Assembly (NCBI GenBank): GCA_963786955.1
Contig: CAWBAT010000007.1
Span: 96,001-160,000, forward strand
DNA from: an uncultured Acidimicrobiia bacterium
GTDB lineage: Bacteria; Acidobacteriota; Terriglobia; Versatilivoradales; Versatilivoraceae
DNA length: 64,000 bases
Direction: 5' to 3'
In this document: positions 1 through 64,000 of the stretch, piece after piece
Layout of the letters: each line of letters opens with the position of its first letter
Position numbering within the stretch: position 1 is the stretch's first letter
Translations under genes and position numbers: made by a program
Notes under the pieces: model-generated
What the model was told of the DNA's origin: nothing
The model's database searches: none
The model's input: the letters and a program-made list of their open reading frames with translations, nothing else

Positions 1-263
1 CCGATAATCATGGGCTTGAGATAACCGAGCATGACTTCTTTGATTCCCCGGCCCCAGTATGATTCCCCATAACCGGTAATTCCGGCGTCGGTTTCAATTT
101 TTACAAACGGGCACTCACTGGTCGCCCCCTTAACAATCATCACCTTCATGTCGGTAATCTTCACTTTATTGCGCAGTGGCGCCGCCAATAGGGAATAGGT
201 TTCAAGAAACGAAGGGATTGCAAGCGACGACGCGAGTGTTTTTAAAAAGTGGCGCCTGTTCAT
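1..263 (-). CDS. Mandelate racemase/muconate lactonizing (enolase superfamily) enzyme with Tat signal; 5' part only, runs off the window
   Basis: Manual translation from ATG 263 (GGAG RBS upstream): MNRRHFLKTLASSLAIP...KITDMKV...FVKIETDAGITGYGE. This gives a twin-arginine motif and the typical MR/MLE N-terminal 'VKIETDxGITGYGE'. Confidence 0.75.
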   Translation of the reverse strand, partial: MNRRHFLKTLASSLAIPSFLETYSLLAAPLRNKVKITDMKVMIVKGATSECPFVKIETDAGITGYGESYWGRGIKEVMLGYLKPMII

Positions 264-307
264 TGGGATAGCTCCTTTGCGTAGAAGAAACGCGAGTTGA
301 ATACTTC

Positions 308-362
308 CTGGGGCGCGGGCGTCCCGCCCGCCCAGTGGCAGCCAGGATGGCCGGGTTCCCAG
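308..362. repeat. REP-like palindromic doublet (GGAGCGCAGGCATCCTGCCCGC family)
   Basis: GCGGGCGTCCCGCCCGC...GCCAGGATGGCC; related units at 24620-24642, 33742-33766, 48789-48812 and 52641-52661. Confidence 0.55.
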
Positions 363-368
363 ACGGAC

Positions 369-3300
369 TCATTGAATTCGTACCGTCACGACTTCATTTG
401 GCCTCAAAGTAACTTCAAACTTATTCTCGCTGATTGAGAGAGGTTTCTTCAAGTCTTCCTCAACTCCGCTGGTAAGTTCGGCCGACTTCAGCTTCCAATG
501 TGGCAAGCGGAGAGTTACGGTTGTTTCTTTGCCTGCCGTTTCCAAAAAACGCAGGATATGACCGCGCTTATCTTCGGCTCCCTTCCAGGTGACGAGAATA
601 ACATTGGGAGTATCCGATTCCAGAAAAGCCGTCCCTTCAGGTGGCAGAGATCGGTCCGGGTTCCCCACTTTCTCCTGCGGCATCACCGCGTTGATCTCAG
701 CGGGCCGCAGATGGCTCATCCCGACCCGGCTCAACTCCTCTGGCACAAACGTACGTGAACTGGTCACCACGTAACGAAATTCGAAATGACCCCCTTGCGA
801 AGCCCTGTAGTTAGTGTCCCAATAATTATTCATCACGTATGAAAAAATTGTGGAACTTTTGGGTTGGAATGCCGACGGCCAGGAGCCACGGTTGATATCC
901 CCGAACGAGGCCAGGGGAGCATCCAAAGGAACAATGCCTACCGTCACTTGGTTGTTTCGAATGGCCATCCACTGCTGCACACTAAACCATTCGAGGCTTG
1001 CCCCTTTCAATAGGTCTCTTGAAGGATCGACCCAGCCATTCTGGATTGCGTAGAGAAATTCCGGATTTGGAATAGCGGTAGGGAAAGCAAAGTAAACCGC
1101 TTCTTTCGTGACGACTTCCTTCTTTTCAATCTGGTTAATGAATTCAATTTTCTTTTCCCGGTCGAAGAGAAGGATCTCGGTGCGAATCTCCGGTGTATTC
1201 ATTGCGCTGCTCTGCGTCTTGATTGAATGGCCGAAAGGAGTGTTGGAGACGCTTAGAACCTCTCCCTTCTCGGCTCCCTGAATCGTCAATTGTGGCGCCG
1301 GCCACGTCTTGATAGGACGCATGACCTGCGTGTTGCCGTCTCCTCCGCTCACATACAAATATTGATTGAATTTATATGGACTGGACGCGTCGACCAATTC
1401 ACGCTTGAGTTCTTTATCGTAAATGCTGGATACAGCTCCAGTGGCATGATCCAAAACAATTCGGTAGAAATTGTTTTCGACTGTAAATGTCTTGGGGTCA
1501 TATTTGTTTTCTTTGAAGAAAACTCTTTTTGTCGGGGACAAGACGACCGAATAGCACTTGTAGCCGACGGAAGGCACATCTTCTGCCAAAAAGCGAATGC
1601 GGGAAAATCCTTGTTTCGACCAAAGCGTCTCAAAGGGGACCTCTTGGCCTGTATTCAGATCCTTGACGACCGCTCCTTCCGTGACTAAATCTATTTCAAC
1701 AAGACAGTCCCGCCGCCAATTGACTGGATTGAAAACAATTAAAGTTAAACTGGGAACATGCAGTTGGTCTGTGAACTGGCTCATGGAGCGCTGGAGCCAT
1801 TCATCGATTTCGAATTTAGCTTGCACAGCACGATTGTCCTTGACCTCCAGCTGTTTTCTGGATTGTTCGTGGTCGGGCATGGCTAGAGAGATCCAGGCCG
1901 TCCAGGTATGTTCCCCGAAAAGCATAATATTCTTCCAGATGTCTTCAACCAGCGCCTTGGGCGGTGCGACCGCGGGATTAAGCATGCGATTGATGCTAGA
2001 CAGTATTTCCGCCGACAATGCGCGCTGCTGGTTATGACGATCTTCAGCAACATAATAAGCATCGCTACCGGCGCCGTCTTCCCAGTAAGGGCCCCCATCG
2101 CCTCGGTAGGTTGGCAGCTGTGTTCCGAACTTCTCATCCACGTACTTCATGAAATCCCTCAGAGTCGCGTAATCGAGCCGTGGGTAAGCATATTCCCGAT
2201 TCCAGGCCTCTAGAAAATTGGATGTTTCGGGATAGAGATCGGTATTCTCTACCTGGGTTCCAAAAATCAACACCCCATCCGGCTTGTATTGATCTGTCGA
2301 ATAGGACTGCAGGAAGACGGGTAATGAATCACGAATGGCTGCCTGCTGCGGCGGCAAACCAAATAGACTTTGGACTTGCATGTAATGACGCGAGTACCAG
2401 AAAAGAACTTTCTTGCCGTCCGGCCCTTCCCACCAGAAAGGTGACTTCTCATTCCACAACCCGTTGAGGAGAAACGGCGCCCGCCAGTTATTTCCGCCGA
2501 CCGCAAAATACCGGATTCCCGAGCTTGCCAAAACGGAGGGATACGATCCAGTGTGTGAAGGGACATCCGTGATGTTGGCATAATCCATAGGGAATTGATG
2601 CAGCCGGGCAAGACTCTTGGAATAATAAAGAGAACGGAAGAGGGTTTCTAAGGAAGCTATTCCGGTGAGCAGGTTGAAATACTGTGCCGGCAGGGCCATT
2701 TTGCCCTCCTGCAGCAGCCGGATCGTCTCTCTTTGTTTCTCCTCTGGCCGGGTCGTCAGCAGTTGTTCGAGGACCCAGGATCCATCAATGGAAAAGCGAA
2801 ATGCCGGGTTTTGTTTGAATAAGTCGGTCGCCTGAGAGAGCACGCGAGCCTGCAGTTCGGCGACTTTTCCTTGGTGGTCCGTGTAGCCCACATCCAGGTG
2901 TGTATGCGGCGCGACAAACAGCTTCCACTTACGCTGTGGCTCTAGAGTTAAATCAAATTTCCGGGTCGACCCGGCCACGACTTTCAAGCTGGCGGTCTGT
3001 TTTCCTGACCATTCCGGGATCTCAAAGACAATTCGTTGTTCGCCAATCTCCGAGGCGGGGGGCAGCTTCGCCGTGTAACGATTCCCGTTCAACTCGAGAG
3101 AAACCAGGCCTTTGGCGATTTTTTGATTGAGGCGAATGATCACCTCAACCAGCTCAGCCAGCTCCTCCCCCTTTTGTTTGTAGAAAACCGTGGGCAATAC
3201 GGTTGCTTGAATCCCCTTTGGGGCAAAGGCTTTGTCCTTTTCTTCCGTGAGTTTTAAAGCATCATAATGAAACCCCGATATTCCCGTAGCCGCGGTTCCG

Positions 3301-3869
3301 ATGGCCTGGCTGGTTTCTGCATTATCATCGATTGCCGTCAAAACAACCCGGTTCTCGCCTTTTTGGAACGAGGTTGCCGGGAAATCGACCTCCAGCTGTT
3401 GAAACCCAAAGTGAGGTATGAAAGCAACAGGGAATTCACTGGGGTTGTAACTGATGCGAGGCCGGAAATAATAGAGGCTTCGATGACCGTTGATCTCGAT
3501 TTCAATGTTGGGGCGCTGCGGCATGTAATGCAGCGTGGAGAGGGTCAAGGAGTAAGTGCCCACCGGCGGATGATCAAGGTTAAAGACGATCGTAAACGGA
3601 TGTTTTCTTCCTCCGGCCAGTCCGTTGCTCGATCCCGGGTGAAACCCTGCCCAGTCTTTTTTCCAGTCATTCTGGGTGACATCAAAAATTGGATCAGGCG
3701 GCAACCCGACAGGTATTATCGAAAAGCTCACTCCAAACTCCTCGGAAGACTGGTCGAATAGGCCGATCTGCCAAAGTGTCTGTGGAGCGGCGCAGAGGAG
3801 GGAAGGGGTTGCCAATCCCAACGTAAATAGGAGAACCGCCAATTGAGTAAAGGGACATGGTTTGCTCAT
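369..3869 (-). CDS. Secreted GH38-like glycoside hydrolase (alpha-mannosidase-like) with N-terminal PL4-domain-III-like beta domain
   Basis: PHTHLDVGYTD metal motif, WEGPDG, EHTW, YVMNNYWDTNY and a C-terminal 'LRFLETAG' GH38 domain. Signal peptide from ATG 3869; the track start at 3914 lies inside a REP hairpin. Confidence 0.8.
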   Translation of the reverse strand: MSKPCPFTQLAVLLFTLGLATPSLLCAAPQTLWQIGLFDQSSEEFGVSFSIIPVGLPPDPIFDVTQNDWKKDWAGFHPGSSNGLAGGRKHPFTIVFNLDHPPVGTYSLTLSTLHYMPQRPNIEIEINGHRSLYYFRPRISYNPSEFPVAFIPHFGFQQLEVDFPATSFQKGENRVVLTAIDDNAETSQAIGTAATGISGFHYDALKLTEEKDKAFAPKGIQATVLPTVFYKQKGEELAELVEVIIRLNQKIAKGLVSLELNGNRYTAKLPPASEIGEQRIVFEIPEWSGKQTASLKVVAGSTRKFDLTLEPQRKWKLFVAPHTHLDVGYTDHQGKVAELQARVLSQATDLFKQNPAFRFSIDGSWVLEQLLTTRPEEKQRETIRLLQEGKMALPAQYFNLLTGIASLETLFRSLYYSKSLARLHQFPMDYANITDVPSHTGSYPSVLASSGIRYFAVGGNNWRAPFLLNGLWNEKSPFWWEGPDGKKVLFWYSRHYMQVQSLFGLPPQQAAIRDSLPVFLQSYSTDQYKPDGVLIFGTQVENTDLYPETSNFLEAWNREYAYPRLDYATLRDFMKYVDEKFGTQLPTYRGDGGPYWEDGAGSDAYYVAEDRHNQQRALSAEILSSINRMLNPAVAPPKALVEDIWKNIMLFGEHTWTAWISLAMPDHEQSRKQLEVKDNRAVQAKFEIDEWLQRSMSQFTDQLHVPSLTLIVFNPVNWRRDCLVEIDLVTEGAVVKDLNTGQEVPFETLWSKQGFSRIRFLAEDVPSVGYKCYSVVLSPTKRVFFKENKYDPKTFTVENNFYRIVLDHATGAVSSIYDKELKRELVDASSPYKFNQYLYVSGGDGNTQVMRPIKTWPAPQLTIQGAEKGEVLSVSNTPFGHSIKTQSSAMNTPEIRTEILLFDREKKIEFINQIEKKEVVTKEAVYFAFPTAIPNPEFLYAIQNGWVDPSRDLLKGASLEWFSVQQWMAIRNNQVTVGIVPLDAPLASFGDINRGSWPSAFQPKSSTIFSYVMNNYWDTNYRASQGGHFEFRYVVTSSRTFVPEELSRVGMSHLRPAEINAVMPQEKVGNPDRSLPPEGTAFLESDTPNVILVTWKGAEDKRGHILRFLETAGKETTVTLRLPHWKLKSAELTSGVEEDLKKPLSISENKFEVTLRPNEVVTVRIQ

Positions 3870-3923
3870 GACTCGACTCTCACTTTCGCGGACAGGCCAG
3901 GGGGCTTGTCCCACCTGATTTTG

Positions 3924-6900
3924 TCATTTCCTCATGAAGCTCGGGCGGGTGTTCCATTCCAAGAGATACCGGATGTGGTCCTCGTCAGAGGGGTAACTCT
4001 CCCTCCGGTAAGGATATGATTTCATCCCATGAAAAGGTAGGGATTCGACGCTCTCGGCCAGGGCGGAATGCAATTCATAGCCTTTTTCGTATCCGTCGTT
4101 GTAAAAAAAATAGGTTCGTTTCCAGCCTTCACGGACTAATGGCATTCGGCTGGAATCGAAGCTCAAACTCACTTCTTCCCCATGCTCCATGACGACATAC
4201 TGGTCATCCGATCTCTGAAGCAACGGAAGGACGTCTCCGAAACGTGTCAGCAGACCCGTATGTGTCCCCCACTCCGCGCTTGATTCTATTTGAGAATAGT
4301 CAAGTCGCTCGGGCATTTGCCCCCCGGGAAGAATCCGTTTAGGGTACCCCAGCCAGTGTAGATCCGCCGAAGCCAAGGGAACTATGACAGATTGCATCAT
4401 GCCGGTATTGATCGATTTAGAACTCAAAGGCACTCTTTCGGCAGATTCTGCAACACGGATTTGATCATAGTAGATGGTACGGTTGGTGCGGATTCGAACC
4501 AACCGTTCGCCAGGATAGAGATATCCTGATAAGTCTATTGCGATAGTCCTAGGAAGACCGGCGGCAACGCCCAGATCCCCGTTCGCCAGTCTCCATCGCC
4601 CGTGGTTGTCCATTACTTCGAGAATTGGACCCCATAAAGTCTGCTTGGCTTGAGCGGCCGCGACGATGGAGGCGGAAGAGTTCCAGTAGCTCCAGCCATC
4701 CAATAGCAACACCGGATTCCGGGCTGTCTCTAAGTCTCCAAGATCCAAAGTCAGTGACCATTCTCCGGCGAACCCTTTAAAAGGAAGCGCCGAGAAATGC
4801 TCAAAATAGTGACGATCTTCTTTGAGAAGCAGACTGGTGACATCATGTCCATGCTGGTCAACGACTCTTCGAACCGGGCGCACTCCGCGGAGAGCCCAAA
4901 AACTGATTGGTTCTCGATTCTTTGGTTCGTTGACCATTTTTTCGTTGGAATAGACTTCCAATTCCTCGGGATGATCGATAGCCAGAAGGGCAACGTGGTC
5001 GAGATAAGTAACCTCCTCCAATGGGTTCGTAAACCGGATCTGCAGAGAGTGATCCAGTTTCGGCTTAAGCTGTTGTCCAGTAATACGCACCCATTCATCC
5101 GGGTCGGGCTGCCAGAACTGATCGGGCGCCACCAATTCTCCGAGGATTCCGGCTCCAAGCGTATCGGTAATAAATTCAAAATATTTTCCATTCCAGGTAA
5201 ATAAAGTGGGGCAGGAGTTCACATCCAACAATGGCTCTTGGACTGTGACGACTCGGTTTGCAGGAGTGTCCTTTATTGTCCAGCGGACTCCGGAAGGGAA
5301 CACGGCCCGCACAAAATCGACCCGATCTTGATTACCCAGATTGAAAGTAATCTCCGGGGCATCACATCCTCCACTGGGATTTCCGGCGTGTAATTCCTTT
5401 CGTTCCCATTGGCCAACCGAGCGGACTTCGACTTTTGTGCCAATGCCCAGCCGATTGCTTTTTACTTTGCCGGGGACTGCATAACCCTCAAGCCGGACTT
5501 TGAGCCAGTGGGCCGGCTTTGTTTCGTTCTGGTTTAAGACAACGGCATTGTTGGATCGGACAATCAGTTCGTCCACGGCGCCATCCCCATTGAAATCGCC
5601 ATAGGCACGAGATTCTCCCAAAGGCAAAGCCCCCGGGAGTCCTTCAGGGGCCGAATGCGACTCGATGAATTTGCCGTCTTTGTTATTCAGAAAAAGCTGG
5701 GGCTTCCCGGATAGGTCGTAAAGAACAAGGTCGATGGCCCTATCTTCGTTTACATCAGAGAACCAGACACTTCTCGCACGGAGGTTGCTGGCGGCAACAT
5801 CCGCTTGGGCCGCTATTTCTTTGAATGTGCCATCACTATTGTTTTGAAAGAGAAGGTTTGCCTGGGCCGGGAAGTCATCAGGGAATTGGATTTCTGTTTT
5901 GACAGGCAATGCAGTCAAATCCACTAAGCAAGTCACGTCAATATCCACATCGCCATCATGATCAATGTCAGCAAAAGCAGCTCCAGTCGCCCAAGTCTGG
6001 GGGCGCAGTGAACGTGAAATCCCCACGGATTGCGTGACGTCCTTGAACTTGCCCTGGTTATTCCGAAATAGGTGAATCTCTCCATAGCCGGCCACCAACA
6101 GATCTGCCCAACCGTCGTTATCATAGTCTCCCCAGGCACAAGTGGTTCCCTGGAGAGGCATTTCAGCCAGGCCGGTCTTCCGCGTAACGTCCTGGAAATG
6201 CCCGTCGGATTTCTGCTCGAACAATCCCGTGGCGCCATTCCCAGTGACAAAAAAAAGATCCAATCGTCCGTCGTTATTGTAATCGCAGAACGAGGCGCCC
6301 GCTCCGCTGGCAGCAACTAGTTTCTTGAGGTGGGATGAGTCTGCAAACCAGCGGCGTGGAGTGGATTGACCTTGCAATATTTTGGAAATTTCTTCATCAA
6401 TCGATTTGACTGGAGTATTGAATACGACTCCGAGTGCGGAAGTGACGTCAGTGTAGCGAGGAACTGCTGTTTCGGCAGGGGCTGCCGTCGGCTGAGACTC
6501 CGCGATGGCTTCCGCATATTTCCCTTGTTTCAAATATTCCATCGAACTCTTGGGGGCCTCAACAACGCGCACACTGGAAGACTCCAGTTTTCTAAAATTC
6601 TCTAGTTCCGCCTGGGCCTCTTCCGCCTTGCCTCCCCGGCTGAGTGCCATGTAAAGGTTGTAGCGCATCCGGCGTTGATAAGGTAGCAGTCTGGCAGCGT
6701 GCCGAAAAGGTTCGATGGCTTCTGCGTATTGACGGTTCTTGCTGTAGCAATATCCCAAGTGAAACCAGCTGTTCGGGTCTTCGGGGTCTGCCCGGGTCAC
6801 TCTCTCGAAGTGGACTCGCGCTTCAGCGAAAGCGCCACTCATCTCGCGGAGAAGACCTAAAATATAGTTGGCATAAAGGTTGTCAGGAGCATCCTTCAGG

Positions 6901-7343
6901 ACTTGTGTCATGGTACTGAGGGCTTTTTCCACCTGCCCCGCATAATAATAAGCCATTCCAAGATTGATTCGGGCGGTCAGATAGTTTGGAGAACTCTCTA
7001 AGGCAGCTTCGAACTCTTTGATGGCTTCCGGGAAGTACTTGGGGTCTTTGGGTCCGGCATCCATTAAGGCAACGCCAAGGTTATTATGCCGGATCGCTTC
7101 GTCTGGCGGTCGAAATGGAGCAGTTGACCGGCAAGAAACATTGACAAAAAAGAGGGAAGTGCATAGCGCAAGGGGGAGAAGAGAAACAAAGCTTTTCGGC
7201 CCGAACCATTTGTGTGATTGAAAATCTATTTTCAAAGGATTGGTCCTTGGCGTCTGCCCGCGGTGTCTGGAGCTAGATATTTGTATGAGCTTGAAGCCTG
7301 TCTTACGACGTTGTGGTACAGGCGTCCCCCCTGCATTCTGCAA
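3924..7343 (-). CDS. TPR + FG-GAP repeat + ASPIC/UnbV (CRTAC1-family) lipoprotein-like protein
   Basis: TPR repeats, several DxDxDG FG-GAP motifs, the ASPIC motif SNRLGIGTKVEV, an SCPTLFTWNG C-terminal domain and lipobox-like NVSC. True start is probably ~7234 because the ORF's first codons overlap REP palindromes. Confidence 0.8.
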   Translation of the reverse strand: MQNAGGTPVPQRRKTGFKLIQISSSRHRGQTPRTNPLKIDFQSHKWFGPKSFVSLLPLALCTSLFFVNVSCRSTAPFRPPDEAIRHNNLGVALMDAGPKDPKYFPEAIKEFEAALESSPNYLTARINLGMAYYYAGQVEKALSTMTQVLKDAPDNLYANYILGLLREMSGAFAEARVHFERVTRADPEDPNSWFHLGYCYSKNRQYAEAIEPFRHAARLLPYQRRMRYNLYMALSRGGKAEEAQAELENFRKLESSSVRVVEAPKSSMEYLKQGKYAEAIAESQPTAAPAETAVPRYTDVTSALGVVFNTPVKSIDEEISKILQGQSTPRRWFADSSHLKKLVAASGAGASFCDYNNDGRLDLFFVTGNGATGLFEQKSDGHFQDVTRKTGLAEMPLQGTTCAWGDYDNDGWADLLVAGYGEIHLFRNNQGKFKDVTQSVGISRSLRPQTWATGAAFADIDHDGDVDIDVTCLVDLTALPVKTEIQFPDDFPAQANLLFQNNSDGTFKEIAAQADVAASNLRARSVWFSDVNEDRAIDLVLYDLSGKPQLFLNNKDGKFIESHSAPEGLPGALPLGESRAYGDFNGDGAVDELIVRSNNAVVLNQNETKPAHWLKVRLEGYAVPGKVKSNRLGIGTKVEVRSVGQWERKELHAGNPSGGCDAPEITFNLGNQDRVDFVRAVFPSGVRWTIKDTPANRVVTVQEPLLDVNSCPTLFTWNGKYFEFITDTLGAGILGELVAPDQFWQPDPDEWVRITGQQLKPKLDHSLQIRFTNPLEEVTYLDHVALLAIDHPEELEVYSNEKMVNEPKNREPISFWALRGVRPVRRVVDQHGHDVTSLLLKEDRHYFEHFSALPFKGFAGEWSLTLDLGDLETARNPVLLLDGWSYWNSSASIVAAAQAKQTLWGPILEVMDNHGRWRLANGDLGVAAGLPRTIAIDLSGYLYPGERLVRIRTNRTIYYDQIRVAESAERVPLSSKSINTGMMQSVIVPLASADLHWLGYPKRILPGGQMPERLDYSQIESSAEWGTHTGLLTRFGDVLPLLQRSDDQYVVMEHGEEVSLSFDSSRMPLVREGWKRTYFFYNDGYEKGYELHSALAESVESLPFHGMKSYPYRRESYPSDEDHIRYLLEWNTRPSFMRK

Positions 7344-7367
7344 TAGGAAAACCTCTTTCCATAATAT

Positions 7368-8294
7368 TTACTGCGACGGTGGGCGCTGCGCGGCAATAAT
7401 ATTTGCCAATCGCTTATACTCATCGTCCATTACAGTAATCGAGAAGTTCGGATCTTTAAGATACTTTCGGATGGGCAACCAATACTCTCCGAAGATACTT
7501 TGACGGGCAAGGGCACGCCAACGCAATGCCGGATCGGCTTTGACGTCTCCTTCTTCTGTCCATTTCAGCGCAGGTTTCTTCAGCTCGCCACGCTGGACAG
7601 CTAGCTTGAACCACTCCCAAGCCTCTTCGCGATTTCCTTCCCGATACTTGAGATAACCGAGCAGGTAAGGAGCGGCCATACTCATGGGATTGTCTGCATT
7701 AGCACTCTCAAGCTTTTGGCGGGCTTTTTCCCAATTGCCTTGTAACAAAGCAACTTCACCCAACGCCAATTGAGCGCCGCTGTCGGGATCAATGGCGAGG
7801 GTCTTTTCAAATATTTGTTCAGCTGCCTTTAGATCCTTGGTTGGTCCCGGTTCCAAGCTGCCATAGATCAGGCCCATTTGCATGTAGCCCCGAGAGGATC
7901 CTTGTGGATTGATTTCGATCAATCGAGCATAATTGTCAAGAGCTTTCCTGTATTCACCCAGCTCCAAATAACAATTACCTTGATAATAAATACTATCCTC
8001 ATGGGTGGGTCGCATCTCAAGGACTCGCTGATAGAGTCCTACGGCTTTATTGAGTTCTCCGGCAGCTCGTTTCTGGCTGGCTTGTTTGTAAGTATCCCAA
8101 AAAAGTCGGTTTCCTTCTGCCTGACTGGCCGACTTCCTCTCTATCTGAGACTCTTTGTGTGCCAGGAGCATTTTGAAGACAGCGATACTAACAAATGCAA
8201 GCAGGATAAACCCAGCGCCGATCCAAAAAGACGACAAAAGCGAAGATTTCATTTTCACGATCGAGTCCCCAGAGAAGCGGCCCAATTGGGACAT
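7368..8294 (-). CDS. Membrane-anchored TPR protein
   Basis: N-terminal TM helix followed by TPR consensus repeats (YYQGNCYLELGEYRKAL, LALGEVALLQGNWEKA). Confidence 0.75.
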   Translation of the reverse strand: MSQLGRFSGDSIVKMKSSLLSSFWIGAGFILLAFVSIAVFKMLLAHKESQIERKSASQAEGNRLFWDTYKQASQKRAAGELNKAVGLYQRVLEMRPTHEDSIYYQGNCYLELGEYRKALDNYARLIEINPQGSSRGYMQMGLIYGSLEPGPTKDLKAAEQIFEKTLAIDPDSGAQLALGEVALLQGNWEKARQKLESANADNPMSMAAPYLLGYLKYREGNREEAWEWFKLAVQRGELKKPALKWTEEGDVKADPALRWRALARQSIFGEYWLPIRKYLKDPNFSITVMDDEYKRLANIIAAQRPPSQ

Positions 8295-11060
8295 CTATCT
8301 CACATCGAATGTATGGATTCTCCAGGGCTGTGCCTTGAATTTCAGTTGTGATTGAGTCAGCTGCACAGAGCCCAAAGTCCGCCCCATAAGATTGGTTTCA
8401 ACAGCACTCTTGATATCAATTCCCAAATCGATTTCGGCTATTGTTTCCTTTCCGCCGATTTCAACGACTCGGAGTTCGTATCCTGTAGGTTTCGTATAGA
8501 AGGCGGAGAGCATGACATTTTCCGGGCTTAGAGATAAGAAACTGCGGCGCCTGGGCAGCGTGCCAGACTGTTGCTTAGCTTGGACCGGGATGAGCCTCTG
8601 CGCAAACTCCTCGGCTTTCCTCACACAGTGGGATTCGCCGAACTCTTTTCCATGCGGGCAGAGGGCGTGCCGGTATTCTGCATAGCGAGGCCATCCGAAC
8701 TCCCCTGTAAAATAGGACTCCCACTCGCGAACGGCCAAATTGGAAATGATTCCATCTTCTCCATACTTGAAGTATTGATTCCCTGAGTGAAGGAGGAGCA
8801 GGCCGCCACTTTCGCCCAACAGATCGAGGAATGTCAGGGCATGAAAGAACCGATGGGAGGTTGGTTCTACTCCAAACGGAAAATCGCGCAGGATGGTGGT
8901 TGGAGAAAAGGAGGGAGCCAGATTGAGCCAATAGCCCTCCTTGATTTCTACGGGGAAGCGACCCTCTTTATCCAGGGCATCGACGGCCGGAGGAATCTCC
9001 GCCAGGACGCGGCTGACGACTTCCACCCAGGGCGTGCGAGAGGCTAAGGTGACATAGGTTTCAAACTTCAAAAGAGGCCAGTAATGGCTCGCCTTGACCG
9101 TTGCCCGAACAGGACCTTTTTCAATCCACCGAATGCTGGACGGCATAGAGGCTTTCCAGTAATCGATCGCACTGGGCTCTGGCTGCCCTTGATTCAGGAC
9201 CAGTTTCGCCTCCGATTGGGAAGAGTCGAAGACCGCCGGGATCTTCATGGCGTCTGCAGGATACTTGCTGTGAACGAAAACGCTCCTCAGGGGGTAGTCC
9301 TGATTGGGTCTTCCCCGGAAGATTGGGAAGGGACACTTTTGACCATCTAACATCTCCCGGCCGGTTGTTTTATCTACCAGGCTGGCAATAGCGCCATGAG
9401 ACGTACCCAGTCGAATCTTTAGGTATTCATTCTCCAGTTCAAGAGTCTCTTGATTAATCTTGAGATCAGTGGGAAGTTCTTCAGGCGTTTCGTTTGTGAA
9501 TTCGAGGGAATAGCTGGCATAACCGACGCTGGGCGTCTTTTCTGCCAGAAATGCCAAACTGGCGACCTGCAGGTTTCCGTTGGTGTCCCGCTCGCCTTTG
9601 ACTAATTGATGTGGAACGAGCCGGCCGGTCTCATCCTTGATGACCACGTTCTTAGCCTTTTGCTTTTTGGGATAGATCCTTCCCGTCACAACGACTCCGG
9701 ATCGATCCCAGGCGCTTGGGTTGAATACCGTAACAAACTGGGTTGTTGGTTTACTGCTTTGAGTGTTGATCCGTTTTGCAATCTCGCCGACGGAAGAGTC
9801 GAGGATCGATTGGGACTGGTTTTGAGCAGCACTCAAATGGTTGAAACCAATAGCACCCCAAGTGAAATTGTGAAAATCCTCGCTTCGGTCGAGAGGAGCC
9901 ATGCGGTCGCTTTGCCAGCGGGAGAACTCGCAAAGGGAGACATCATGACTCTGAGCGGTGAGTAGGTCTTTCCAGGCTGCTTCCAATTGCTGGGTCTTAG
10001 GTTTTACCCCAAGGCTTGAGGCGATCGCATCAAAACGTTCTGCCGCTAGCAAAATGGCTTCAACCTTTCGATCCATAACACGCAATTGATCACCGCCAAT
10101 GCCCCATGGAAGAAGCTTTTGCCAGGAGTCCATATTGAGATAAATGGTCTTCTCCGGATTCCGACCATACTTTTCCATATACTCTTGCAGCGTGACGTAC
10201 TCAATGGGATACGTTTGCGAGAGCTTTTCGTACTTTTTCGCTTCGCTAAGGTAGGCGGGTTGTTCGTGCGGTTCCCATCCGAATTCCGCCCAGTTGATCA
10301 TCAAAGGTTTCCCTAGTTTCTGTAATTCTTTGAGAATCGGAATGGAGGCGAGCTCCTGGGGGCCAAAAGAAAACAGCGAGTTCTTTGGCATGGAAGGAAT
10401 TGTCGTTCCATCTTTGCCTTTCCAGTTGAGCACATTCAGCTCAAGCAATGGTATTCCCGCTCTCCCCCAAGTATCCACTTGGGCAAGACTGGCAAAACGA
10501 AACTCCGCTCCCACCAACATTTGAGGGAGTTGTGGATGGGTAAATTCTTCTTCCTCAAGAAAGGTGGCGATTTCATAGTTCAGAGCCTTCTTGATTGTCC
10601 GGCGGCCGATAACAATCTGGCGTAAGTTTGATTCGCCGCTGATATAGGACCCCATGGGCTGTGCGTAGGTCCCACCGATTAATTCCACCTTGCCTTCGTT
10701 GAGATACTTCTTTAGCTTTTCACTGAGTTCAGGGTATTTTTCAGCCATCAATTCATAAGCCCGAGCATCCAGATTGATGCAGGTCTTAACGCCAGGAGGG
10801 AGATCGGCCATTCCGAAAGCGTCAATCGCCGACAAGGCGCAGGATTCCAATCCCAGCTGCCAGCCTATTCCGATGTAACTCCAATGATTTCCTAACGCGA
10901 GGCAAATTCCTTGAGTCGTGCCTCCTGCTTGGGCAAGCAAATCGGGCATTCTTGGGAAGAGAAAAGCACTGGAACCGCCCAGTAGTCCCAAGCGCAGAAA
11001 TTCCCGGCGCCTTAGATTAGACAAGTGATGCATCCCGTGCGATGGACCCGCTGTTCGCAT
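8295..11060 (-). CDS. Tat-exported GH38-like glycoside hydrolase
   Basis: RRREFL Tat motif, GESNLRQ, WKGKDGT, QSHD, VFNPSAWDR, LENEYL and a GH38 C-terminal domain. Confidence 0.7.
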   Translation of the reverse strand: MRTAGPSHGMHHLSNLRRREFLRLGLLGGSSAFLFPRMPDLLAQAGGTTQGICLALGNHWSYIGIGWQLGLESCALSAIDAFGMADLPPGVKTCINLDARAYELMAEKYPELSEKLKKYLNEGKVELIGGTYAQPMGSYISGESNLRQIVIGRRTIKKALNYEIATFLEEEEFTHPQLPQMLVGAEFRFASLAQVDTWGRAGIPLLELNVLNWKGKDGTTIPSMPKNSLFSFGPQELASIPILKELQKLGKPLMINWAEFGWEPHEQPAYLSEAKKYEKLSQTYPIEYVTLQEYMEKYGRNPEKTIYLNMDSWQKLLPWGIGGDQLRVMDRKVEAILLAAERFDAIASSLGVKPKTQQLEAAWKDLLTAQSHDVSLCEFSRWQSDRMAPLDRSEDFHNFTWGAIGFNHLSAAQNQSQSILDSSVGEIAKRINTQSSKPTTQFVTVFNPSAWDRSGVVVTGRIYPKKQKAKNVVIKDETGRLVPHQLVKGERDTNGNLQVASLAFLAEKTPSVGYASYSLEFTNETPEELPTDLKINQETLELENEYLKIRLGTSHGAIASLVDKTTGREMLDGQKCPFPIFRGRPNQDYPLRSVFVHSKYPADAMKIPAVFDSSQSEAKLVLNQGQPEPSAIDYWKASMPSSIRWIEKGPVRATVKASHYWPLLKFETYVTLASRTPWVEVVSRVLAEIPPAVDALDKEGRFPVEIKEGYWLNLAPSFSPTTILRDFPFGVEPTSHRFFHALTFLDLLGESGGLLLLHSGNQYFKYGEDGIISNLAVREWESYFTGEFGWPRYAEYRHALCPHGKEFGESHCVRKAEEFAQRLIPVQAKQQSGTLPRRRSFLSLSPENVMLSAFYTKPTGYELRVVEIGGKETIAEIDLGIDIKSAVETNLMGRTLGSVQLTQSQLKFKAQPWRIHTFDVR

Positions 11061-11072
11061 AAAAACACTCCT

Positions 11073-12908
11073 CTACGGCTCTTCCACCAATAAGACCTGG
11101 TTACAGTGCACGTCTCGATTGACTACTTTCTTGCCATCCGGAAAAACAACCTCGACCCGGTTAGCCGTATCGCCCTGCCCGAGGCCAAAGTGTGCCGTCA
11201 AACTGTTTTGGGAAAGGTAAGATGGCTGGGAGCCAATCTGCTGCATTTGAGTTCTGTCTCCCTGAGTTACTTTCACTATAGTTCCCAATCCGAAAATGTT
11301 TTTCTTGCCCTTAACCTTGATTTGCAGCCAATGTTTCTGGTTGCCTCCATCATTACGAAGCAGCCAGGCCTGCCCGCTGTGATTCACGACCACGACATCG
11401 ATATCCCCGTCGTGGTCAAAATCTGAAAAGGCAGCCCCGCGCCCTACAGTTCGTTGCTGGAAAATCTCTCCCGCAATAGCGCTGACTTCAAAGAATCCTT
11501 CTGTTTCCCCTCTATTCCAGAAAAGCATGTGGCGCATGGGGATCAGTTTATGTTTGTCTTTCTCATCCTGAAACGTGCTTCCGTCGATCACGAGAAGATC
11601 AGGTCGTCCGTCATTATCGTAGTCGAAGAAAGACGTTCCCCATTTGACGTAATCGAGGGAAACTTGGCCCAGCCCCTCTTGATCTGCGATATCCATGAAC
11701 ACCATCTTTCCGGGCGGGGCCCCGCGCGAACCAATGAGCATGTTATTAAACAGCGCGCATTCCTGAGCCAACCAATGGGTGACAAAGATATCGAAGTCGC
11801 CATCCAAGTCCCAGTCTCCGATGGCCAATCCCATGGCCCCGCGGTAATCCGCGACCCAGGCTGAATGAGAAACGTCATCAAATCGGCCGTTTCCGAAATT
11901 ATGGTACATGGCATTATCGGATACATCGTTCGCCACGTAGAGATCGAGCCAGCCGTCCAAATCAAAGTCGCACCAGGCTGCGGAAAGACTGCGGCCCGTC
12001 GGGTTATCCACGCCGGCCTGCTTTGCGATTTCCGTGAATTTCCCCTTCCCATCGTTACGGAATAAGAGGTTCCGTTGGGGAGTATAAGAAGAGGGGTTGA
12101 GGGTGTAGGGAACTTCCGCCTCAAATTGCATGGAGACCTTTGCCGCATCTTCAGTTCGAAATTGATATTGCACATAACCGCAAATGTAAAGGTCGACGTT
12201 CCCATCTCTGTCGTAATCTCCCCAGGATGCTCCTGCCCAGAAGCCTTTGAACTTACTGAAGCCTGAAGTCACACTCACATCAGTAAAAGAACCCTCATGA
12301 TTATTGCGGAAAAGGTAAAGGTCCGGATAAGAGGTGACCACCAAATCCAGCCAGCCGTCGCCGTCGAAATCCCCCCAGGCCGCCCCCATGCCCATGATCC
12401 GAAGGCCCAGGCCCGACGTGTCGGTGATATCCGTGAACGTGCCGTCACCGTTATTCCGATAGAGCCTGCAACGGGCTAGAGATTGATCTCGCTCTGATGC
12501 TGTGAGCGTCAACGGGCCGCTCATATTCACGATAAACAGGTCATCATCCCCGTCATTATCGAAATCCCCCCAAGCGGCACCGGAGCCCATGTCTTCGGGA
12601 ATTTGTGTGGACCGTTCTTTGAAGAAATGCTGGAAGTTAATGCCCGCTTGCTGGCTCGCCTCGACAAAAGTGACTTTCGGGGAATCACTGGGAAGCTTTC
12701 GTTCCAAATCTGCAGTGATGCCTTCTACTCGGATTTCAGGCCTGTAGCGGGCAACCGGACTACGGTGCAGGATGAAGACGACCAGGGTCCCGATAACGAT
12801 CAAACTGAGCAGAGAAGTGCGAAGAAGAAGACGCTGTCGTGGAGTCATTGTGTGTCGTGTTCTAAGCCAGTCGATCCTGATGAGCCAGAAATTTGCAAGG
12901 CAACGCAT
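11073..12908 (-). CDS. CRTAC1-family protein (FG-GAP repeats + ASPIC/UnbV)
   Basis: EDMGSGAAWGDFDNDG, repeated DxDxDG motifs, GRGAAFSDFDHDGD and SYLSQNSLTAHFGLG. Start may be ATG ~12848. Confidence 0.85.
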   Translation of the reverse strand: MRCLANFWLIRIDWLRTRHTMTPRQRLLLRTSLLSLIVIGTLVVFILHRSPVARYRPEIRVEGITADLERKLPSDSPKVTFVEASQQAGINFQHFFKERSTQIPEDMGSGAAWGDFDNDGDDDLFIVNMSGPLTLTASERDQSLARCRLYRNNGDGTFTDITDTSGLGLRIMGMGAAWGDFDGDGWLDLVVTSYPDLYLFRNNHEGSFTDVSVTSGFSKFKGFWAGASWGDYDRDGNVDLYICGYVQYQFRTEDAAKVSMQFEAEVPYTLNPSSYTPQRNLLFRNDGKGKFTEIAKQAGVDNPTGRSLSAAWCDFDLDGWLDLYVANDVSDNAMYHNFGNGRFDDVSHSAWVADYRGAMGLAIGDWDLDGDFDIFVTHWLAQECALFNNMLIGSRGAPPGKMVFMDIADQEGLGQVSLDYVKWGTSFFDYDNDGRPDLLVIDGSTFQDEKDKHKLIPMRHMLFWNRGETEGFFEVSAIAGEIFQQRTVGRGAAFSDFDHDGDIDVVVVNHSGQAWLLRNDGGNQKHWLQIKVKGKKNIFGLGTIVKVTQGDRTQMQQIGSQPSYLSQNSLTAHFGLGQGDTANRVEVVFPDGKKVVNRDVHCNQVLLVEEP

Positions 12909-12971
12909 TCGCCAGTCCGTAAGTCACTCAACCGGCATGGCTCACCGAATGCAGTACCCTATGCCCATTCC

Positions 12972-15146
12972 TTAAGAAACAACTTGAATGACCGCATTTT
13001 GTTCATGCATGTCCGTCACAGGGGATGTGAGGAACTGACCTTCAAACTCGTTGAAGAAGCCGACACTACGGATAAAATTGAGCAGGAACTGGTCGACTTT
13101 ACGATAGCGTAACTTTGCCGTGATAGTCAGCAGGCCATGTTTAGGCGCCTTAAAAGCAAATTCACTTTCCGAAGGAGTTCTCTTGTGCTTTGTGAGAAAC
13201 AGTTCAGGGCAAAGGAACGAAAATTCTGCCGTATCCGAGAAACCCGGAAAGAGTGACCGCCTATTGCGAACGCCCACCATTTCCCAAAGATTGTGGCGGT
13301 CAATCAGATTCCCATACTGATCGACGGGTTCAGCCTTGAAGAGAAACGTACCCGGCTTGATGAATCCTTTTTCATCCACGGTTCCTGTCTCATATACGAC
13401 TTTTCCGTTTTCGTCTTTCGCGATCAGTTCAATCCACGCCTGGATAATGTCAAGAGGGCCCGTGGGGAAATCATGACCGACTTTGTTCGAGGTAATGACA
13501 CACTTCATCTTAATTTCTTCTCCTGGCTGGACTTGCTGGGGAGTAATGAGTTGGATCGAAACGGCCGGGATGTCTGTTTTGTGCCATTTATCTTCAATTT
13601 CCGGAATGCGGAAATGTCCTTGGAGCCAATCCTTGGTCAACTGAATTTGTTTGTCCGAACCAGGAAGTTTCAGCAGTAGCGGCATGAGCTGATTGGCACC
13701 AATAAACCGGTGAGAGCGGTGCATGCCGTCACTGAGAGTGCGATTATAGTCGGCAGAATCACCGGCAGCCGGGTCTGTCGACTTCACCAGAGGCATATGG
13801 CATTCGCGGCATTCAATGGTTCGCTGGGCTTGTTTGAGGTCTCTGGCCCATTTGCTCATGCGCCAATTGTCATACTGGTTTTGCAATTGGACCCAGCCGA
13901 TTTTATTGATCTCTTCATCGACAAATTGCTTATGACAGGCGGCGCAATATTCGGGTTTCTTATACATCATTTTGGAGAGTCCCATGACGTGCTCTCGCGG
14001 GTAGGAGCGGATGAGGAAATCCCGCACATACCGCCAGCTGGCTTTATGGGTTTCGTCATATTCGAGTTCACCGATGTAGCGCGGTGGAGCTTGAACGGTG
14101 TAATAGGCATTCCCCTTGACGTCGGTTTCCCTCACCGAATGACAGGACAGACAAGAGATTCCCTCGCGATAGCCATGGAGCGCAGTGAGTTGTGTCTCGT
14201 CAGCGGAGATATTCTTCGTCCCGGAGAAAAGCGAAATAGGGTCGTGGCAACCGCCACAATAGCGGGTTGAAGTGGGACCGTTTTGTTTGGCCATCGTCAA
14301 CTGGATCGCCTGAAACCCTTTGTCCATGGCAGAATACCGGTGAGCCGAAGGGATCCACTCCTGGAGAATCTGTTCGTGACAGCCACTTGTTCCGCAACCC
14401 TCCGAGCCCGACAACAGTTTGACGTCAAGCGGTTGGTTATCTTTGGTTCTCGCCAGGCTGGGCGCAAAGGGTCGATTTTTCCCATAGATGGGGTTATGCG
14501 GCTCCCATAAATCGTAATCGGCAGGAAACTCCGTCATCAGTTTGGGTGGCATATAGGCAAACGAGGCAAGACCGATGATCGCAAAAAACAAGACCGTCAA
14601 GCCGACTGCGGATAAACCCAATCTTTTTGCTGCGCTCCAAATGGGAGCGACGGCTTCGGTAGCTCTGGCTCTGGCGTCGCGGACCAGGATGAAGGCGAGG
14701 TGAGAAATCAAGAAGGCCAACAGGGCAATCGTGGTCCAGTCATGGACGGAGCGCCAGAAATAACCGATCTTGGTTCCAAACAAGGACTCGTAGGTCAGTA
14801 CCAATCCTGAGGCCAACGAGGGGATAAGGATAAAGACAGTTAAATAGCCCAGTAGTTTCGTTTGCGTAAGAACGTGCTCTCGATAGAGCAACCAGTGTCG
14901 AATGGCGTACCAGGCAACCGGGACCAATAAAATCAGCCCTAAAACGGTGTGGATCAGAACATTGAGTTGATTGAATCGGCTGAAAGGCAAGAGCCAAATC
15001 ATTAAGCCGCTAAGAGAGAGGAAGATTAAAGCCCCTAAACTCCAGGCGGTAAGCCTGGACTTCCACTCCGCCAACCGGTCCACGTGCTTGACAACTGGAC
15101 TTGTTCCATCATTGATATTGATATTCATTGCACAATACCTCCCCAA
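12972..15146 (-). CDS. Membrane-bound multiheme cytochrome c (cytochrome-b-like TM domain + c554-type heme domain)
   Basis: About 5 TM helices with His residues; heme motifs CGTSGCH, CGGCH, CLSCH, CAACH, CRECH; GHDFPTG motif. Confidence 0.8.
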   Translation of the reverse strand: MGRYCAMNININDGTSPVVKHVDRLAEWKSRLTAWSLGALIFLSLSGLMIWLLPFSRFNQLNVLIHTVLGLILLVPVAWYAIRHWLLYREHVLTQTKLLGYLTVFILIPSLASGLVLTYESLFGTKIGYFWRSVHDWTTIALLAFLISHLAFILVRDARARATEAVAPIWSAAKRLGLSAVGLTVLFFAIIGLASFAYMPPKLMTEFPADYDLWEPHNPIYGKNRPFAPSLARTKDNQPLDVKLLSGSEGCGTSGCHEQILQEWIPSAHRYSAMDKGFQAIQLTMAKQNGPTSTRYCGGCHDPISLFSGTKNISADETQLTALHGYREGISCLSCHSVRETDVKGNAYYTVQAPPRYIGELEYDETHKASWRYVRDFLIRSYPREHVMGLSKMMYKKPEYCAACHKQFVDEEINKIGWVQLQNQYDNWRMSKWARDLKQAQRTIECRECHMPLVKSTDPAAGDSADYNRTLSDGMHRSHRFIGANQLMPLLLKLPGSDKQIQLTKDWLQGHFRIPEIEDKWHKTDIPAVSIQLITPQQVQPGEEIKMKCVITSNKVGHDFPTGPLDIIQAWIELIAKDENGKVVYETGTVDEKGFIKPGTFLFKAEPVDQYGNLIDRHNLWEMVGVRNRRSLFPGFSDTAEFSFLCPELFLTKHKRTPSESEFAFKAPKHGLLTITAKLRYRKVDQFLLNFIRSVGFFNEFEGQFLTSPVTDMHEQNAVIQVVS

Positions 15147-15300
15147 TGCTTCGTATGATAATTTTTTCTACTGATCATCAATTGGGCGGGAACTCCGGAC
15201 TCCCCTTCCGCCCGGAGGAATGAACGATGGCCTATAATCCTGGAACTGCGTTCAGGTTAAGCGGTTCATTCGGACGTTGTGTCATTGTTTTGTAAATAAT

Positions 15301-18300
15301 TCACTTTGCTCCTGAAATTGAGATTGTGTTTAGTTGAGTGACTTCCGGCTTTGTCTCGCAGACAATGGTTTCATCGAAGTAAGGAATGATTGAAACTGGC
15401 CCTTCCAGTCCATCAAGGTCGATTTTGGCAAGGTTTTTGTGAGAGGGACCAACCGCCCGGCGGTTTGCCTCCGTGTTGGTCACAAGGATTTTCAGCTGGT
15501 TAGGTCCCGGTTTTAAACTCTGGCTAATGTCAAAACGATAGGGACGCCAGACTGCTGTCCCTATTTTGACATCATTGAGGTAAACCTCCGCCACCGAACT
15601 GACGCGACCCAAATCCAGCATCAACCGCTGCCCTTGATAAGAACTCGGAAGTGAAACTTGCGTTTCGTATATTCCCGTCCCGGAAAAGTTGGCCAGACCC
15701 ACAGCCGTCCATGGCTTCAATGAAAAAGGTGTAAATCCAGTTTGAAATTCGAGAGGTGCAGTGAGCCGGTCTCGTCTTTGTGCGCAGATGGCCAGAATGT
15801 TTCTCCCCAAATCCAAATGCTTGCGAAGATCGATTATTTGACCCATGGAGCGAGGAAGTTCAACACCATTGATGTAAAGACGATAAGTTCTGGCGAGGGG
15901 CAGGGGATTAAGGGAAACGCAGCCCGGTGGAACCTCAAGACGATACCAACGGTATCCCGAACTAGCGGGCGTAGGACCCTTAATTTCTATCGGGGTTAGG
16001 CTGCTGACGATGTCATGGAGTGTGTTCCCGGATGAATCGGCGACACGCAAGGTAAAACCGTAAAGGCTGCTACCGGTAGCTTTCCCAAGACCTACCTTCA
16101 CCAGCACCTGATTCCAACCCGCTTGAAGCTCGACTGGAATGGGGTTGGCCCAATTTTCGTTAAATTCATACCAGAAAGGATGTCGCAGGTTTTGGAAAAC
16201 GAGCGTTTGGTTAAGCCACAGGCTCGCATTGTTATCCGCACCCAAGATCAATTGGGCGTTTTGGGTCTTCGGAGAGTATAGGTAAGTATGAGCATAGCTC
16301 GCGATCCACGTCTTCCCTTGCGTCGATAGGATGCGATCGAATTGAACGATATGCGCATTGTCATCGAAAGCTCCGTTCTTGACTTCGACCCACCCAAAGC
16401 CCAGTTTGAGATTTGGCTCATCACCCGAATACTGCTTCCAATGAAGCACCTCCCCATCCACGCCAGTAAATTCCTGACCGGCATCGAAGCTTTGTTCAGG
16501 CGGCAACGTATTCAAAGATGCGCTATCGTCTTTGTTGGGAAAAGGCCCAACGAGATTCCAATTCCGGATGGTGTCCTGTGACTTTGAAAGCCAAAGAGAG
16601 GGCCAGTCTGTATCGTCAAAATCTTTTTGAGCCCAGCCACTCGCCAAGCCACTCTCTTTCGTGGAGTCCATGATTTTTGCATACGGGATAGAGACCTCTT
16701 CTGGTTGTGGGCGGAATTGCCAATCATTCTCCAAGGCCACCGGACTCAAGGGAGATGGACTTGTCTTTCCTTGGTAAATTTGCCCAGCCTGGCGGAGCAC
16801 GACTTCAGTTCCAATCCGATTGGCGGGGGCAACGACGTGGACATGGATCGAATGGTCGTCTCGTGAAACAACTTCAAGGCTATCGGCGTTGGTCCTGACC
16901 AATTCAACTTCCTGGCGGGCCTTTGTCAAGGGACGAAAAACGACGTAATACGCGTCCCAGGGAGCAAATGTCAGTCGTACTTCTGTGCCGTTTGGCCGGT
17001 TAATATAGAAAAGCGGGGTGCGTTCCCCTGTCAAAGCGTCCCATTTCTCGGGTACACCCAGCTGAGAAAACAGGACCCGATTGACTCGCGATCGCTCCGT
17101 GTCATTGACGATCCAATAGTAGTGTTGCCCAAATTTGTGTCGATGTTGATAAGGCAAATGGGTCTCAGGGCCTTCCATGACCCGAACATCCTTGGCGAGA
17201 TGGACATCCAACCGCTCAATTAACGTGTCTACTTGATAATTAACAAAGCAGGTCTTCCCGCCACCCGTGCTCTGTCTTTCGACAAAAGCCCCAACATGAC
17301 GACCCTGTTCAGGTCCAAAGAGCTGGGCAATACCTTCTTTGATTATCACGTCATTTCCTCCGGCTTCGCGCGAAGAGTCCGGGAGGATGTGGATGGCAAA
17401 GACCGTCCCACCCGCTTGGTAGAACTCAATCAACTTCTTCAACGTGGAGCGCCGTAGCGTTGTGAGAGGAGGCAGCACTACAGCCTTGAACCGTTGAGGG
17501 CCAATAACCAGTTCACTGCCTTCGACCTTTGCCTTCTCCAAATAATCATCGTCGGCAATCGCATGATCCCATTGATGATCTACCAACTCTAAGATGAGCC
17601 GGGCGTAATAGTCATCGATCGAAGTCGTCACGTTCCTCCAGGCTTTGGGATCGTAAACTTGTTGGTATGCTACTTCTCCCGAGAACACGGGGTCCATATG
17701 GGCCCAAATTGAGGTCATGGGATAGTAGAGTAGGATGGGTGCCACGTGGCGGCTCTCGCCATTCATGAAGCTGAGACGCCGCACATAATCTGCGTAGTAA
17801 TGGAAATAGGGCCAGTAGGGCTGATTGATCCAATCTGGTGGAAGGTTGGCCTGCGCGGCATCATAGTTAAAAGCGTGAGGAACGAATAGATCGACTCCCC
17901 AAGTCGCAATGGCGTTGGTGACTTGGCGAATGCCTTCCAGGTCCAGATACGAATCGGTACCATGGAGACCCTCATGCTCGCAGAGAAAACGACGTCCCTC
18001 AAAATCTGCTACCGACTGGGCTACCTTGAAGCACAATGCCTGCCTACCAGAGTCTTTCAAGGAATCCACACCGACGGGATTGAGTCCTCGCTCGACGGCG
18101 AATTGGCTGCCTTCGAGCGCCGCGCCAAACTGCAAGGTTTCTTCCCAGCCGTGACCCGTTCGTCCGATGCCCAGCTCCTGAGCGGCGTTCGTGATTCCAT
18201 TCCAAAAGGCTTCAGAATAAAGCTGCGTGACGGTGTCCAAATAATCACAGCGCGCCTTGATTGAGAAGTCCCCTCCATCAAAAATGAGCAATGGCAAGAC

Positions 18301-19206
18301 TTTTCGCAAATCATATTGTTTGCGCGTTTGGAACTCTTGAAAAAGTCGTGGAGTCCATGCAATGCGAAAACCATAGTCTCCTTCGTGGTCCGCAAAACCA
18401 AAGTGAACGGTGTTTCCAAAATAAGACCCAAAGCGGCGGTGGAATTCGCCATACGTCAAATCAAAAAATAGTTTCATGGCATCCGGATTCAGCAGATCGA
18501 CCTGACCCCCATCAAATCCCATGGAGGGTTCGAGGAAGAAGGAAACTACAATCCAGTCTCCCTCAGGCACGGTCCAATTCAAGGATTGAGCGGATCCCTC
18601 CGTCGCTAGAACCCGGAGACTTTGTCCGTCAATTTGCTTACTCCCTTTCCAACGAGCAGCAACAACCGCTTGCATGGCTGGAGAAGAAGGGATCGTTACG
18701 GCACGGGGGCCTTTGAAAAGTTCTGTCTTGAAGGCAAGGCTCTTCATTCGATACTCGGGCTTCCTGGAGAGGACTTCGCTGTGTTGATTTCCAGGCATCC
18801 AGATGTTGCGAGCTTCTCCAGAGGGCCAGGCATATTCATCCACAAAATTAAAACTAAAACCTGAACGCTTGGATTCTTCGAGTCCAGCCCCAATCGCTTG
18901 CCACCATTCCTCAGAGAGATAGGGGGTTTCGAGTCTATTGAACCCATAGAGGAATGCCCCGTAGACATGCTCGCCCACCATTTTCCGGATCTGCGCTTGA
19001 ATCTTGGGTCCTTCCATTTTGCCGTTCCAGAACCAGAATGGCATGGGGGAATAGGCGTGCGGGGGATCTTGAAAACCTTGATAAAGCTCGCCGGAGCGGG
19101 CCTCGGCGTCTTTTGAAAGCAGCTGGGCATAGAAAACAGTCAGAAAGAAAAATATGCCCAGGATAGGAGGGAGAAAGCATCGGCAGAAATCGGGTTGTTT
19201 CTTCAT
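15301..19206 (-). CDS. GH106-like (alpha-L-rhamnosidase-like) glycoside hydrolase with GH2-type sugar-binding C-terminus
   Basis: Signal peptide, FQDPP...PMPFWFWNG, YLSEEWW, DEYAWPSG, VDLLNPDA and C-terminal LDLGRV...PYRFDI...GPNQLKILVTN. Confidence 0.75.
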   Translation of the reverse strand: MKKQPDFCRCFLPPILGIFFFLTVFYAQLLSKDAEARSGELYQGFQDPPHAYSPMPFWFWNGKMEGPKIQAQIRKMVGEHVYGAFLYGFNRLETPYLSEEWWQAIGAGLEESKRSGFSFNFVDEYAWPSGEARNIWMPGNQHSEVLSRKPEYRMKSLAFKTELFKGPRAVTIPSSPAMQAVVAARWKGSKQIDGQSLRVLATEGSAQSLNWTVPEGDWIVVSFFLEPSMGFDGGQVDLLNPDAMKLFFDLTYGEFHRRFGSYFGNTVHFGFADHEGDYGFRIAWTPRLFQEFQTRKQYDLRKVLPLLIFDGGDFSIKARCDYLDTVTQLYSEAFWNGITNAAQELGIGRTGHGWEETLQFGAALEGSQFAVERGLNPVGVDSLKDSGRQALCFKVAQSVADFEGRRFLCEHEGLHGTDSYLDLEGIRQVTNAIATWGVDLFVPHAFNYDAAQANLPPDWINQPYWPYFHYYADYVRRLSFMNGESRHVAPILLYYPMTSIWAHMDPVFSGEVAYQQVYDPKAWRNVTTSIDDYYARLILELVDHQWDHAIADDDYLEKAKVEGSELVIGPQRFKAVVLPPLTTLRRSTLKKLIEFYQAGGTVFAIHILPDSSREAGGNDVIIKEGIAQLFGPEQGRHVGAFVERQSTGGGKTCFVNYQVDTLIERLDVHLAKDVRVMEGPETHLPYQHRHKFGQHYYWIVNDTERSRVNRVLFSQLGVPEKWDALTGERTPLFYINRPNGTEVRLTFAPWDAYYVVFRPLTKARQEVELVRTNADSLEVVSRDDHSIHVHVVAPANRIGTEVVLRQAGQIYQGKTSPSPLSPVALENDWQFRPQPEEVSIPYAKIMDSTKESGLASGWAQKDFDDTDWPSLWLSKSQDTIRNWNLVGPFPNKDDSASLNTLPPEQSFDAGQEFTGVDGEVLHWKQYSGDEPNLKLGFGWVEVKNGAFDDNAHIVQFDRILSTQGKTWIASYAHTYLYSPKTQNAQLILGADNNASLWLNQTLVFQNLRHPFWYEFNENWANPIPVELQAGWNQVLVKVGLGKATGSSLYGFTLRVADSSGNTLHDIVSSLTPIEIKGPTPASSGYRWYRLEVPPGCVSLNPLPLARTYRLYINGVELPRSMGQIIDLRKHLDLGRNILAICAQRRDRLTAPLEFQTGFTPFSLKPWTAVGLANFSGTGIYETQVSLPSSYQGQRLMLDLGRVSSVAEVYLNDVKIGTAVWRPYRFDISQSLKPGPNQLKILVTNTEANRRAVGPSHKNLAKIDLDGLEGPVSIIPYFDETIVCETKPEVTQLNTISISGAK

Positions 19207-22200
19207 TTCCTCTGCGCTCCGTCGGCTCTAAGCCGCAACGTCACGTAGGCGTTTGCCTTGTAAGGAAACCGGACCGTATTCGCTGTTGAGAGCAATTGTT
19301 CTTTGTTCACTTCGACGCCGTTGCAGAGATAGGCCTCGTTCACACGGATCGTGGGCAATGAAAGTTCAGCCTGGCCGGATTTTCCCGCTGTTTCCCGGAA
19401 ACGGAAAATATAGCCATCTCCATCTTCAGCCGCTTTTATGACCACCAGCTGCAGATTTTCCGATTCTTGTCGCATGAATGATCCAGAAGTCGCGGAGACT
19501 GGCCGGTCCGTGTTTTCCACGTTTGCAGAGAAGGTTGAGAGGAGAGGATAGGCGAGTACCGGAGTGCGGGTGTCGGCGTCAAATCGGGATAACTGCTCTC
19601 GTGCAATGGACGACCCGCTGGTGAGGGAATACCGAAACTGAAAATCCCCGCCCTGAGCGGCTTTATAATTCGTGAACCAATAGTTATTCATCACGTAAGA
19701 AAAGACGTGACCATTATTGATCTCAAGTTGCTTCGGCCACTTTCCACGGTTGATGTCTGTGAGAGTGATGAGCGGCGCATCCGGCGTGGACCAGGCAATA
19801 GAATAGTCACCATCTTTAACATGAACCAGGTTTTGAGTGGTGAACCACTCCCGGCAGGCCCCGGGAAGTTGATCCTCATTGGGTCTGACCCAACCATTTT
19901 GGATTTGGTATTCGAAGAATGGTTTTCCAGATGAGAATGGATACGCAAAGTAAATAGCTTCCTTTGCCCTTGTTTCAGTCCGTGTGACCACATTACTAAT
20001 ATCTACTCGCTTGATGGCATCGTAAACGATGTACTCGGTTCGAAGGTGGGGCGTATTCTTGGCACTTGTTTCCACGACCAAGCGCTGCCCGAACGGAGTC
20101 TTTGTAATCTCGAGAACTTCGGCAGAAGTAGGAGAATCAATCGCCAGATTAGCAATTGCCCTGCCATAAACGTTGTCGATGAGACGAGTATCCTGCCCTC
20201 CGCTAACATAAAGGTACTGGTTTAATCCATAAGCCGCTGAGGAATCCACCATCTCCCTGTTTGCTGCTTTATCGAAAAGACTCTTGATGCTGCCATTGCG
20301 GTTATCGACAGTGAGTCGATAGTAGGGGCTCTCGATCGTATTTCCCGTGAGTTTCAGGTTCTCCGCACTTGTCGGGGGCACTTTCTCGAGACTGCGTAGT
20401 GCATAACCTTTGTAACCGAAGGCTGGAACATCAACTGCCATGAAACGGACCTTGCGCCATCCGTCTTTCTCAAATACGACATCCAAGGGGATTGGTTGCT
20501 GGGTGGCAAGGTCGACCACATAGCGTGCTTTATCCAGCTCGACTTCGACGGGGGCAGAGCGTTTCTCATTGTGCAAATTAAACGCAAAGATTGTGTCGCC
20601 CTCCACGGCCATTTGCTGGCACAAGCGGTTCAGCGATCGAGCCAGAAGATTTCTGGCGTCCAGGTTGGCCCGCGTGGCATAGGTTTCTTTGATCTCCCAT
20701 TGGCGAGTAACAAACTCCCGATCCGGTTGCAGGATACTCGAGTAGGCACCCCAGGTGTGCTCATCATAAAACATCACATTCTTCCAGGCTGCGCGGAAAT
20801 CTTCAGCCGGATAACGGAACCGGGGTTCAAAAAGCGTAGCCAGCCCCGATAATGTTTCAGCAAGAGGCAGAATCTGCTGGGAATGGCGGTTTAATGTAGT
20901 CGCCTTAGCGGTTGAGGCTGCTCCATCTTCCCAGTAGGCACCGGCATCTCCCCGATAGACCTTTAAGCGGTCGGGATAGTGCTTTTGAATGTATTGGAAG
21001 TAGTCGGCGTCGGTGGCTACTACCAGCTTTGGGTATTGGAATTCACGGTTCCACTGCTCGATGAGGGGCGCTTCGGCTGTTTTTGGAATGGCCGCGTTAT
21101 CGACATAGGCCCCATAGACCATAACGGCGTCCAAAGGGTAATCCTCTCGCAAATACCTCAGAAGGAACTGAGGAACACTGGTCTTCAAGTATTCATAACT
21201 GGCAACGGCCTCCAGATAACCAGGCCCCGTGAGCCTTTTCCACTGCGAATAACTGCGCGCATACCACATCATGATTCGCTCCCCATTCATGCCTTCCCAG
21301 TAAAAGGGGGAGTCCTCATTCAGGCTGCTGAGCTGCAGTATGGGCGCCCGAGTCTGATTGCTTCCGTTCGAAAACGCCTTGATGCCAACATCGTTCAGCA
21401 ACGTAGGCAAGAACCAGCTATGCGAGGGCGCATCGGTCAAACACGCGAAATCGAAATTACTGCCATGTTCCCGATGGAGAGACTGCGTGAAATACATGGC
21501 CCGGTACAACTCTTCACCGGAACAAATCCCTGTCATGAGATTCAGATAGAAGGCATTGATGGCGGCGCGACCTTTCGCCGCCCAGTTCAAGAACAACTTC
21601 CGGTACTGCGGGGGGCGCGTGTCAAGGTAGTTGTCGACCAGCCAGGCTGTCTCAAAATTGAATTTGAAGAAGGGGAATTTCTCCAGAATATCTAACACCG
21701 TATCGGTGTTCCGGGTGTCCAGTTCGTTGACGTGAGGTTGGACATCGGTGTACCCGACGTCATTATGAACCTTCGGGCAAATATAAACTTTCCATTGTTT
21801 GGCCGGGGTAAATGAATGAGAGGCCTGCTGAGATTTGCCATCGAGCTCAATTTTGATTTCTGCGCTGGCGGGCTGATACAAGGCCGGAACTTCCAGGTTC
21901 TCAATAACGACACCAAAATCATCGCCAGGCGGAGTCAATTGTTGCTGAAGCCGGACCTCTCCCAATTGGACCGTGGCAGTCCCCTTTTTGAAAGGCCTGT
22001 CAAAGGGAATCCGTAACTTGCATACCTCAAAGAGATTCCCACCCTTTTCACGATAAAACACGGTGGGTTCCAGGCTGATCCCACTGACTTTTTCAATCCC
22101 ATCGGACGTGGCTTTTCGAAGCGCCAAAGCGTCGTAATCCAATGACCCAATCCCAACAGGAATCAGAGTAATCTGATTCGACTTGGGATTCAGCCAGCTT

Positions 22201-23333
22201 GGTTTGATTGGAACAATCAGTCGCTGACGGGCAAGCAGAATCGAGCTGGCATCATTCGAATCCACCGCGGCACTGGTATGCGGCTCGATAGGGAATACTC
22301 CCTTGCGGTCATTAATGAGGACCTTCATGCGACGAGGTGCGCCCGAAAGAAAAATGAAGTCAGCCACAAATTGATAAGAGTCTTGAAGATTCCCATCGAG
22401 GTCGAACGCGATCGTATAAGGTTTTTCGATGGAAGGGGCATTCGGCTCGAATCCAATCGAGCCACCTTGATGAGCTGGGAAATCCTTTTCCGGGACACTT
22501 TTCCCTACTGTAAATGTAAGACTCTCGCGTGAGCCGGGAGCAAATTCAATAGACGACCCGTCTGATTTCCCAATACTCCATACAGTGCCCACTGGTTCAG
22601 CAGACCCGAAAAGATTTGATCCACTTGGCTGCGAGCCTCGAAAAATTATGACCAGCAGGAAAAACAGGATGGTGCCCATAGCCCCCCAATAAGCAGACCT
22701 TTGAAGGACAAGGACCTTTCTGCGTTCGATGATGAAAATGCCCGCCCCTAGCGCAATGATCACCCATAAAAGGGTGCTTGATGAATCGGATGGGGACAGT
22801 CGTCCCCATGAGAAGTAAGTAGAGGCGGATCTGCGATCCGCTGCCTCGAAAGTAGTGTTGTGAGATTGACCATCGAGAATGACGGATCTCCTATGATCCT
22901 GGTCACCAAAGGAGACCTGTGTCAAATGGCCGCCCCTGGTAATTTCCGGTAATCGCGAGTCAATTAAGACCTTTGACCACCGGGCATCTCCACGGTAGTG
23001 AGCGCGCAGAATCAGGTGGTGGTCAATTAAAGAGAGGATGGCCCCTGAGATTTCAGGGAGCAGGACCTTCCTATTGCTCCGGAGTTCAATACTTTCGAGT
23101 ATTCTCTGCAGAATGACTGTCCGATGTTGATCCAGTTCGGCGGATTCCAGCGCGCCATTGTGATTTGCGTCGATTTCGGGAAAAAAACTCAAATCAAAAG
23201 GGTTGAGAAGCAACTCCAAGTGCACATAGTTCGCATCTGGCACGAGAGTCAGATAGCTAACCGGAAGAGTATGGCCACTCACCCAAGAGGAAAAGCCGAG
23301 TACCCATAAAAGGGTTATTTTGATTTTCTTCAC
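19203..23333 (-). CDS. Fusion: HupE/UreJ-associated-like N-terminal domain with EF-hand-like loop + 2 TM + PL4-III-like domain + GH38-like hydrolase
   Basis: HTLPVSY, DANHNGALESAEL and two hydrophobic helices, then HNDVGYTD, DEHTWGA and YVMNNYWFTNY. Paralogous to 369-3869. Confidence 0.7.
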   Translation of the reverse strand: MKKIKITLLWVLGFSSWVSGHTLPVSYLTLVPDANYVHLELLLNPFDLSFFPEIDANHNGALESAELDQHRTVILQRILESIELRSNRKVLLPEISGAILSLIDHHLILRAHYRGDARWSKVLIDSRLPEITRGGHLTQVSFGDQDHRRSVILDGQSHNTTFEAADRRSASTYFSWGRLSPSDSSSTLLWVIIALGAGIFIIERRKVLVLQRSAYWGAMGTILFFLLVIIFRGSQPSGSNLFGSAEPVGTVWSIGKSDGSSIEFAPGSRESLTFTVGKSVPEKDFPAHQGGSIGFEPNAPSIEKPYTIAFDLDGNLQDSYQFVADFIFLSGAPRRMKVLINDRKGVFPIEPHTSAAVDSNDASSILLARQRLIVPIKPSWLNPKSNQITLIPVGIGSLDYDALALRKATSDGIEKVSGISLEPTVFYREKGGNLFEVCKLRIPFDRPFKKGTATVQLGEVRLQQQLTPPGDDFGVVIENLEVPALYQPASAEIKIELDGKSQQASHSFTPAKQWKVYICPKVHNDVGYTDVQPHVNELDTRNTDTVLDILEKFPFFKFNFETAWLVDNYLDTRPPQYRKLFLNWAAKGRAAINAFYLNLMTGICSGEELYRAMYFTQSLHREHGSNFDFACLTDAPSHSWFLPTLLNDVGIKAFSNGSNQTRAPILQLSSLNEDSPFYWEGMNGERIMMWYARSYSQWKRLTGPGYLEAVASYEYLKTSVPQFLLRYLREDYPLDAVMVYGAYVDNAAIPKTAEAPLIEQWNREFQYPKLVVATDADYFQYIQKHYPDRLKVYRGDAGAYWEDGAASTAKATTLNRHSQQILPLAETLSGLATLFEPRFRYPAEDFRAAWKNVMFYDEHTWGAYSSILQPDREFVTRQWEIKETYATRANLDARNLLARSLNRLCQQMAVEGDTIFAFNLHNEKRSAPVEVELDKARYVVDLATQQPIPLDVVFEKDGWRKVRFMAVDVPAFGYKGYALRSLEKVPPTSAENLKLTGNTIESPYYRLTVDNRNGSIKSLFDKAANREMVDSSAAYGLNQYLYVSGGQDTRLIDNVYGRAIANLAIDSPTSAEVLEITKTPFGQRLVVETSAKNTPHLRTEYIVYDAIKRVDISNVVTRTETRAKEAIYFAYPFSSGKPFFEYQIQNGWVRPNEDQLPGACREWFTTQNLVHVKDGDYSIAWSTPDAPLITLTDINRGKWPKQLEINNGHVFSYVMNNYWFTNYKAAQGGDFQFRYSLTSGSSIAREQLSRFDADTRTPVLAYPLLSTFSANVENTDRPVSATSGSFMRQESENLQLVVIKAAEDGDGYIFRFRETAGKSGQAELSLPTIRVNEAYLCNGVEVNKEQLLSTANTVRFPYKANAYVTLRLRADGAQRK

Positions 23334-23453
23334 GTAAGTGTCTCAACAAGGAAATAGCTATTATTGGTGATAAAATGTGACGTAAATTTCGAAATCATCG
23401 TTCCATGCAGCAATCTATAATGATTTCTCCTTCCAGGGACTTTGACTTCTAGC

Positions 23454-23846
23454 CTAAATTTCAGAAATTGTTTTGCTCTTTAACAGTGTGACCCAAATTT
23501 CTCGAACCTTTTGCCAATCGTCATGGAAAGGACAGAGAGCCTCAGAAGGGCATGATCCTCGGCCGAGGACGCAGGTATCGAAATCGGGATCGGTCTCCAG
23601 GGAGTGGACAATGTCCCACAGAGTGATTGTGTCGGGCGAGCGGTTTAGCTCATATCCTCCATGAATCCCTTTCACAGACCGGAGCAGACGATGACGACGC
23701 AACTCACCCAGAACCTTCCGAAGAAACACTGGCGGAATTTGTTCGTGCGAAGCAATCTCTTCTAGACCGCAACGACGATTCTTAGGCTGATTGGCCAAGT
23801 AAGCCAACGCCAATATGCCGTATCCAGTTGCTTTAGAGAGGATCAT
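23454..23846 (-). CDS. Rrf2-family transcriptional regulator, probably Fe-S binding
   Basis: SVKGIHGGYEL wHTH signature; C-x6-C-x5-C-x2-H (CVLGRGSCPSEALCPFH). Confidence 0.9.
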   Translation of the reverse strand: MILSKATGYGILALAYLANQPKNRRCGLEEIASHEQIPPVFLRKVLGELRRHRLLRSVKGIHGGYELNRSPDTITLWDIVHSLETDPDFDTCVLGRGSCPSEALCPFHDDWQKVREIWVTLLKSKTISEI

Positions 23847-23952
23847 GAGGAAACCATACTTGTGTACCCTTTTGTCCTTAATGAATGATTGATTTAAAGT
23901 CTTCTGAAGAACAATAATTAGAGAGCATTAATTTTCTGATGAAGAGGCATCA

Positions 23953-24615
23953 ATGCGATTCGGCGAGATCAAACAGATGGTGGAGAGTACATCCGATGCA
24001 GCTTTTGTGGTGGATGCTTCCGGACTGATCGTTGCGTGGAATCATGCAGCTGAAGGGATGTTCGAAAAACCGGCTGCCGATGTGATGGGTAAACCTTGCG
24101 GGCAGATTCTTCAAGGGGCCAATGAACGTGGACCGGTCTGCTCTCGCGACTGCACGATTCAGCAGGCGGTGCGGAAGCATCACCCGGTCCACAATTTTGA
24201 CCTACAAGTCAAAACTTCGAAGGGTGTCGAGTGGTGCAACGTTTCGGTACTGGTGGCAGAAGAGATGTATCCTTCGGGGCCGTATTCAATTCACATTGTT
24301 CGTTCGATTGATACGGGCAAACGGCTGGAGATTCTTCTCCGTGATTTCGCGCAAGTCCAGTCTCATTCGGAAGGTGGAATGGAGAATCTTGGACTGAACT
24401 TGAACCGGTCACCGGTTGTGGAGACGAATCTGACAAAACGGGAATTGGAAATCCTTCGGGTCCTTGCTAAAGGGGGGACGACATCCAGTATCGCGACCGA
24501 ACTTCACATCAGTCGCACAACCGTCAACAATCACGTGCAGAACATTCTGCGCAAATTGGATGTGCATACTCGCCTGGAAGCCATCCGACGTGCCGAGTAC
24601 GCTGGGCTTATCTAG
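23953..24615 (+). CDS. PAS-domain LuxR-family transcriptional regulator
   Basis: PAS domain (AWNHAAEGMF) with a Cys cluster; LuxR HTH LTKRELEILRVL...TVNNHVQNILRKL. Confidence 0.9.
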   Translation: MRFGEIKQMVESTSDAAFVVDASGLIVAWNHAAEGMFEKPAADVMGKPCGQILQGANERGPVCSRDCTIQQAVRKHHPVHNFDLQVKTSKGVEWCNVSVLVAEEMYPSGPYSIHIVRSIDTGKRLEILLRDFAQVQSHSEGGMENLGLNLNRSPVVETNLTKRELEILRVLAKGGTTSSIATELHISRTTVNNHVQNILRKLDVHTRLEAIRRAEYAGLI

Positions 24616-24706
24616 CTTTTGGAGCGCAGGCATCCTGCCCGCTCAGGGAGCGTAAGCATTGTCGAAAAGACCTTACAAACAGAAGCTGTGCGCCGCGGCT
24701 TCGGTA

Positions 24707-25405
24707 TTACTGGCTTCCGCGTTGGGTTGCCGCTTTGCAGGCTTGAAGAAAAGTGGCCGGAGAGACGTAGGTTGGAATATCCCGGGGGGGCTGATCCTTG
24801 GTGAGCAGGAGCACGGTTGGAAAGCCTCTCCCGTTGAATCGGTCGAAAAGGGCCATATCGGGTTTCCCATGTTCCGGGTTGACGCTGACATAAAGAATAC
24901 TATTGAGGTATTGCTTTACTTCCGCCTGACTTAAGACATCGCGCTCCAATCGGGCGCAATAACCACACCAGTCCGCATAAAAGTACAGCACAATGGGTTT
25001 GCCATTTTCTTGCTGCAGGCGCAACGCCTCCTTGTAACCGACTGAGTCTTTATATCGCGAGGAGCGAGCATTCTCCCGGATGCTGGCTTGGGAAGCTGCG
25101 GAAGCATTTTTTGCCTTCGTAGGGGCTGCAGCCGGCACCGGCGCGCCACGAATGACTTCGACCCGAACGGGCTGGTCGCGGGAAGGATCGGCCGGAGTCG
25201 GTTTCTGTTTTTGAATGCGTTTCACGTCGGCACGCGGGATCTTTTGGATGCCGGAGGCATCCTGATACTTCAGATCCTCTCCCTCTTCCCAGGATTTGTC
25301 GACCACGAGAACGGTTCCATTCTTCAGGTAGATGACATCTCCAAAGAGCGCCAATGTACCGGAGAGAACAAGAGACAGACTCAATCCGATCAAAGTTTTC
25401 ATCAC
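24707..25405 (-). CDS. Secreted thioredoxin-family protein
   Basis: Signal peptide, YFYADWCGYC and GFPTVL. Confidence 0.8.
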   Translation of the reverse strand: MMKTLIGLSLSLVLSGTLALFGDVIYLKNGTVLVVDKSWEEGEDLKYQDASGIQKIPRADVKRIQKQKPTPADPSRDQPVRVEVIRGAPVPAAAPTKAKNASAASQASIRENARSSRYKDSVGYKEALRLQQENGKPIVLYFYADWCGYCARLERDVLSQAEVKQYLNSILYVSVNPEHGKPDMALFDRFNGRGFPTVLLLTKDQPPRDIPTYVSPATFLQACKAATQRGSQ

Positions 25406-25466
25406 TTCACCTCCATGATTTATCAGGCATTATGGTAATCGAGTTGACGATAATCCAGAGCATGTA

Positions 25467-26255
25467 TTAAGGGCAAAGGCTTCCCAGCTCCGTCTTACTC
25501 TGATCCGATGGTTTCACGCCACGTTCGCGGAGCTTGGAGACAAACTCTGCGAACGAGGCCAGTTCCGCGCGAGTATTCTCTGCGGAGTGCGATACTTCCA
25601 CCTTAAGGTTCCCTCCTGGGAGTGTCCACTCTTCGATCTTAAATCCCTTAAACTGATAACGCATCATCCGCGATGCACACTTCTTCGGGACGGCATGGAG
25701 AGACGGCGGCGGCTGTTGCGCTGTGAGCGTGCAGCTATAAGAATAGACACGGTTGGGCAGCCCGGTTCCTACAAAGGAGAAGTCCACTTCCTCACCTTTC
25801 TCGTAGGGGCTATCATTTGGGCACTCCCACTCCTCACCCAGCGGCTGAGTTCGACGATACTTCAATCGGATCTCCGTTTTGCCTCCCGCCTTACGGCGTT
25901 GTCTGAGAATCGTGGTTGAATCCGGGGGAGCATTCGAAGGTGGTTTGAGATCATAGTATCGAACCTCGAAAGCCTCTCCAGTCTTTTGGGGTGCGTTGAA
26001 GAATGCCAGAACCTCCTGGGCGTTTGCGAACCCTCCTTCAGAAGGGTTCCAGCGCACCGCATATTCTGCCCGGGCAGGCTCCCGCGCACCTGACTCCGAG
26101 CTAACGGGATCACTGGGTGGGGAATCGCTTTTGGCTGAGGCCGAAAATTCCGAAGAGGAAGCGGCTGCCGGTCCCTTCTCAATGCTGGCTGGCTGGTTGC
26201 ACCCAATCATTAAAAAGATGGCCGCGAGATTCCATATCCGGATCACTAGAATCAT
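25467..26255 (-). CDS. Hypothetical lipoprotein, possibly CYTH-like fold
   Basis: Lipobox MIGC; YYD, LRQR and RLKYR motifs weakly resemble CYTH. Overlaps the carbonic anhydrase stop codon (ATGA). Confidence 0.45.
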   Translation of the reverse strand: MILVIRIWNLAAIFLMIGCNQPASIEKGPAAASSSEFSASAKSDSPPSDPVSSESGAREPARAEYAVRWNPSEGGFANAQEVLAFFNAPQKTGEAFEVRYYDLKPPSNAPPDSTTILRQRRKAGGKTEIRLKYRRTQPLGEEWECPNDSPYEKGEEVDFSFVGTGLPNRVYSYSCTLTAQQPPPSLHAVPKKCASRMMRYQFKGFKIEEWTLPGGNLKVEVSHSAENTRAELASFAEFVSKLRERGVKPSDQSKTELGSLCP

Positions 26256-26914
26256 GTTGCGACCTCGGAAACACCATCGAAGAAATCCACAACGCCGGTC
26301 TCGAGCGAGTATTCTGCCCCGACCACGAGAAGGCCCTGCTTTTCAATCAACTGCTCGAGGACCTGCGATCCGCTGCGCAAATGGTTCGTCGAAGCCCGCA
26401 CGTTTGCTTGCACGGCTTGCTTCATGAGCGCATCCAAATCATTAGCAAGATCGGTTGCGAGCAAGGCTTCCACGGATGGTCGGATGCGATTGACGATCGA
26501 CAGCAAGTTACGGGACTGTTTGTCTGTTGGCCGCTGAAGTTCTTCCAGCGTAGCCTGGATGGCGCCACATTGGGAATGCCCCAGCACGACGACCAGTCGA
26601 GTACCAAACCGTTCTGCGGCAAACTCGACACTGCCGACTTGTGAGGGAGCGACGACGTTGCCGGCAACGCGGATGACGAATAGGTCGCCGAGACCTTGAT
26701 CAAATACGATCTCTGCAGGCACTCGCGAGTCAGAGCATCCCAGGATAATCGCAAACGGATACTGCCCGGTTGTGAGCTCTCTCCTTCGGGAATCGCTCAA
26801 TTGGTCGTTGCGGCTCCGAACGTTCATCACGAATCGTCGATTCCCTTCTCGGAGTCGTTCGAGTGCCTCGTGCCCTGGTAACATTGAATAGTCTTCTCCG
26901 GCTTCTGTTCCCAC
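26252..26914 (-). CDS. Beta-class carbonic anhydrase
   Basis: GCSDSRV, IRVAGN and GHSQCGA zinc ligands. Probable start ATG 26884. Confidence 0.95.
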   Translation of the reverse strand: MGTEAGEDYSMLPGHEALERLREGNRRFVMNVRSRNDQLSDSRRRELTTGQYPFAIILGCSDSRVPAEIVFDQGLGDLFVIRVAGNVVAPSQVGSVEFAAERFGTRLVVVLGHSQCGAIQATLEELQRPTDKQSRNLLSIVNRIRPSVEALLATDLANDLDALMKQAVQANVRASTNHLRSGSQVLEQLIEKQGLLVVGAEYSLETGVVDFFDGVSEVAT

Positions 26915-27047
26915 TCGTCTGCCGAGCTGTGAAAAAAATCTGTATTCTGGAAACTCAGGCTTCCCGGCCCAGGGAACGGCAATCGAGGGCAGGGAGACAT
27001 TTCATCTAATTCTCATGTTTTTAATCTTCAGCCAATCAAAGATTATT

Positions 27048-27842
27048 TTACTTCATGATAATTCCTTGCCCAGTGGGCATCGATAATACGTCGGCGCCTA
27101 CCCTTTCGGCCACAGTATCAATTGCATTGGTTTGTTGTTCATATCCGAAATAGGCATAGTCGTCTAACAGCACGATTGCCCCGGGCGAGAGGCGGTCCCA
27201 AAAGAACTGGAGCGCAGCCTGCTCGGGATAGGCGCAATTCATATCAATATGCAGGAACGCCACCTGACTAGTCGAGATTACGGGAAGAATCTCAGGCACA
27301 ATGCCTTGGATGAGGATAGCGCGCGGCCACTCGGCGAAATTCTGACGTACCCTTGCAAGGTCCGTAACATAGGCGCCCGCAGCCAATGCATCTTCGGCCA
27401 CCCGTCGCCGGCCTCGCTCGACTTCGACCGGGTCATATTGATCCAGGGGAGGGCCATTAAAGGTGTCGACGAGATAAAACCGCCTTCCAACCATGTTCCA
27501 ATCAAGATGCTGCATGATGGCGGAACTGATAAATCCTGAGTTGACTCCACATTCAACGAAATCTCCTGGAACTCGCAGGCACATTTTGGCTGCCCACAAT
27601 GCGACGTGCACGCGCCACTCGAATGCCGAGTCCACGCCATTCGAAGCCGCTATGCCACGTTGATATGCGGCGCGGAAGCTGGGAGCACGCCGGAAGTGAT
27701 CATTGTGGATAGTGATCAAACCATCTTGGTCGTAGCGTGCTGGTTCAGAGTGTTCTTGTTCAGCGGGTGGGGGAATCCTCGACACATGAATTCCTGCAGT
27801 AGCAAACCCTTTTTTCAATAGATCTTTGAGCCACCTAGTCAT
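27048..27842 (-). CDS. TylF/MycF/NovP-family O-methyltransferase
   Basis: GDFVECGV, DTFNG, LHIDMN and GAIVLLDDY. Confidence 0.85.
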   Translation of the reverse strand: MTRWLKDLLKKGFATAGIHVSRIPPPAEQEHSEPARYDQDGLITIHNDHFRRAPSFRAAYQRGIAASNGVDSAFEWRVHVALWAAKMCLRVPGDFVECGVNSGFISSAIMQHLDWNMVGRRFYLVDTFNGPPLDQYDPVEVERGRRRVAEDALAAGAYVTDLARVRQNFAEWPRAILIQGIVPEILPVISTSQVAFLHIDMNCAYPEQAALQFFWDRLSPGAIVLLDDYAYFGYEQQTNAIDTVAERVGADVLSMPTGQGIIMK

Positions 27843-27929
27843 TTTGCTGTCGTCCTCCGACTCCTTCTGTTAATAGCAAGCTGCCTTAGTACTGCTATTC
27901 GTAATTACAGTGACGTATCTTAGGATAGG

Positions 27930-28000
27930 CGCCGCGTGAGGTTGGGGCTTTGAGAAAGCCCCAAGCCTACAAAGTTGTAGGCCGGGTCACTGACCCGGCG
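27930..28000. repeat. GTAG-type REP cluster (GTAGGCTTGGGGCTTT..AAAGCCCCAACC plus GTAGGCCGGGTCA..GACCCGGC)
   Basis: Near-identical units recur at 48673-48762 and 59925-59981. Confidence 0.75.
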
Positions 28001-28057
28001 TTAATGTCACCGTATTTATGAAAAGCAGTACTTAGCGAACACTTTGGATAGCATTTC

Positions 28058-28381
28058 CTAACGCATGGGGAGCACCCGCATAATGATGTCTAATTTCTCG
28101 CGGCCGATACCCGACAGATCATTCTCCGTGAGCCAACCTTCATTAACAAGACGAGCGAAAACCAGCAAGAGCATGGAGTAACGATAGTCATATTTCCTGT
28201 CAATTTCACGCTGTTTCTCTGACAAGTAGTCCTGCAGGTCCCAAATGGCGAAATCGTCTTGCATGTTCTTTACCATGACAATGGCCTTTTCTTTTATCGC
28301 CTTCATTTCCCGAGCTAGCGCCAGATCAAATGCAGCCCGGGCAGCTTTTTTCTCGGTGGGTGACCATGAATACCCCTGCAT
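28058..28381 (-). CDS. Fluorescence recovery protein-like (FRP-like) protein
   Basis: WSxxEKxxARAAFxxA..RE..., IWDLQDYLSEKQREIDRKYDYRYS..VFARLVNEGWL closely parallels the cyanobacterial FRP motif LWKLHDFLSAKRHEIDGKYD. Confidence 0.75.
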   Translation of the reverse strand: MQGYSWSPTEKKAARAAFDLALAREMKAIKEKAIVMVKNMQDDFAIWDLQDYLSEKQREIDRKYDYRYSMLLLVFARLVNEGWLTENDLSGIGREKLDIIMRVLPMR

Positions 28382-28556
28382 CTAAATACCCTCCTTTTTT
28401 CGCTGCTGATTTTAGAGATCCTTCGTAAAAGAGTTCAGCCTGCTAAGCACAATTCTTCTCAAGCGCCATGATCAACTCAACGGTATCGAGTGAGTCCATG
28501 ATCTAGCCCCCTGACCCCCAAAGCAATGTTGAAGATGTGAGAACCTGTTTGTGGTT

Positions 28557-29177
28557 TCAACGCGGTGTCGCCACCCCTGCAACTATTGGCTGAATCCATG
28601 GTGCGCCCAGAGCGAGGCGGTCGCTTTCCTGGAAATAGAAGCCACCCCGGCTGATGGTACCTAGAGTCTCTCGATTGGGATGGCAGTTGGCGGCAATTCG
28701 GCGCCACACCGGTGTGATCAGATCCTGGACCCAGGCTCGCCGTGGCTGTTCCGCGCGCAAGTGTTCAATGAGAAGTACTGTCCCCAGCGGCTTGAGTACC
28801 CGGCGCCACTCTCTTATGGCTGCGTCGGGATCGTCGACTGAACATAAGACCAGCGTTGATACGATCGTATCGATCGACTGGTTCGAAACAGGCAATGATT
28901 CGGCTGTGCCTGCGGTTAAGGCGATTGTGGTGCCAACTGCCGCAACCCGAGCCTCTGCCCGCCTCCGCATGTATGGGTCCGGTTCCACCGCGATGATTTC
29001 GGTAATTGCGGATGATGAGTAGTGAGGAAAATTCCTCCCCGTTCCAGCCCCGACCTCCAGGACCTTGCCCTGTGCGGTCCCCAGTAATCTGGCCCGCAGA
29101 GCTGCGAGGAATGCGCGTTCAGTCGATTCCACTAAACGATCGTAAATGGCTGCGGTGATCGGGTGTGAATGTCTCAT
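28557..29177 (-). CDS. Class I SAM-dependent methyltransferase (type 11)
   Basis: VLEVGAGTG, DTIVSTLVLCSV and EH..CHPNR. Confidence 0.9.
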   Translation of the reverse strand: MRHSHPITAAIYDRLVESTERAFLAALRARLLGTAQGKVLEVGAGTGRNFPHYSSSAITEIIAVEPDPYMRRRAEARVAAVGTTIALTAGTAESLPVSNQSIDTIVSTLVLCSVDDPDAAIREWRRVLKPLGTVLLIEHLRAEQPRRAWVQDLITPVWRRIAANCHPNRETLGTISRGGFYFQESDRLALGAPWIQPIVAGVATPR

Positions 29178-29710
29178 AGGTCAGCGTCTTCCAAAAACGA
29201 AAAACGAATTGAAAAACAATTCGCCTTAGCTAATCGCTTGTGATTCAGGCGTTCTTACCCCCCCCTCAAGTCCCCCCTTGGAAAAGGGGGGACGATCTAA
29301 AGGATCATCCGCGGTAAATTTTCTACTTCGGCGCTGCGTACTCCCTTTAAGATAAGTAGGGGACGATTTCGGGCTTGTTCAGGCTTGTATCAGATTTGCC
29401 GGGAGCAACTTCTTGGCCACAGCTGGCGATTTTCTGATTCGATCCTTAATGTCCACTGCCGTCACGTGCCCAGCAAACAAATATTCCGTGTGAGCCGGAG
29501 AACAAGGAAAGCCTATCGGGCGCCCCGAATGATGTCAAGTCATGCAACCTATCCATTCACGCTGATACAGATTCAATCTACCTTTCATAGACATCGAGGG
29601 ACTCTCTCGCTCCCTTTTCAAAAACCGGGCAACGCTTCCATTTCCTCAATCTTCGAGACATGGTACATTTGCCATATGGATCCCATCCCTCTCAACCCCA
29701 ATCTTTTTCA

Positions 29711-30718
29711 ATGAGCCCTCTCATCCAGGTTGACCCCCTTCACCCTCAGGCCGAGCTTATTTCCCAGGCAGCTCGAATCTTGCACGCCGGAGGTCTCGTT
29801 GCCTTTCCCACAGAAACTGTCTATGGGCTGGGCGCCAATGCCCTTGAAGCGAATGCCGTCGAAAAAATCTTCAAGGTGAAGAGACGGCCCAGTTATAACC
29901 CTTTGATCGTCCATGTCAATGACGTTGCGGCCGCACTGCCATTGGTACGAAGATGGCCAGCCGATGCTGAAAAACTTGGAGATGCCTTCTGGCCGGGACC
30001 TTTGACGATGGTATTACCGAAGCGAAAGGAAGTCCCGAATATTGTGACTGCCGGACTGGACTCAGTGGCATTGCGAGTGCCGGCTCACCCGGTGGCACTC
30101 GCATTACTGGAACTTTCAAAGCTACCCGTGGCTGCTCCCAGCGCCAACCGTTCGACGCAACTTTCACCTACAACCGCACAGCATGTTGAGAAATCTCTGG
30201 GTGATGAAGTCGACATCATTCTGGATGGTGGAGCAACTATTTTGGGAATCGAGTCCACGGTTGTTGACTTGACCGGAAATCGACCGGTGCTTTTGCGTCC
30301 GGGAATCATTTCTTGCGAAGAACTGCAGTCGATCCTTGGCGACATCGATGTTCCGGAAAAAACCATTCAAGAGAGTGCTCCGAGGCTCTCGCCAGGCATG
30401 CTGGACCGCCACTATGCGCCTCACGCGTCGATGGCTTTGTTCGACCCAGAGAAGCTCGGTGGAGTCCGAGATATTATCGAAAAAGAACTGGCCAAGGGAG
30501 GAATTGTGGGCGCTCTTCTGTTGACTTCATTTGATCTTCCTCTCCAGCACCCCATTCCGATGCCACTTAACCCCCTCAGTTATGCCCGGCTGCTTTATGC
30601 TTCGTTACATTCACTCGACGATTTGGGGTGCACGCAGATTCTGGTTGAGAAGATTCCGAATGGGCCAGCCTGGGCAGCCATCAGCGACCGGCTGAAGAGA
30701 GCTTCGCGACAGGGGTGA
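29711..30718 (+). CDS. sua5: L-threonylcarbamoyladenylate synthase (Sua5/TsaC with SUA5 domain)
   Basis: AFPTETVYGLGA, KxRPSYNPLIVH, FWPGPLT, AAPSAN and SPGML..HYAP. Start taken at ATG 29711. Confidence 0.92.
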   Translation: MSPLIQVDPLHPQAELISQAARILHAGGLVAFPTETVYGLGANALEANAVEKIFKVKRRPSYNPLIVHVNDVAAALPLVRRWPADAEKLGDAFWPGPLTMVLPKRKEVPNIVTAGLDSVALRVPAHPVALALLELSKLPVAAPSANRSTQLSPTTAQHVEKSLGDEVDIILDGGATILGIESTVVDLTGNRPVLLRPGIISCEELQSILGDIDVPEKTIQESAPRLSPGMLDRHYAPHASMALFDPEKLGGVRDIIEKELAKGGIVGALLLTSFDLPLQHPIPMPLNPLSYARLLYASLHSLDDLGCTQILVEKIPNGPAWAAISDRLKRASRQG

Positions 30719-30933
30719 GAAATAAATTCTTGAGTGAGCAGACGTAGTTCCATACCTGGACGAAGGGGGAGCGCTGCAGCGAGTGTTCCCTACGATAGGT
30801 AGGGAGCGCAATTGTAGGGAACGGACGCTGTTCCGTTCCTTGTTGAGAGCAGAGATCAATCTCGTATAGTGCTTCAAGTGAAGGAATTTTACGGAGAGCC
30901 TTTCCTGTAGAGATACAGACTGTTAAGGAGATT

Positions 30934-32576
30934 ATGTTAAAGCGAAACATTAGGTTTGTTCCTATGATCTTTTTCTTGTTCTTGACGACCTCAAGGATAG
31001 GCATGACTGGCAAAGTGGCTCTTCCTAGCGTCCAGCAAAGTGCCTGGCAGGATCTCCATATTGGAATGTTCGTACAACTTCGCTCCCAACACCTGGCAAG
31101 ACAAAGAGAATGACGATCTCTCCACGCCGCTTTCTGAAATCAATCCTCAAAACCTTGATACTGAGCAATGGGCCGACACTGCGGTCAAAATGAGAGCAAA
31201 GTACATTGTGTTTGTGGCCAAGCACACGGGCGGGTTTTGCATGTGGCAAACGGAAACAACGGAGTACAGCATCAAGAACATATCCTGGCGAGGGGGGAAA
31301 GGCGATGTCGTTGCGGATCTGGCTGCTTCTTGCAAGAAACGTGGGCTGGGCCTTGGAGTCTATTTGTCAGCTGAAGATCGAAAGCTGGGGGCCGGTTTGT
31401 CAGGAATGTGCAAAACTGCCGAGGAGCAGAATGTCTACAACAATGTTTACAGAAAACAGCTCGCCGAGCTACTCACCAAATACGGCCCAATGGTTGAGAT
31501 CTGGTTTGGCGGCGATTTGGTTGTGCCAGTAAAAGACATCCTTGAAACCTATGCTCCACCAGGCTATGATTTATCAAGGTCCCCTTGCCACCATTCGTTG
31601 GGTCGGAAACCATGCCGGCTGGGCCCCCTATCCGGCCTGGAATGCCGTCGATAATCGGGACGCCCAGACGGGGGGAGCCACCTCGATTCACGGAGATCCC
31701 GACGGAGATACCTGGCTTCCCAATGAGGTGGATGTTTCGCTGCGCAGCCCTTCTTGGTTTTGGAATTCCACCAACCAGAACAAGGTCTTGTCGCTCGATG
31801 ATTTGATCGAAATCTTTTATCGCTCGGTGGGGAGAGGAACGCAGTTGTTGATGAACGTCGCCCCGGATCGAACAGGTTTGATTCCTGTGGCAGATGTTGA
31901 ACGCGCCCAGGAATTTGGAGATGAAATACGGAAGCGCTTTGGCAAAGCCTTGGCTGAGACCCGGGGGACAGGCTACCGCATCGAACTTAAATTTTCGAAA
32001 CCGATGCAGTTGGACCACGCCATTCTCATGGAAGAGATCAGCCAGGGAGAACGAGTCAGAGAATATGAGCTTGAAGGGTTGCGGCGAGGAAGGTGGATTC
32101 CGCTCGCTCGAGGAACCGCAATAGGCCAAATCCGTATTCAACCATTTTCGTCCATCGAAGTGGAGGCGATCCGCGTGCGCACCACAAGTTCATCTAATCT
32201 CCCGATACTTCGAAGGCTGGCCGTGTTTGCAACGAATGTCCCGCCTCCAAAAAGTTGGGAGGCTCAGCCGAAAATCTGGTCAGATAACCAGATTGGAAGC
32301 TGGACGCGGGACCACTTCGAAGTGAATTTTTCGGACAAGATTAAAGCTTCAGGCGAATATCTAATGCGCTTTGTTCCGGAAGGGGGGACACCGATCCTGG
32401 TCTTTAATCTGGAGATCCTGGTCGGGGGAGTTCCTCAGCCGCAGATCCTGAAAGAAGTGGCGGGTAAGAAAAATTTATATGATTTGACTTTGCCTGCCAA
32501 TGGGCCAATCGTCACGATCCGCGGGCAGATACGTGGAGCGGAAGCCGGGACAGTCTTATTACGGAAAAAATTCTAA
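30934..32576 (+). pseudogene. Alpha-L-fucosidase (GH29), disrupted by two +1 frameshifts
   Basis: Starts at ATG 30934 after AAGGAG. PSVQQSAWQDLHIGMFV | FAPNTWQD is split at ~31076 and YAP | QAMIYQG at ~31559. AKHTGGFCMW and SVGRGTQLLMNVAPD are present; the usual catalytic WFDG reads WFGG. Confidence 0.8.
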
Positions 32577-32634
32577 TTAAAGCCTCTGGCTTTGGTCTAT
32601 TTTCAAGGGCCATTGGCCATGAAGTGAGGTCTCA

Positions 32635-33729
32635 ATGCACATCGAAGACCTGGACACACCTGCGATCCTTGTTGATCTGGACATCCTAGAGAGAAATCTA
32701 GATTCTCTTGCCCATTACTGCCGGCAAAACCAAATTGCCTTGCGTCCGCACACCAAGACACACAAGACCCCACAGATTGCCAAAATGCAAATCGCGTCCG
32801 GATGTCATGGGATTACCGTTGCAAAGGTTGGCGAAGCTGAAGTGATGGCGAAATCGGGAATAGAAGACATTTTGATTGCTTATCCCATTGTCGGGCAGTC
32901 GAAAATAGAACGACTGACCAAGCTGGCGCAGTTAAGCAAAATCGCCGTGAGTCTGGATTCCCTCGAAGTGGCTCAGTCCATCTCAGAGGCTGCTCGTCAG
33001 GCGGGATGCCATATTCAGATTCTGGTTGAGTTTGACGTAGGAATGCATCGCTGCGGCCTTCAGTCGATTTCGGAGTGGTTGAGAGTGGCACAGGGAGTCG
33101 ATCAATTACAAAATCTTCAATTCAAGGGATTGATGTTTTACCCCGGCCACATCTGGGATCCCCCGGATCAGCAGACCGCAGCTCTCAATCAATTGAGCGC
33201 TACGATTGAAGAGATCCGGCTTGAGTCCGAAAAGGCGGGCCTGGCTATGGAAACGGTCAGTGGGGGGAGTACTCCGACAGCTTACAACAGTCACCGGGTT
33301 AGAGGTCTCACTGAAATTCGAGCGGGTACTTATGTTTTTTACGACATGAATGAATTGAAAGCCGGCTTTTGTCAGCTCTCTCAATGTGCCTTAAGAGTAC
33401 TGGTGACTGTCGTCAGCCACGCTGTAGAAGGGCGTGCCATGATTGACGGGGGTTCAAAAACTTTTTCAGGAGATCGTCTCGTATCCGGAGATCGGCTGGG
33501 ATTTGGACTGGTTACCGAGGATCCAGGCATTCAATTTGTAAGCATGTCAGAAGAGCATGGGCATCTCGATATTAGCCGCGCAAACCACAGGCCTCGGGCG
33601 GGGGACAAGCTGACGGTGATCCCAAATCACGTTTGTAGTTGCGTCAATATGCACGACCAGATTTATTACCATCGCAACGGTATTGTTGAAGAGGTGTGGA
33701 CCGTTGAAGGGCGCGGGAAGATCCGGTAA
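32635..33729 (+). CDS. PLP-dependent D-threonine aldolase / D-serine dehydratase (DSD1) family enzyme
   Basis: LDTPA, LRPHTKTHK, GGSTPT, EIRAGTYVF, SEEHG and IPNHVC. Confidence 0.88.
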   Translation: MHIEDLDTPAILVDLDILERNLDSLAHYCRQNQIALRPHTKTHKTPQIAKMQIASGCHGITVAKVGEAEVMAKSGIEDILIAYPIVGQSKIERLTKLAQLSKIAVSLDSLEVAQSISEAARQAGCHIQILVEFDVGMHRCGLQSISEWLRVAQGVDQLQNLQFKGLMFYPGHIWDPPDQQTAALNQLSATIEEIRLESEKAGLAMETVSGGSTPTAYNSHRVRGLTEIRAGTYVFYDMNELKAGFCQLSQCALRVLVTVVSHAVEGRAMIDGGSKTFSGDRLVSGDRLGFGLVTEDPGIQFVSMSEEHGHLDISRANHRPRAGDKLTVIPNHVCSCVNMHDQIYYHRNGIVEEVWTVEGRGKIR

Positions 33730-33839
33730 GAGGCTTTGTCCGTGGGAGCGCAGGCATCTTGCCCGCATTTTGTCATTAACGAACCCGTCTCTACACCCTG
33801 GAGTGTGAAAGAATTGATGAGCGGGCTTATTGAGGGTTT

Positions 33840-33901
33840 GTAGTGACGACTTTAGTCGTTTCTTTTCAACCTGACTCTGGCACGACTGAAGTCGTTACTA
33901 C
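33840..33901. repeat. Inverted GTAG REP doublet
   Basis: GTAGTGACGACTTTAGTCGT...ACGACTGAAGTCGTTACTAC. Confidence 0.7.
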
Positions 33902-34056
33902 GATCTTTTCACACCTTCCCTTCTGTGAATTGAACTTCCCGGGGATTATTTAGACTCTGCTCCAGATTCTCAGTAACTCCCTCGATTAGCTGAATTGACT
34001 AAGACTTGCCAGCCACTGAGAAAAGGGGAAATGTGTTTCAGTGAAGTCTTGACTTA

Positions 34057-34123
34057 GGCGGAACGCGCGCTCCGCCGCGCGTTCGTGGAGCGTGCGCGGG
34101 GGACAGCAGCGCCCGCTCCACCT
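34057..34123. repeat. GC-rich REP-like palindromes between convergent genes
   Basis: GGCGGAACGCGCGCTCCGCCGCGCGTTC...GCGCCCGCTCCACC. Confidence 0.5.
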
Positions 34124-34153
34124 AGTGATGCTAAAGCAACTTCGGAATCCGGG

Positions 34154-35788
34154 TTAAGTACCTCCATCTCGTTCCCGGACAACCCATCCGTAGTTCTCAA
34201 GAAATCTCAACAGGACAGGATCTTTCACCGAAAGCGGAGGCAGCCAGTTTCCCAGCTGGCTGCGGATCCACCAGGCGCCGCTCTTGTCCTGAGGTGGGGC
34301 AAACTGATAGTTGTAGAGTTTGGCTCGAATATAGTGAGGGGGCGAGCTTGGAAATGGATTGGTGGCCAAGAGTCCGAGCGCTCCTGGATCATTGTGCAGC
34401 AACTTCCAGATAAAATGTACAGTCCATGGGTACTGGTCGGGGCTGGACATGGCGGCGAACCATATTTGCCAATCAAGCCGGTATTGATAGGGGGCGACGA
34501 TACAGGGACGGCGATAGGGGTCGCCAGGTTTGCACTTGAATTCATATTCCTTCCATTGAGTGCTGCTAGTGATTGTAGCATCTTCTGTCCCTTCGAAGAT
34601 GATTTCATTGCGCATCTGGCCGACGCTTCCGAATGCGCCGTAGGTGTTGACCAGATGGAGTGGGTCAAAAGAGGTGTTCATTGCCTGTTCAGGCGAGAGC
34701 AAATTAGTGATGGGGGAAATGCTCAATACGGCGACGAGGACGGCCAGCACAGGAACCAGAATTGTCTGGCTTCGCGATGTCCGGGCGGTGTCTCGGGCTT
34801 GGGCAACTCGGGCAACTAAACTTCTAGGGAAAATATGACATAAGAGGGTGTCGTCAAAACAGGCCAGGGCCGGGACAATCGTCAACCAATTCAGGAAAGA
34901 AAGATTTCCGCTGAAAATCAGAATCACCTGAAAGGAGAAGAGCAAGAGGCCAGCTATATGACGGGCGCGGCGCGGCCCAAAGACAAACCAGGGGCAAACC
35001 AGTTCGTTGAAATGGTTCCAGAGCGCACCCAAATTGTGAAACCAGTGAGGCATGAAGTGCAGGGTGCGGCTGAGCGGGTTGGGAATGGGTTGCGTTTCGT
35101 AGTGATAGTAAAGGCAAGTGAGATCGCGCCAGCAAGCATCTCCCCGAATCTTGATGAGGCCTGCACCTAACATAATCCTGAAAATCAGCCAGCGAAACAT
35201 CCAGATGACCAGGACTGGCGGCGGTCGGCGGGGGAATGGCCGCCCATCCATCAACGGGCAAAGGAAGATTGCCAGAAACCCTGTTTCGAGCAACTGAATC
35301 TCCCATCCGTAAGAATACCAGTCCTGGCCGATATGGACGAAGGAGAGGTACAGCCCCCACAGTGCGGCCATGAGAATGGCATTGGCATATCCGAAAAGCA
35401 CCAGCAGTGAAAGGCCCGCGCCCAGCCAGCTTAAGGAAAGGAGCCACGGATCAGAGACACCGACCCAGAATAGGCTGGGCAGCTGCCAGAAGGCAGACCC
35501 ACGCGAACCGAGGAAACGCTCAGCCTGGCGGAGGTACAAATCGGCAGGCAACAAGCCGTCCTTCCCAATGAGTGGCAGGACCTGGTTGGCCAGCGATAAA
35601 AAGGCGACGAAATAGACTAGTCCTAGCCAGCGTAAAATTAGAAAGCGTGTCAGCCAATAGGGCTGCGGTTGCTGCAAAGACGCGCTCAGCCTCTTCCGGA
35701 GGGAGGTGAGCCCACCTTGGCCGAGGTCGATGTACGCCGAAATGGACGAAGACTGGTTCACTGCCACATCGGTCGGATTAGCATGCAC
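34154..35788 (-). CDS. Lipase maturation factor (LMF1-like) membrane protein
   Basis: YGWEIQLLETGF, GAGLIKIRGD.CWRDLT, HYETQPIPNP, NTYGAFGS and RLDWQIWFAA. Confidence 0.92.
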   Translation of the reverse strand: MHANPTDVAVNQSSSISAYIDLGQGGLTSLRKRLSASLQQPQPYWLTRFLILRWLGLVYFVAFLSLANQVLPLIGKDGLLPADLYLRQAERFLGSRGSAFWQLPSLFWVGVSDPWLLSLSWLGAGLSLLVLFGYANAILMAALWGLYLSFVHIGQDWYSYGWEIQLLETGFLAIFLCPLMDGRPFPRRPPPVLVIWMFRWLIFRIMLGAGLIKIRGDACWRDLTCLYYHYETQPIPNPLSRTLHFMPHWFHNLGALWNHFNELVCPWFVFGPRRARHIAGLLLFSFQVILIFSGNLSFLNWLTIVPALACFDDTLLCHIFPRSLVARVAQARDTARTSRSQTILVPVLAVLVAVLSISPITNLLSPEQAMNTSFDPLHLVNTYGAFGSVGQMRNEIIFEGTEDATITSSTQWKEYEFKCKPGDPYRRPCIVAPYQYRLDWQIWFAAMSSPDQYPWTVHFIWKLLHNDPGALGLLATNPFPSSPPHYIRAKLYNYQFAPPQDKSGAWWIRSQLGNWLPPLSVKDPVLLRFLENYGWVVRERDGGT

Positions 35789-35884
35789 GTCGATTCAACC
35801 TGTAGGGGCAAAGCTTTCGTCACTAGAAAAGAAATTCTTCCCAATATCCCCAGCGAATGCTTTGCCCTTTCAATTACGATGGCT

Positions 35885-36481
35885 TCAGCGCTGAACCATC
35901 TTTTTCCAATAGGCGATGGCGAGGACTAAGAAAACCAAGGAGGTTAGTATGGTTAACACAATCAACAGGTTATTGTGGAGCAGGTCTAGCACCACATGCC
36001 AGTTCTCTCCGAAAAAGTACCCAAGCAAAAGAAACGAAGAAACCCAGACAAAAGCGCCGGAATAAGCAAAGGCCATGAAAGTAGGAGCTTCCAATTCTGA
36101 GAGGCCAGCCGCTATTGCGGTCAGGTGCCTGACCCCCGGCACGAAGTAACCTACCGCCAAAGTCCAGTACCCGATTCTTCTGAACCAATCATGGGTCTTA
36201 TCCAGTCGTTCTGGAGTGATTCCAAAGTATCTTCCGTAATGGGAGACCACCCTCCGGCCGAGCAGCCGTCCCAGCAAATAGCTTATCGAAATACCGCAAC
36301 TACTGCCCAGGCAACCCGCAATGAGCGTCGCAACCGGGTGCAGAATACCCCGAAATATCAAATACCCGGAGAAAACAAGTAATGTCTCGTCCGGCACGGG
36401 TAATCCGACAATGCCGAGGAGCAACAACGAAAAAATTCCGAAATAACCGTAAGACGATATCCAATGTTCAATGTGTTCCAT
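35885..36481 (-). CDS. DedA-family membrane protein
   Basis: GLPVPDETLL, GYFVPGVRH and AGLS..FM. Start taken at MEHIEHW. Confidence 0.88.
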   Translation of the reverse strand: MEHIEHWISSYGYFGIFSLLLLGIVGLPVPDETLLVFSGYLIFRGILHPVATLIAGCLGSSCGISISYLLGRLLGRRVVSHYGRYFGITPERLDKTHDWFRRIGYWTLAVGYFVPGVRHLTAIAAGLSELEAPTFMAFAYSGAFVWVSSFLLLGYFFGENWHVVLDLLHNNLLIVLTILTSLVFLVLAIAYWKKMVQR

Positions 36482-36563
36482 TTGTGTCCAGGAAGTTAAA
36501 CGATGATGCAGAGGTGTTTCGCGCGAACTGACTACCAAACCGGAGAAATGTCGACTCGCAGTG

Positions 36564-37433
36564 TTACTGATGCATTCTCCATCCACCGCCAACATAAAGG
36601 AGCTGTCCTGTTAGCCAATGGGCTTGTTCAGAGGCCAGAAAGACAATCACCTCGGCTACGTCCCTCGGAGATCCGATCCGGCCGAGCGGAGTATTCGAAG
36701 CGATGTTCTCGACCTCTTGAGGTGTCAGGTAACCAGTCTGAATCGGGCCTGGAGCTACAACATTTACCGTAATCCCATATTTGCCTAGTTCAACGGCCGC
36801 TGAACGGCTGTAGGACTCAATGGCATGTTTGCTGGCGGCGTAACTGATGTTGGCGGCATGCGCATGCGCCGCATCGGTGCTCACATTGATGACCCGACCG
36901 CCGCGGGCCTTTCTTTTGAGATAGCGCTGCACATATTCAGTCATCATGAGAGCATAGGCTCGTGCATTGACCACAAAGTGTGCGTCAATAACAGATGGGG
37001 TGGGAAGGTGAATTCCAAAGCCTTCATCGGTGACTAGCCCGGGGTCAAAGGTTTCCAGAACGCAATAAGTGTGATTGTTGATCAGAATATCCACTGGACC
37101 CAGCGACCGTTCACATCGGTCAAACAAGCGGGGAATGACGGCAGGATCGGACAGATCGACTTCATGGGCGGCACAAATACCCCCCTCGGCTTGAATCGCT
37201 TGGACTAAAGGCTCTGGAGGCGTTTGCTGCATCGCCCGGAAAAAAGTTTCTCCGCCCAGGCCTGCCTGGCGTGATTCCTCTAACTCCTTTTCGGAAAAGC
37301 GGCAGGGCTCACGATAGAAAGTAATAAAAACCTTCGCTTGCTGCTCTGCAAATGCCTTGGCGGTGGCTGCGCCAATGCCGTGATTGGCGCCGGTAACGAG
37401 AACTACTTTATTTTTGAGTTGAGTGTCAATCAT
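36564..37433 (-). CDS. SDR-family oxidoreductase (FabG-like)
   Basis: TGANHGIG, YAASK, NVVAPGPIQTG and GQLLYVGGG. Confidence 0.92.
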   Translation of the reverse strand: MIDTQLKNKVVLVTGANHGIGAATAKAFAEQQAKVFITFYREPCRFSEKELEESRQAGLGGETFFRAMQQTPPEPLVQAIQAEGGICAAHEVDLSDPAVIPRLFDRCERSLGPVDILINNHTYCVLETFDPGLVTDEGFGIHLPTPSVIDAHFVVNARAYALMMTEYVQRYLKRKARGGRVINVSTDAAHAHAANISYAASKHAIESYSRSAAVELGKYGITVNVVAPGPIQTGYLTPQEVENIASNTPLGRIGSPRDVAEVIVFLASEQAHWLTGQLLYVGGGWRMHQ

Positions 37434-37455
37434 GGGAATGACTCCTTGAACAAAC

Positions 37456-39543
37456 CTACTTCCATTTGACTACGCCCGCTTTGACCAGATCTTCGAGATA
37501 TCTCGCGATGGCTTCGGTCTTGAACGGAGTAAACTCTGCACTGAGAGCATTGCGGATTTCTGATACCGTGCGTTTGCCATCAATGAAATTGACCAGCTCG
37601 AAGCGGGCATCACCATGCAGAGGGAAGTCGGGTGAACGATACCAAGCTCGCTCCTGCTCCGGCAGGCTGCTTTCAGGAAGACTGAAACTCAGGGGGCCTC
37701 GTGTCAAACGCAAGGGAATACGTCCATCCATTTTCGGCTCAATAGGGGAAACAGCGGAAGCATCCAGGCCGCAGGACTGAGCGAGGGTTCGTAATCCCGT
37801 TGCGAGAGACAGGTGTTGCGTCCCGAGTATTTCCTGCATGGCTTTGACTGCAGTTTGGACATCACTTGCATCGTTAAAATAAAGAATGGAGGCCATCACT
37901 TGTTTTTCACGATTTAGCGCCAGATTCAAGATGTTTTGTGCCTCTGCCCAAGTGAGAGCACACGGTTCCTTCGTCCCCGCAGTCATCAGGCGATGACTGC
38001 GCAACGCTGCCAACCCCAGACGTTCGGCGGCCTTTGCCCCTGTCCAAGAAACCCACTCAAGAGCTTGCACTGGATCAAGATTTGCCAAGTACCACAAGGC
38101 TCCTGTAGCGATGATCTCGCTGCGTTCCAGTTCTATGGGATCGACTTTGTCTGGTGTATCTTCGGAGGTATGATGGGTATAATCGGGGCTGTGGGACAGC
38201 ATGATCCCGGGTATCTTTCGGTCGATGAACATCATGTGGTCACTGCCTCCAGTATAAGGAGTCACCTGATAATTGGGGAGGGAGAGGCTTCCCCTGAGTG
38301 TCCGGATGTTCATCCGCGCAACCATGGCAGCGAGGTCAGCCACCAAGTCGTTCACTGCAGACGGCAAGGAATCGGGTGTCTGTGTAACAATCAGCTGCGA
38401 ATGCAGCAATTCGAGTTGCTCCCCAACCATGTCCAAGTTCAGATTCGCGAGAAATCTTCCTCCGAGAGCTGGGCCGGCCAGCTCCGGGTGGGCGTCTACG
38501 TAAGCCATTGTGCCGTTCCACTCTGGAACCCAGAGGAATCGCAGGGTCCGTTTTGGCTGAGGCAATTTCCCGGAATCGATCAAGTTTTTGAGCGACCGCG
38601 CGATGTCGAGTATCGCCGCTGAACCGCTGGCGTTGTCGTTTGCAGATTCCTTTGGATGATCGAGGTGGGCGCTGAAAACCAATTCCTCGTCTGGGTGTTC
38701 CGAGCCAAGGATTTTTGCGACAACCACATCGATGAAGTAGGGCTCCAGCCCTGTGCCAGAGACCGTGCCTTTCAAAACAACCTTCTTTCCCTCTAAGAGT
38801 AGGTCGCGGAGCTTTTTCCCTTGCCGATGAGTGAGATTGAATCCGAAGGTCACCCTGTCCAGTTCCTCGGCGCGCGGCCACATGCCGGTATACTGCAGCA
38901 TATCAGGATGATCTTGAGCGCGCGCATCATCGAGATAGCAGACTACGGCACGAGCTCCGTACTTCAGGACAGCCAAGCGGTGAACGTCGCCGCCATACCC
39001 GGTAGCCAGCACCATCTTCCCGGCTATGTCTTTGCCGGCATAGTCGGCATCGGTCACGCCTGCCCCCACCCATACCAACTCTGTCGTGACGTTTCCCGGG
39101 TTTGAGTTGGTGATGACGCTCATCGCGATTTCGGGATAACCGACAATCCGCTCTTCAAACGGTTCGAGCATCCGTAGCTCCGCGGACTGGATGTCCCAAC
39201 CCGAAGGCGATTGCCAGGTCTGATAGGTTACTTTTCCATTCGACGGGAAGGATTCGATGAAGGCCTCTTTTTCGTCGAAGCCGAACTGGCGTAGTTGAGC
39301 GAGGACGTATTGGGCTGCGGCCCTGTACCCGCGAGACGATTGAATCCGATGGTGTCGGGTGATTTCAATAACATGTTCTTTGGCGAGTTCGCCACTGAGT
39401 TCTTCATGCAAGAGGTCACGCAGTTTTGCATCCAGCAGACCGGAGTGCGCCTGAGCATTCAAAGAGACCGCTAACGCCAAGGTTAATCCACTAAAGAGGA
39501 GCACACGGATTCCGATTTCACGTCGAATGAGCCTTGAAGTCAC
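37456..39543 (-). CDS. Secreted M28-family peptidase with PA domain (DUF4910-like)
   Basis: Signal peptide, SAHLDH, ANDNASG, PEW, NLDMVG, GSDH and HHTSEDT. Confidence 0.85.
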   Translation of the reverse strand: MTSRLIRREIGIRVLLFSGLTLALAVSLNAQAHSGLLDAKLRDLLHEELSGELAKEHVIEITRHHRIQSSRGYRAAAQYVLAQLRQFGFDEKEAFIESFPSNGKVTYQTWQSPSGWDIQSAELRMLEPFEERIVGYPEIAMSVITNSNPGNVTTELVWVGAGVTDADYAGKDIAGKMVLATGYGGDVHRLAVLKYGARAVVCYLDDARAQDHPDMLQYTGMWPRAEELDRVTFGFNLTHRQGKKLRDLLLEGKKVVLKGTVSGTGLEPYFIDVVVAKILGSEHPDEELVFSAHLDHPKESANDNASGSAAILDIARSLKNLIDSGKLPQPKRTLRFLWVPEWNGTMAYVDAHPELAGPALGGRFLANLNLDMVGEQLELLHSQLIVTQTPDSLPSAVNDLVADLAAMVARMNIRTLRGSLSLPNYQVTPYTGGSDHMMFIDRKIPGIMLSHSPDYTHHTSEDTPDKVDPIELERSEIIATGALWYLANLDPVQALEWVSWTGAKAAERLGLAALRSHRLMTAGTKEPCALTWAEAQNILNLALNREKQVMASILYFNDASDVQTAVKAMQEILGTQHLSLATGLRTLAQSCGLDASAVSPIEPKMDGRIPLRLTRGPLSFSLPESSLPEQERAWYRSPDFPLHGDARFELVNFIDGKRTVSEIRNALSAEFTPFKTEAIARYLEDLVKAGVVKWK

Positions 39544-39570
39544 GATCTTACAACCTCGAGCCGGTTTGAA

Positions 39571-40950
39571 TTACCCGGAAATGAACTTGAGAATTGCCCC
39601 CATTGCCTCACGCAGCGCGCCTTGTTCCATTCCATAGCGCAAGCGCTGCTTCAAAGGGTTCCGATAGGAATAAGGGATGGCCCGCATGACTTTCCCCGCC
39701 AGGCGGAGGGATTGTCGTTCGATGCGACTACTCCGAGAGAAACGGTGCAATTTGGCTTTAGCCTGCTTCCGAAATTGTCGCGGTGCATCCAAGAGTGCAT
39801 CCAGAATGACCGAACTGGAAACCTGTTGGATTTCAGGAAGAGGGCAACGCGCACAAATGATTTCAGCAGGATACTCCCCTTCAACCTCGGTGAGGCAGCG
39901 TCGAGCTTCCTGCAGACAAGAACTATTCCACAGTCGATGAAAGGCCCCTTGACCCAGTTCCCCCCAGTTGGGATCGCCAGGATATCTCCCGCAACAAGAA
40001 GATAAGGACCCGTCTGCATTGATGCAGGCCTTCAAATAGAGCCAGTCGCAGGGATAACGTTCAAGGGAGGGTGTGGCGGATTCCGAACGCGTTACTCCGT
40101 CATGACGGATGTCTCCGAGAGCAGCGGTCCCGTGCAGACTATCTTCGTCGATGGCCCGGGCTAGATTATTCTTTTCTCCGGACAGTTGGGTGAGTTTTGC
40201 GTACTGGGCCGGCTGTCTGTCCCGTATGGCTTTCTCGGATTGATAAGGTTCACGGACGAATCGATCTTGGGAGGGTAACCAATCGGGGTGCCTGTTCAAG
40301 TCAACATAGGGAGCTGAGGGCCGGAAATCAACTCCAATTTCTTGGGCATGTTGAGATGCTTTCGGTAATTCATGCTCATTAAATGAAAACACCAGATACT
40401 GCCAAACCAATCGTGGCTTCTCTAATTTCAGTTGGTGCCGCAGTCGCGCCAGTGTTTCGAGGTTCGACATGGCCAGACGGAAATCCCCCTGGACGCGGTA
40501 GGTCTCGTAAGTTTCCTGGCTAAAGCCATCTATGGAAATGATGACATAGTCGGGTTGACAGCGAATAAACTGTTCCAAAAACTCTTCGGTAAGTGGTAAG
40601 GAAATATTCGTGCTTAGACGGACCCTGATGGCGTGCCTTTTCAAATACGCAATCATGTCCAGGAGCCTTTTATTCAGAAAAGGCTCTCCCCAGTTATCGA
40701 GATCAACATGAAAAAGGTATGGCGCCAGCTCGTCAATGAGGGACTTGAATAAATTCCAATCCAATGCGGTGTAGGGCTGTAGTGGCGAAGTCATCCCGTG
40801 AATACAAAAGGGACATTTGAGCTGACAGACCGAGGCTGCATCCAGAGTCAAACTGATAGGATAACTTTCCACTCTCTGTTTGTGAGCCTGCTGTTCTTCC
40901 AAAGCACGGAACAAATTCTCATATCTTCTCTGGATGCCCTGCTCGTACAC
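39571..40950 (-). CDS. Radical SAM/SPASM-domain protein
   Basis: CQLKCPFC, WGEPFL and SPASM Cys residues (PCDW...SCC...CARC). Confidence 0.88.
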   Translation of the reverse strand: MYEQGIQRRYENLFRALEEQQAHKQRVESYPISLTLDAASVCQLKCPFCIHGMTSPLQPYTALDWNLFKSLIDELAPYLFHVDLDNWGEPFLNKRLLDMIAYLKRHAIRVRLSTNISLPLTEEFLEQFIRCQPDYVIISIDGFSQETYETYRVQGDFRLAMSNLETLARLRHQLKLEKPRLVWQYLVFSFNEHELPKASQHAQEIGVDFRPSAPYVDLNRHPDWLPSQDRFVREPYQSEKAIRDRQPAQYAKLTQLSGEKNNLARAIDEDSLHGTAALGDIRHDGVTRSESATPSLERYPCDWLYLKACINADGSLSSCCGRYPGDPNWGELGQGAFHRLWNSSCLQEARRCLTEVEGEYPAEIICARCPLPEIQQVSSSVILDALLDAPRQFRKQAKAKLHRFSRSSRIERQSLRLAGKVMRAIPYSYRNPLKQRLRYGMEQGALREAMGAILKFISG

Positions 40951-41215
40951 TCGTTCACTCCCGTTTCAGTTTTTCAGTCCAACATTAAAGTTCACCAGTA
41001 GAAATCGCGAAAAAGGAAATTCCCGTCCGGTGGAGTTTCGCATTATCTTTTCTCTTTGTATTCTCTGACGCCATCTACCCATCGCGGGGATGAGGTGAGT
41101 TTGTATTTGTCAAAGCTCTCTTCATCCGCCAGAAACCAGCGGAGAGTCGGGTTGAGAGAGGCGTAGGGCGATTCGGCAAAGAAGGGATGGAGTGCCAATA
41201 TTCTTCCCCTCAATT

Positions 41216-41277
41216 TACCGCGAATACACGCGAATTAACGCTAATCATGTTTTTTGTTTCGCGTTCATTGGCGTTCA
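41216..41277. repeat. 9-nt tandem repeats (e.g. AACGCSAAT) forming inverted arrays downstream of the GxxExxY gene
   Basis: ACCGCGAAT ACACGCGAAT TAACGCTAAT versus TTTCGCGTT CATTGGCGTT CAT; a matching array lies upstream at 41655-41686. Confidence 0.65.
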
Positions 41278-41678
41278 TGAGTGGTTTTTTTTGTATTGGC
41301 ATAGCGCTTCCATTCGAGTTGAGGCGTGCCAAAATTGACGATCAAACCAAGCGGCAGCTTCGTGGCGTTAAGATAGTTCAACAGTTGCGCCTCTTCCAGT
41401 TCGGTTATTTCTTTGATCGCCTTAATCTCCACGATAATGCGGTCGAAACAAAGAAAATCAGCTACATATTCTTTTTGAAGTATCCGATCCCTGTATTGAA
41501 TCTGAATCTTTTTCTGCGCCTCAAAAGGAACACGGCTTTCTTTTAACTCGATCTCCATCGCCTCCTGATACACCGCCTCAAGAAAGCCACAGCCCAGCGT
41601 ATTAGAAACCGTCATTGCCGACCCGACAATACGGTACGTCTCTTCTTTATAGATTAATTCGCGTTGATTGGCGTTCAT
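41265..41678 (-). CDS. GxxExxY protein (PD-(D/E)XK nuclease-like)
   Basis: GCGFLEAVYQEA, YVADFL, IIVEIKA and QLLNYL..GLIVNFG. Confidence 0.92.
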   Translation of the reverse strand: MNANQRELIYKEETYRIVGSAMTVSNTLGCGFLEAVYQEAMEIELKESRVPFEAQKKIQIQYRDRILQKEYVADFLCFDRIIVEIKAIKEITELEEAQLLNYLNATKLPLGLIVNFGTPQLEWKRYANTKKTTHERQ

Positions 41679-41860
41679 TAGCGGTTCCTACCGCGTACAC
41701 CTACTTTAACAATCGTTATGGTGTCATTGCCGAAGATTTCCACCACTTTGACCGCCAGCTTACGCCGACCCGGAGCGCAATTGTGAAAAACACTGCTCAG
41801 TTCCAGCGAGCGGTCTTTCTTGGTGCGGAAGGATTCCCACTCGTTCTCAAAATAGCTTGC
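41678..41860 (-). pseudogene. C-terminal remnant of a site-specific adenine DNA methyltransferase
   Basis: FENEWESFRTKKDRSLEL...GRRKLAVKVVEIFGNDT matches the typical C-terminal tail of Mod-like methyltransferases; no upstream catalytic part is present. Confidence 0.65.
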
Positions 41861-41885
41861 CCTAATGGCCAGGGTTATCACCCCT

Positions 41886-42431
41886 CTACCGGATATCGAT
41901 GTCCATGTCTTTGAAGTACAATTGTTGGGCTTCTTTCGTGATCCCGTGGGTGAGCTTCAGACCGCAATGTTTGACAAGGTACTCTTCGATGGGAATCCAC
42001 TTGTCATCAATCCTAATTTGTTTGGTCCAAGCGCAAATCGTGAGGAGTTTTCCCATTTCCCGGATCTTCTTCTTAGCTTTAGCTGTTTCGGTTCCCAGCA
42101 TGGCCGTTATCCAAATGACCAAAATAACGGCAGACCGATCCATGATGACGACCCATCGTGGGACGCCAATTTTGGGAGAGAATAGATAGCCAACTATGGC
42201 TAAGAGGCTGCACAAGAATGCCAACCCCAAAGTGTATTCACGGCGATCACTCATCAGGCTGATCATTATGGGGATTACATAGAAAACTGTGATGGTAACG
42301 CCCAATGGAAGTTGCAGGTCGACATATAGAATGACCGCAGTCACTGCCAGAGCTGTTACGAGAGAGACTTGTGCCAACGCTTTAAATATTCTGTTCATCT
42401 GATACTCCATTTGGAAAATCCCAACATCCAA
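41886..42431 (-). CDS. Small membrane sensor-like protein with C-terminal ICxxxK..THGI domain
   Basis: Four TM helices (DLQLPLGV..YVIP), then LLTICAWTKQIR...IEEYL...LTHGI. Start probably 42410 or 42398. Confidence 0.55.
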   Translation of the reverse strand: MDVGIFQMEYQMNRIFKALAQVSLVTALAVTAVILYVDLQLPLGVTITVFYVIPIMISLMSDRREYTLGLAFLCSLLAIVGYLFSPKIGVPRWVVIMDRSAVILVIWITAMLGTETAKAKKKIREMGKLLTICAWTKQIRIDDKWIPIEEYLVKHCGLKLTHGITKEAQQLYFKDMDIDIR

Positions 42432-42653
42432 ATCTTGTTGGAAAACTCATTTTAACAGTAGTTCGGTTCTTTTGCCTAAGGCTGTTCAAAATCATACACG
42501 GAGGGGGGAACTCCATATCGCTGTGGCAAATCGAAGCTTCCCGACTGTGAAGTGCAAAGGGGTGACCCGATCACTCGCTTTGCCATCCGACAAAAAATCC
42601 CGTTCGATAGGGAATTGACAATGAATACCGACTCTTTGGCATGTCGCATCCGA

Positions 42654-45600
42654 TCACCCTTCGATTGACATTCTTCCTTGCAGTCGGCTGAGTACTTGTC
42701 CAAGTTCCCCGATTTCCACGGGGGCACCATTCTCATAGGCGATGGCGAGATTGGCAAATGGAGAAACTTTGTCACCTGGAGTCAAAATTCCTACAAGGTT
42801 CAAGGGATCGGCCGACGAAACCATTGTTATTGTATTCTTTTCGCTGAACTGTCTCCGCAAAGAGCGCAGGGCGTCGATGGCTTCTGGCAATGCAAACTGC
42901 TCTCCGGGAAAATTCGAGACGAATCGTCCGCCACGAATTTCCCCCCGAGCTTCCATCCTCCAAAATATCTTTAGCAGAAAGCGCCATCCCGGATAGAGGG
43001 TTTCTCGAGACAGAACTTCACGCGTCACTATTCCGTAGCGACGAAGATATTGTCGGGCAAGGGCTTCGGTTGAAAGTGGTGCCTCACTGGTCTCTCTACG
43101 TCTTATCTCTTTTCCGGCTCGCTCTGGGGAAATTGGAGTTTGTTGTAAGGGGCGGGACTCCATTGGCCACAAGAGGGACCAGCGACCCACGGGCATCAAG
43201 CGTCCAGGGGAATGTCCGCCTTTAATCACCCGAAGCCGCTGCTGTGGGGAACGTCTTTTTTCAGGTGGGAGCAAAAGCGTTCGAAGTCCTGCCACTCCAT
43301 CTCCGGTCACTAAGCCCCGACTGACCAATTCCCAGAGAGCATCTTCCACTTCGGCTGCCAGTCGGCCGGAGCTACGAGCGATCTCCTGGATGAATGAAGC
43401 TCCATAACGATCCAAAACTCGCAGAACGTCTCTTGCACTTTCGGTCAGACCCGGCAGGGTGGGGAATTGAAAGGGAGGTGAGTCCAAGAAGTGATGGAAC
43501 TCTTCGCGAAGAAAGAAAGCGAGCGGAGCCGAGCGTGAGGGCTTTTGATGCCGGCGATTCCTTTGCCGGAGGTCTTCCTCATCGGGGATGTTCTCGTTTT
43601 GATCGGGCGGTTCTTTCTGAAGTTTCAACCTCCCCCATCCCACCAGGCCTGAAAGACAAAGGTTTTCCAAATCCGCTGGATCGTAATGAGCGATCCGACG
43701 GCGCAAAATTTCTTGCTCCCAGGAAAGGGCCGGTAATTCAATGCCTTGAAGTTGACGAATCACTTCCAGAATTCCTTGCTTGCCATGGAGCTGTGTGCCT
43801 GGTTCTACGTGCTGCCAGTTGAGCAGAAAGCGGATATAGTCCGTTGAGCTAACCGGCGCGATTTCCCTTCGCAGTGCCCCGATAACCTGACGATGGATCC
43901 GTGCCAAAATGCGGCGCTCACACCATTCTTCACAACATGAGACGGTAAAGCCGCCGCGCAAGACCTGGCCTTGCGATTCCAGCCTTAACAAAGCTCCCTG
44001 AATCAGGCTCACGGATAATCCCAGTCGATGGGAGAGTTCTGCTGCATTGATGGGGCCCAGGATATCCATCCAACCTTGAACCAACAGAGCTTGGTGTTCT
44101 TCCGGGCTGTTCATCGCTGCTTCCTTCCTGCCCCATTCGGGTTCTACAAGATGCGGCTGAAAGAGCACATCATTCAGTAAGCTTCCAATCCAGGAAACTC
44201 TTTCTAAGGAAACCCAAGCCTTATGAGATTCACCCGCTGAGTCCACCCAGCGAGCCAGGGTGGCTCTTTCTTGCCGAACGAGCTCTTGAGCAAACTCTTG
44301 CCAGGCGGCCGATTCCCCGACCGGCAATAAAATAAGGCTCAACAAAACGTCATGCAATTCATCCGCATTCCGGACGTCGGGCCAAAGTTGGGAGACGACT
44401 TCTTCGACGGCAGCAGGGTCAAGCGAACCGTTAAACTCGAGCAGGTCCGGATCCATTCTCCTGAGCGAGACCGCTCGTGCCCGGCGCTCTTCCAGGGGGG
44501 CGTCATCCAAAAATGCATACGGATTTGCATTGAGTATTTCATGACACATCGGAGAAGGTGCGGGAGTGTCACGAGTAATCATTTTAATCTCCCCACGTTC
44601 CAGGTCCTTCAAGACGGCAATGAACCCATCGATGTCCATGGGTTCATGAAGACAATCCTTGATGGTTTCGTTCACAAGGGGGTGATCAGGCAATTCAATC
44701 GGGCCAGCATGGTTGTCTTGGCAAGCCACCTGGGATGGGAAAACCGCGGCCAATAGATCTTCAGCACGCATCCGTTGAATGGGCATGGGGACTTTTTTGC
44801 CTCCGCTAAAGCGGGGCAGGGCCAAGGCTCGGCTTGCATTCCATCGCCAGCGATTGCCAAACATGGGCGAGGCCAGGACGGCTTGGATCACATCCGCTTT
44901 GACGGCATGAGGGCGAGTCATGGATGCCACACTGGCTAATGGAAAACTGTGTTGTTCTCCCAGGGAAAGCACCAGACCGTCATCCGTTGCGGCGGCCTGC
45001 AGCTCAAAATCAAAGGTAAGACAAAACCGCTTTCTCAATGCCAATCCCCAGGCCCGGTTGATCCGTCCGCCAAAAGGCGCATGCAGGACAAGCTGCATGC
45101 CACCTGCTTCATCAAAAAACCGCTCGACGACTAGAGTCTTTTGAGTTGGAACGGCGCCAAGGGCTTTAGCGGTCTCCCGGATATAAGCGATGAGTTGTTC
45201 GGCACCCGAAGATTCGAGACCACAGTGTTCATGAAGCCAAGAAGAAGCGGCAGGGAAAGTTAAAGATTCGTCACAACCCCATTCGGCAAGCTTTTCACGC
45301 AAGTCTGAAACGGCCTTTGAGAGTTCGGCCGTTCGCGCAGGGGCTTCTCCTAGCCAGAACGGGATGGTCGGGGCGGCTCCATGGGCATCTTCAACTCGAA
45401 TCTTTCCCGATCCAACCCGTCGGATCCGCCAGGATTGATTCCCCAGCAGGAACACATCTCCTGCCATACTCTCAACAGCAAAATCTTCGTTTACCTTCCC
45501 GACAAAGATTTCTGCGGGCTCTTGAATGACGTCATAATCGGCTACGTCGGGGATGGCGCCCTCCGCTGGTGATGGCGGCGAGGCGGGCTCCACGGCGGCC

Positions 45601-47050
45601 TTTCAATACGCCATGAACGCGATCTCGATGGATGAGGGCCGTGCTGCGTCCCCGCCTGCTTGAAATCCCTTCGGAGAGCATCTGGAGGATCGCTTCGTAT
45701 TCCTTGGGATCGAGATGACGAAATGGGTAAGCCTGATGGCAGAGCTGCCATAGGTCTTGTTCAGTCAACGGACCACTCGCCAGCGTGGCCACGATCTGTT
45801 GAGCCAAAATGTCCAAAGGTTTCTCCGGAATGATGATTCGGTCCAGCTTCCCACTTTGGATGGCCCAGACTGCCGCGGCACACTGCATGAGTTCGTCCCG
45901 GGTTTGAGGGAATAGCATGCCTTTTGCAGTCCCCCTCAGCTGGTGCCCCGACCGGCCGATGCGTTGGAGCAAAGTAGCCAGCGAGCGAGGAGCTCCCACC
46001 TGGCAAACAATGTCCACATGGCCAATATCGATGCCCAACTCCAGTGAGGCCGTGGCGACGACCACTGGAATGACGCCTGCCTTAAGACCTTCCTCTGCTT
46101 TGAGTCGAGTGGCCCGGGAAAGGCTGCCATGGTGAGCGGCCACTTTGCCTTGCCCAAGCCGCTCTTCAAGCTGATAGGACACACGTTCGACCAAACGCCG
46201 CGTGTTAACAAAGACCAGAGTCGATCGATGTTCTTTCGACTCGGCAGCGATTCGGTCATAGGTCTCGGACCAGATTTCATTGGTTGTAATGGGGCCGAGC
46301 ATTCGGTCGGGTACAACCACCGAAACAGACATCTTCCGGCGGTGCCCCTCATCAACAATGGCACAGCGAACGGAACCATCCGCGAGGATGTTTCTGGTTC
46401 CAACCAGAAGCCGTCGCGATTTCTTCAATGGGATTCTGTGTGGCGCTCAGACCGACCCGTTGAACAGCGCGTCCCGCCAAGGCATCCAATCGCTCTAAGG
46501 ACAGGGATAAATGAGAGCCCCGCTTATCCCCGGCGATGGCGTGAATTTCATCGACGATCAAGGTGCGCGTTGTGCTAAGGAATCGCCGGCTGCCTTCAGC
46601 AGTCAGCAAAATGTAGAGCGACTCGGGAGTCGTAATGAGAATATGCGGAGGCCGGCGCAGCATTTGTTGCCGCTCTTTTGCAGGGGTGTCCCCGCTTCTT
46701 ACAGAAACTCTAATCTCCGGGAAACCCTTGCGGACGGAAGAGGCAATCTCCAGGATCTCGGAAAGAGGCTTTTGCAGATTCTTCTGAACGTCATTTCCGA
46801 GTGCCTTTAAGGGCGAAACGTAAACCACTTGCGTTTCATCCTTCAACGTTCCCTGGTCTGCTTCTTCAACCAGCAGATTGATTGCCCAAAGGAATGCCGC
46901 CAGTGTTTTGCCGGATCCGGTTGGAGCTGCAATTAATGTGTGGCTGCCCGCGCTGATATGCGGCCAACCTGCCTTTTGGGGAGGAGTTGGGGCGGAGAAA
47001 TGTTTACTGAACCATTCACTGACAAATGGATGAAAAGAGGTCTCATTCAT
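42654..47050 (-). pseudogene. lhr: Lhr-family ATP-dependent DEAD/H helicase, split by two +1 frameshifts (pseudogene or assembly error)
   Basis: [36 protein letters not shown] and C-terminal GRFV..FPGEQFA. Joins IEEIA|RLLVG (~46414) and AITSG|GAIPD (~45561) each carry one extra base. Confidence 0.85.
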
Positions 47051-47296
47051 GAAATGAAGTTAGGAAAAGTTTCAAACGGTGATGGTATCTAGAAACTCGA
47101 ACGTCAATTTTCTACGCACATCTTTATCGTCAATCTTGAATTCTAATTATTATTGGAGATGTCCAGCTCTTTCTGTTTCGCCAATTGCCCTACTTTCTTC
47201 GTAAGCTCTTTGATTTTCACATCACTTTTATTAGAAAAAGCTGGGAGTAATAAACACAAAACTGCCCGGACCATAAGTATATTTTTTTTGTATTTT

Positions 47297-47376
47297 CTCC
47301 AACGACTCCAGCCTCGCCCGGCGCCTGCTTGAGCGGCACATGCGCATCGAGGATACTTATGGTAGTCTCCAACGAC
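47297..47376 (-). other. Degenerate attC remnants (two GTCGTTGGAG R' boxes) preceding a decayed AT-rich cassette (~47100-47296)
   Basis: Minus-strand GTCGTTGGAG occurs twice; one is preceded by an attC-like right arm (CCGGGCGAGGCTGGAGTC). Confidence 0.4.
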
Positions 47377-47377
47377 G

Positions 47378-47869
47378 TTAATTACTGTTACCTATGTCTC
47401 CAGACTTTTTTGTTACCGATGTCCCCGGCTGCTCATTTTTCTGCTTCTCAAGTTGCTCAACAAGCGCTCTTAAAGACTCTGGCTTCTTAAACAACGTCCA
47501 GGTCTCACTGGGCTTCGCGTCTTTAGATGCAAGCGGGATGAACGATACTTGTACGTTATAACCACGACCACCCTGCTCAATAGCCACAAGCACGGCATCT
47601 GAGCTGAGGCCAGCCAGGGCAAAACGCCGTCTTGGTAATGCAGAATCTACAACATCGGTTGCATTGAACTGGCCATTCTGATCAGCGATACCGTCCAGTC
47701 CTGGCTGGCCAACCCCCAGGGCGTTTTGAATGTGAGTTGGCAAAGACTGAATGGAGCGGGCCTCGCGGAAATGTAGCCCGCGCCACTGCACCGCGCCAGT
47801 TTCGCGGCCGGTGCAAGCGGCCAGAACCGCTAACAACCTCGTGAGGAACAGCCAGTTATAGTTTCGCAT
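47378..47869 (-). CDS. Hypothetical lipoprotein, integron gene cassette 2
   Basis: ATG lies 4 nt after the attC R' box GTTAGCC; lipobox LAAC. The C-terminus runs into an IS481-like end. Confidence 0.65.
   Translation of the reverse strand: MRNYNWLFLTRLLAVLAACTGRETGAVQWRGLHFREARSIQSLPTHIQNALGVGQPGLDGIADQNGQFNATDVVDSALPRRRFALAGLSSDAVLVAIEQGGRGYNVQVSFIPLASKDAKPSETWTLFKKPESLRALVEQLEKQKNEQPGTSVTKKSGDIGNSN
47386..47431 (+). mobile_element. Isolated IS481-family-like terminal sequence
   Basis: TGTTACCTATGTCTCCAG-N-TGTTACCGATGTCCCCGG: a TGT terminus with two tandem binding-site repeats. Confidence 0.55.
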
Positions 47870-47872
47870 AAT

Positions 47873-47934
47873 GGCTAACGACCTAGCTCACCGGCGCGCC
47901 GCTTTTTCGCGTCCGGTGGAGTGTTTTGTTAGGG
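47873..47934 (-). other. Integron attC recombination site
   Basis: Minus strand CCCTAAC-AAAAC-ACTCCACCGG-ACGCGAAAAAGCGGCGCG-CCGGTGAGCT-AGGTC-GTTAGCC: R'', L'', L' with an extrahelical base, and R'; 62 bp. Confidence 0.85.
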
Positions 47935-48362
47935 ACTTTTTTCTTTCTGCGTTGAAACGCATGGTAGATGGAAATCTCAAGATCGATTCGCAATCGACCA
48001 AGCTGCAATAGAAACTCATGAGGAACACTTTCAAATTGGGCAGCTACGTTTAATTCAAGAACACCAAAGTCCAAGCATGCATTTTGGACCCCTGGAAATT
48101 TTCGAAGACGCTGAATTTCACGGTGGTGTTTATTGATTGCCGAATGAGCACGGCTAACGAGCGTGTGTAGTTTACCTTCTAAGCCATCGGGGCCTTCGAG
48201 ACGCATGTTTACCCCAGATGTAAGATAACGTTTCTTTAGCACCATGGATGAGGGATAAATTAACTGCCCACGCTTGTAAACCTTTACGACTGGGAGTGTT
48301 GTAGATCGAGCACACGCTTCGGCATCAAAATTCTTTCCAGAAATTCGAAAAATCACCGACAT
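47883..48362 (-). CDS. Hypothetical protein (DUF4279-like), integron gene cassette 1
   Basis: ATG 48362 lies 11 nt after GTTAGGG; the ORF reads through attC to its stop; AT-richer than its neighbours. Confidence 0.6.
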   Translation of the reverse strand: MSVIFRISGKNFDAEACARSTTLPVVKVYKRGQLIYPSSMVLKKRYLTSGVNMRLEGPDGLEGKLHTLVSRAHSAINKHHREIQRLRKFPGVQNACLDFGVLELNVAAQFESVPHEFLLQLGRLRIDLEISIYHAFQRRKKKVPNKTLHRTRKSGAPVS

Positions 48363-48373
48363 ATTTTTGTGGT

Positions 48374-48415
48374 CCCTAACATGGTATCGCTGTAGGCTCT
48401 TTAGCCTGCAGCCTA
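48374..48415 (-). other. Putative attI site
   Basis: CATGTTAGGG begins cassette 1 and is the exact complement of that cassette's R'' (CCCTAAC). No attC hairpin precedes it, and it lies downstream of the intI remnant. Confidence 0.55.
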
Positions 48416-48552
48416 TACTGAATTCACCCGTTTTCTTAAATACCTGGATCCTCTTGTGCTTCAGGTATTTGACTCCAATTTTGCCCTGAGCACCAGCGGG
48501 GGTAGGCGGCGCGCTGCAGCCTAACCTTCTGCAAGATAGGCTGCACGATATA

Positions 48553-48597
48553 TCAAAGGGCGTCTTCGGGGCTGCGAACGCCTCGACCACCCCGGTT
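48553..48597 (-). pseudogene. intI: 3' tail of integron integrase, co-oriented with the cassettes
   Basis: Translates as NRGGRGVRSPEDAL*, the characteristic IntI C-terminus; the rest of the gene is missing. Confidence 0.75.
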
Positions 48598-48672
48598 GAT
48601 CAAAAATTGCGTATTGGTCAAAGTTGAGATCCTCCGCGGCCCACTGAGCTATGAAAAAACTGGAAAACGTCT

Positions 48673-48762
48673 CGTGAGGCTTAGGCTTTGAGAAAGCCTG
48701 AAGCCTACAATAATTTCAAAGGGCTTAACATCATGTTGTAGGCCGGGTCACCCGACCCGGCG
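48673..48762. repeat. GTAG-type REP cluster
   Basis: Same families as 27930-28000 and 59925-59981. Confidence 0.7.
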
Positions 48763-48860
48763 CTGGAGATTGGACATTTTTCGAGAAGTGCAGCGGCAGG
48801 ATGCCGCTGCTTCACCTGAGTGCCCTGTAAATTAGGCAATATTGCGTATCAAGTTGTTTT

Positions 48861-49610
48861 TTAGAGATTAGAGGCATTGATTATCTCCACGTATTGTTTG
48901 ACCAGGAAAGGTGACAAGGCAGTGACTTGAGCGATGAACTCAAGGCTTTGATTGTGTTGGAAACAGGTTTTGACCCGATGGAAATCCTTCAGATAGCGGT
49001 CCACGGCCTTTTGTGAATGTTTGGTTTCGAGAGCGATCCGTTTCGGGTCTTTTTTGTCAAGGATGGCCTTTTTGACGATGGTTTTTTTGTGAGAGATACA
49101 AGAGCCAAAGTCCTGCAAACTGCCGCTGTGTGGGAGAGTGGTGTCATGTTCTTTTTCCCAGGCAGCCCGCAAGGAGGAAAGCCTCGAGTTTTGCCGCCAG
49201 CAAAAAAGGCCGATATCCCGCATGGTCAACAAGGCGCCTTGTTGATGGGCCTCGCAGCAAATACGGGCGATGGCCTTTTTAGCGATGGTTGTCATCGAGG
49301 AGCCCTTTGCCAGTTGCTCGACATCGGAAGGATCGACCAACGTCAACAGGACTGGGAGCAATTGCAGGTTCGGGCTGTTAGGTCTGGATTGTTGAGAGAC
49401 CGCATTCCAGACCATCTGGCCCGGCTGCAGATGATCTTTATGGGGCAACTGTTTTTCAACTAGCTCGACAATTTTTTCCGCCAAACGTTCGGCAAGCAAG
49501 GGGCCAAAAAGCTTGGGGCACTGGCTTTGCAAAAACCGCTGGATGGAAGGGCGGAGAAAGCGGTTTTGAGCAGAGCGGTAATGTTTTATGGATTGGGCCG
49601 GAGGATTCAC
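48861..49610 (-). CDS. DUF1670-domain protein (element gene B)
   Basis: PGQMVW, EAHQQGALLTMRDI, DFGSCISHK and KHSQKAVDRY; overlaps gene A (ATGA). Confidence 0.8.
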   Translation of the reverse strand: MNPPAQSIKHYRSAQNRFLRPSIQRFLQSQCPKLFGPLLAERLAEKIVELVEKQLPHKDHLQPGQMVWNAVSQQSRPNSPNLQLLPVLLTLVDPSDVEQLAKGSSMTTIAKKAIARICCEAHQQGALLTMRDIGLFCWRQNSRLSSLRAAWEKEHDTTLPHSGSLQDFGSCISHKKTIVKKAILDKKDPKRIALETKHSQKAVDRYLKDFHRVKTCFQHNQSLEFIAQVTALSPFLVKQYVEIINASNL

Positions 49611-50431
49611 TGGGACCTCCGGGTTGGGCGGCTCGGCAGATCGGCTGAGCTTTTTTTTAAGAAGCCCAAGAGTTCCTGCTGCCGGTGGACCGCCGGTTTG
49701 GCCGTCTGATGCAACTGGCGGAATTGCTCCACCAAAGGGGCGGACAAGCGAATCAGGAAAGCGGTGGTCGTCAGATCAAAGCCATGTTGGAGCAAGGCGG
49801 CACAGCGTTTGAATTTTTCCACGTAGTTGGCCACTGAAGAAACGCTGTGATGAGAATGCAAGGCGATGTCGGAATACTCTTTGCCTTCCAGCCACAGTGA
49901 GACAATCAGGCGGCGATGGGTTACAGCTCGACCGATGTCTTTGACGGTGGAACGAAGAGGCGGCACCAGATTCTGCTGGCGCAATGCGGCCAAGTCGCCA
50001 ACCAAAGTGCGCAGGCCGCAATTAAACAACAGGGCCAGATCCTCCAAAGTCAGCAGACCCCCTTGCTGGAAGGCTTCTTCGGCAACTCGCATCAGACGAT
50101 GTTGCCGCAGGGCCGGGATGGTTTGCCGCTGCTGGATCTGGTTGTCTTCCTCTTTATCCAGCAGGGTGAGGGTGGCCAGCTTCTGAGCAGCTTGGGACAG
50201 CGGAACACCGGGAGGCACAGAGGCATCCACTACCATGAGTTGAATCTGTCCGGGCTGCACAGTGGTTGAGTTGTCGAACAAGGGTCCATAAAGTTCATGG
50301 ACTTTTTCGACCATGATCTGGGCTTCGAAAGGGGAACAATTCAGCCCCCGCTGCATGGCGGTCTTAAATTGAGTGTCAATGGATTTAGCACTGATGCGGT
50401 CCCAACGTTGCAAACTGGTGTTGTTGATCAA
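49607..50431 (-). CDS. DUF1670-domain protein (element gene A)
   Basis: PGQI, RLMRVAEEAFQQGGLLTLEDLA, PLRSTVKDIG, THRR and HHSVSSVANY. TTG start after AGGAG matches the GTG start of copy 2. Confidence 0.8.
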   Translation of the reverse strand: MINNTSLQRWDRISAKSIDTQFKTAMQRGLNCSPFEAQIMVEKVHELYGPLFDNSTTVQPGQIQLMVVDASVPPGVPLSQAAQKLATLTLLDKEEDNQIQQRQTIPALRQHRLMRVAEEAFQQGGLLTLEDLALLFNCGLRTLVGDLAALRQQNLVPPLRSTVKDIGRAVTHRRLIVSLWLEGKEYSDIALHSHHSVSSVANYVEKFKRCAALLQHGFDLTTTAFLIRLSAPLVEQFRQLHQTAKPAVHRQQELLGFLKKSSADLPSRPTRRSQ

Positions 50432-50456
50432 GAGGGGCTCCTGCTGTCGAAATGAG

Positions 50457-50517
50457 TTCTCTTGCCCCTGGCATTCCAGTCGCCCTTCGGGCTCCTTCCC
50501 TGCCAGGGGCAAGAGAA
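50457..50517 (-). ncRNA. Putative structured leader (RNA or ssDNA) of DUF1670 element, copy 1
   Basis: 17-bp perfect stem enclosing a core that is identical to the copy 2 core (GGAAGGAGCCCGAAGGGCGACTGGAA). Confidence 0.5.
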
Positions 50518-50540
50518 TAAGCAATATTGCACAACTATAA

Positions 50541-50910
50541 GGGCGATAGAATTTTAGCCCAGGGCCAGCGAGGAGCAGGAACTCCTCGCGCCGCCCTGGG
50601 TCAGCATTTCAACCAATATTATCTCCTCTCCCCCCGAATTGCTCGCCTTTCGGCGATTCGGGGGAGAGGATGGGAGTGGGGGGCTTTCGTTGCCAAATCC
50701 TGAATCATGCGTTTCGTTGTGGTTGCAGTGTTTGTCGGAACGAAGCATGAGTCTTCGACCTCGACACCTTCTGACCCCCTCACCCTCGCCCTCTCCCCCA
50801 ACACGAAAAAGGTGTTGGGGGAGAGGGTAGGAATTCGTGAGAACGCTGACCCAGGGCGGCCGCAGCGGCTCCTCCGCTGCGGCGCCCTGGGCTAGAATCC
50901 AACGCCCCGA
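50541..50910. repeat. Composite REP/BIME-like spacer with inverted CCCAGGGC..GCCCTGGG REPs and CCCTCTCCCCC..GGGGGAGAGG hairpins
   Basis: The two halves are imperfect inverted repeats; the same REP occurs uninterrupted at 63714-63775. Confidence 0.75.
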
Positions 50911-50933
50911 TAGTTGTGCAATATTGCTTGTAG

Positions 50934-50988
50934 GTTTCTCTGGGGCGTGGAAGGAGCCCGAAGGGCGACTGGAATGCCCCAGAGAAAC
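50934..50988 (+). ncRNA. Putative structured leader of DUF1670 element, copy 2
   Basis: Stem GTTTCTCTGGGGCG/TGCCCCAGAGAAAC differs in sequence from copy 1 but is still paired around the identical core. Confidence 0.5.
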
Positions 50989-51016
50989 TGCGCAATTTCA
51001 GGTCGAGGAGGCTCTC

Positions 51017-51838
51017 GTGATCAATAACACTAGCATCCAACGATGGGACCGAATCACAGCCAAGTCCATCGATGCCCAATTCAGCCAGGCCATGCAACAG
51101 GGGCTGAACTGTTCGCCCTTCGAAGCCCAGATCATGGTGGAAAAGGTCCATGAGCTCTACGGTCCTCTGTTTGACTCCTCCACCTCCGTTCAGCCCGGTC
51201 AGATTCAAACCGTGGTGGTCGATGCCTCAGTGCCTCCTGGAATCCCTCTGGCTCAGGCAGTTCAGAAACGAGTGACCGTCACCTTGTTCGATCCCACCCA
51301 GGATGTGGAAACTCAAAAAACCGGAGGGATACCGGCTCTGCGTCAAAAACGCCTCTGTCGAATCTGCGAAGAGGCCTTCCAACAGGGAGGCTTGTTTACC
51401 TTAGAAGATCTCTCCGTCCTATTCAATTGTGGGGTCCGAACCTTGGTGGGAGATCTGGCTGCATTGCGTCAGAAAAAAATCATTCCCCCCTTGCGCTCTA
51501 CCGTCCAAGACATCGGCCGGGCCATTACTCACCGCCGCCTCATCGTTTCCCTCTGGTTGGAAGGTCGAGAGTATACGACATTGCGGCCCGAACTCATCAT
51601 GCGGTAGGGTCGGTCAGCAACTACGTCGAGAAATTCAAACGCTGTGTGGCCCTGCTGGCTAATGGGTTTGATGTCCCCACCACGGCTTTCCTGGTGCGGC
51701 TCTCTGCGCCCTTGACCGAGGAATTCCGCCAGCTCTATGCGTCGTCAAAACCAGCCCTCCACTGACAAGTGAGCTGGACAATTTCCTGAAAAAAAGCCCG
51801 CTCGTTCAGCCGCCCGCCGCGGCCGAAGGTTGCGATGA
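51017..51838 (+). pseudogene. DUF1670 gene A, copy 2
   Basis: GTG start after GAGGAGG; frameshift at ~51575 and premature TGA at 51763-65 relative to copy 1. Confidence 0.75.
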
Positions 51839-52580
51839 TGCCCCAACCTCAATCCGTCAAACACTACCGCTCGGCAGGCCGCCGCTTTCTGGAAGCCTCC
51901 ATCCAGCAGTTTCGAACTCAATGCCCCAAGCTCTTCGGCTCCCTACTGGCTCAACGATTAGCCGAGAAACTGGTCGAACTGGTTGAAAAATAGCTGCCCG
52001 CTAAAAATCATTTGCGCCCCGGGCAGATCGTCTGGAATGCCGTCTCCATTCACTCCCGGCCCGACAGCCCCCGCCTCCAGTTGGTCCCCGTGATCCTGAC
52101 GCTGATCTCCCCGTCTGATATCGAACAACTGGCCCAGGGCACCCGCATGTCCGCCATCGCTCAAAAGGCCGTCGCCCGTATCTGCCGCGAGGCCCAGCAA
52201 CAGGGAGCCTTGCTGACCATGCGAGACATCGGCCTGTTCACTTGGCGGCAAAACTCCGCTCTCTCCAGTCTGCGCCTCGCTTGGGAAACACACAACGCCA
52301 CCACCTTGCCTCACAGCGGCAGCTCCAAGACTTTGGCTCTTGCATCTCCCACAAGACCACCATCGTGCACAAAGCCATCTTGGAGAAGAAGGATCCCAAA
52401 ATCGTGGCCTTAGAAACCAAACATTCTCAAAAAGCCGTCGATCGTTATTTAAAGGATTTTCATCGCGTTCAAACCTGTTATCAGCACAATCCCAATCTGG
52501 ATTTCATCTGCCAGGTCACCGCTATGTCTCCGCACCTGGTCAAACAATACCTACACCTCATTAATGAAATCGAAGCCTAA
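51835..52580 (+). pseudogene. DUF1670 gene B, copy 2
   Basis: In-frame TAG at 51991-93 (CAG in copy 1) and a frameshift at ~52324. Confidence 0.75.
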
Positions 52581-52757
52581 CGAATGCTTAAAAAATTACT
52601 TGACACGCAAAATTGCCTAACGATGGGGCTCTCGAAGGAGGAAGCGGCCTCCTGCCGCTTCATAAATGCCCAAACCCCTAGGCGCCAGCTAGCTGGCGCC
52701 GGCCAAGGCGGCAGCACGCTGCCGCACTCCAAGGGACTCACCTAAAATATTCCCCCA

Positions 52758-53789
52758 TTAAAACACTTTCCAGTAAGATCCGAAGTTTGCTTTTGATTTA
52801 GCCTGAATGACTTCAAATAGTTCACTGGGCCTCCAGGAACGCGGCGGGCTGCCATGTCCTGTCAGTTCGTCCAGAGTCTTGAGCACGCTGGTCTGCAGCC
52901 CTTTGAGATGGTAACCACCCTCCAATAAGAAAACCACTTTCCCGTCACAGACGTCCTGGGCAAGCGAAAGAATGGTTTGCGTGATCCCCGCAAATCCCGC
53001 GGGGGTCACTTCCATTCCAGCAAGAGGATCTTCAACGTAAGCGTCATAGCCCGCAGAGACAAGGATAAGATCGGGACGGTAGGATTTCCCAATCGGCGCG
53101 ATGATCTTGTCGAATACTAGATTATACGTGTCATCACTGGAATGGGCTGGAAGAGGAAAATTTATAGTAAACCCGACGCCTTCTTTTTCGCCGATTTCAG
53201 GGAAATTCCCTGTCCCCGGATAAAACGGAAATTGGTGTGTCGAGACATATAGGACATCGGAGCGGTTATAGAAGGCATTCTGCGTCCCATTGCCATGGTG
53301 TACGTCAAAATCAATGACCAAGATTCTTGAAAGCCGGTATTTTTCCAAGGCATACGCCGCTCCTATGGCTACATTGCTAAAGAGGCAAAAACCCATACTC
53401 CGGTCAGGTTCCGCGTGATGTCCCGGTGGACGTACGAACCCAAAACCATTTTGGATTTCCCCGGCTTCGACCGCATCGATCAGAACCAACAGACTCCCTA
53501 CCGCATGCAGAGCCACTTCATAACTTTCAGCGCTGGCAATGGTATCTGCATCCAGCTGGGTACGAGGTTTCCCGGATGTCTGTTGAATGGTGCGGATATA
53601 AGATGTCGGGTGAATGAGCCGGAGTTCTTCTTCTGTAGCGCGCCGTGGCTTGAAATGAACCAAATGATCGTGGTGCCCATAGGTCCGAAGACCCTCTCCG
53701 ACAGCAATCAGTCTCTCTTTTCTCTCAGGATGGTAGAGTCCGGTGTCATGGAGCAGAAACATATCATCGTGGACAATTCCTGTTGTCAT
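52758..53789 (-). CDS. Histone deacetylase-family (AcuC/AphA-like) protein
   Basis: HPE, RPPGHHA, GFC, DFDVHHGNGTQ, SAGYD and LEGGY. Confidence 0.93.
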   Translation of the reverse strand: MTTGIVHDDMFLLHDTGLYHPERKERLIAVGEGLRTYGHHDHLVHFKPRRATEEELRLIHPTSYIRTIQQTSGKPRTQLDADTIASAESYEVALHAVGSLLVLIDAVEAGEIQNGFGFVRPPGHHAEPDRSMGFCLFSNVAIGAAYALEKYRLSRILVIDFDVHHGNGTQNAFYNRSDVLYVSTHQFPFYPGTGNFPEIGEKEGVGFTINFPLPAHSSDDTYNLVFDKIIAPIGKSYRPDLILVSAGYDAYVEDPLAGMEVTPAGFAGITQTILSLAQDVCDGKVVFLLEGGYHLKGLQTSVLKTLDELTGHGSPPRSWRPSELFEVIQAKSKANFGSYWKVF

Positions 53790-54994
53790 GGGCAGCTATT
53801 CTTAATCCAACCGCCTCCGATGACATTTTCCGCTTCATAAAACACAACAGCCTGGCCAGGAGTAATGGCACGTTGTGGTTCATCGAATTCAACATAGACC
53901 GATCCCTCTTCAGCAAGGCTGACCGTGGCTGGCGCCGCCAGATGACGGCTGCGAATTTGAGCCTCGACACGGATCGGTGAGGTGAGCTTTTCGATGGAGA
54001 TCCAATTCAGTTGATGAGCGATCAGTGCCTGCTTCAGCAAACCTTCAGGCTCTCCCACAACCACACGGCTGTTTTCTACGTCGGTCTGGATCACATAGAG
54101 TGGCTTGCCGACGGCCACTCCCAATCCTCTTCGCTGCCCCACGGTGTACTGATGGATCCCGGTATGATGACCCAATACCGTGCCCTCCTCGTTTACAATT
54201 TCCCCGGGCCGCACGATTCCTGCCGGAGAGGATGTCTGCCTGGAAGCACGGGCTGAGGCGGAAACGGTCACGGGAGCGGGTTCAATGCCCTCTTCTGCTC
54301 CCGCCAGCGTTTCTGCCAGATAATTTTCCACGAATTCTCCGTAGTCCTTGCTTGGAATGAAACAAATCTCCTGGCTGTCTGGCTTCTCAAAAACGGGCAA
54401 ATGATATTTCTCAGCCATTGCCCGAACCGTCGTCTTAGGAAATTCTCCTAAGGGAAAGATCACTCGACCGAGCTGAGCCTGGGTCATTTCAAAAAGGAAA
54501 TAAGACTGATCCCGATTGCGATCAACCCCCCGCAACAATTCGAAGCGCCCAGTGCCCTGGTTCTGCCGGATTCTGGCGTAGTGCCCCGTCGCCATCGTGC
54601 TGGCTCCAATTTGCCCCGCTCGCGTCAATAATTGATCAAACTTCATGAACGTATTACAACGAACACACGGAATGGGAGTTTCGCCAGCCAAGTAGGATTG
54701 CACGAATGGAAGGACCACTTCCTTTTCGAAAGCTTTCTCGAAATTGACCACATAGAATGGAATATTCAAGTAAGTGGCGACGCGTCGGGCGTCATAGATG
54801 TCGTCGATCGAGCAACAGGTTCCGGATTTCTTCAGCTCCTCTTCGGTTCTTCCGGAGGTGGACTCCGGGCGGGTGTAGTCCCACAGCTGCATGGACAGGC
54901 CAATCACGTCGTATCCCTGCTCTCTAAGCAAGGCTGCCGTCGTCGAGCTGTCGACTCCTCCACTCATGGCCACAACAATTTTTTCTTGCGTCAA
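53786..54994 (-). CDS. mnmA: tRNA-specific 2-thiouridylase MnmA
   Basis: AMSGGVDSS, ATGHYA, DQSYFL, DSQEICF, YTVGQRRG and TPGQAVVFY. Confidence 0.97.
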   Translation of the reverse strand: MTQEKIVVAMSGGVDSSTTAALLREQGYDVIGLSMQLWDYTRPESTSGRTEEELKKSGTCCSIDDIYDARRVATYLNIPFYVVNFEKAFEKEVVLPFVQSYLAGETPIPCVRCNTFMKFDQLLTRAGQIGASTMATGHYARIRQNQGTGRFELLRGVDRNRDQSYFLFEMTQAQLGRVIFPLGEFPKTTVRAMAEKYHLPVFEKPDSQEICFIPSKDYGEFVENYLAETLAGAEEGIEPAPVTVSASARASRQTSSPAGIVRPGEIVNEEGTVLGHHTGIHQYTVGQRRGLGVAVGKPLYVIQTDVENSRVVVGEPEGLLKQALIAHQLNWISIEKLTSPIRVEAQIRSRHLAAPATVSLAEEGSVYVEFDEPQRAITPGQAVVFYEAENVIGGGWIKNSCP

Positions 54995-55045
54995 AATAGC
55001 CTTCCTTCTCTAAACCTAGGCGTACGATTAAGATCCAAAAACGGT

Positions 55046-56212
55046 TTAATATTTTGCAATCCCTTGTGGTGTCATGAGTCGCAGTCGGCGGACCATAGCC
55101 GGAAGCAAACGGATCACCTCATTCACTTCTTCCTCTGTACTGTAACGGGAAAAGCTGAAGCGGACTGACTGAAAAGCTTCCTCCGGGGAAAATCCCAGCG
55201 CCAGCAAGACATGGGAGGGCTCGATCGAGCCGGATGAACAGGCTGACCCGGTTGAGCAGGCGACACCTGACAAATCGAGATTGATCACCATTGCTTCCGA
55301 TTCCACGTCTTCAAATCGAAGATTGGAAGTATTGGGAATACGCAGATCAGGATCGCCATTTACAGAAACCCCAGGCATGTTCTCGATCACCTTGCTTTCG
55401 AAGTCATTTCTAAGTGCAGCCATATTCAGTGATACTTCTGCAAGCTGAGTCTCCGCCATTTCAGCCGCCATCCCCAAGCCTACAATCTGGGGGACGTTTT
55501 CGGTTCCTGCTCGCCGGCTTCTTTCGTGTCCACCTCCATAAATGAGAGGATGCAGACGTGTGCCTTTGCGAACGTATAATGCGCCGATCCCTTTGGGGGC
55601 ATGAAATTTATGCCCGGCCAAGGAAAGCAGATCGACACCCAATGTGTTAACGTCGAGCGGCACTTTCCCGGCTGCCTGTACGGCATCCGTATGAAAATAA
55701 ATGTTATGTTCGCTGGCAATCTCGCCAATGTCTCGAAGGGGCTGAATGGTTCCGATTTCGTTGTTCGAATGCATGATACTGACTAACAAGGTATCCGGAC
55801 CGATCGACTTCCTGACTTCCAACGGGTCAACATGACCCTTCCCGTCGACCCTTAAGTACGTCACTTCGACGCCAATTTTTTGCAGCTCCCGGCAGGTGTA
55901 GAGGACGGCAGGGTGCTCAATTTCGGTGGTGATCATGTGCTTTTTCGCTCTGACCGAGGATTCAATGATGCCGCGGATGGCCAAATTGTCGCTTTCGGTG
56001 CCTCCACTGGTGAAAACGATCTCGTTCGGCTCTGCGCCAATCAGTTGAGCTACTTGCTGACGGGCTCGATCCAATGCAGCTTTGGCCTCTTGACCAAAAC
56101 CGTGAACACTAGAGGGGTTTCCATAGCTGTCACGATAGTAGGGCAGCATGGCCTCTAATACTTCGGGGGCAACTTGGGTGGTGGCATTATTGTCGAAATA
56201 GATTCTCTTCAT
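55046..56212 (-). CDS. iscS: Cysteine desulfurase (IscS/NifS family)
   Basis: YFDNNATT, GNPSS, FTSGGTE, HTDAVQ, HKFHAPKG and STGSACSSG. Confidence 0.93.
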   Translation of the reverse strand: MKRIYFDNNATTQVAPEVLEAMLPYYRDSYGNPSSVHGFGQEAKAALDRARQQVAQLIGAEPNEIVFTSGGTESDNLAIRGIIESSVRAKKHMITTEIEHPAVLYTCRELQKIGVEVTYLRVDGKGHVDPLEVRKSIGPDTLLVSIMHSNNEIGTIQPLRDIGEIASEHNIYFHTDAVQAAGKVPLDVNTLGVDLLSLAGHKFHAPKGIGALYVRKGTRLHPLIYGGGHERSRRAGTENVPQIVGLGMAAEMAETQLAEVSLNMAALRNDFESKVIENMPGVSVNGDPDLRIPNTSNLRFEDVESEAMVINLDLSGVACSTGSACSSGSIEPSHVLLALGFSPEEAFQSVRFSFSRYSTEEEVNEVIRLLPAMVRRLRLMTPQGIAKY

Positions 56213-56489
56213 AATTTCCTACGGTCAACGATTCCTCGACTTCTCAAGCCTTTAAGTATAACTGAAAGAGTACGGAAACTGACGAAAAAGAGTCTGTTTG
56301 CGGATGGGAAAGCGGTGGTGGTGCGGCGTCGGCTCTGATGGCAAATGAATTCAATAAAAGGATGGAAAGGATTTCCAGAAACTAGATTATCCTTGTTTCA
56401 TCCACTTCGTTGAATTGGTCAATCCTCGATCTATTAGCAAGTTTCACCTTCTTCCCCTAGAACAGACTAGCCAAATTGCCTGAAACCTG

Positions 56490-56518
56490 TTGACCACAAA
56501 AGAGGTATCTGTTAAGTT
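56490..56518 (+). promoter_or_regulatory. Putative sigma70 promoter for thrS
   Basis: TTGACC-17 nt-TAAGTT with an extended -10 TG, about 70 nt upstream of the ATG. Confidence 0.5.
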
Positions 56519-56586
56519 ACAGCATTTGTTTGAAGGGCTGTGTGGCGATCATCCCTTGGCAGCCTGGATGGATGATTTCTATAATT

Positions 56587-58512
56587 ATGAAGGAAATTAC
56601 GATCACCCTGCCCGACGGCGGGCACAAAAAATTTGGAGAAGGCGTCAAAGCAGTTGAAATTGCTCAATCCATTAGCAGGGGACTGGCGGACGCAGCAGTC
56701 GTAGCGAGGGTTAACGGGAAACTCATCGATTTGTCGAGGCCCATTGAAGAGGATTCAACCGTAGCGATACTTACCGCGAAGAATCCGGAATCCTTAGCCG
56801 TCTATCGTCATAGTTCCGCTCACCTACTGGCTTTGGCTGTGACCACGCTCTTCCCTGAAGTTCAGCTCGGGATTGGACCTCCTGTTGAGAATGGTTTCTT
56901 CTACGATTTCTATCGCGAACACCCATTTACCGCCGAGGACCTGGAAAAGATCGAAAAGAAGATGGGGGAGTTCATTCAGCAGGACCTGCCCTATGAACGG
57001 ATCATGATGGATAAGGCAGAGGGGATGGAATGGTTTCGCCAGCACGGAGCCACACTGAAGGTTGAACTCATCACAGAGAAAGCGGAAGATCGTTTCTCTT
57101 GTTATACCGTTGGGACGCTAGTCGATTTCTGTTTAGGCCCTCACGTCCCTTCAACGGGTAAGATCAAGGCCATTAAGCTGCTTTCTGTGGCAGGCGCTTA
57201 TTGGAAAGGCGATGAGCGAAATCTCCAATTACAGCGGATATACGGAACCTCGTTTTTTTCGAAGCAGGAACTGGACGACTTCCTGAAACAGCTGGAGGAG
57301 GCCAAGAAAAGGGATCATCGGAAGATCGGAAAAGATTTGGACCTATTTAGCCTTCAGGAACAAGCGGGTCCAGGTTTGGTCTTCTGGCATCCTAAAGGGG
57401 CATTGATTCGCTCCGAAATTGAAAATTTCTGGAAGGCCGAACATTTGCGCGCGGGCTACGATTTCGTTTACACGCCGCACATTGCCAAGCTTGATTTGTG
57501 GCGGACGAGCGGGCACGTCGATTTTTATAAGGACAGTATGTATTCTGTCATGAAAATTGACGAAACGGATTACCAGCTCAAGCCCATGAATTGTCCCTTT
57601 CACATCCTGATCTATAAGAACGATCTCAAGAGTTACCGCGATCTTCCGTTGCGCTACGCCGAAGCGGGGACAGTCTATCGTTACGAACGCTCCGGGGTTT
57701 TGGCGGGGCTTTTCCGCGTTCGGGGCTTTACTCAGGATGATGCCCATATCTTCTGCCAGCCTGAAAAGATCGAAGAGGAGATTCAAGGAGTTATTGATTT
57801 CACCCTGCATATCCTCAAGAGTTTCGGGTTTGTCGATTTTGAAATTTGCGTGTCAACGCGCCCAGAGAAATTTGTTGGGAGCCTGGAAGACTGGCAGCGA
57901 GCGGAAGAGGCGTTGAAGCGATCCGTCGAGGCAAAGAAATTGTCCTATAGCGTGGAAGAGGGCGGGGGAGCCTTTTACGGGCCTAAAATCGACGTGAAGA
58001 TCAAAGACGCCATCGGGCGCTCCTGGCAATGTTCGACAATCCAGTTCGATTTTAATTTGCCAGAGCGGTTCGATATTTCCTACATCGGAGAGGATGGAAA
58101 GCCCCACCGTCCTTACATGGTTCATCGGGCGTTGTTAGGGTCAATGGAGCGGTTTTTTGGGGTGCTGATTGAGCACTATGCTGGGGCGTTTCCTTTATGG
58201 CTTGCTCCGGTGCAGGTGATCTTGTTACCCATCAGCGAACGGCATATCAGTAGGGTTCAAGAACTGGAGACCAACTTGAATGCCGCTCAGTTTAGGACGA
58301 AATCTGATCTGAAAAATGAGAAGATGGGTCTGAAGATTCGCCGTGCCCAACTGGAAAAAATTCCTTACATGGTTGTCATCGGGGACAAGGAAGCTGAAAA
58401 TGGGACGCTCTCAGTGCGGAACCGGTTTGAAGGAGATATGGGTTCCATGTCCTACGAACAATTTCTTAGTTTGATTCAAGGTTTGAAAACGACTCGAGCC
58501 GTAAAACCCTAA
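56587..58512 (+). CDS. thrS: Threonine--tRNA ligase
   Basis: TGS domain, HSSAHLLA, RDHRKIG, KPMNCP, RVRGFTQDDAH and GAFYGPKID. Confidence 0.98.
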   Translation: MKEITITLPDGGHKKFGEGVKAVEIAQSISRGLADAAVVARVNGKLIDLSRPIEEDSTVAILTAKNPESLAVYRHSSAHLLALAVTTLFPEVQLGIGPPVENGFFYDFYREHPFTAEDLEKIEKKMGEFIQQDLPYERIMMDKAEGMEWFRQHGATLKVELITEKAEDRFSCYTVGTLVDFCLGPHVPSTGKIKAIKLLSVAGAYWKGDERNLQLQRIYGTSFFSKQELDDFLKQLEEAKKRDHRKIGKDLDLFSLQEQAGPGLVFWHPKGALIRSEIENFWKAEHLRAGYDFVYTPHIAKLDLWRTSGHVDFYKDSMYSVMKIDETDYQLKPMNCPFHILIYKNDLKSYRDLPLRYAEAGTVYRYERSGVLAGLFRVRGFTQDDAHIFCQPEKIEEEIQGVIDFTLHILKSFGFVDFEICVSTRPEKFVGSLEDWQRAEEALKRSVEAKKLSYSVEEGGGAFYGPKIDVKIKDAIGRSWQCSTIQFDFNLPERFDISYIGEDGKPHRPYMVHRALLGSMERFFGVLIEHYAGAFPLWLAPVQVILLPISERHISRVQELETNLNAAQFRTKSDLKNEKMGLKIRRAQLEKIPYMVVIGDKEAENGTLSVRNRFEGDMGSMSYEQFLSLIQGLKTTRAVKP

Positions 58513-58550
58513 ATCGCCATTGGCGTCAGACGAAAAACGGAGGTACAGGT

Positions 58551-59063
58551 ATCAACAAACAGAGCATTCGAATTAATGATCGGATCAGGGCCCGCGAGCT
58601 TCGTGTGATCGATGAGGAAGGGAACCAACTGGGAATTATGACTCCTGTGGATGCCCTAAATTTGGCGAAGTCAAAGGATTTGGATCTTGTGGAAGTATCT
58701 CCGACTGCCCAGCCGCCGGTTTGTCGGATCATGAATTATGGGAAGTTCCTTTACCAGCTTAGTAAAAGGGCGCACGAGGCCAAAAAACATCAAAAAGTAA
58801 TTCAGGTCAAGGAAATAAAGTTTCGTCCCATGACCGATGAACATGATTATGAGTTCAAGAGAAATAACATCCTCCGATTCTTGGAAGAAGGGGATAAGGT
58901 AAAAGCGGGAGTGATGTTTCGAGGACGGGAAGTCACTCACAAGGAGATTGGACGTCAGCTCATCGCAAGACTCATCGCAGACGTTTCCCCCAAGGGGAAT
59001 GTCGAAGGAAACCCGAGAATGGAAGGCAACAACATGTTTGTGATATTTGCTCCAAAGAAATAG
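58551..59063 (+). CDS. infC: Translation initiation factor IF-3 (ATC start codon)
   Basis: GGAGGT RBS then ATC AAC AAA..., in frame with RINDRIRARELRVID, DLVEVSP..PPVCRIMNYGK and KEIKFRP. Confidence 0.95.
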   Translation: MNKQSIRINDRIRARELRVIDEEGNQLGIMTPVDALNLAKSKDLDLVEVSPTAQPPVCRIMNYGKFLYQLSKRAHEAKKHQKVIQVKEIKFRPMTDEHDYEFKRNNILRFLEEGDKVKAGVMFRGREVTHKEIGRQLIARLIADVSPKGNVEGNPRMEGNNMFVIFAPKK

Positions 59064-59112
59064 CTCGGGATGAATGGACTTAAAGATTGATATATTGAAG
59101 AGGAGAATAGAA

Positions 59113-59310
59113 GTGCCAAAACTGAAAACACATAAAGGGGCCAAGAAACGTTTTAGCTTCACGGCTACCGGTAAGGTCAAGAGGGGACATTCGCATGCGC
59201 GTCACATTTTGACCAAAAAGACGACCAAGCGGAAAAGAAAGCTAGATCATACAGCGCTGGTGTGTGCTTCGGAAACGGCCAAGATTCGGCTTATGCTCCC
59301 GTATGCCTGA
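59113..59310 (+). CDS. rpmI: 50S ribosomal protein L35
   Basis: GTG after AGGAG; [14 protein letters not shown]. Confidence 0.97.
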
Positions 59311-59428
59311 TCGCCTATTGGGAAAAGGGGACACTGAATCTCGAGACGATTCAGCGCTTCCCGCGTAGTCTGAAATCGCCCTACGGGATCGTATTTGTCT
59401 GACGCATTTTTATTGAGGAGAAGATCGA

Positions 59429-59788
59429 GTGCCAAGAGTAAAAAGAGGAACCACCCGGCGGGACCGGAGGAAAAAAACTTTAAAGCTGGCTTCAGGCTTC
59501 CGAGGAACGAAGAGTAAGCTTTATCGCTCTGCCAAGGAAGCTGTAATCAAGTCGTTGAAGTACTCGATGCGTGACCGTAGGGTCCGCAAGCGAGATTTTC
59601 GTAGGCTGTGGATTGTCAGAATTGGAGCCGCCGCAAAATTGAATGGATTGTCTTATAATCGGTTTATTTCGGGATTAAAACGGTCTGGGATCGACTTGGA
59701 CCGAAAAATTCTGGCGGATATGGCAGTCAAAGAACCGGAAGCCTTCGCACAGTTAGTCACTACGGCCAAACAGGCGCTGGCTGCTTAG
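59429..59788 (+). CDS. rplT: 50S ribosomal protein L20
   Basis: [22 protein letters not shown] and LDRKILAD. Confidence 0.98.
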
Positions 59789-59924
59789 CGCAATTGCAAT
59801 TAATCAATGATACAAGTCCGGCTCGCATCACTCAATCCCCCCTTGCCAAGGGAATGGGTGAAAGAATTTTGCTGGGTCGGAAATGAATTGTTGAGAAGGC
59901 GTCATGCCTACAACACGGTGGCAG

Positions 59925-59981
59925 GCCCTTTGAAATTATTGTAGGCTTGGGGCTTTGTCAAAGCCCCAACCTCACGCGGCG
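59925..59981. repeat. GTAG-type REP
   Basis: GTAGGCTTGGGGCTTTGTCAAAGCCCCAACC; same family as 27930 and 48673. Confidence 0.7.
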
Positions 59982-60092
59982 TGACCCAATTTTTTCACAC
60001 CTTCTTGGGGACTATTTGGGGAGGGTGAAGAATTTCCGGTGATCCGCTCTTTCCTGGAATCGAAATCATTCAAGACAGTTTGAGGACAAGGA

Positions 60093-60115
60093 ATGGGGCC
60101 GATGGCCCCATTTTT
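60093..60115 (+). terminator. Putative intrinsic terminator upstream of pheS
   Basis: ATGGGGCC-GAT-GGCCCCAT followed by TTTT. Confidence 0.5.
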
Positions 60116-60153
60116 CATCTGTGGTATAGCCTAACGTTGAATTGAATAATCTC

Positions 60154-61176
60154 ATGATTGAAAAGATTGAAACGATTCGAAGCGGGCTCGCTAAGGAGCT
60201 CTCTGAAGTGAGTTCGGTTCAGGCGCTGGCTTCACTGCGAGACAAATTTCTTGGACGCAAGAAAGGAGTGCTGACTTTGATGATGAAGGACCTCCAGTCG
60301 CTGGCATCGGAACAGCGAAGAGAGGCCGGCAGGCAGTTGAATCTACTAAAGGATTGGGTAGAGAAGACCCTGCAGGACGAAGAACAGCGTCTGGCTGCTC
60401 ATGCTCTGAAGGCGGAACTTGCTGCCGAGATGATTGATATTACCATGCCGGGGAAGCGACGTCCCATCGGGCATATTCACCTTTTGACCCAGGTCCGAAC
60501 GGAAATCGAAGACATTTTCAGCTCCATGGGATATTCGATAGAGGATGGCCCCGAGATCGAGACCACCTTTCATAACTTTGAAGCGCTCAATATCCCCAAA
60601 CAGCATCCGGCCCGAGACGCTCAAGATACTTTCTATATTACCGAAAACTTGGTCCTTCGGACTCATACGTCGCCTGTGCAGGTACGGGTCATGAAAAGCC
60701 AGAAACCCCCGCTTAGGATCATCTGCCCCGGCAAGGTCTATCGCCGTGACAATCCGGATGCCACTCATTCTCCAGCATTCCAACAGGTTGAGGGTCTAGC
60801 TGTCGATGAAGGAATCACCTTTCGCGATCTTAAAGGAACCCTGGAGTATTTTTTGAAAGCATTTTTCAGCGCAAAGACGATCGTACGCTTCCGTCCCAGC
60901 TATTTTGCGTTTACCGAACCCAGTGCGGAAGTCGACATCTCATGCATCTTCTGCAAGGGAGCCGGCTGTCGGATCTGTAAGATGTCTGGCTGGATAGAAG
61001 TGCTTGGAGCCGGGATGGTTGACCCAGCGGTCTTCGATGGCGTGGGTTACGATTCGGAGAAGTATACCGGGTTTGCCTTTGGAGTGGGGATCGAGCGTTT
61101 TGCCATGCTGAAGTATTCCATCAATAACATTCAATACTTCTATGAAAGTGACATGCGGTTCTTGGAGCAGTTTTGA
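60154..61176 (+). CDS. pheS: Phenylalanine--tRNA ligase alpha subunit
   Basis: HPARDAQDTF, LRTHTSPVQ, FRPSYFAFTEPS and GFAFGVGIER. Confidence 0.98.
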   Translation: MIEKIETIRSGLAKELSEVSSVQALASLRDKFLGRKKGVLTLMMKDLQSLASEQRREAGRQLNLLKDWVEKTLQDEEQRLAAHALKAELAAEMIDITMPGKRRPIGHIHLLTQVRTEIEDIFSSMGYSIEDGPEIETTFHNFEALNIPKQHPARDAQDTFYITENLVLRTHTSPVQVRVMKSQKPPLRIICPGKVYRRDNPDATHSPAFQQVEGLAVDEGITFRDLKGTLEYFLKAFFSAKTIVRFRPSYFAFTEPSAEVDISCIFCKGAGCRICKMSGWIEVLGAGMVDPAVFDGVGYDSEKYTGFAFGVGIERFAMLKYSINNIQYFYESDMRFLEQF

Positions 61177-61180
61177 AAAG

Positions 61181-61264
61181 GCAGAAGGCAGTAGGCAAAC
61201 GGCAGAAAGCAGAAAGCAGAAAGCAGAAAGCAGAAAGCAGAAAGCAGAAAGCAGAAAGCAGAAA
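61181..61264 (+). repeat. Heptamer tandem repeat (GCAGAAA)x9 plus 3 degenerate units
   Basis: Directly visible between pheS and pheT. Confidence 0.95.
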
Positions 61265-61284
61265 GCTAATCTCCAATCTATTCT

Positions 61285-63357
61285 ATGAAAATCAGCACTC
61301 GATGGCTCAAGGATTTTGTTGACCTTCAAGTTGCTCCGGCTCAACTGGCGGACGATTTGACGAATTTGGGGGTTGTGGTGGAGACCATCGAGCCCGTTGG
61401 AGAGGATCAGGTTTTGAACCTGGATCTAACAACCAATCGCCCGGATTGTCTCAGTCATTTTGGAGTGGCTCGGGAAATTGCCGCTCACTATCAACTTTCC
61501 TTAAAGCCGGTTCGTTGTGAATTGGAAGAATCCTCTGAGCCTGCCAGCCTTGCGATCGGCCTTCTGATCGATGCACCTCGGCTTTGTTCCCGCTACAGCG
61601 CCCGGATCATTCGCGGTGTGCGGGTGGGACCTTCACCCTCTTGGCTAAGCCAGCGTTTGGAGAGCTTGGGAGTACGGTCGATTAATAATGTCGTGGATGT
61701 GACGAACTACGTTCTTTTAGAACTCGGACATCCGCTGCATGCTTTTGATCTCGCGAAAGTCGAAGGGAATCAGATCATTGTGCGAGAGGCAAGGGCGGGC
61801 GAGATGCTGATAACGATTGACGGCATCCAGAGAGAGCTTAAGGAAGGGATGCTCCTGATCGCAGACCGGCAACGGGGGCTCGCGCTGGCCGGGATCATGG
61901 GGGGGCAGGATAGTGAAATCGGCCTTTCATCGGTCGATGTGCTTTTGGAAAGTGCCTGGTTTGATCCAATTTCGATCCGTCAAACGTCCAAAGCATTCAA
62001 CATGCATACCGAGGCTTCCCATCGATTCGAGAGAGGTGCGGATGTCGAGGCAACAATCCCGGCTTTGGATCGGGCCGCCGCACTCATCCAAGAAACTGCC
62101 GGCGGAGCGATATTACGAGGCATTGTCGATACCTATCCGGGGCGCCAACCCAGACCACTGATCCATTTACGGAAATCCCGAATCTCTCAAGTGATGGGGG
62201 CGGTCGTCGAGCCTGGATATATTGAACAGTTATTGAAGGCTTTGAATTTTCACTTCGTGAGTACGGATGCGAATGGTTGGAAAATTCGCCCTCCGACGTC
62301 TCGACTGGACGTGACTCGCGAAATTGATCTGATCGAAGAGATTGCGCGGCATTACGGATATGGGCGGTTCCCTTCCACGCTCCCAAATTGGCGTGGAGGC
62401 GCCAGCCGGAGGCCGGAAGTGTCCAGGCAAAGGAAGATCAAGCGGAGCCTGATGAGTCTGGGGTATACGGAGGTCCTGACGTACCCCTTTATCAACGCCA
62501 CTGAAAACAGCTCATTCAGTGACCGAGAACCCGTCCGCCTCTTAAATCCGCTTTCTCAAGAAACAGCCGTCATGCGGACCTCGCTACTTCCGGGGTTACT
62601 TTCTTCTTTTCTGAGAAATTACAATCGGGGGACTAAAACGGTCCAATTCTATGAGATGGGTCGGCTTTTTTGGGGGATTGAAGATGAGTTTTCCGAAGAA
62701 GTGGAATCTCTCGGAATGATCATCAGTGGCAATGCCCAAGAAAAATCTGCTCATGCAGGAACCGCAGCTTTCAGTTTCTTTGATTTGAAGGGGGATGTCG
62801 AAATCCTCATAGACGCCTTAGGATTGCCCTCGGAAAGAGTCCGATTTGTCCGCAGTCCCGAGCCCGTTCATGAACCGGAGTACTATCATCCAGCGGTTTC
62901 CTGTGAGCTGCGGCTTGACGAAACGAAGATTGGGGCTCTCGGGAGATTGCATCCAGTCATCTGCGAAGCCTATAAGATTCGACAAGCTGTGTTTGTAGCT
63001 GAGCTCTGGCTCGGTTCGTGCTATGGTTTTGAGATTGAAGAACGGGTATTTGGTGAATTTCCGAAATATCCTGCGGTATTGAGAGATCTCTCCATCGTGG
63101 TCGACAAGAAAGTAGATTACAGTTCGATTGAATCGGCCATACAGTCGGCGGGAATTCCTGAAATTCAGAAGGTGTTTCCTTTTGACCTCTATCTGGGAGA
63201 TCCGATGCCCCCCCACAAGAAGGGAATTTCGATCAGTATTGTGTTTCAAGGCAAGGACAGGACTTTATTAGAGGAGGAAATCAATCGGTATCAAGAACGC
63301 ATCCTGAATTTGCTGCGAGAGAATCTTGGTGCCGAGTTGAGGTCATCGCGTGAATAA
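61285..63357 (+). CDS. pheT: Phenylalanine--tRNA ligase beta subunit (lacks B2/OB domain)
   Basis: NRPDCLS, B3/4 INNVVDVTNY, RFERG, DLIEEIAR and FDX-ACB RDLS; 690 aa. Confidence 0.96.
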   Translation: MKISTRWLKDFVDLQVAPAQLADDLTNLGVVVETIEPVGEDQVLNLDLTTNRPDCLSHFGVAREIAAHYQLSLKPVRCELEESSEPASLAIGLLIDAPRLCSRYSARIIRGVRVGPSPSWLSQRLESLGVRSINNVVDVTNYVLLELGHPLHAFDLAKVEGNQIIVREARAGEMLITIDGIQRELKEGMLLIADRQRGLALAGIMGGQDSEIGLSSVDVLLESAWFDPISIRQTSKAFNMHTEASHRFERGADVEATIPALDRAAALIQETAGGAILRGIVDTYPGRQPRPLIHLRKSRISQVMGAVVEPGYIEQLLKALNFHFVSTDANGWKIRPPTSRLDVTREIDLIEEIARHYGYGRFPSTLPNWRGGASRRPEVSRQRKIKRSLMSLGYTEVLTYPFINATENSSFSDREPVRLLNPLSQETAVMRTSLLPGLLSSFLRNYNRGTKTVQFYEMGRLFWGIEDEFSEEVESLGMIISGNAQEKSAHAGTAAFSFFDLKGDVEILIDALGLPSERVRFVRSPEPVHEPEYYHPAVSCELRLDETKIGALGRLHPVICEAYKIRQAVFVAELWLGSCYGFEIEERVFGEFPKYPAVLRDLSIVVDKKVDYSSIESAIQSAGIPEIQKVFPFDLYLGDPMPPHKKGISISIVFQGKDRTLLEEEINRYQERILNLLRENLGAELRSSRE

Positions 63358-63601
63358 TGGGATAGAAAAATTCACTGACCTGGAGAATAAGGTCTATCGC
63401 GCCATCGAACTGTTCAAGGCTGGCAGAGTCCAGAAGGAGGCCCTTGAAAAAGAGCTTCTAAAGGTTAAAGCGCAGCTTGAAGAAACGCGGAAAGAAAATG
63501 ACCATCTCAAAAAACTATTGGTCGAGCACAGAGGCGAGCGAGACCAAGTCAAAGAAAAGGTCGAAGCACTCTTGCAGAATCTGGAGACGCTGGCCCTCTA
63601 A
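63350..63601 (+). CDS. ZapB-like coiled-coil cell division protein
   Basis: Short coiled coil directly after pheT (LENKVYRAIE...ERDQVKEKVEALL); position typical of zapB/zapA. Confidence 0.55.
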   Translation: MNNGIEKFTDLENKVYRAIELFKAGRVQKEALEKELLKVKAQLEETRKENDHLKKLLVEHRGERDQVKEKVEALLQNLETLAL

Positions 63602-63713
63602 AGAAGAATAAGGTGACGGAAATCAAGTGTCCCCCCTTGGCTAAGTTGAGCATGTCTCACATCCTTTGTGTTGGACACAGGGGGTGTCTGAAAGCCTCAC
63701 GCCGAACCAGTTT

Positions 63714-63880
63714 TCGGCCCTATAGGGGCCACCGATCGTAGCCCAGGGCAAGCGCGTTAGTGCGCCGCCCTGGGTAGAAGTAACAGCCGAGTTGACCCTT
63801 CTCCCCCGCGCCCAGGTCTTTAGGTCCAGTGAAACGGTCTCCCAGCAGGGGGAGAGGGGATTGGGCAGTGGGGGGGACGG
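63714..63880. repeat. Uninterrupted CCCAGGGC..GCCCTGGG REP with GGCCC-TATAG-GGGCC hairpin, plus CCCTTCTCCCCC..GGGGGAGAGGG hairpin
   Basis: Same family as the REPs hosting the DUF1670 elements; shows the empty target. Confidence 0.7.
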
Positions 63881-64000
63881 CATAACTTGGTGCTCTCCAC
63901 CAAGCCCCCGTGTCCAGCCACCTGACTTATGGGTCAAGATTACTGAACCCGGAGGGGAGTATCTTGGAAGAGATCGCTGCAAAGAATAACTGCAAAGGAG

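Follow-up and report, generated by a model that had tools for sequence, protein, structure and literature searches.

Why should two DUF1670 copies each carry, at the left end, a long hairpin whose arms differ in sequence around an identical core, and in which nucleic acid does that hairpin act? Both copies lie in a 64,000-nt stretch of DNA from an uncultured bacterium (the window). The initial annotation had described two such hairpins and a shared 30-nt core, and an inverted-repeat and sequence check of the window recovered all three at the same positions.

50457..50517, minus strand: leader hairpin of element copy 1, a 17-bp perfect outer stem around a purine-rich core (60.5 bits with model R1)
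50934..50988, plus strand: leader hairpin of the decayed element copy 2, a 14-bp outer stem with one G·T pair around the same core at 50949..50973 (65 bits with R1)
50475..50499, minus strand: family core of 25 nt, GGAAGGAG-CCC-GAA-GGG-CGACTGGA
50470..50499, minus strand, and 50949..50978, plus strand: the 30-mer first annotated, GGAAGGAGCCCGAAGGGCGACTGGAATGCC, found again at 214894..214923 of contig C5

The inverted-repeat search gave 17-nt arms with 100% complementarity for copy 1 (50457–50473 and 50501–50517) and arms within 50934–50959 and 50963–50988 for copy 2, whose 14-bp outer stem, including one G·T pair, was read from the sequence. A search of the 5.65-Mb genome found the 30-mer at exactly three places and its reversed control at none. 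The arms of the two copies differ and their pairing is kept, both by sequence and by folding: the sense strand reaches −50.7 kcal/mol (z −5.5) in copy 1 and −54.2 kcal/mol (z −4.6) in copy 2, and for each hairpin none of 200 shuffles folded as well. Each hairpin has the left end of the element on one side and, on the other, the first DUF1670 gene's start codon. The window hairpins are true copies of a conserved, uncatalogued folded nucleic-acid module.

The module combines a long stem of arbitrary sequence with a conserved purine-rich rod made up of symmetric internal loops (G-N-A/G-N-A), a small number of G-C pairs and a G-N-A triloop closed by C. In the natural variants L111 and L166 the loop is flipped. 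The 25-nt core reads as a 3 × 3 GGA/GGA loop, two Watson–Crick pairs, a tandem G·A, a 4-bp mini-stem and a G-N-A triloop, in which N is A, G, T or C among relatives. The inner triplets are wholly complementary in 114 of 123 matches and use six different arm sequences. In an alignment of 110 related hairpins, 94.2% of 2200 cells were paired, compared with 58.7% when shuffled and 32–46% when slid, and double changes occurred at all 14 outer pairs and at the three free inner pairs. For 25 DUF1670 leaders the paired fraction was 89.2% (61.7% shuffled), with double changes at 17 of 20 pairs. The covariation scores were 0.849 versus 0.169 for the larger set and 0.711 versus 0.201 for the leaders; none of 500 shuffles reached the observed value in either. 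Loop invariance in the pattern-selected set arises by construction; the 25 DUF1670 leaders were chosen by protein instead, and their loop positions are nearly invariant. A conserved fold is generally recognised by compensatory changes that, across independent sequences, far exceed those of shuffled and slid controls; the hairpin shows this and is under selection for pairing. The earlier proposal of an RNA or single-stranded DNA structure is borne out as far as a selected, single-stranded fold is concerned, by overwhelming covariation in both alignments, and the covariance analysis of DUF1670 leaders that it had called for gave strong support rather than none. A search of Rfam 15 with window positions 48000–53500 (E ≤ 1) returned only five matches to miRNA precursors, at 22–29 bits against gathering thresholds of 55–70, and for ten related loci, 34.7 kb in all, the sole match at E ≤ 0.1 was mir-4524, whose 27 bits compare with a threshold of 68. 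The module matches no Rfam family and is uncatalogued there. A literature search for an RNA motif with covariation in IS3 family transposases found nothing, and one for GGAAGGAG with transposase found nothing relevant among the papers listed, as judged by titles or the opening of abstracts.

The fold belongs to the purine-rich strand, which in the window is the sense strand of gene A. Isolated internal mismatches, scored on that strand in matches counted with both types treated alike, were G·T or T·G in 26 cases and A·C in one; G·T accounts for 6.0% of 1659 stem pairs and all other mismatches for 0.8%. The core is sense to an IS3-OrfA-like gene in 50 of 52 matches and antisense in two. Together, the mismatch asymmetry and the gene orientation point to the purine-rich strand as the one that folds.

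The carrier in the window is a previously undescribed two-gene element that inserts into the loops of small DNA hairpins.

48829..50540, minus strand: DUF1670 mobile element copy 1, about 1.71 kb, its ends placed to within about 3 nt
49607..50431, minus strand: gene A (DUF1670, PF07900, Pfam E 5e-39; 274 aa), TTG start at 50429–50431, placed by the conserved MINN N-terminus, and AGGAG Shine–Dalgarno site at 50438–50442
48861..49610, minus strand: gene B, a DUF1670 paralogue of 249 aa, from the open reading frame list and Pfam
50521..50530: left-end palindrome GCAATATTGC, present again at the right end (48836–48845) and in copy 2 (50918–50927); relatives have TGCCATATGGCA in its place
48822..48825 (GCCC, plus strand) and 50541..50544: arms of the split target hairpin of copy 1; the uninterrupted paralogous site on contig C6 reads GCCC-TGA-GGGC
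50912..52621, plus strand: DUF1670 element copy 2, decayed, with frameshifts and stops in both genes
50904..50908 and 52625..52629: arms of the target hairpin of copy 2, GCCCC-GAT(A)-GGGGC, with copy 2 within its loop
50546..50902: repeat unit of about 370 bp (a pair of REP-like hairpins) between the two element copies

Copy 1 and the copy on contig C5 share 99.94% identity over 1717 nt in unrelated flanks, and the flanks that differ from the context of copy 1 begin at 48822 and 50545. These two copies sit in different targets, GCCC/GGGC and CGCC/GGCG. A GAT target duplication (50909–50911 and 52622–52624) flanks copy 2. Uninterrupted copies of the 370-bp repeat on C6 and C5 were the source of the empty target sites; two interrupted copies (C4, C5) showed no clear inserted element on inspection. 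All three element copies in this genome occupy the loop of a small GC hairpin, with empty sites for two of them, and complementary arms of 4–17 bp form the flanks at at least 20 other DUF1670 loci. The element is multi-copy in other genomes too. The DUF1670 unit qualifies as an insertion sequence: it has near-identical copies in differing surroundings, its ends are defined, an empty site exists and a target duplication is present. The tips CGCCC...GGGC belong to the target hairpin and are no part of the element, as the uninterrupted paralogous sites show. Two joints in metatranscriptome contigs (48813→50587 and 48813→50618) were not read as empty sites, since they lie in repeat-rich flanks with 92% likeness.

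The predicted model of protein A (pLDDT 72.5) consists of winged-helix and HTH domains only, with best structural matches at Z ≤ 6.5. A PDB profile search with protein A gave nothing below E 0.7, and sequence searches matched only DUF1670 and, weakly, HTH (HTH_28). Judged by the model and these searches, protein A appears to have no recognisable catalytic domain. A literature search found no paper on DUF1670 or PF07900, and the module gives a first handle on elements that move precisely into hairpin loops without a recognisable DNA-cutting enzyme. The carrier, not its leader, resembles IS1397, ISKpn1 and IS621, which insert into REP-type palindromes (PMC1525189); those three use IS3- or IS110-family enzymes, unlike the DUF1670 element.

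The module is not specific to DUF1670 but portable and common to unrelated element families. A DUF1670 gene follows only 4 of 123 metagenomic and viral matches, and most of the 123 lie in IS3-type leaders. Neighbouring genes elsewhere belong to HTH_Tnp_1/rve, IstB and Phage_int_SAM_1 (27 matches for HTH_Tnp_1), and the same core also precedes tyrosine-recombinase genes. Hairpin-bearing IS3 or IS21 elements include the Variovorax and Burkholderia cepacia plasmid copies. Further matches are on the other strand, immediately beyond the final gene, in IS21, IS3 and one DUF1670 element; about 12 of some 80 placeable matches lie beyond the 3′ end of the last gene in this way (six IstB, five rve, one DUF1670-B). 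Unrelated insertion sequences carry the hairpin internal to one terminus, at a distance from a few tens of nucleotides up to about 170 nt; in DUF1670 loci it lies 17–65 nt before the start of gene A. An element-specific recombinase-binding site, as suggested initially, does not agree with one core in IS3- and IS21-type elements and before tyrosine-recombinase genes. Since about 18 of 80 DUF1670 loci are without the module, it is dispensable. In five Bacteroidales genomes the Bacteroidota core variant occurs only at DUF1670 loci (six places in four genomes). The variant was found in 4 of 401 sampled genomes of the phylum, in no case adjoining a DUF1670 gene; one of these four, a type II core at locus L232, overlaps the 3′ end of an IS3 OrfB and another (L235, one mismatch and no stem) is probably a chance match, and these cases are too few for the comparison by host taxon to decide. 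One fragment of DEDD_Tnp_IS110 lies on the opposite strand near a match (L116), unlike a leader arrangement. The flanks of IS3 copies at three loci (L217, L219, L220) did not show whether IS3 carriers enter hairpin loops.

As a rule, a structured insertion-sequence leader is confined to a single family. One fold across IS3-type, IS21-type, DUF1670 and recombinase-bearing elements of many phyla points to an undescribed common interaction, whose partner could be the host translation, RNA-decay or replication machinery. At about 50–80 nt the module is compact and readily synthesised, and it offers a handle on how mobile elements tune their own activity.

We tentatively favour, at somewhat less than an even chance, a cis-acting RNA fold of inward transcripts that sets the fate of the mRNA. 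The hairpin would fold in RNA transcribed inward, whether initiation is at the element end or transcription enters across it. On the left side the gene A mRNA would then begin with, or close to, a very stable structure (each window hairpin lies 25 nt before the first gene, and that of copy 1 ends 25 nt before the start codon and 14 nt before the ribosome-binding site), and this fold would set protein output by way of mRNA stability or the access of ribosomes. The exposed AAGGAG(G) of the hairpin resembles a Shine–Dalgarno site; Bacteroidota variants often lack the GGAG word, which weakens the Shine–Dalgarno idea or limits it to some lineages. The fold would be expected to act via the general machinery of the host, not via the element's own proteins, because the same core serves unrelated transposases; sharing by unrelated elements argues for a host-side or intrinsic role.

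The transcribed position before gene A, the promoter-like blocks and, weakly, metatranscriptome contigs that cover the element count in favour of the RNA fold. Against it count the 3′-end copies, L232 among them, which have no downstream gene in that orientation, and the DUF1670 loci that lack the module. A simple promoter scan gave no sigma-70-like site at the left ends; by eye, relatives have promoter-like blocks immediately before the hairpin, such as TGATATAAT and TTGACA-17-GATAAG, and in one right-end case (L132) an AT-rich TGATATTAT block lies on the outer side of the hairpin. When metatranscriptome contigs from four runs were mapped to 48600–50750, the element was covered in three runs, at a depth of 2–10, and the hairpin in one; such contigs show neither starts, strand nor level, and may reflect DNA carry-over. 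The hairpin was rejected as an intrinsic terminator: only 6 of 107 hairpins have at least six T in the 10 nt after the stem, and the window hairpins have no terminator-like site. A peptide-coding role was likewise rejected; the frame of the core differs between DUF1670 and IS3 contexts, and the arm swaps alter the peptide. Of 27 IS3 OrfA cases confirmed by Pfam, 23 have an upstream ATG and a frame that stays open through the hairpin, which in these cases may be translated and not part of a UTR.

In the leader folds of IS10, IS50 and IS200, which are taken to limit expression, the ribosome-binding site is buried, and each fold is confined to a single element family. The module resembles the fold-back inhibition of IS10/IS50 and the leader stem-loop of IS200 as a stable fold in the first 100 nt or so inside the left end, before the first gene. 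It differs from them in ending 14 nt before the ribosome-binding site, in its conserved non-Watson–Crick core, and in its occurrence in several unrelated families and at right ends too. The 5′ stabilisers of mRNA (5′-terminal stem-loops, cryIIIA STAB-SD) combine a stable 5′ hairpin with a Shine–Dalgarno-like word that no start codon follows. The predicted 5′ hairpin and its Shine–Dalgarno-like word are of this type, unlike the many Bacteroidota variants in which the word is missing.

The main rival of the RNA fold is a role as single-stranded DNA, which we regard as unlikely yet serious: a hairpin on the strand that has its 5′ end at the nearer terminus, acting as a single-strand origin for priming or as a docking site for host replication or repair factors. 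[quoted passage not shown] The purine-rich strand runs inward from the nearer end, be it left or right, which an RNA leader explains poorly; this orientation rule is drawn from gene layout rather than from mapped termini. The carrier families named by Pfam are IS3 and IS21, both of them circle-forming copy-out/paste-in families. G-N-A triloops and sheared G·A pairs typify stable mini-hairpins of DNA, and the loop types of the core (C-closed G-N-A triloop, tandem G·A, GGA/GGA) are well known to stabilise hairpins of single-stranded DNA. Although the excess of G·T over A·C is also compatible with a top-strand DNA hairpin, the G·T frequency relative to other mismatches appears more RNA-like, by uncalibrated judgement, and the promoter-like blocks directly outside the hairpin at both kinds of end speak for RNA as well. 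Single-strand origins of rolling-circle plasmids and G4-type signals are orientation-dependent hairpins with conserved loops that serve one displaced strand; the module is like them in orientation and conserved loops, as known here from the orientation regularity alone. [quoted passage not shown]

A little less likely again is a new class of site, a portable, end-proximal single-strand origin or handling site of copy-out/paste-in insertion sequences and enzyme-less DUF1670 elements, or, equally, a mimic of the DUF1670 target loop. In the displaced-strand form, elements would plug the module in at either end so that the excised strand is copied. The subterminal hairpins of IS200/IS605 and of REP/RAYT (PMC3333891) are comparable strand-specific imperfect hairpins near the ends with a link to REP-like hairpins; those systems depend on an HUH Y1 transposase and on a hairpin at each end, whereas the module is found once per element. 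In the DUF1670 element Pfam gives only DUF1670 and a weak HTH_28 and no HUH protein, and the right end has only the 10-nt palindrome.

It is doubtful that the leader serves the DUF1670 proteins of its own element as a docking site or a decoy, its tip mimicking their hairpin-loop targets for autoregulation or assembly of a transposition complex. The initial annotation had pointed out that the core tip GCCC-GAA-GGGC has the form of the occupied target hairpins, and this holds for this genome only, where the empty sites read GCCC-TGA-GGGC and GCCCC-GAT(A)-GGGGC; in copy 1, tip and target share their arms. The residence of all three copies in GC hairpin loops, the complementary arms at other loci and the winged-helix and HTH domains predicted for protein A are consistent with such docking. 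However, IS3, IS21 and tyrosine-recombinase elements, whose proteins are unrelated, have the same core; in the other DUF1670 families inspected, tip and target differ in their arms; words shared with the target are not enriched in own over other leaders; and the module is missing from the DUF1670 loci noted above.

A guide like the bridge RNA, with a leader segment that pairs with the target or the element ends, is very improbable. The bridge RNA of IS110/IS1111 is a structured non-coding RNA whose internal loops pair with target and donor (Durrant et al. 2024, PMC11208160). The module is likewise structured, with internal loops, in the first-gene leader of a minimal mobile element; its target is a defined small hairpin, and some IS110 members, like the DUF1670 carrier, target REP hairpins. 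Its loops are invariant and its stems vary freely, the reverse of what a guide requires and of the variable, target-covarying loops of bridge RNAs, and its neighbours are DUF1670 or DDE-type genes, not a DEDD (IS110) recombinase. The near-identical copies in different targets and the presence of the core in DDE transposons also speak against guidance. The initial annotation had proposed a target-mimicking guide and a comparison of leader segments with target sites. Across 12 other DUF1670 families, the longest word shared by the target flanks with their own leader was 6.4 nt against 6.3 nt for other leaders, so no own-leader excess was seen; the two window copies fall outside the end pattern of this comparison and were compared by eye.

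Least credible is an antisense RNA, or a structure on the opposite strand such as the C(UUCG)G tetraloop read there initially, since G·T on the purine-rich strand would become A·C on the other, contrary to the 26:1 count, the core is sense to its gene by 50 to 2, and UUCG exists only with the GAA variant of the G-N-A loop. The opposite strand of the window hairpins folds well too, slightly less stably than the sense strand (−46.1 and −44.8 kcal/mol; z −4.8 and −4.3), as any inverted repeat must.

The long hairpins of the two DUF1670 leaders (both within 50440-51020) each enclose the same 30-nt sequence. The 5.65-Mb genome contains exactly three instances of it, the third on another contig, C5, and the reversed control contains none. 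The elements and hairpins are:

48829..50540, minus strand: copy 1 of the two-gene unit, intact
50912-52621, plus strand: copy 2, gene A with a frameshift near 51585-51600, gene B with an in-frame TAG at ~51991 and a frameshift near 52320
50457-50473 and 50501-50517: arms of the copy 1 hairpin, 17 bp, perfect
within 50934-50988: copy 2 hairpin, 14 bp including one G·T

Folding energies of the sense strands are -50.7 and -54.2 kcal/mol (z -5.5 and -4.6), equalled by none of 200 shuffles. Coordinates, genome occurrences and folding thus bear out the two leader hairpins of the initial annotation. The MINN N-terminus conserved among relatives points to the TTG at 50429-50431, behind AGGAG, as the gene A start; the hairpin ends 25 nt upstream of this codon and 14 nt upstream of the ribosome-binding site.

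Both genes of the unit match Pfam DUF1670 (E 5e-39 and 1e-47). The two copies are inverted relative to each other, a hairpin precedes each, and the 10-nt palindrome GCAATATTGC lies near both unit ends. Copy 1 and the C5 copy, which has unrelated flanks, share 99.94% identity over 1717 nt; in copy 2 both genes are broken by stops and frameshifts. The leader hairpin of the decayed copy 2 is still paired, through stem arms that are new. Protein A homologues numbered 585 of 3673 candidates at E<=0.001, and contigs of 1-2.5 kb hold most of the best 120, as expected for repeats. A one-genome-per-species sample encodes a protein A relative in 107 of 159 candidate stretches, and the 80 DUF1670 loci retained span numerous bacterial phyla plus a few archaeal bins; a single genome can carry as many as seven copies. 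Given near-identical copies with unrelated flanks and this multi-copy, multi-phylum spread, the unit is a mobile element; a literature search found no publication on it. Protein A (49607-50431) is predicted to form a winged helix (~100-165) followed by two HTH units (~170-264; model pLDDT 72.5). Comparison of the model with known structures gave matches of Z 6.5 at most and no catalytic fold, and a sequence search found no solved relatives.

A hairpin sits at the same place in ~62 of the 80 protein-found loci, counted by eye. Its stems (9-27 bp) are unrelated in sequence, and the centre is conserved, in three main types:

Type 1: the window core, with a CCC/GGG or GGC/GCC mini-stem
Bacteroidota: [GNA][GC][GNA][GGC][GNA][GCC][GNA][GC][GNA]
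Verrucomicrobia: GGAGGCGAGC-GTA-GCGAGCCGGA

In all three, the internal loops are symmetric G-N-A/G-N-A or GA/GA throughout, and a C-G pair closes the G-N-A end loop. The module is absent from the other ~18 loci, a few of which are truncated at contig edges. One DUF1670 leader (L009) keeps a long perfect stem and has lost the conserved core, carrying a TTCC loop instead; a metagenome locus (L088) has a tandem duplication of core plus inner stem, the two cores 49 nt apart. In the window's genome a model search matched strongly only the three DUF1670 copies; one weak match (26.7 bits) is a REP-like hairpin with the centre GGA-GGGC-GTA-GCCC-GGA.

A wider sample comes from a pattern scan of metagenome contigs, with the core fixed except for six mini-stem positions and a free middle loop base. 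It picked out at least 119 metagenome stretches, and viral contigs added three; those listed contain 123 matches, representing 114 distinct hairpins. In 114 of the 123 listed matches the free triplets are complementary along their whole length, with six different arm sequences. Among the listed hairpins, the outer stem directly abuts the core in 103 of 114, stems are mostly 12-18 bp, and the 1659 stem pairs are 93.2% Watson-Crick, 6.0% G·T and 0.8% other. A gap-free alignment of 110 pattern-selected sequences (14+25+14 columns), in which fixed positions are uninformative and the test rests on the free ones, pairs in 94.2% of cells, against 58.7% when shuffled and 32-46% with the partner slid. 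Every one of the 14 outer pairs, and each of the three free inner ones, shows two-sided changes, and the covariation score (0.849 versus 0.169) was reached by none of 500 shuffles. An independent set of 25 protein-found leaders, aligned with a model that favours its own structure, gave 89.2% paired versus 61.7%, double changes in 17 of 20 pairs and a score of 0.711 versus 0.201. Because covariation is strong in both sets, the leader fold is under selection, and the structure with covarying arms proposed initially holds in both larger alignments. The Rfam search also proposed there returned no family for the window hairpins or related loci.

The mismatches indicate which strand folds. With G·T and A·C counted by the same rule (an isolated mismatch with a Watson-Crick pair on either side), the 112 listed hairpins hold 26 G·T/T·G, one A·C, three G·G, two G·A and one C·T. 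Since an A·C here is a G·T on the opposite strand, only the purine-rich strand, which is the gene A sense strand in the window, is under selection for pairing. The asymmetry rules out a double-stranded site, a symmetric cruciform and the antisense RNA suggested earlier. The proposed C(UUCG)G tetraloop on the opposite strand does not hold, since the middle base of the G-N-A loop can be any of the four. RNA fits the asymmetry; a single DNA strand also fits, less specifically.

The module is not private to DUF1670. A DUF1670 gene A lies downstream in only four of the 123 listed matches; in 104 the downstream sequence reaches 120 nt or more with no DUF1670 gene, and 15 are too short to judge. Pfam was run on the longest same-strand frames following the core (105 ORFs among the matches listed), with these assignments:

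HTH_Tnp_1 (IS3-type OrfA): 27/105
Phage_int_SAM_1: 2/105
HTH_28 alone: 2/105
DUF1670: 1/105
multi-HTH: 1/105
DDE_3: 1/105, its match upstream of the core

The remaining listed frames are short fragments with no assignment or fall below Pfam's own cut-off. One similarity cluster containing the IS3 OrfA frames takes in 59 of the 105, and in 50 of 52 listed cases an IS3-OrfA-like frame runs in the same sense as the core. The exceptions (L111 and L166, IS3-type leaders) have arms as in normal relatives with the 25-nt core inverted between them, which looks like inversion across an inverted repeat, a natural flipped-loop variant. On a Variovorax plasmid an annotated 'IS3 family transposase' begins 10 nt past the end of the hairpin (69 bits), and in Burkholderia cepacia ATCC 25416 the hairpin (56 bits) lies upstream of IS21-like istA/istB. 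Within the window's phylum, 11 of 151 sampled genomes have a match, the window's own genome included, with HTH_21/rve/rve_3 in five of 10 downstream frames. The module is portable between element families.

It also occurs at right ends. Thirty opposite-strand frames end within 220 nt past a core:

IstB C-termini: 6/30
rve-type transposase C-termini: 5/30
DUF1670 protein C-terminus: 1/30 (L132)
IS110 fragment: 1/30
no family assignment: 17/30

At L132 the sequence outward of the hairpin contains an end-type palindrome and an AT-rich block, mirroring the left-end layout, and at L232 a Bacteroidota-type core overlaps the 3' end of IS3 OrfB, likewise at the right end. From these opposite-strand cases we infer, on gene layout rather than mapped termini, that the purine-rich strand reads inward from the nearer terminus at either end; the two flipped loops are the only outward-reading cases.

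These data demonstrate that the fold is under selection, specific to one strand, located near a terminus and portable across element families. We favour a fold in RNA because, wherever there is a following gene, the module is part of its transcribed leader, because promoter-like words precede it (including at the single readable right end), because G·T is frequent and other mismatches are rare, and because the core carries AAGGAG(G). Specifically, and tentatively, since we regard it as quite possible but short of probable, the module would act on inward transcripts as a highly stable cap or roadblock and so determine how stable the first gene's mRNA is or how it is translated; at right ends it would stabilize an inward antisense transcript, and it would work via general host machinery. 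The main alternative, in which the strand displaced in copy-out/paste-in (a pathway described in PMC7780238) folds as DNA, would account more naturally for the inward rule at either end and for the DNA-like chemistry of the loops; it is not obviously applicable to DUF1670 or recombinase elements, and we consider it unlikely. More doubtful still is a docking or decoy role for DUF1670 proteins, which fits the likeness of tip and target in this genome and misfits the sharing with unrelated transposases.

Other readings were rejected. The target-mimicking guide of the initial annotation fails: over 12 families the longest target-flank word shared with the own leader averages 6.4 nt, versus 6.3 nt for others' leaders, and two nearly identical copies in this genome occupy different targets. 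Only six of 107 listed hairpins have the T-rich tail of a terminator. As for a peptide-coding role, the core frame differs between DUF1670 and IS3 contexts. Hairpins of IS3 copies may be translated, since the frame is open through the hairpin in 23 of 27 OrfA cases, largely one lineage, with an ATG 3-51 nt upstream; the other four have a stop inside the hairpin and a start after it. The nearest known systems are family-specific transposase leaders, bridge RNAs (PMC11208160), IS200/IS605 end hairpins and single-strand origins. As far as comparable, the module is without the defining features of each; it belongs among structured elements at insertion-sequence ends, with a real chance that it is further removed from them.

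The 357 nt between the window copies (50546-50902) belong to a ~370-bp repeat unit with uninterrupted copies at C6:650461-650838 and C5:1306086-1306460. Alignment to these gives the empty sites GCCC-TGA-GGGC and GCCCC-GAT(A)-GGGGC, two small GC-rich hairpins whose loops the window copies occupy:

48822-48825 and 50541-50544: target-hairpin arms, copy 1
50904-50908 and 52625-52629: target-hairpin arms, copy 2

The GCCC-NNN-GGGC target hairpins recognized initially are therefore real in this genome, and the tips 'CGCCC...GGGC' belong to the target, not to the element. At copy 2 a 3-nt GAT is duplicated, one on each side; the C5 element copy is flanked by CGCC and GGCG, and metatranscriptome contigs of other organisms join the same element ends to yet other flanks, at 48822 and 50545. 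Complementary arms of 4-17 bp and varied sequence lie immediately outside the ends of at least 20 other DUF1670 loci, so that, together with the local empty sites, insertion into hairpin loops appears to be family-wide. REP-targeting by IS1397, ISKpn1 and IS621 (PMC1525189) is the nearest parallel for this target choice.

Near 1306086, the target hairpin of the uninterrupted C5 unit reads GCCC-TGTAAATTAG-GCG, with the first ~10 nt of the element's right end present and the element itself absent; this may be an excision or recombination footprint. Two further repeat copies, C4:199404-201474 and C5:181406-182286, are interrupted by ~1.7 kb and ~0.5 kb, in which neither clear terminal repeats nor a transposase frame was seen. 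A REP-like hairpin family, CCCAGGG[CT]...[GA]CCCTGGG, is present within 50546-50902 and occupies 33 places genome-wide, often paired ~140-300 nt apart, and some members (such as C5:1463621, C8:353083, C8:619798) have the centre GGA-GGGC-GAA/GTA-GCCC-GGA, resembling a minimal leader core. The hairpin-rich flank 48744-48815 (gcagcggca...tgccgctgc) has summed depths of 192 and 58 in two metatranscriptome runs, much higher than the element body; it is a repeat that other organisms of the same samples also carry.
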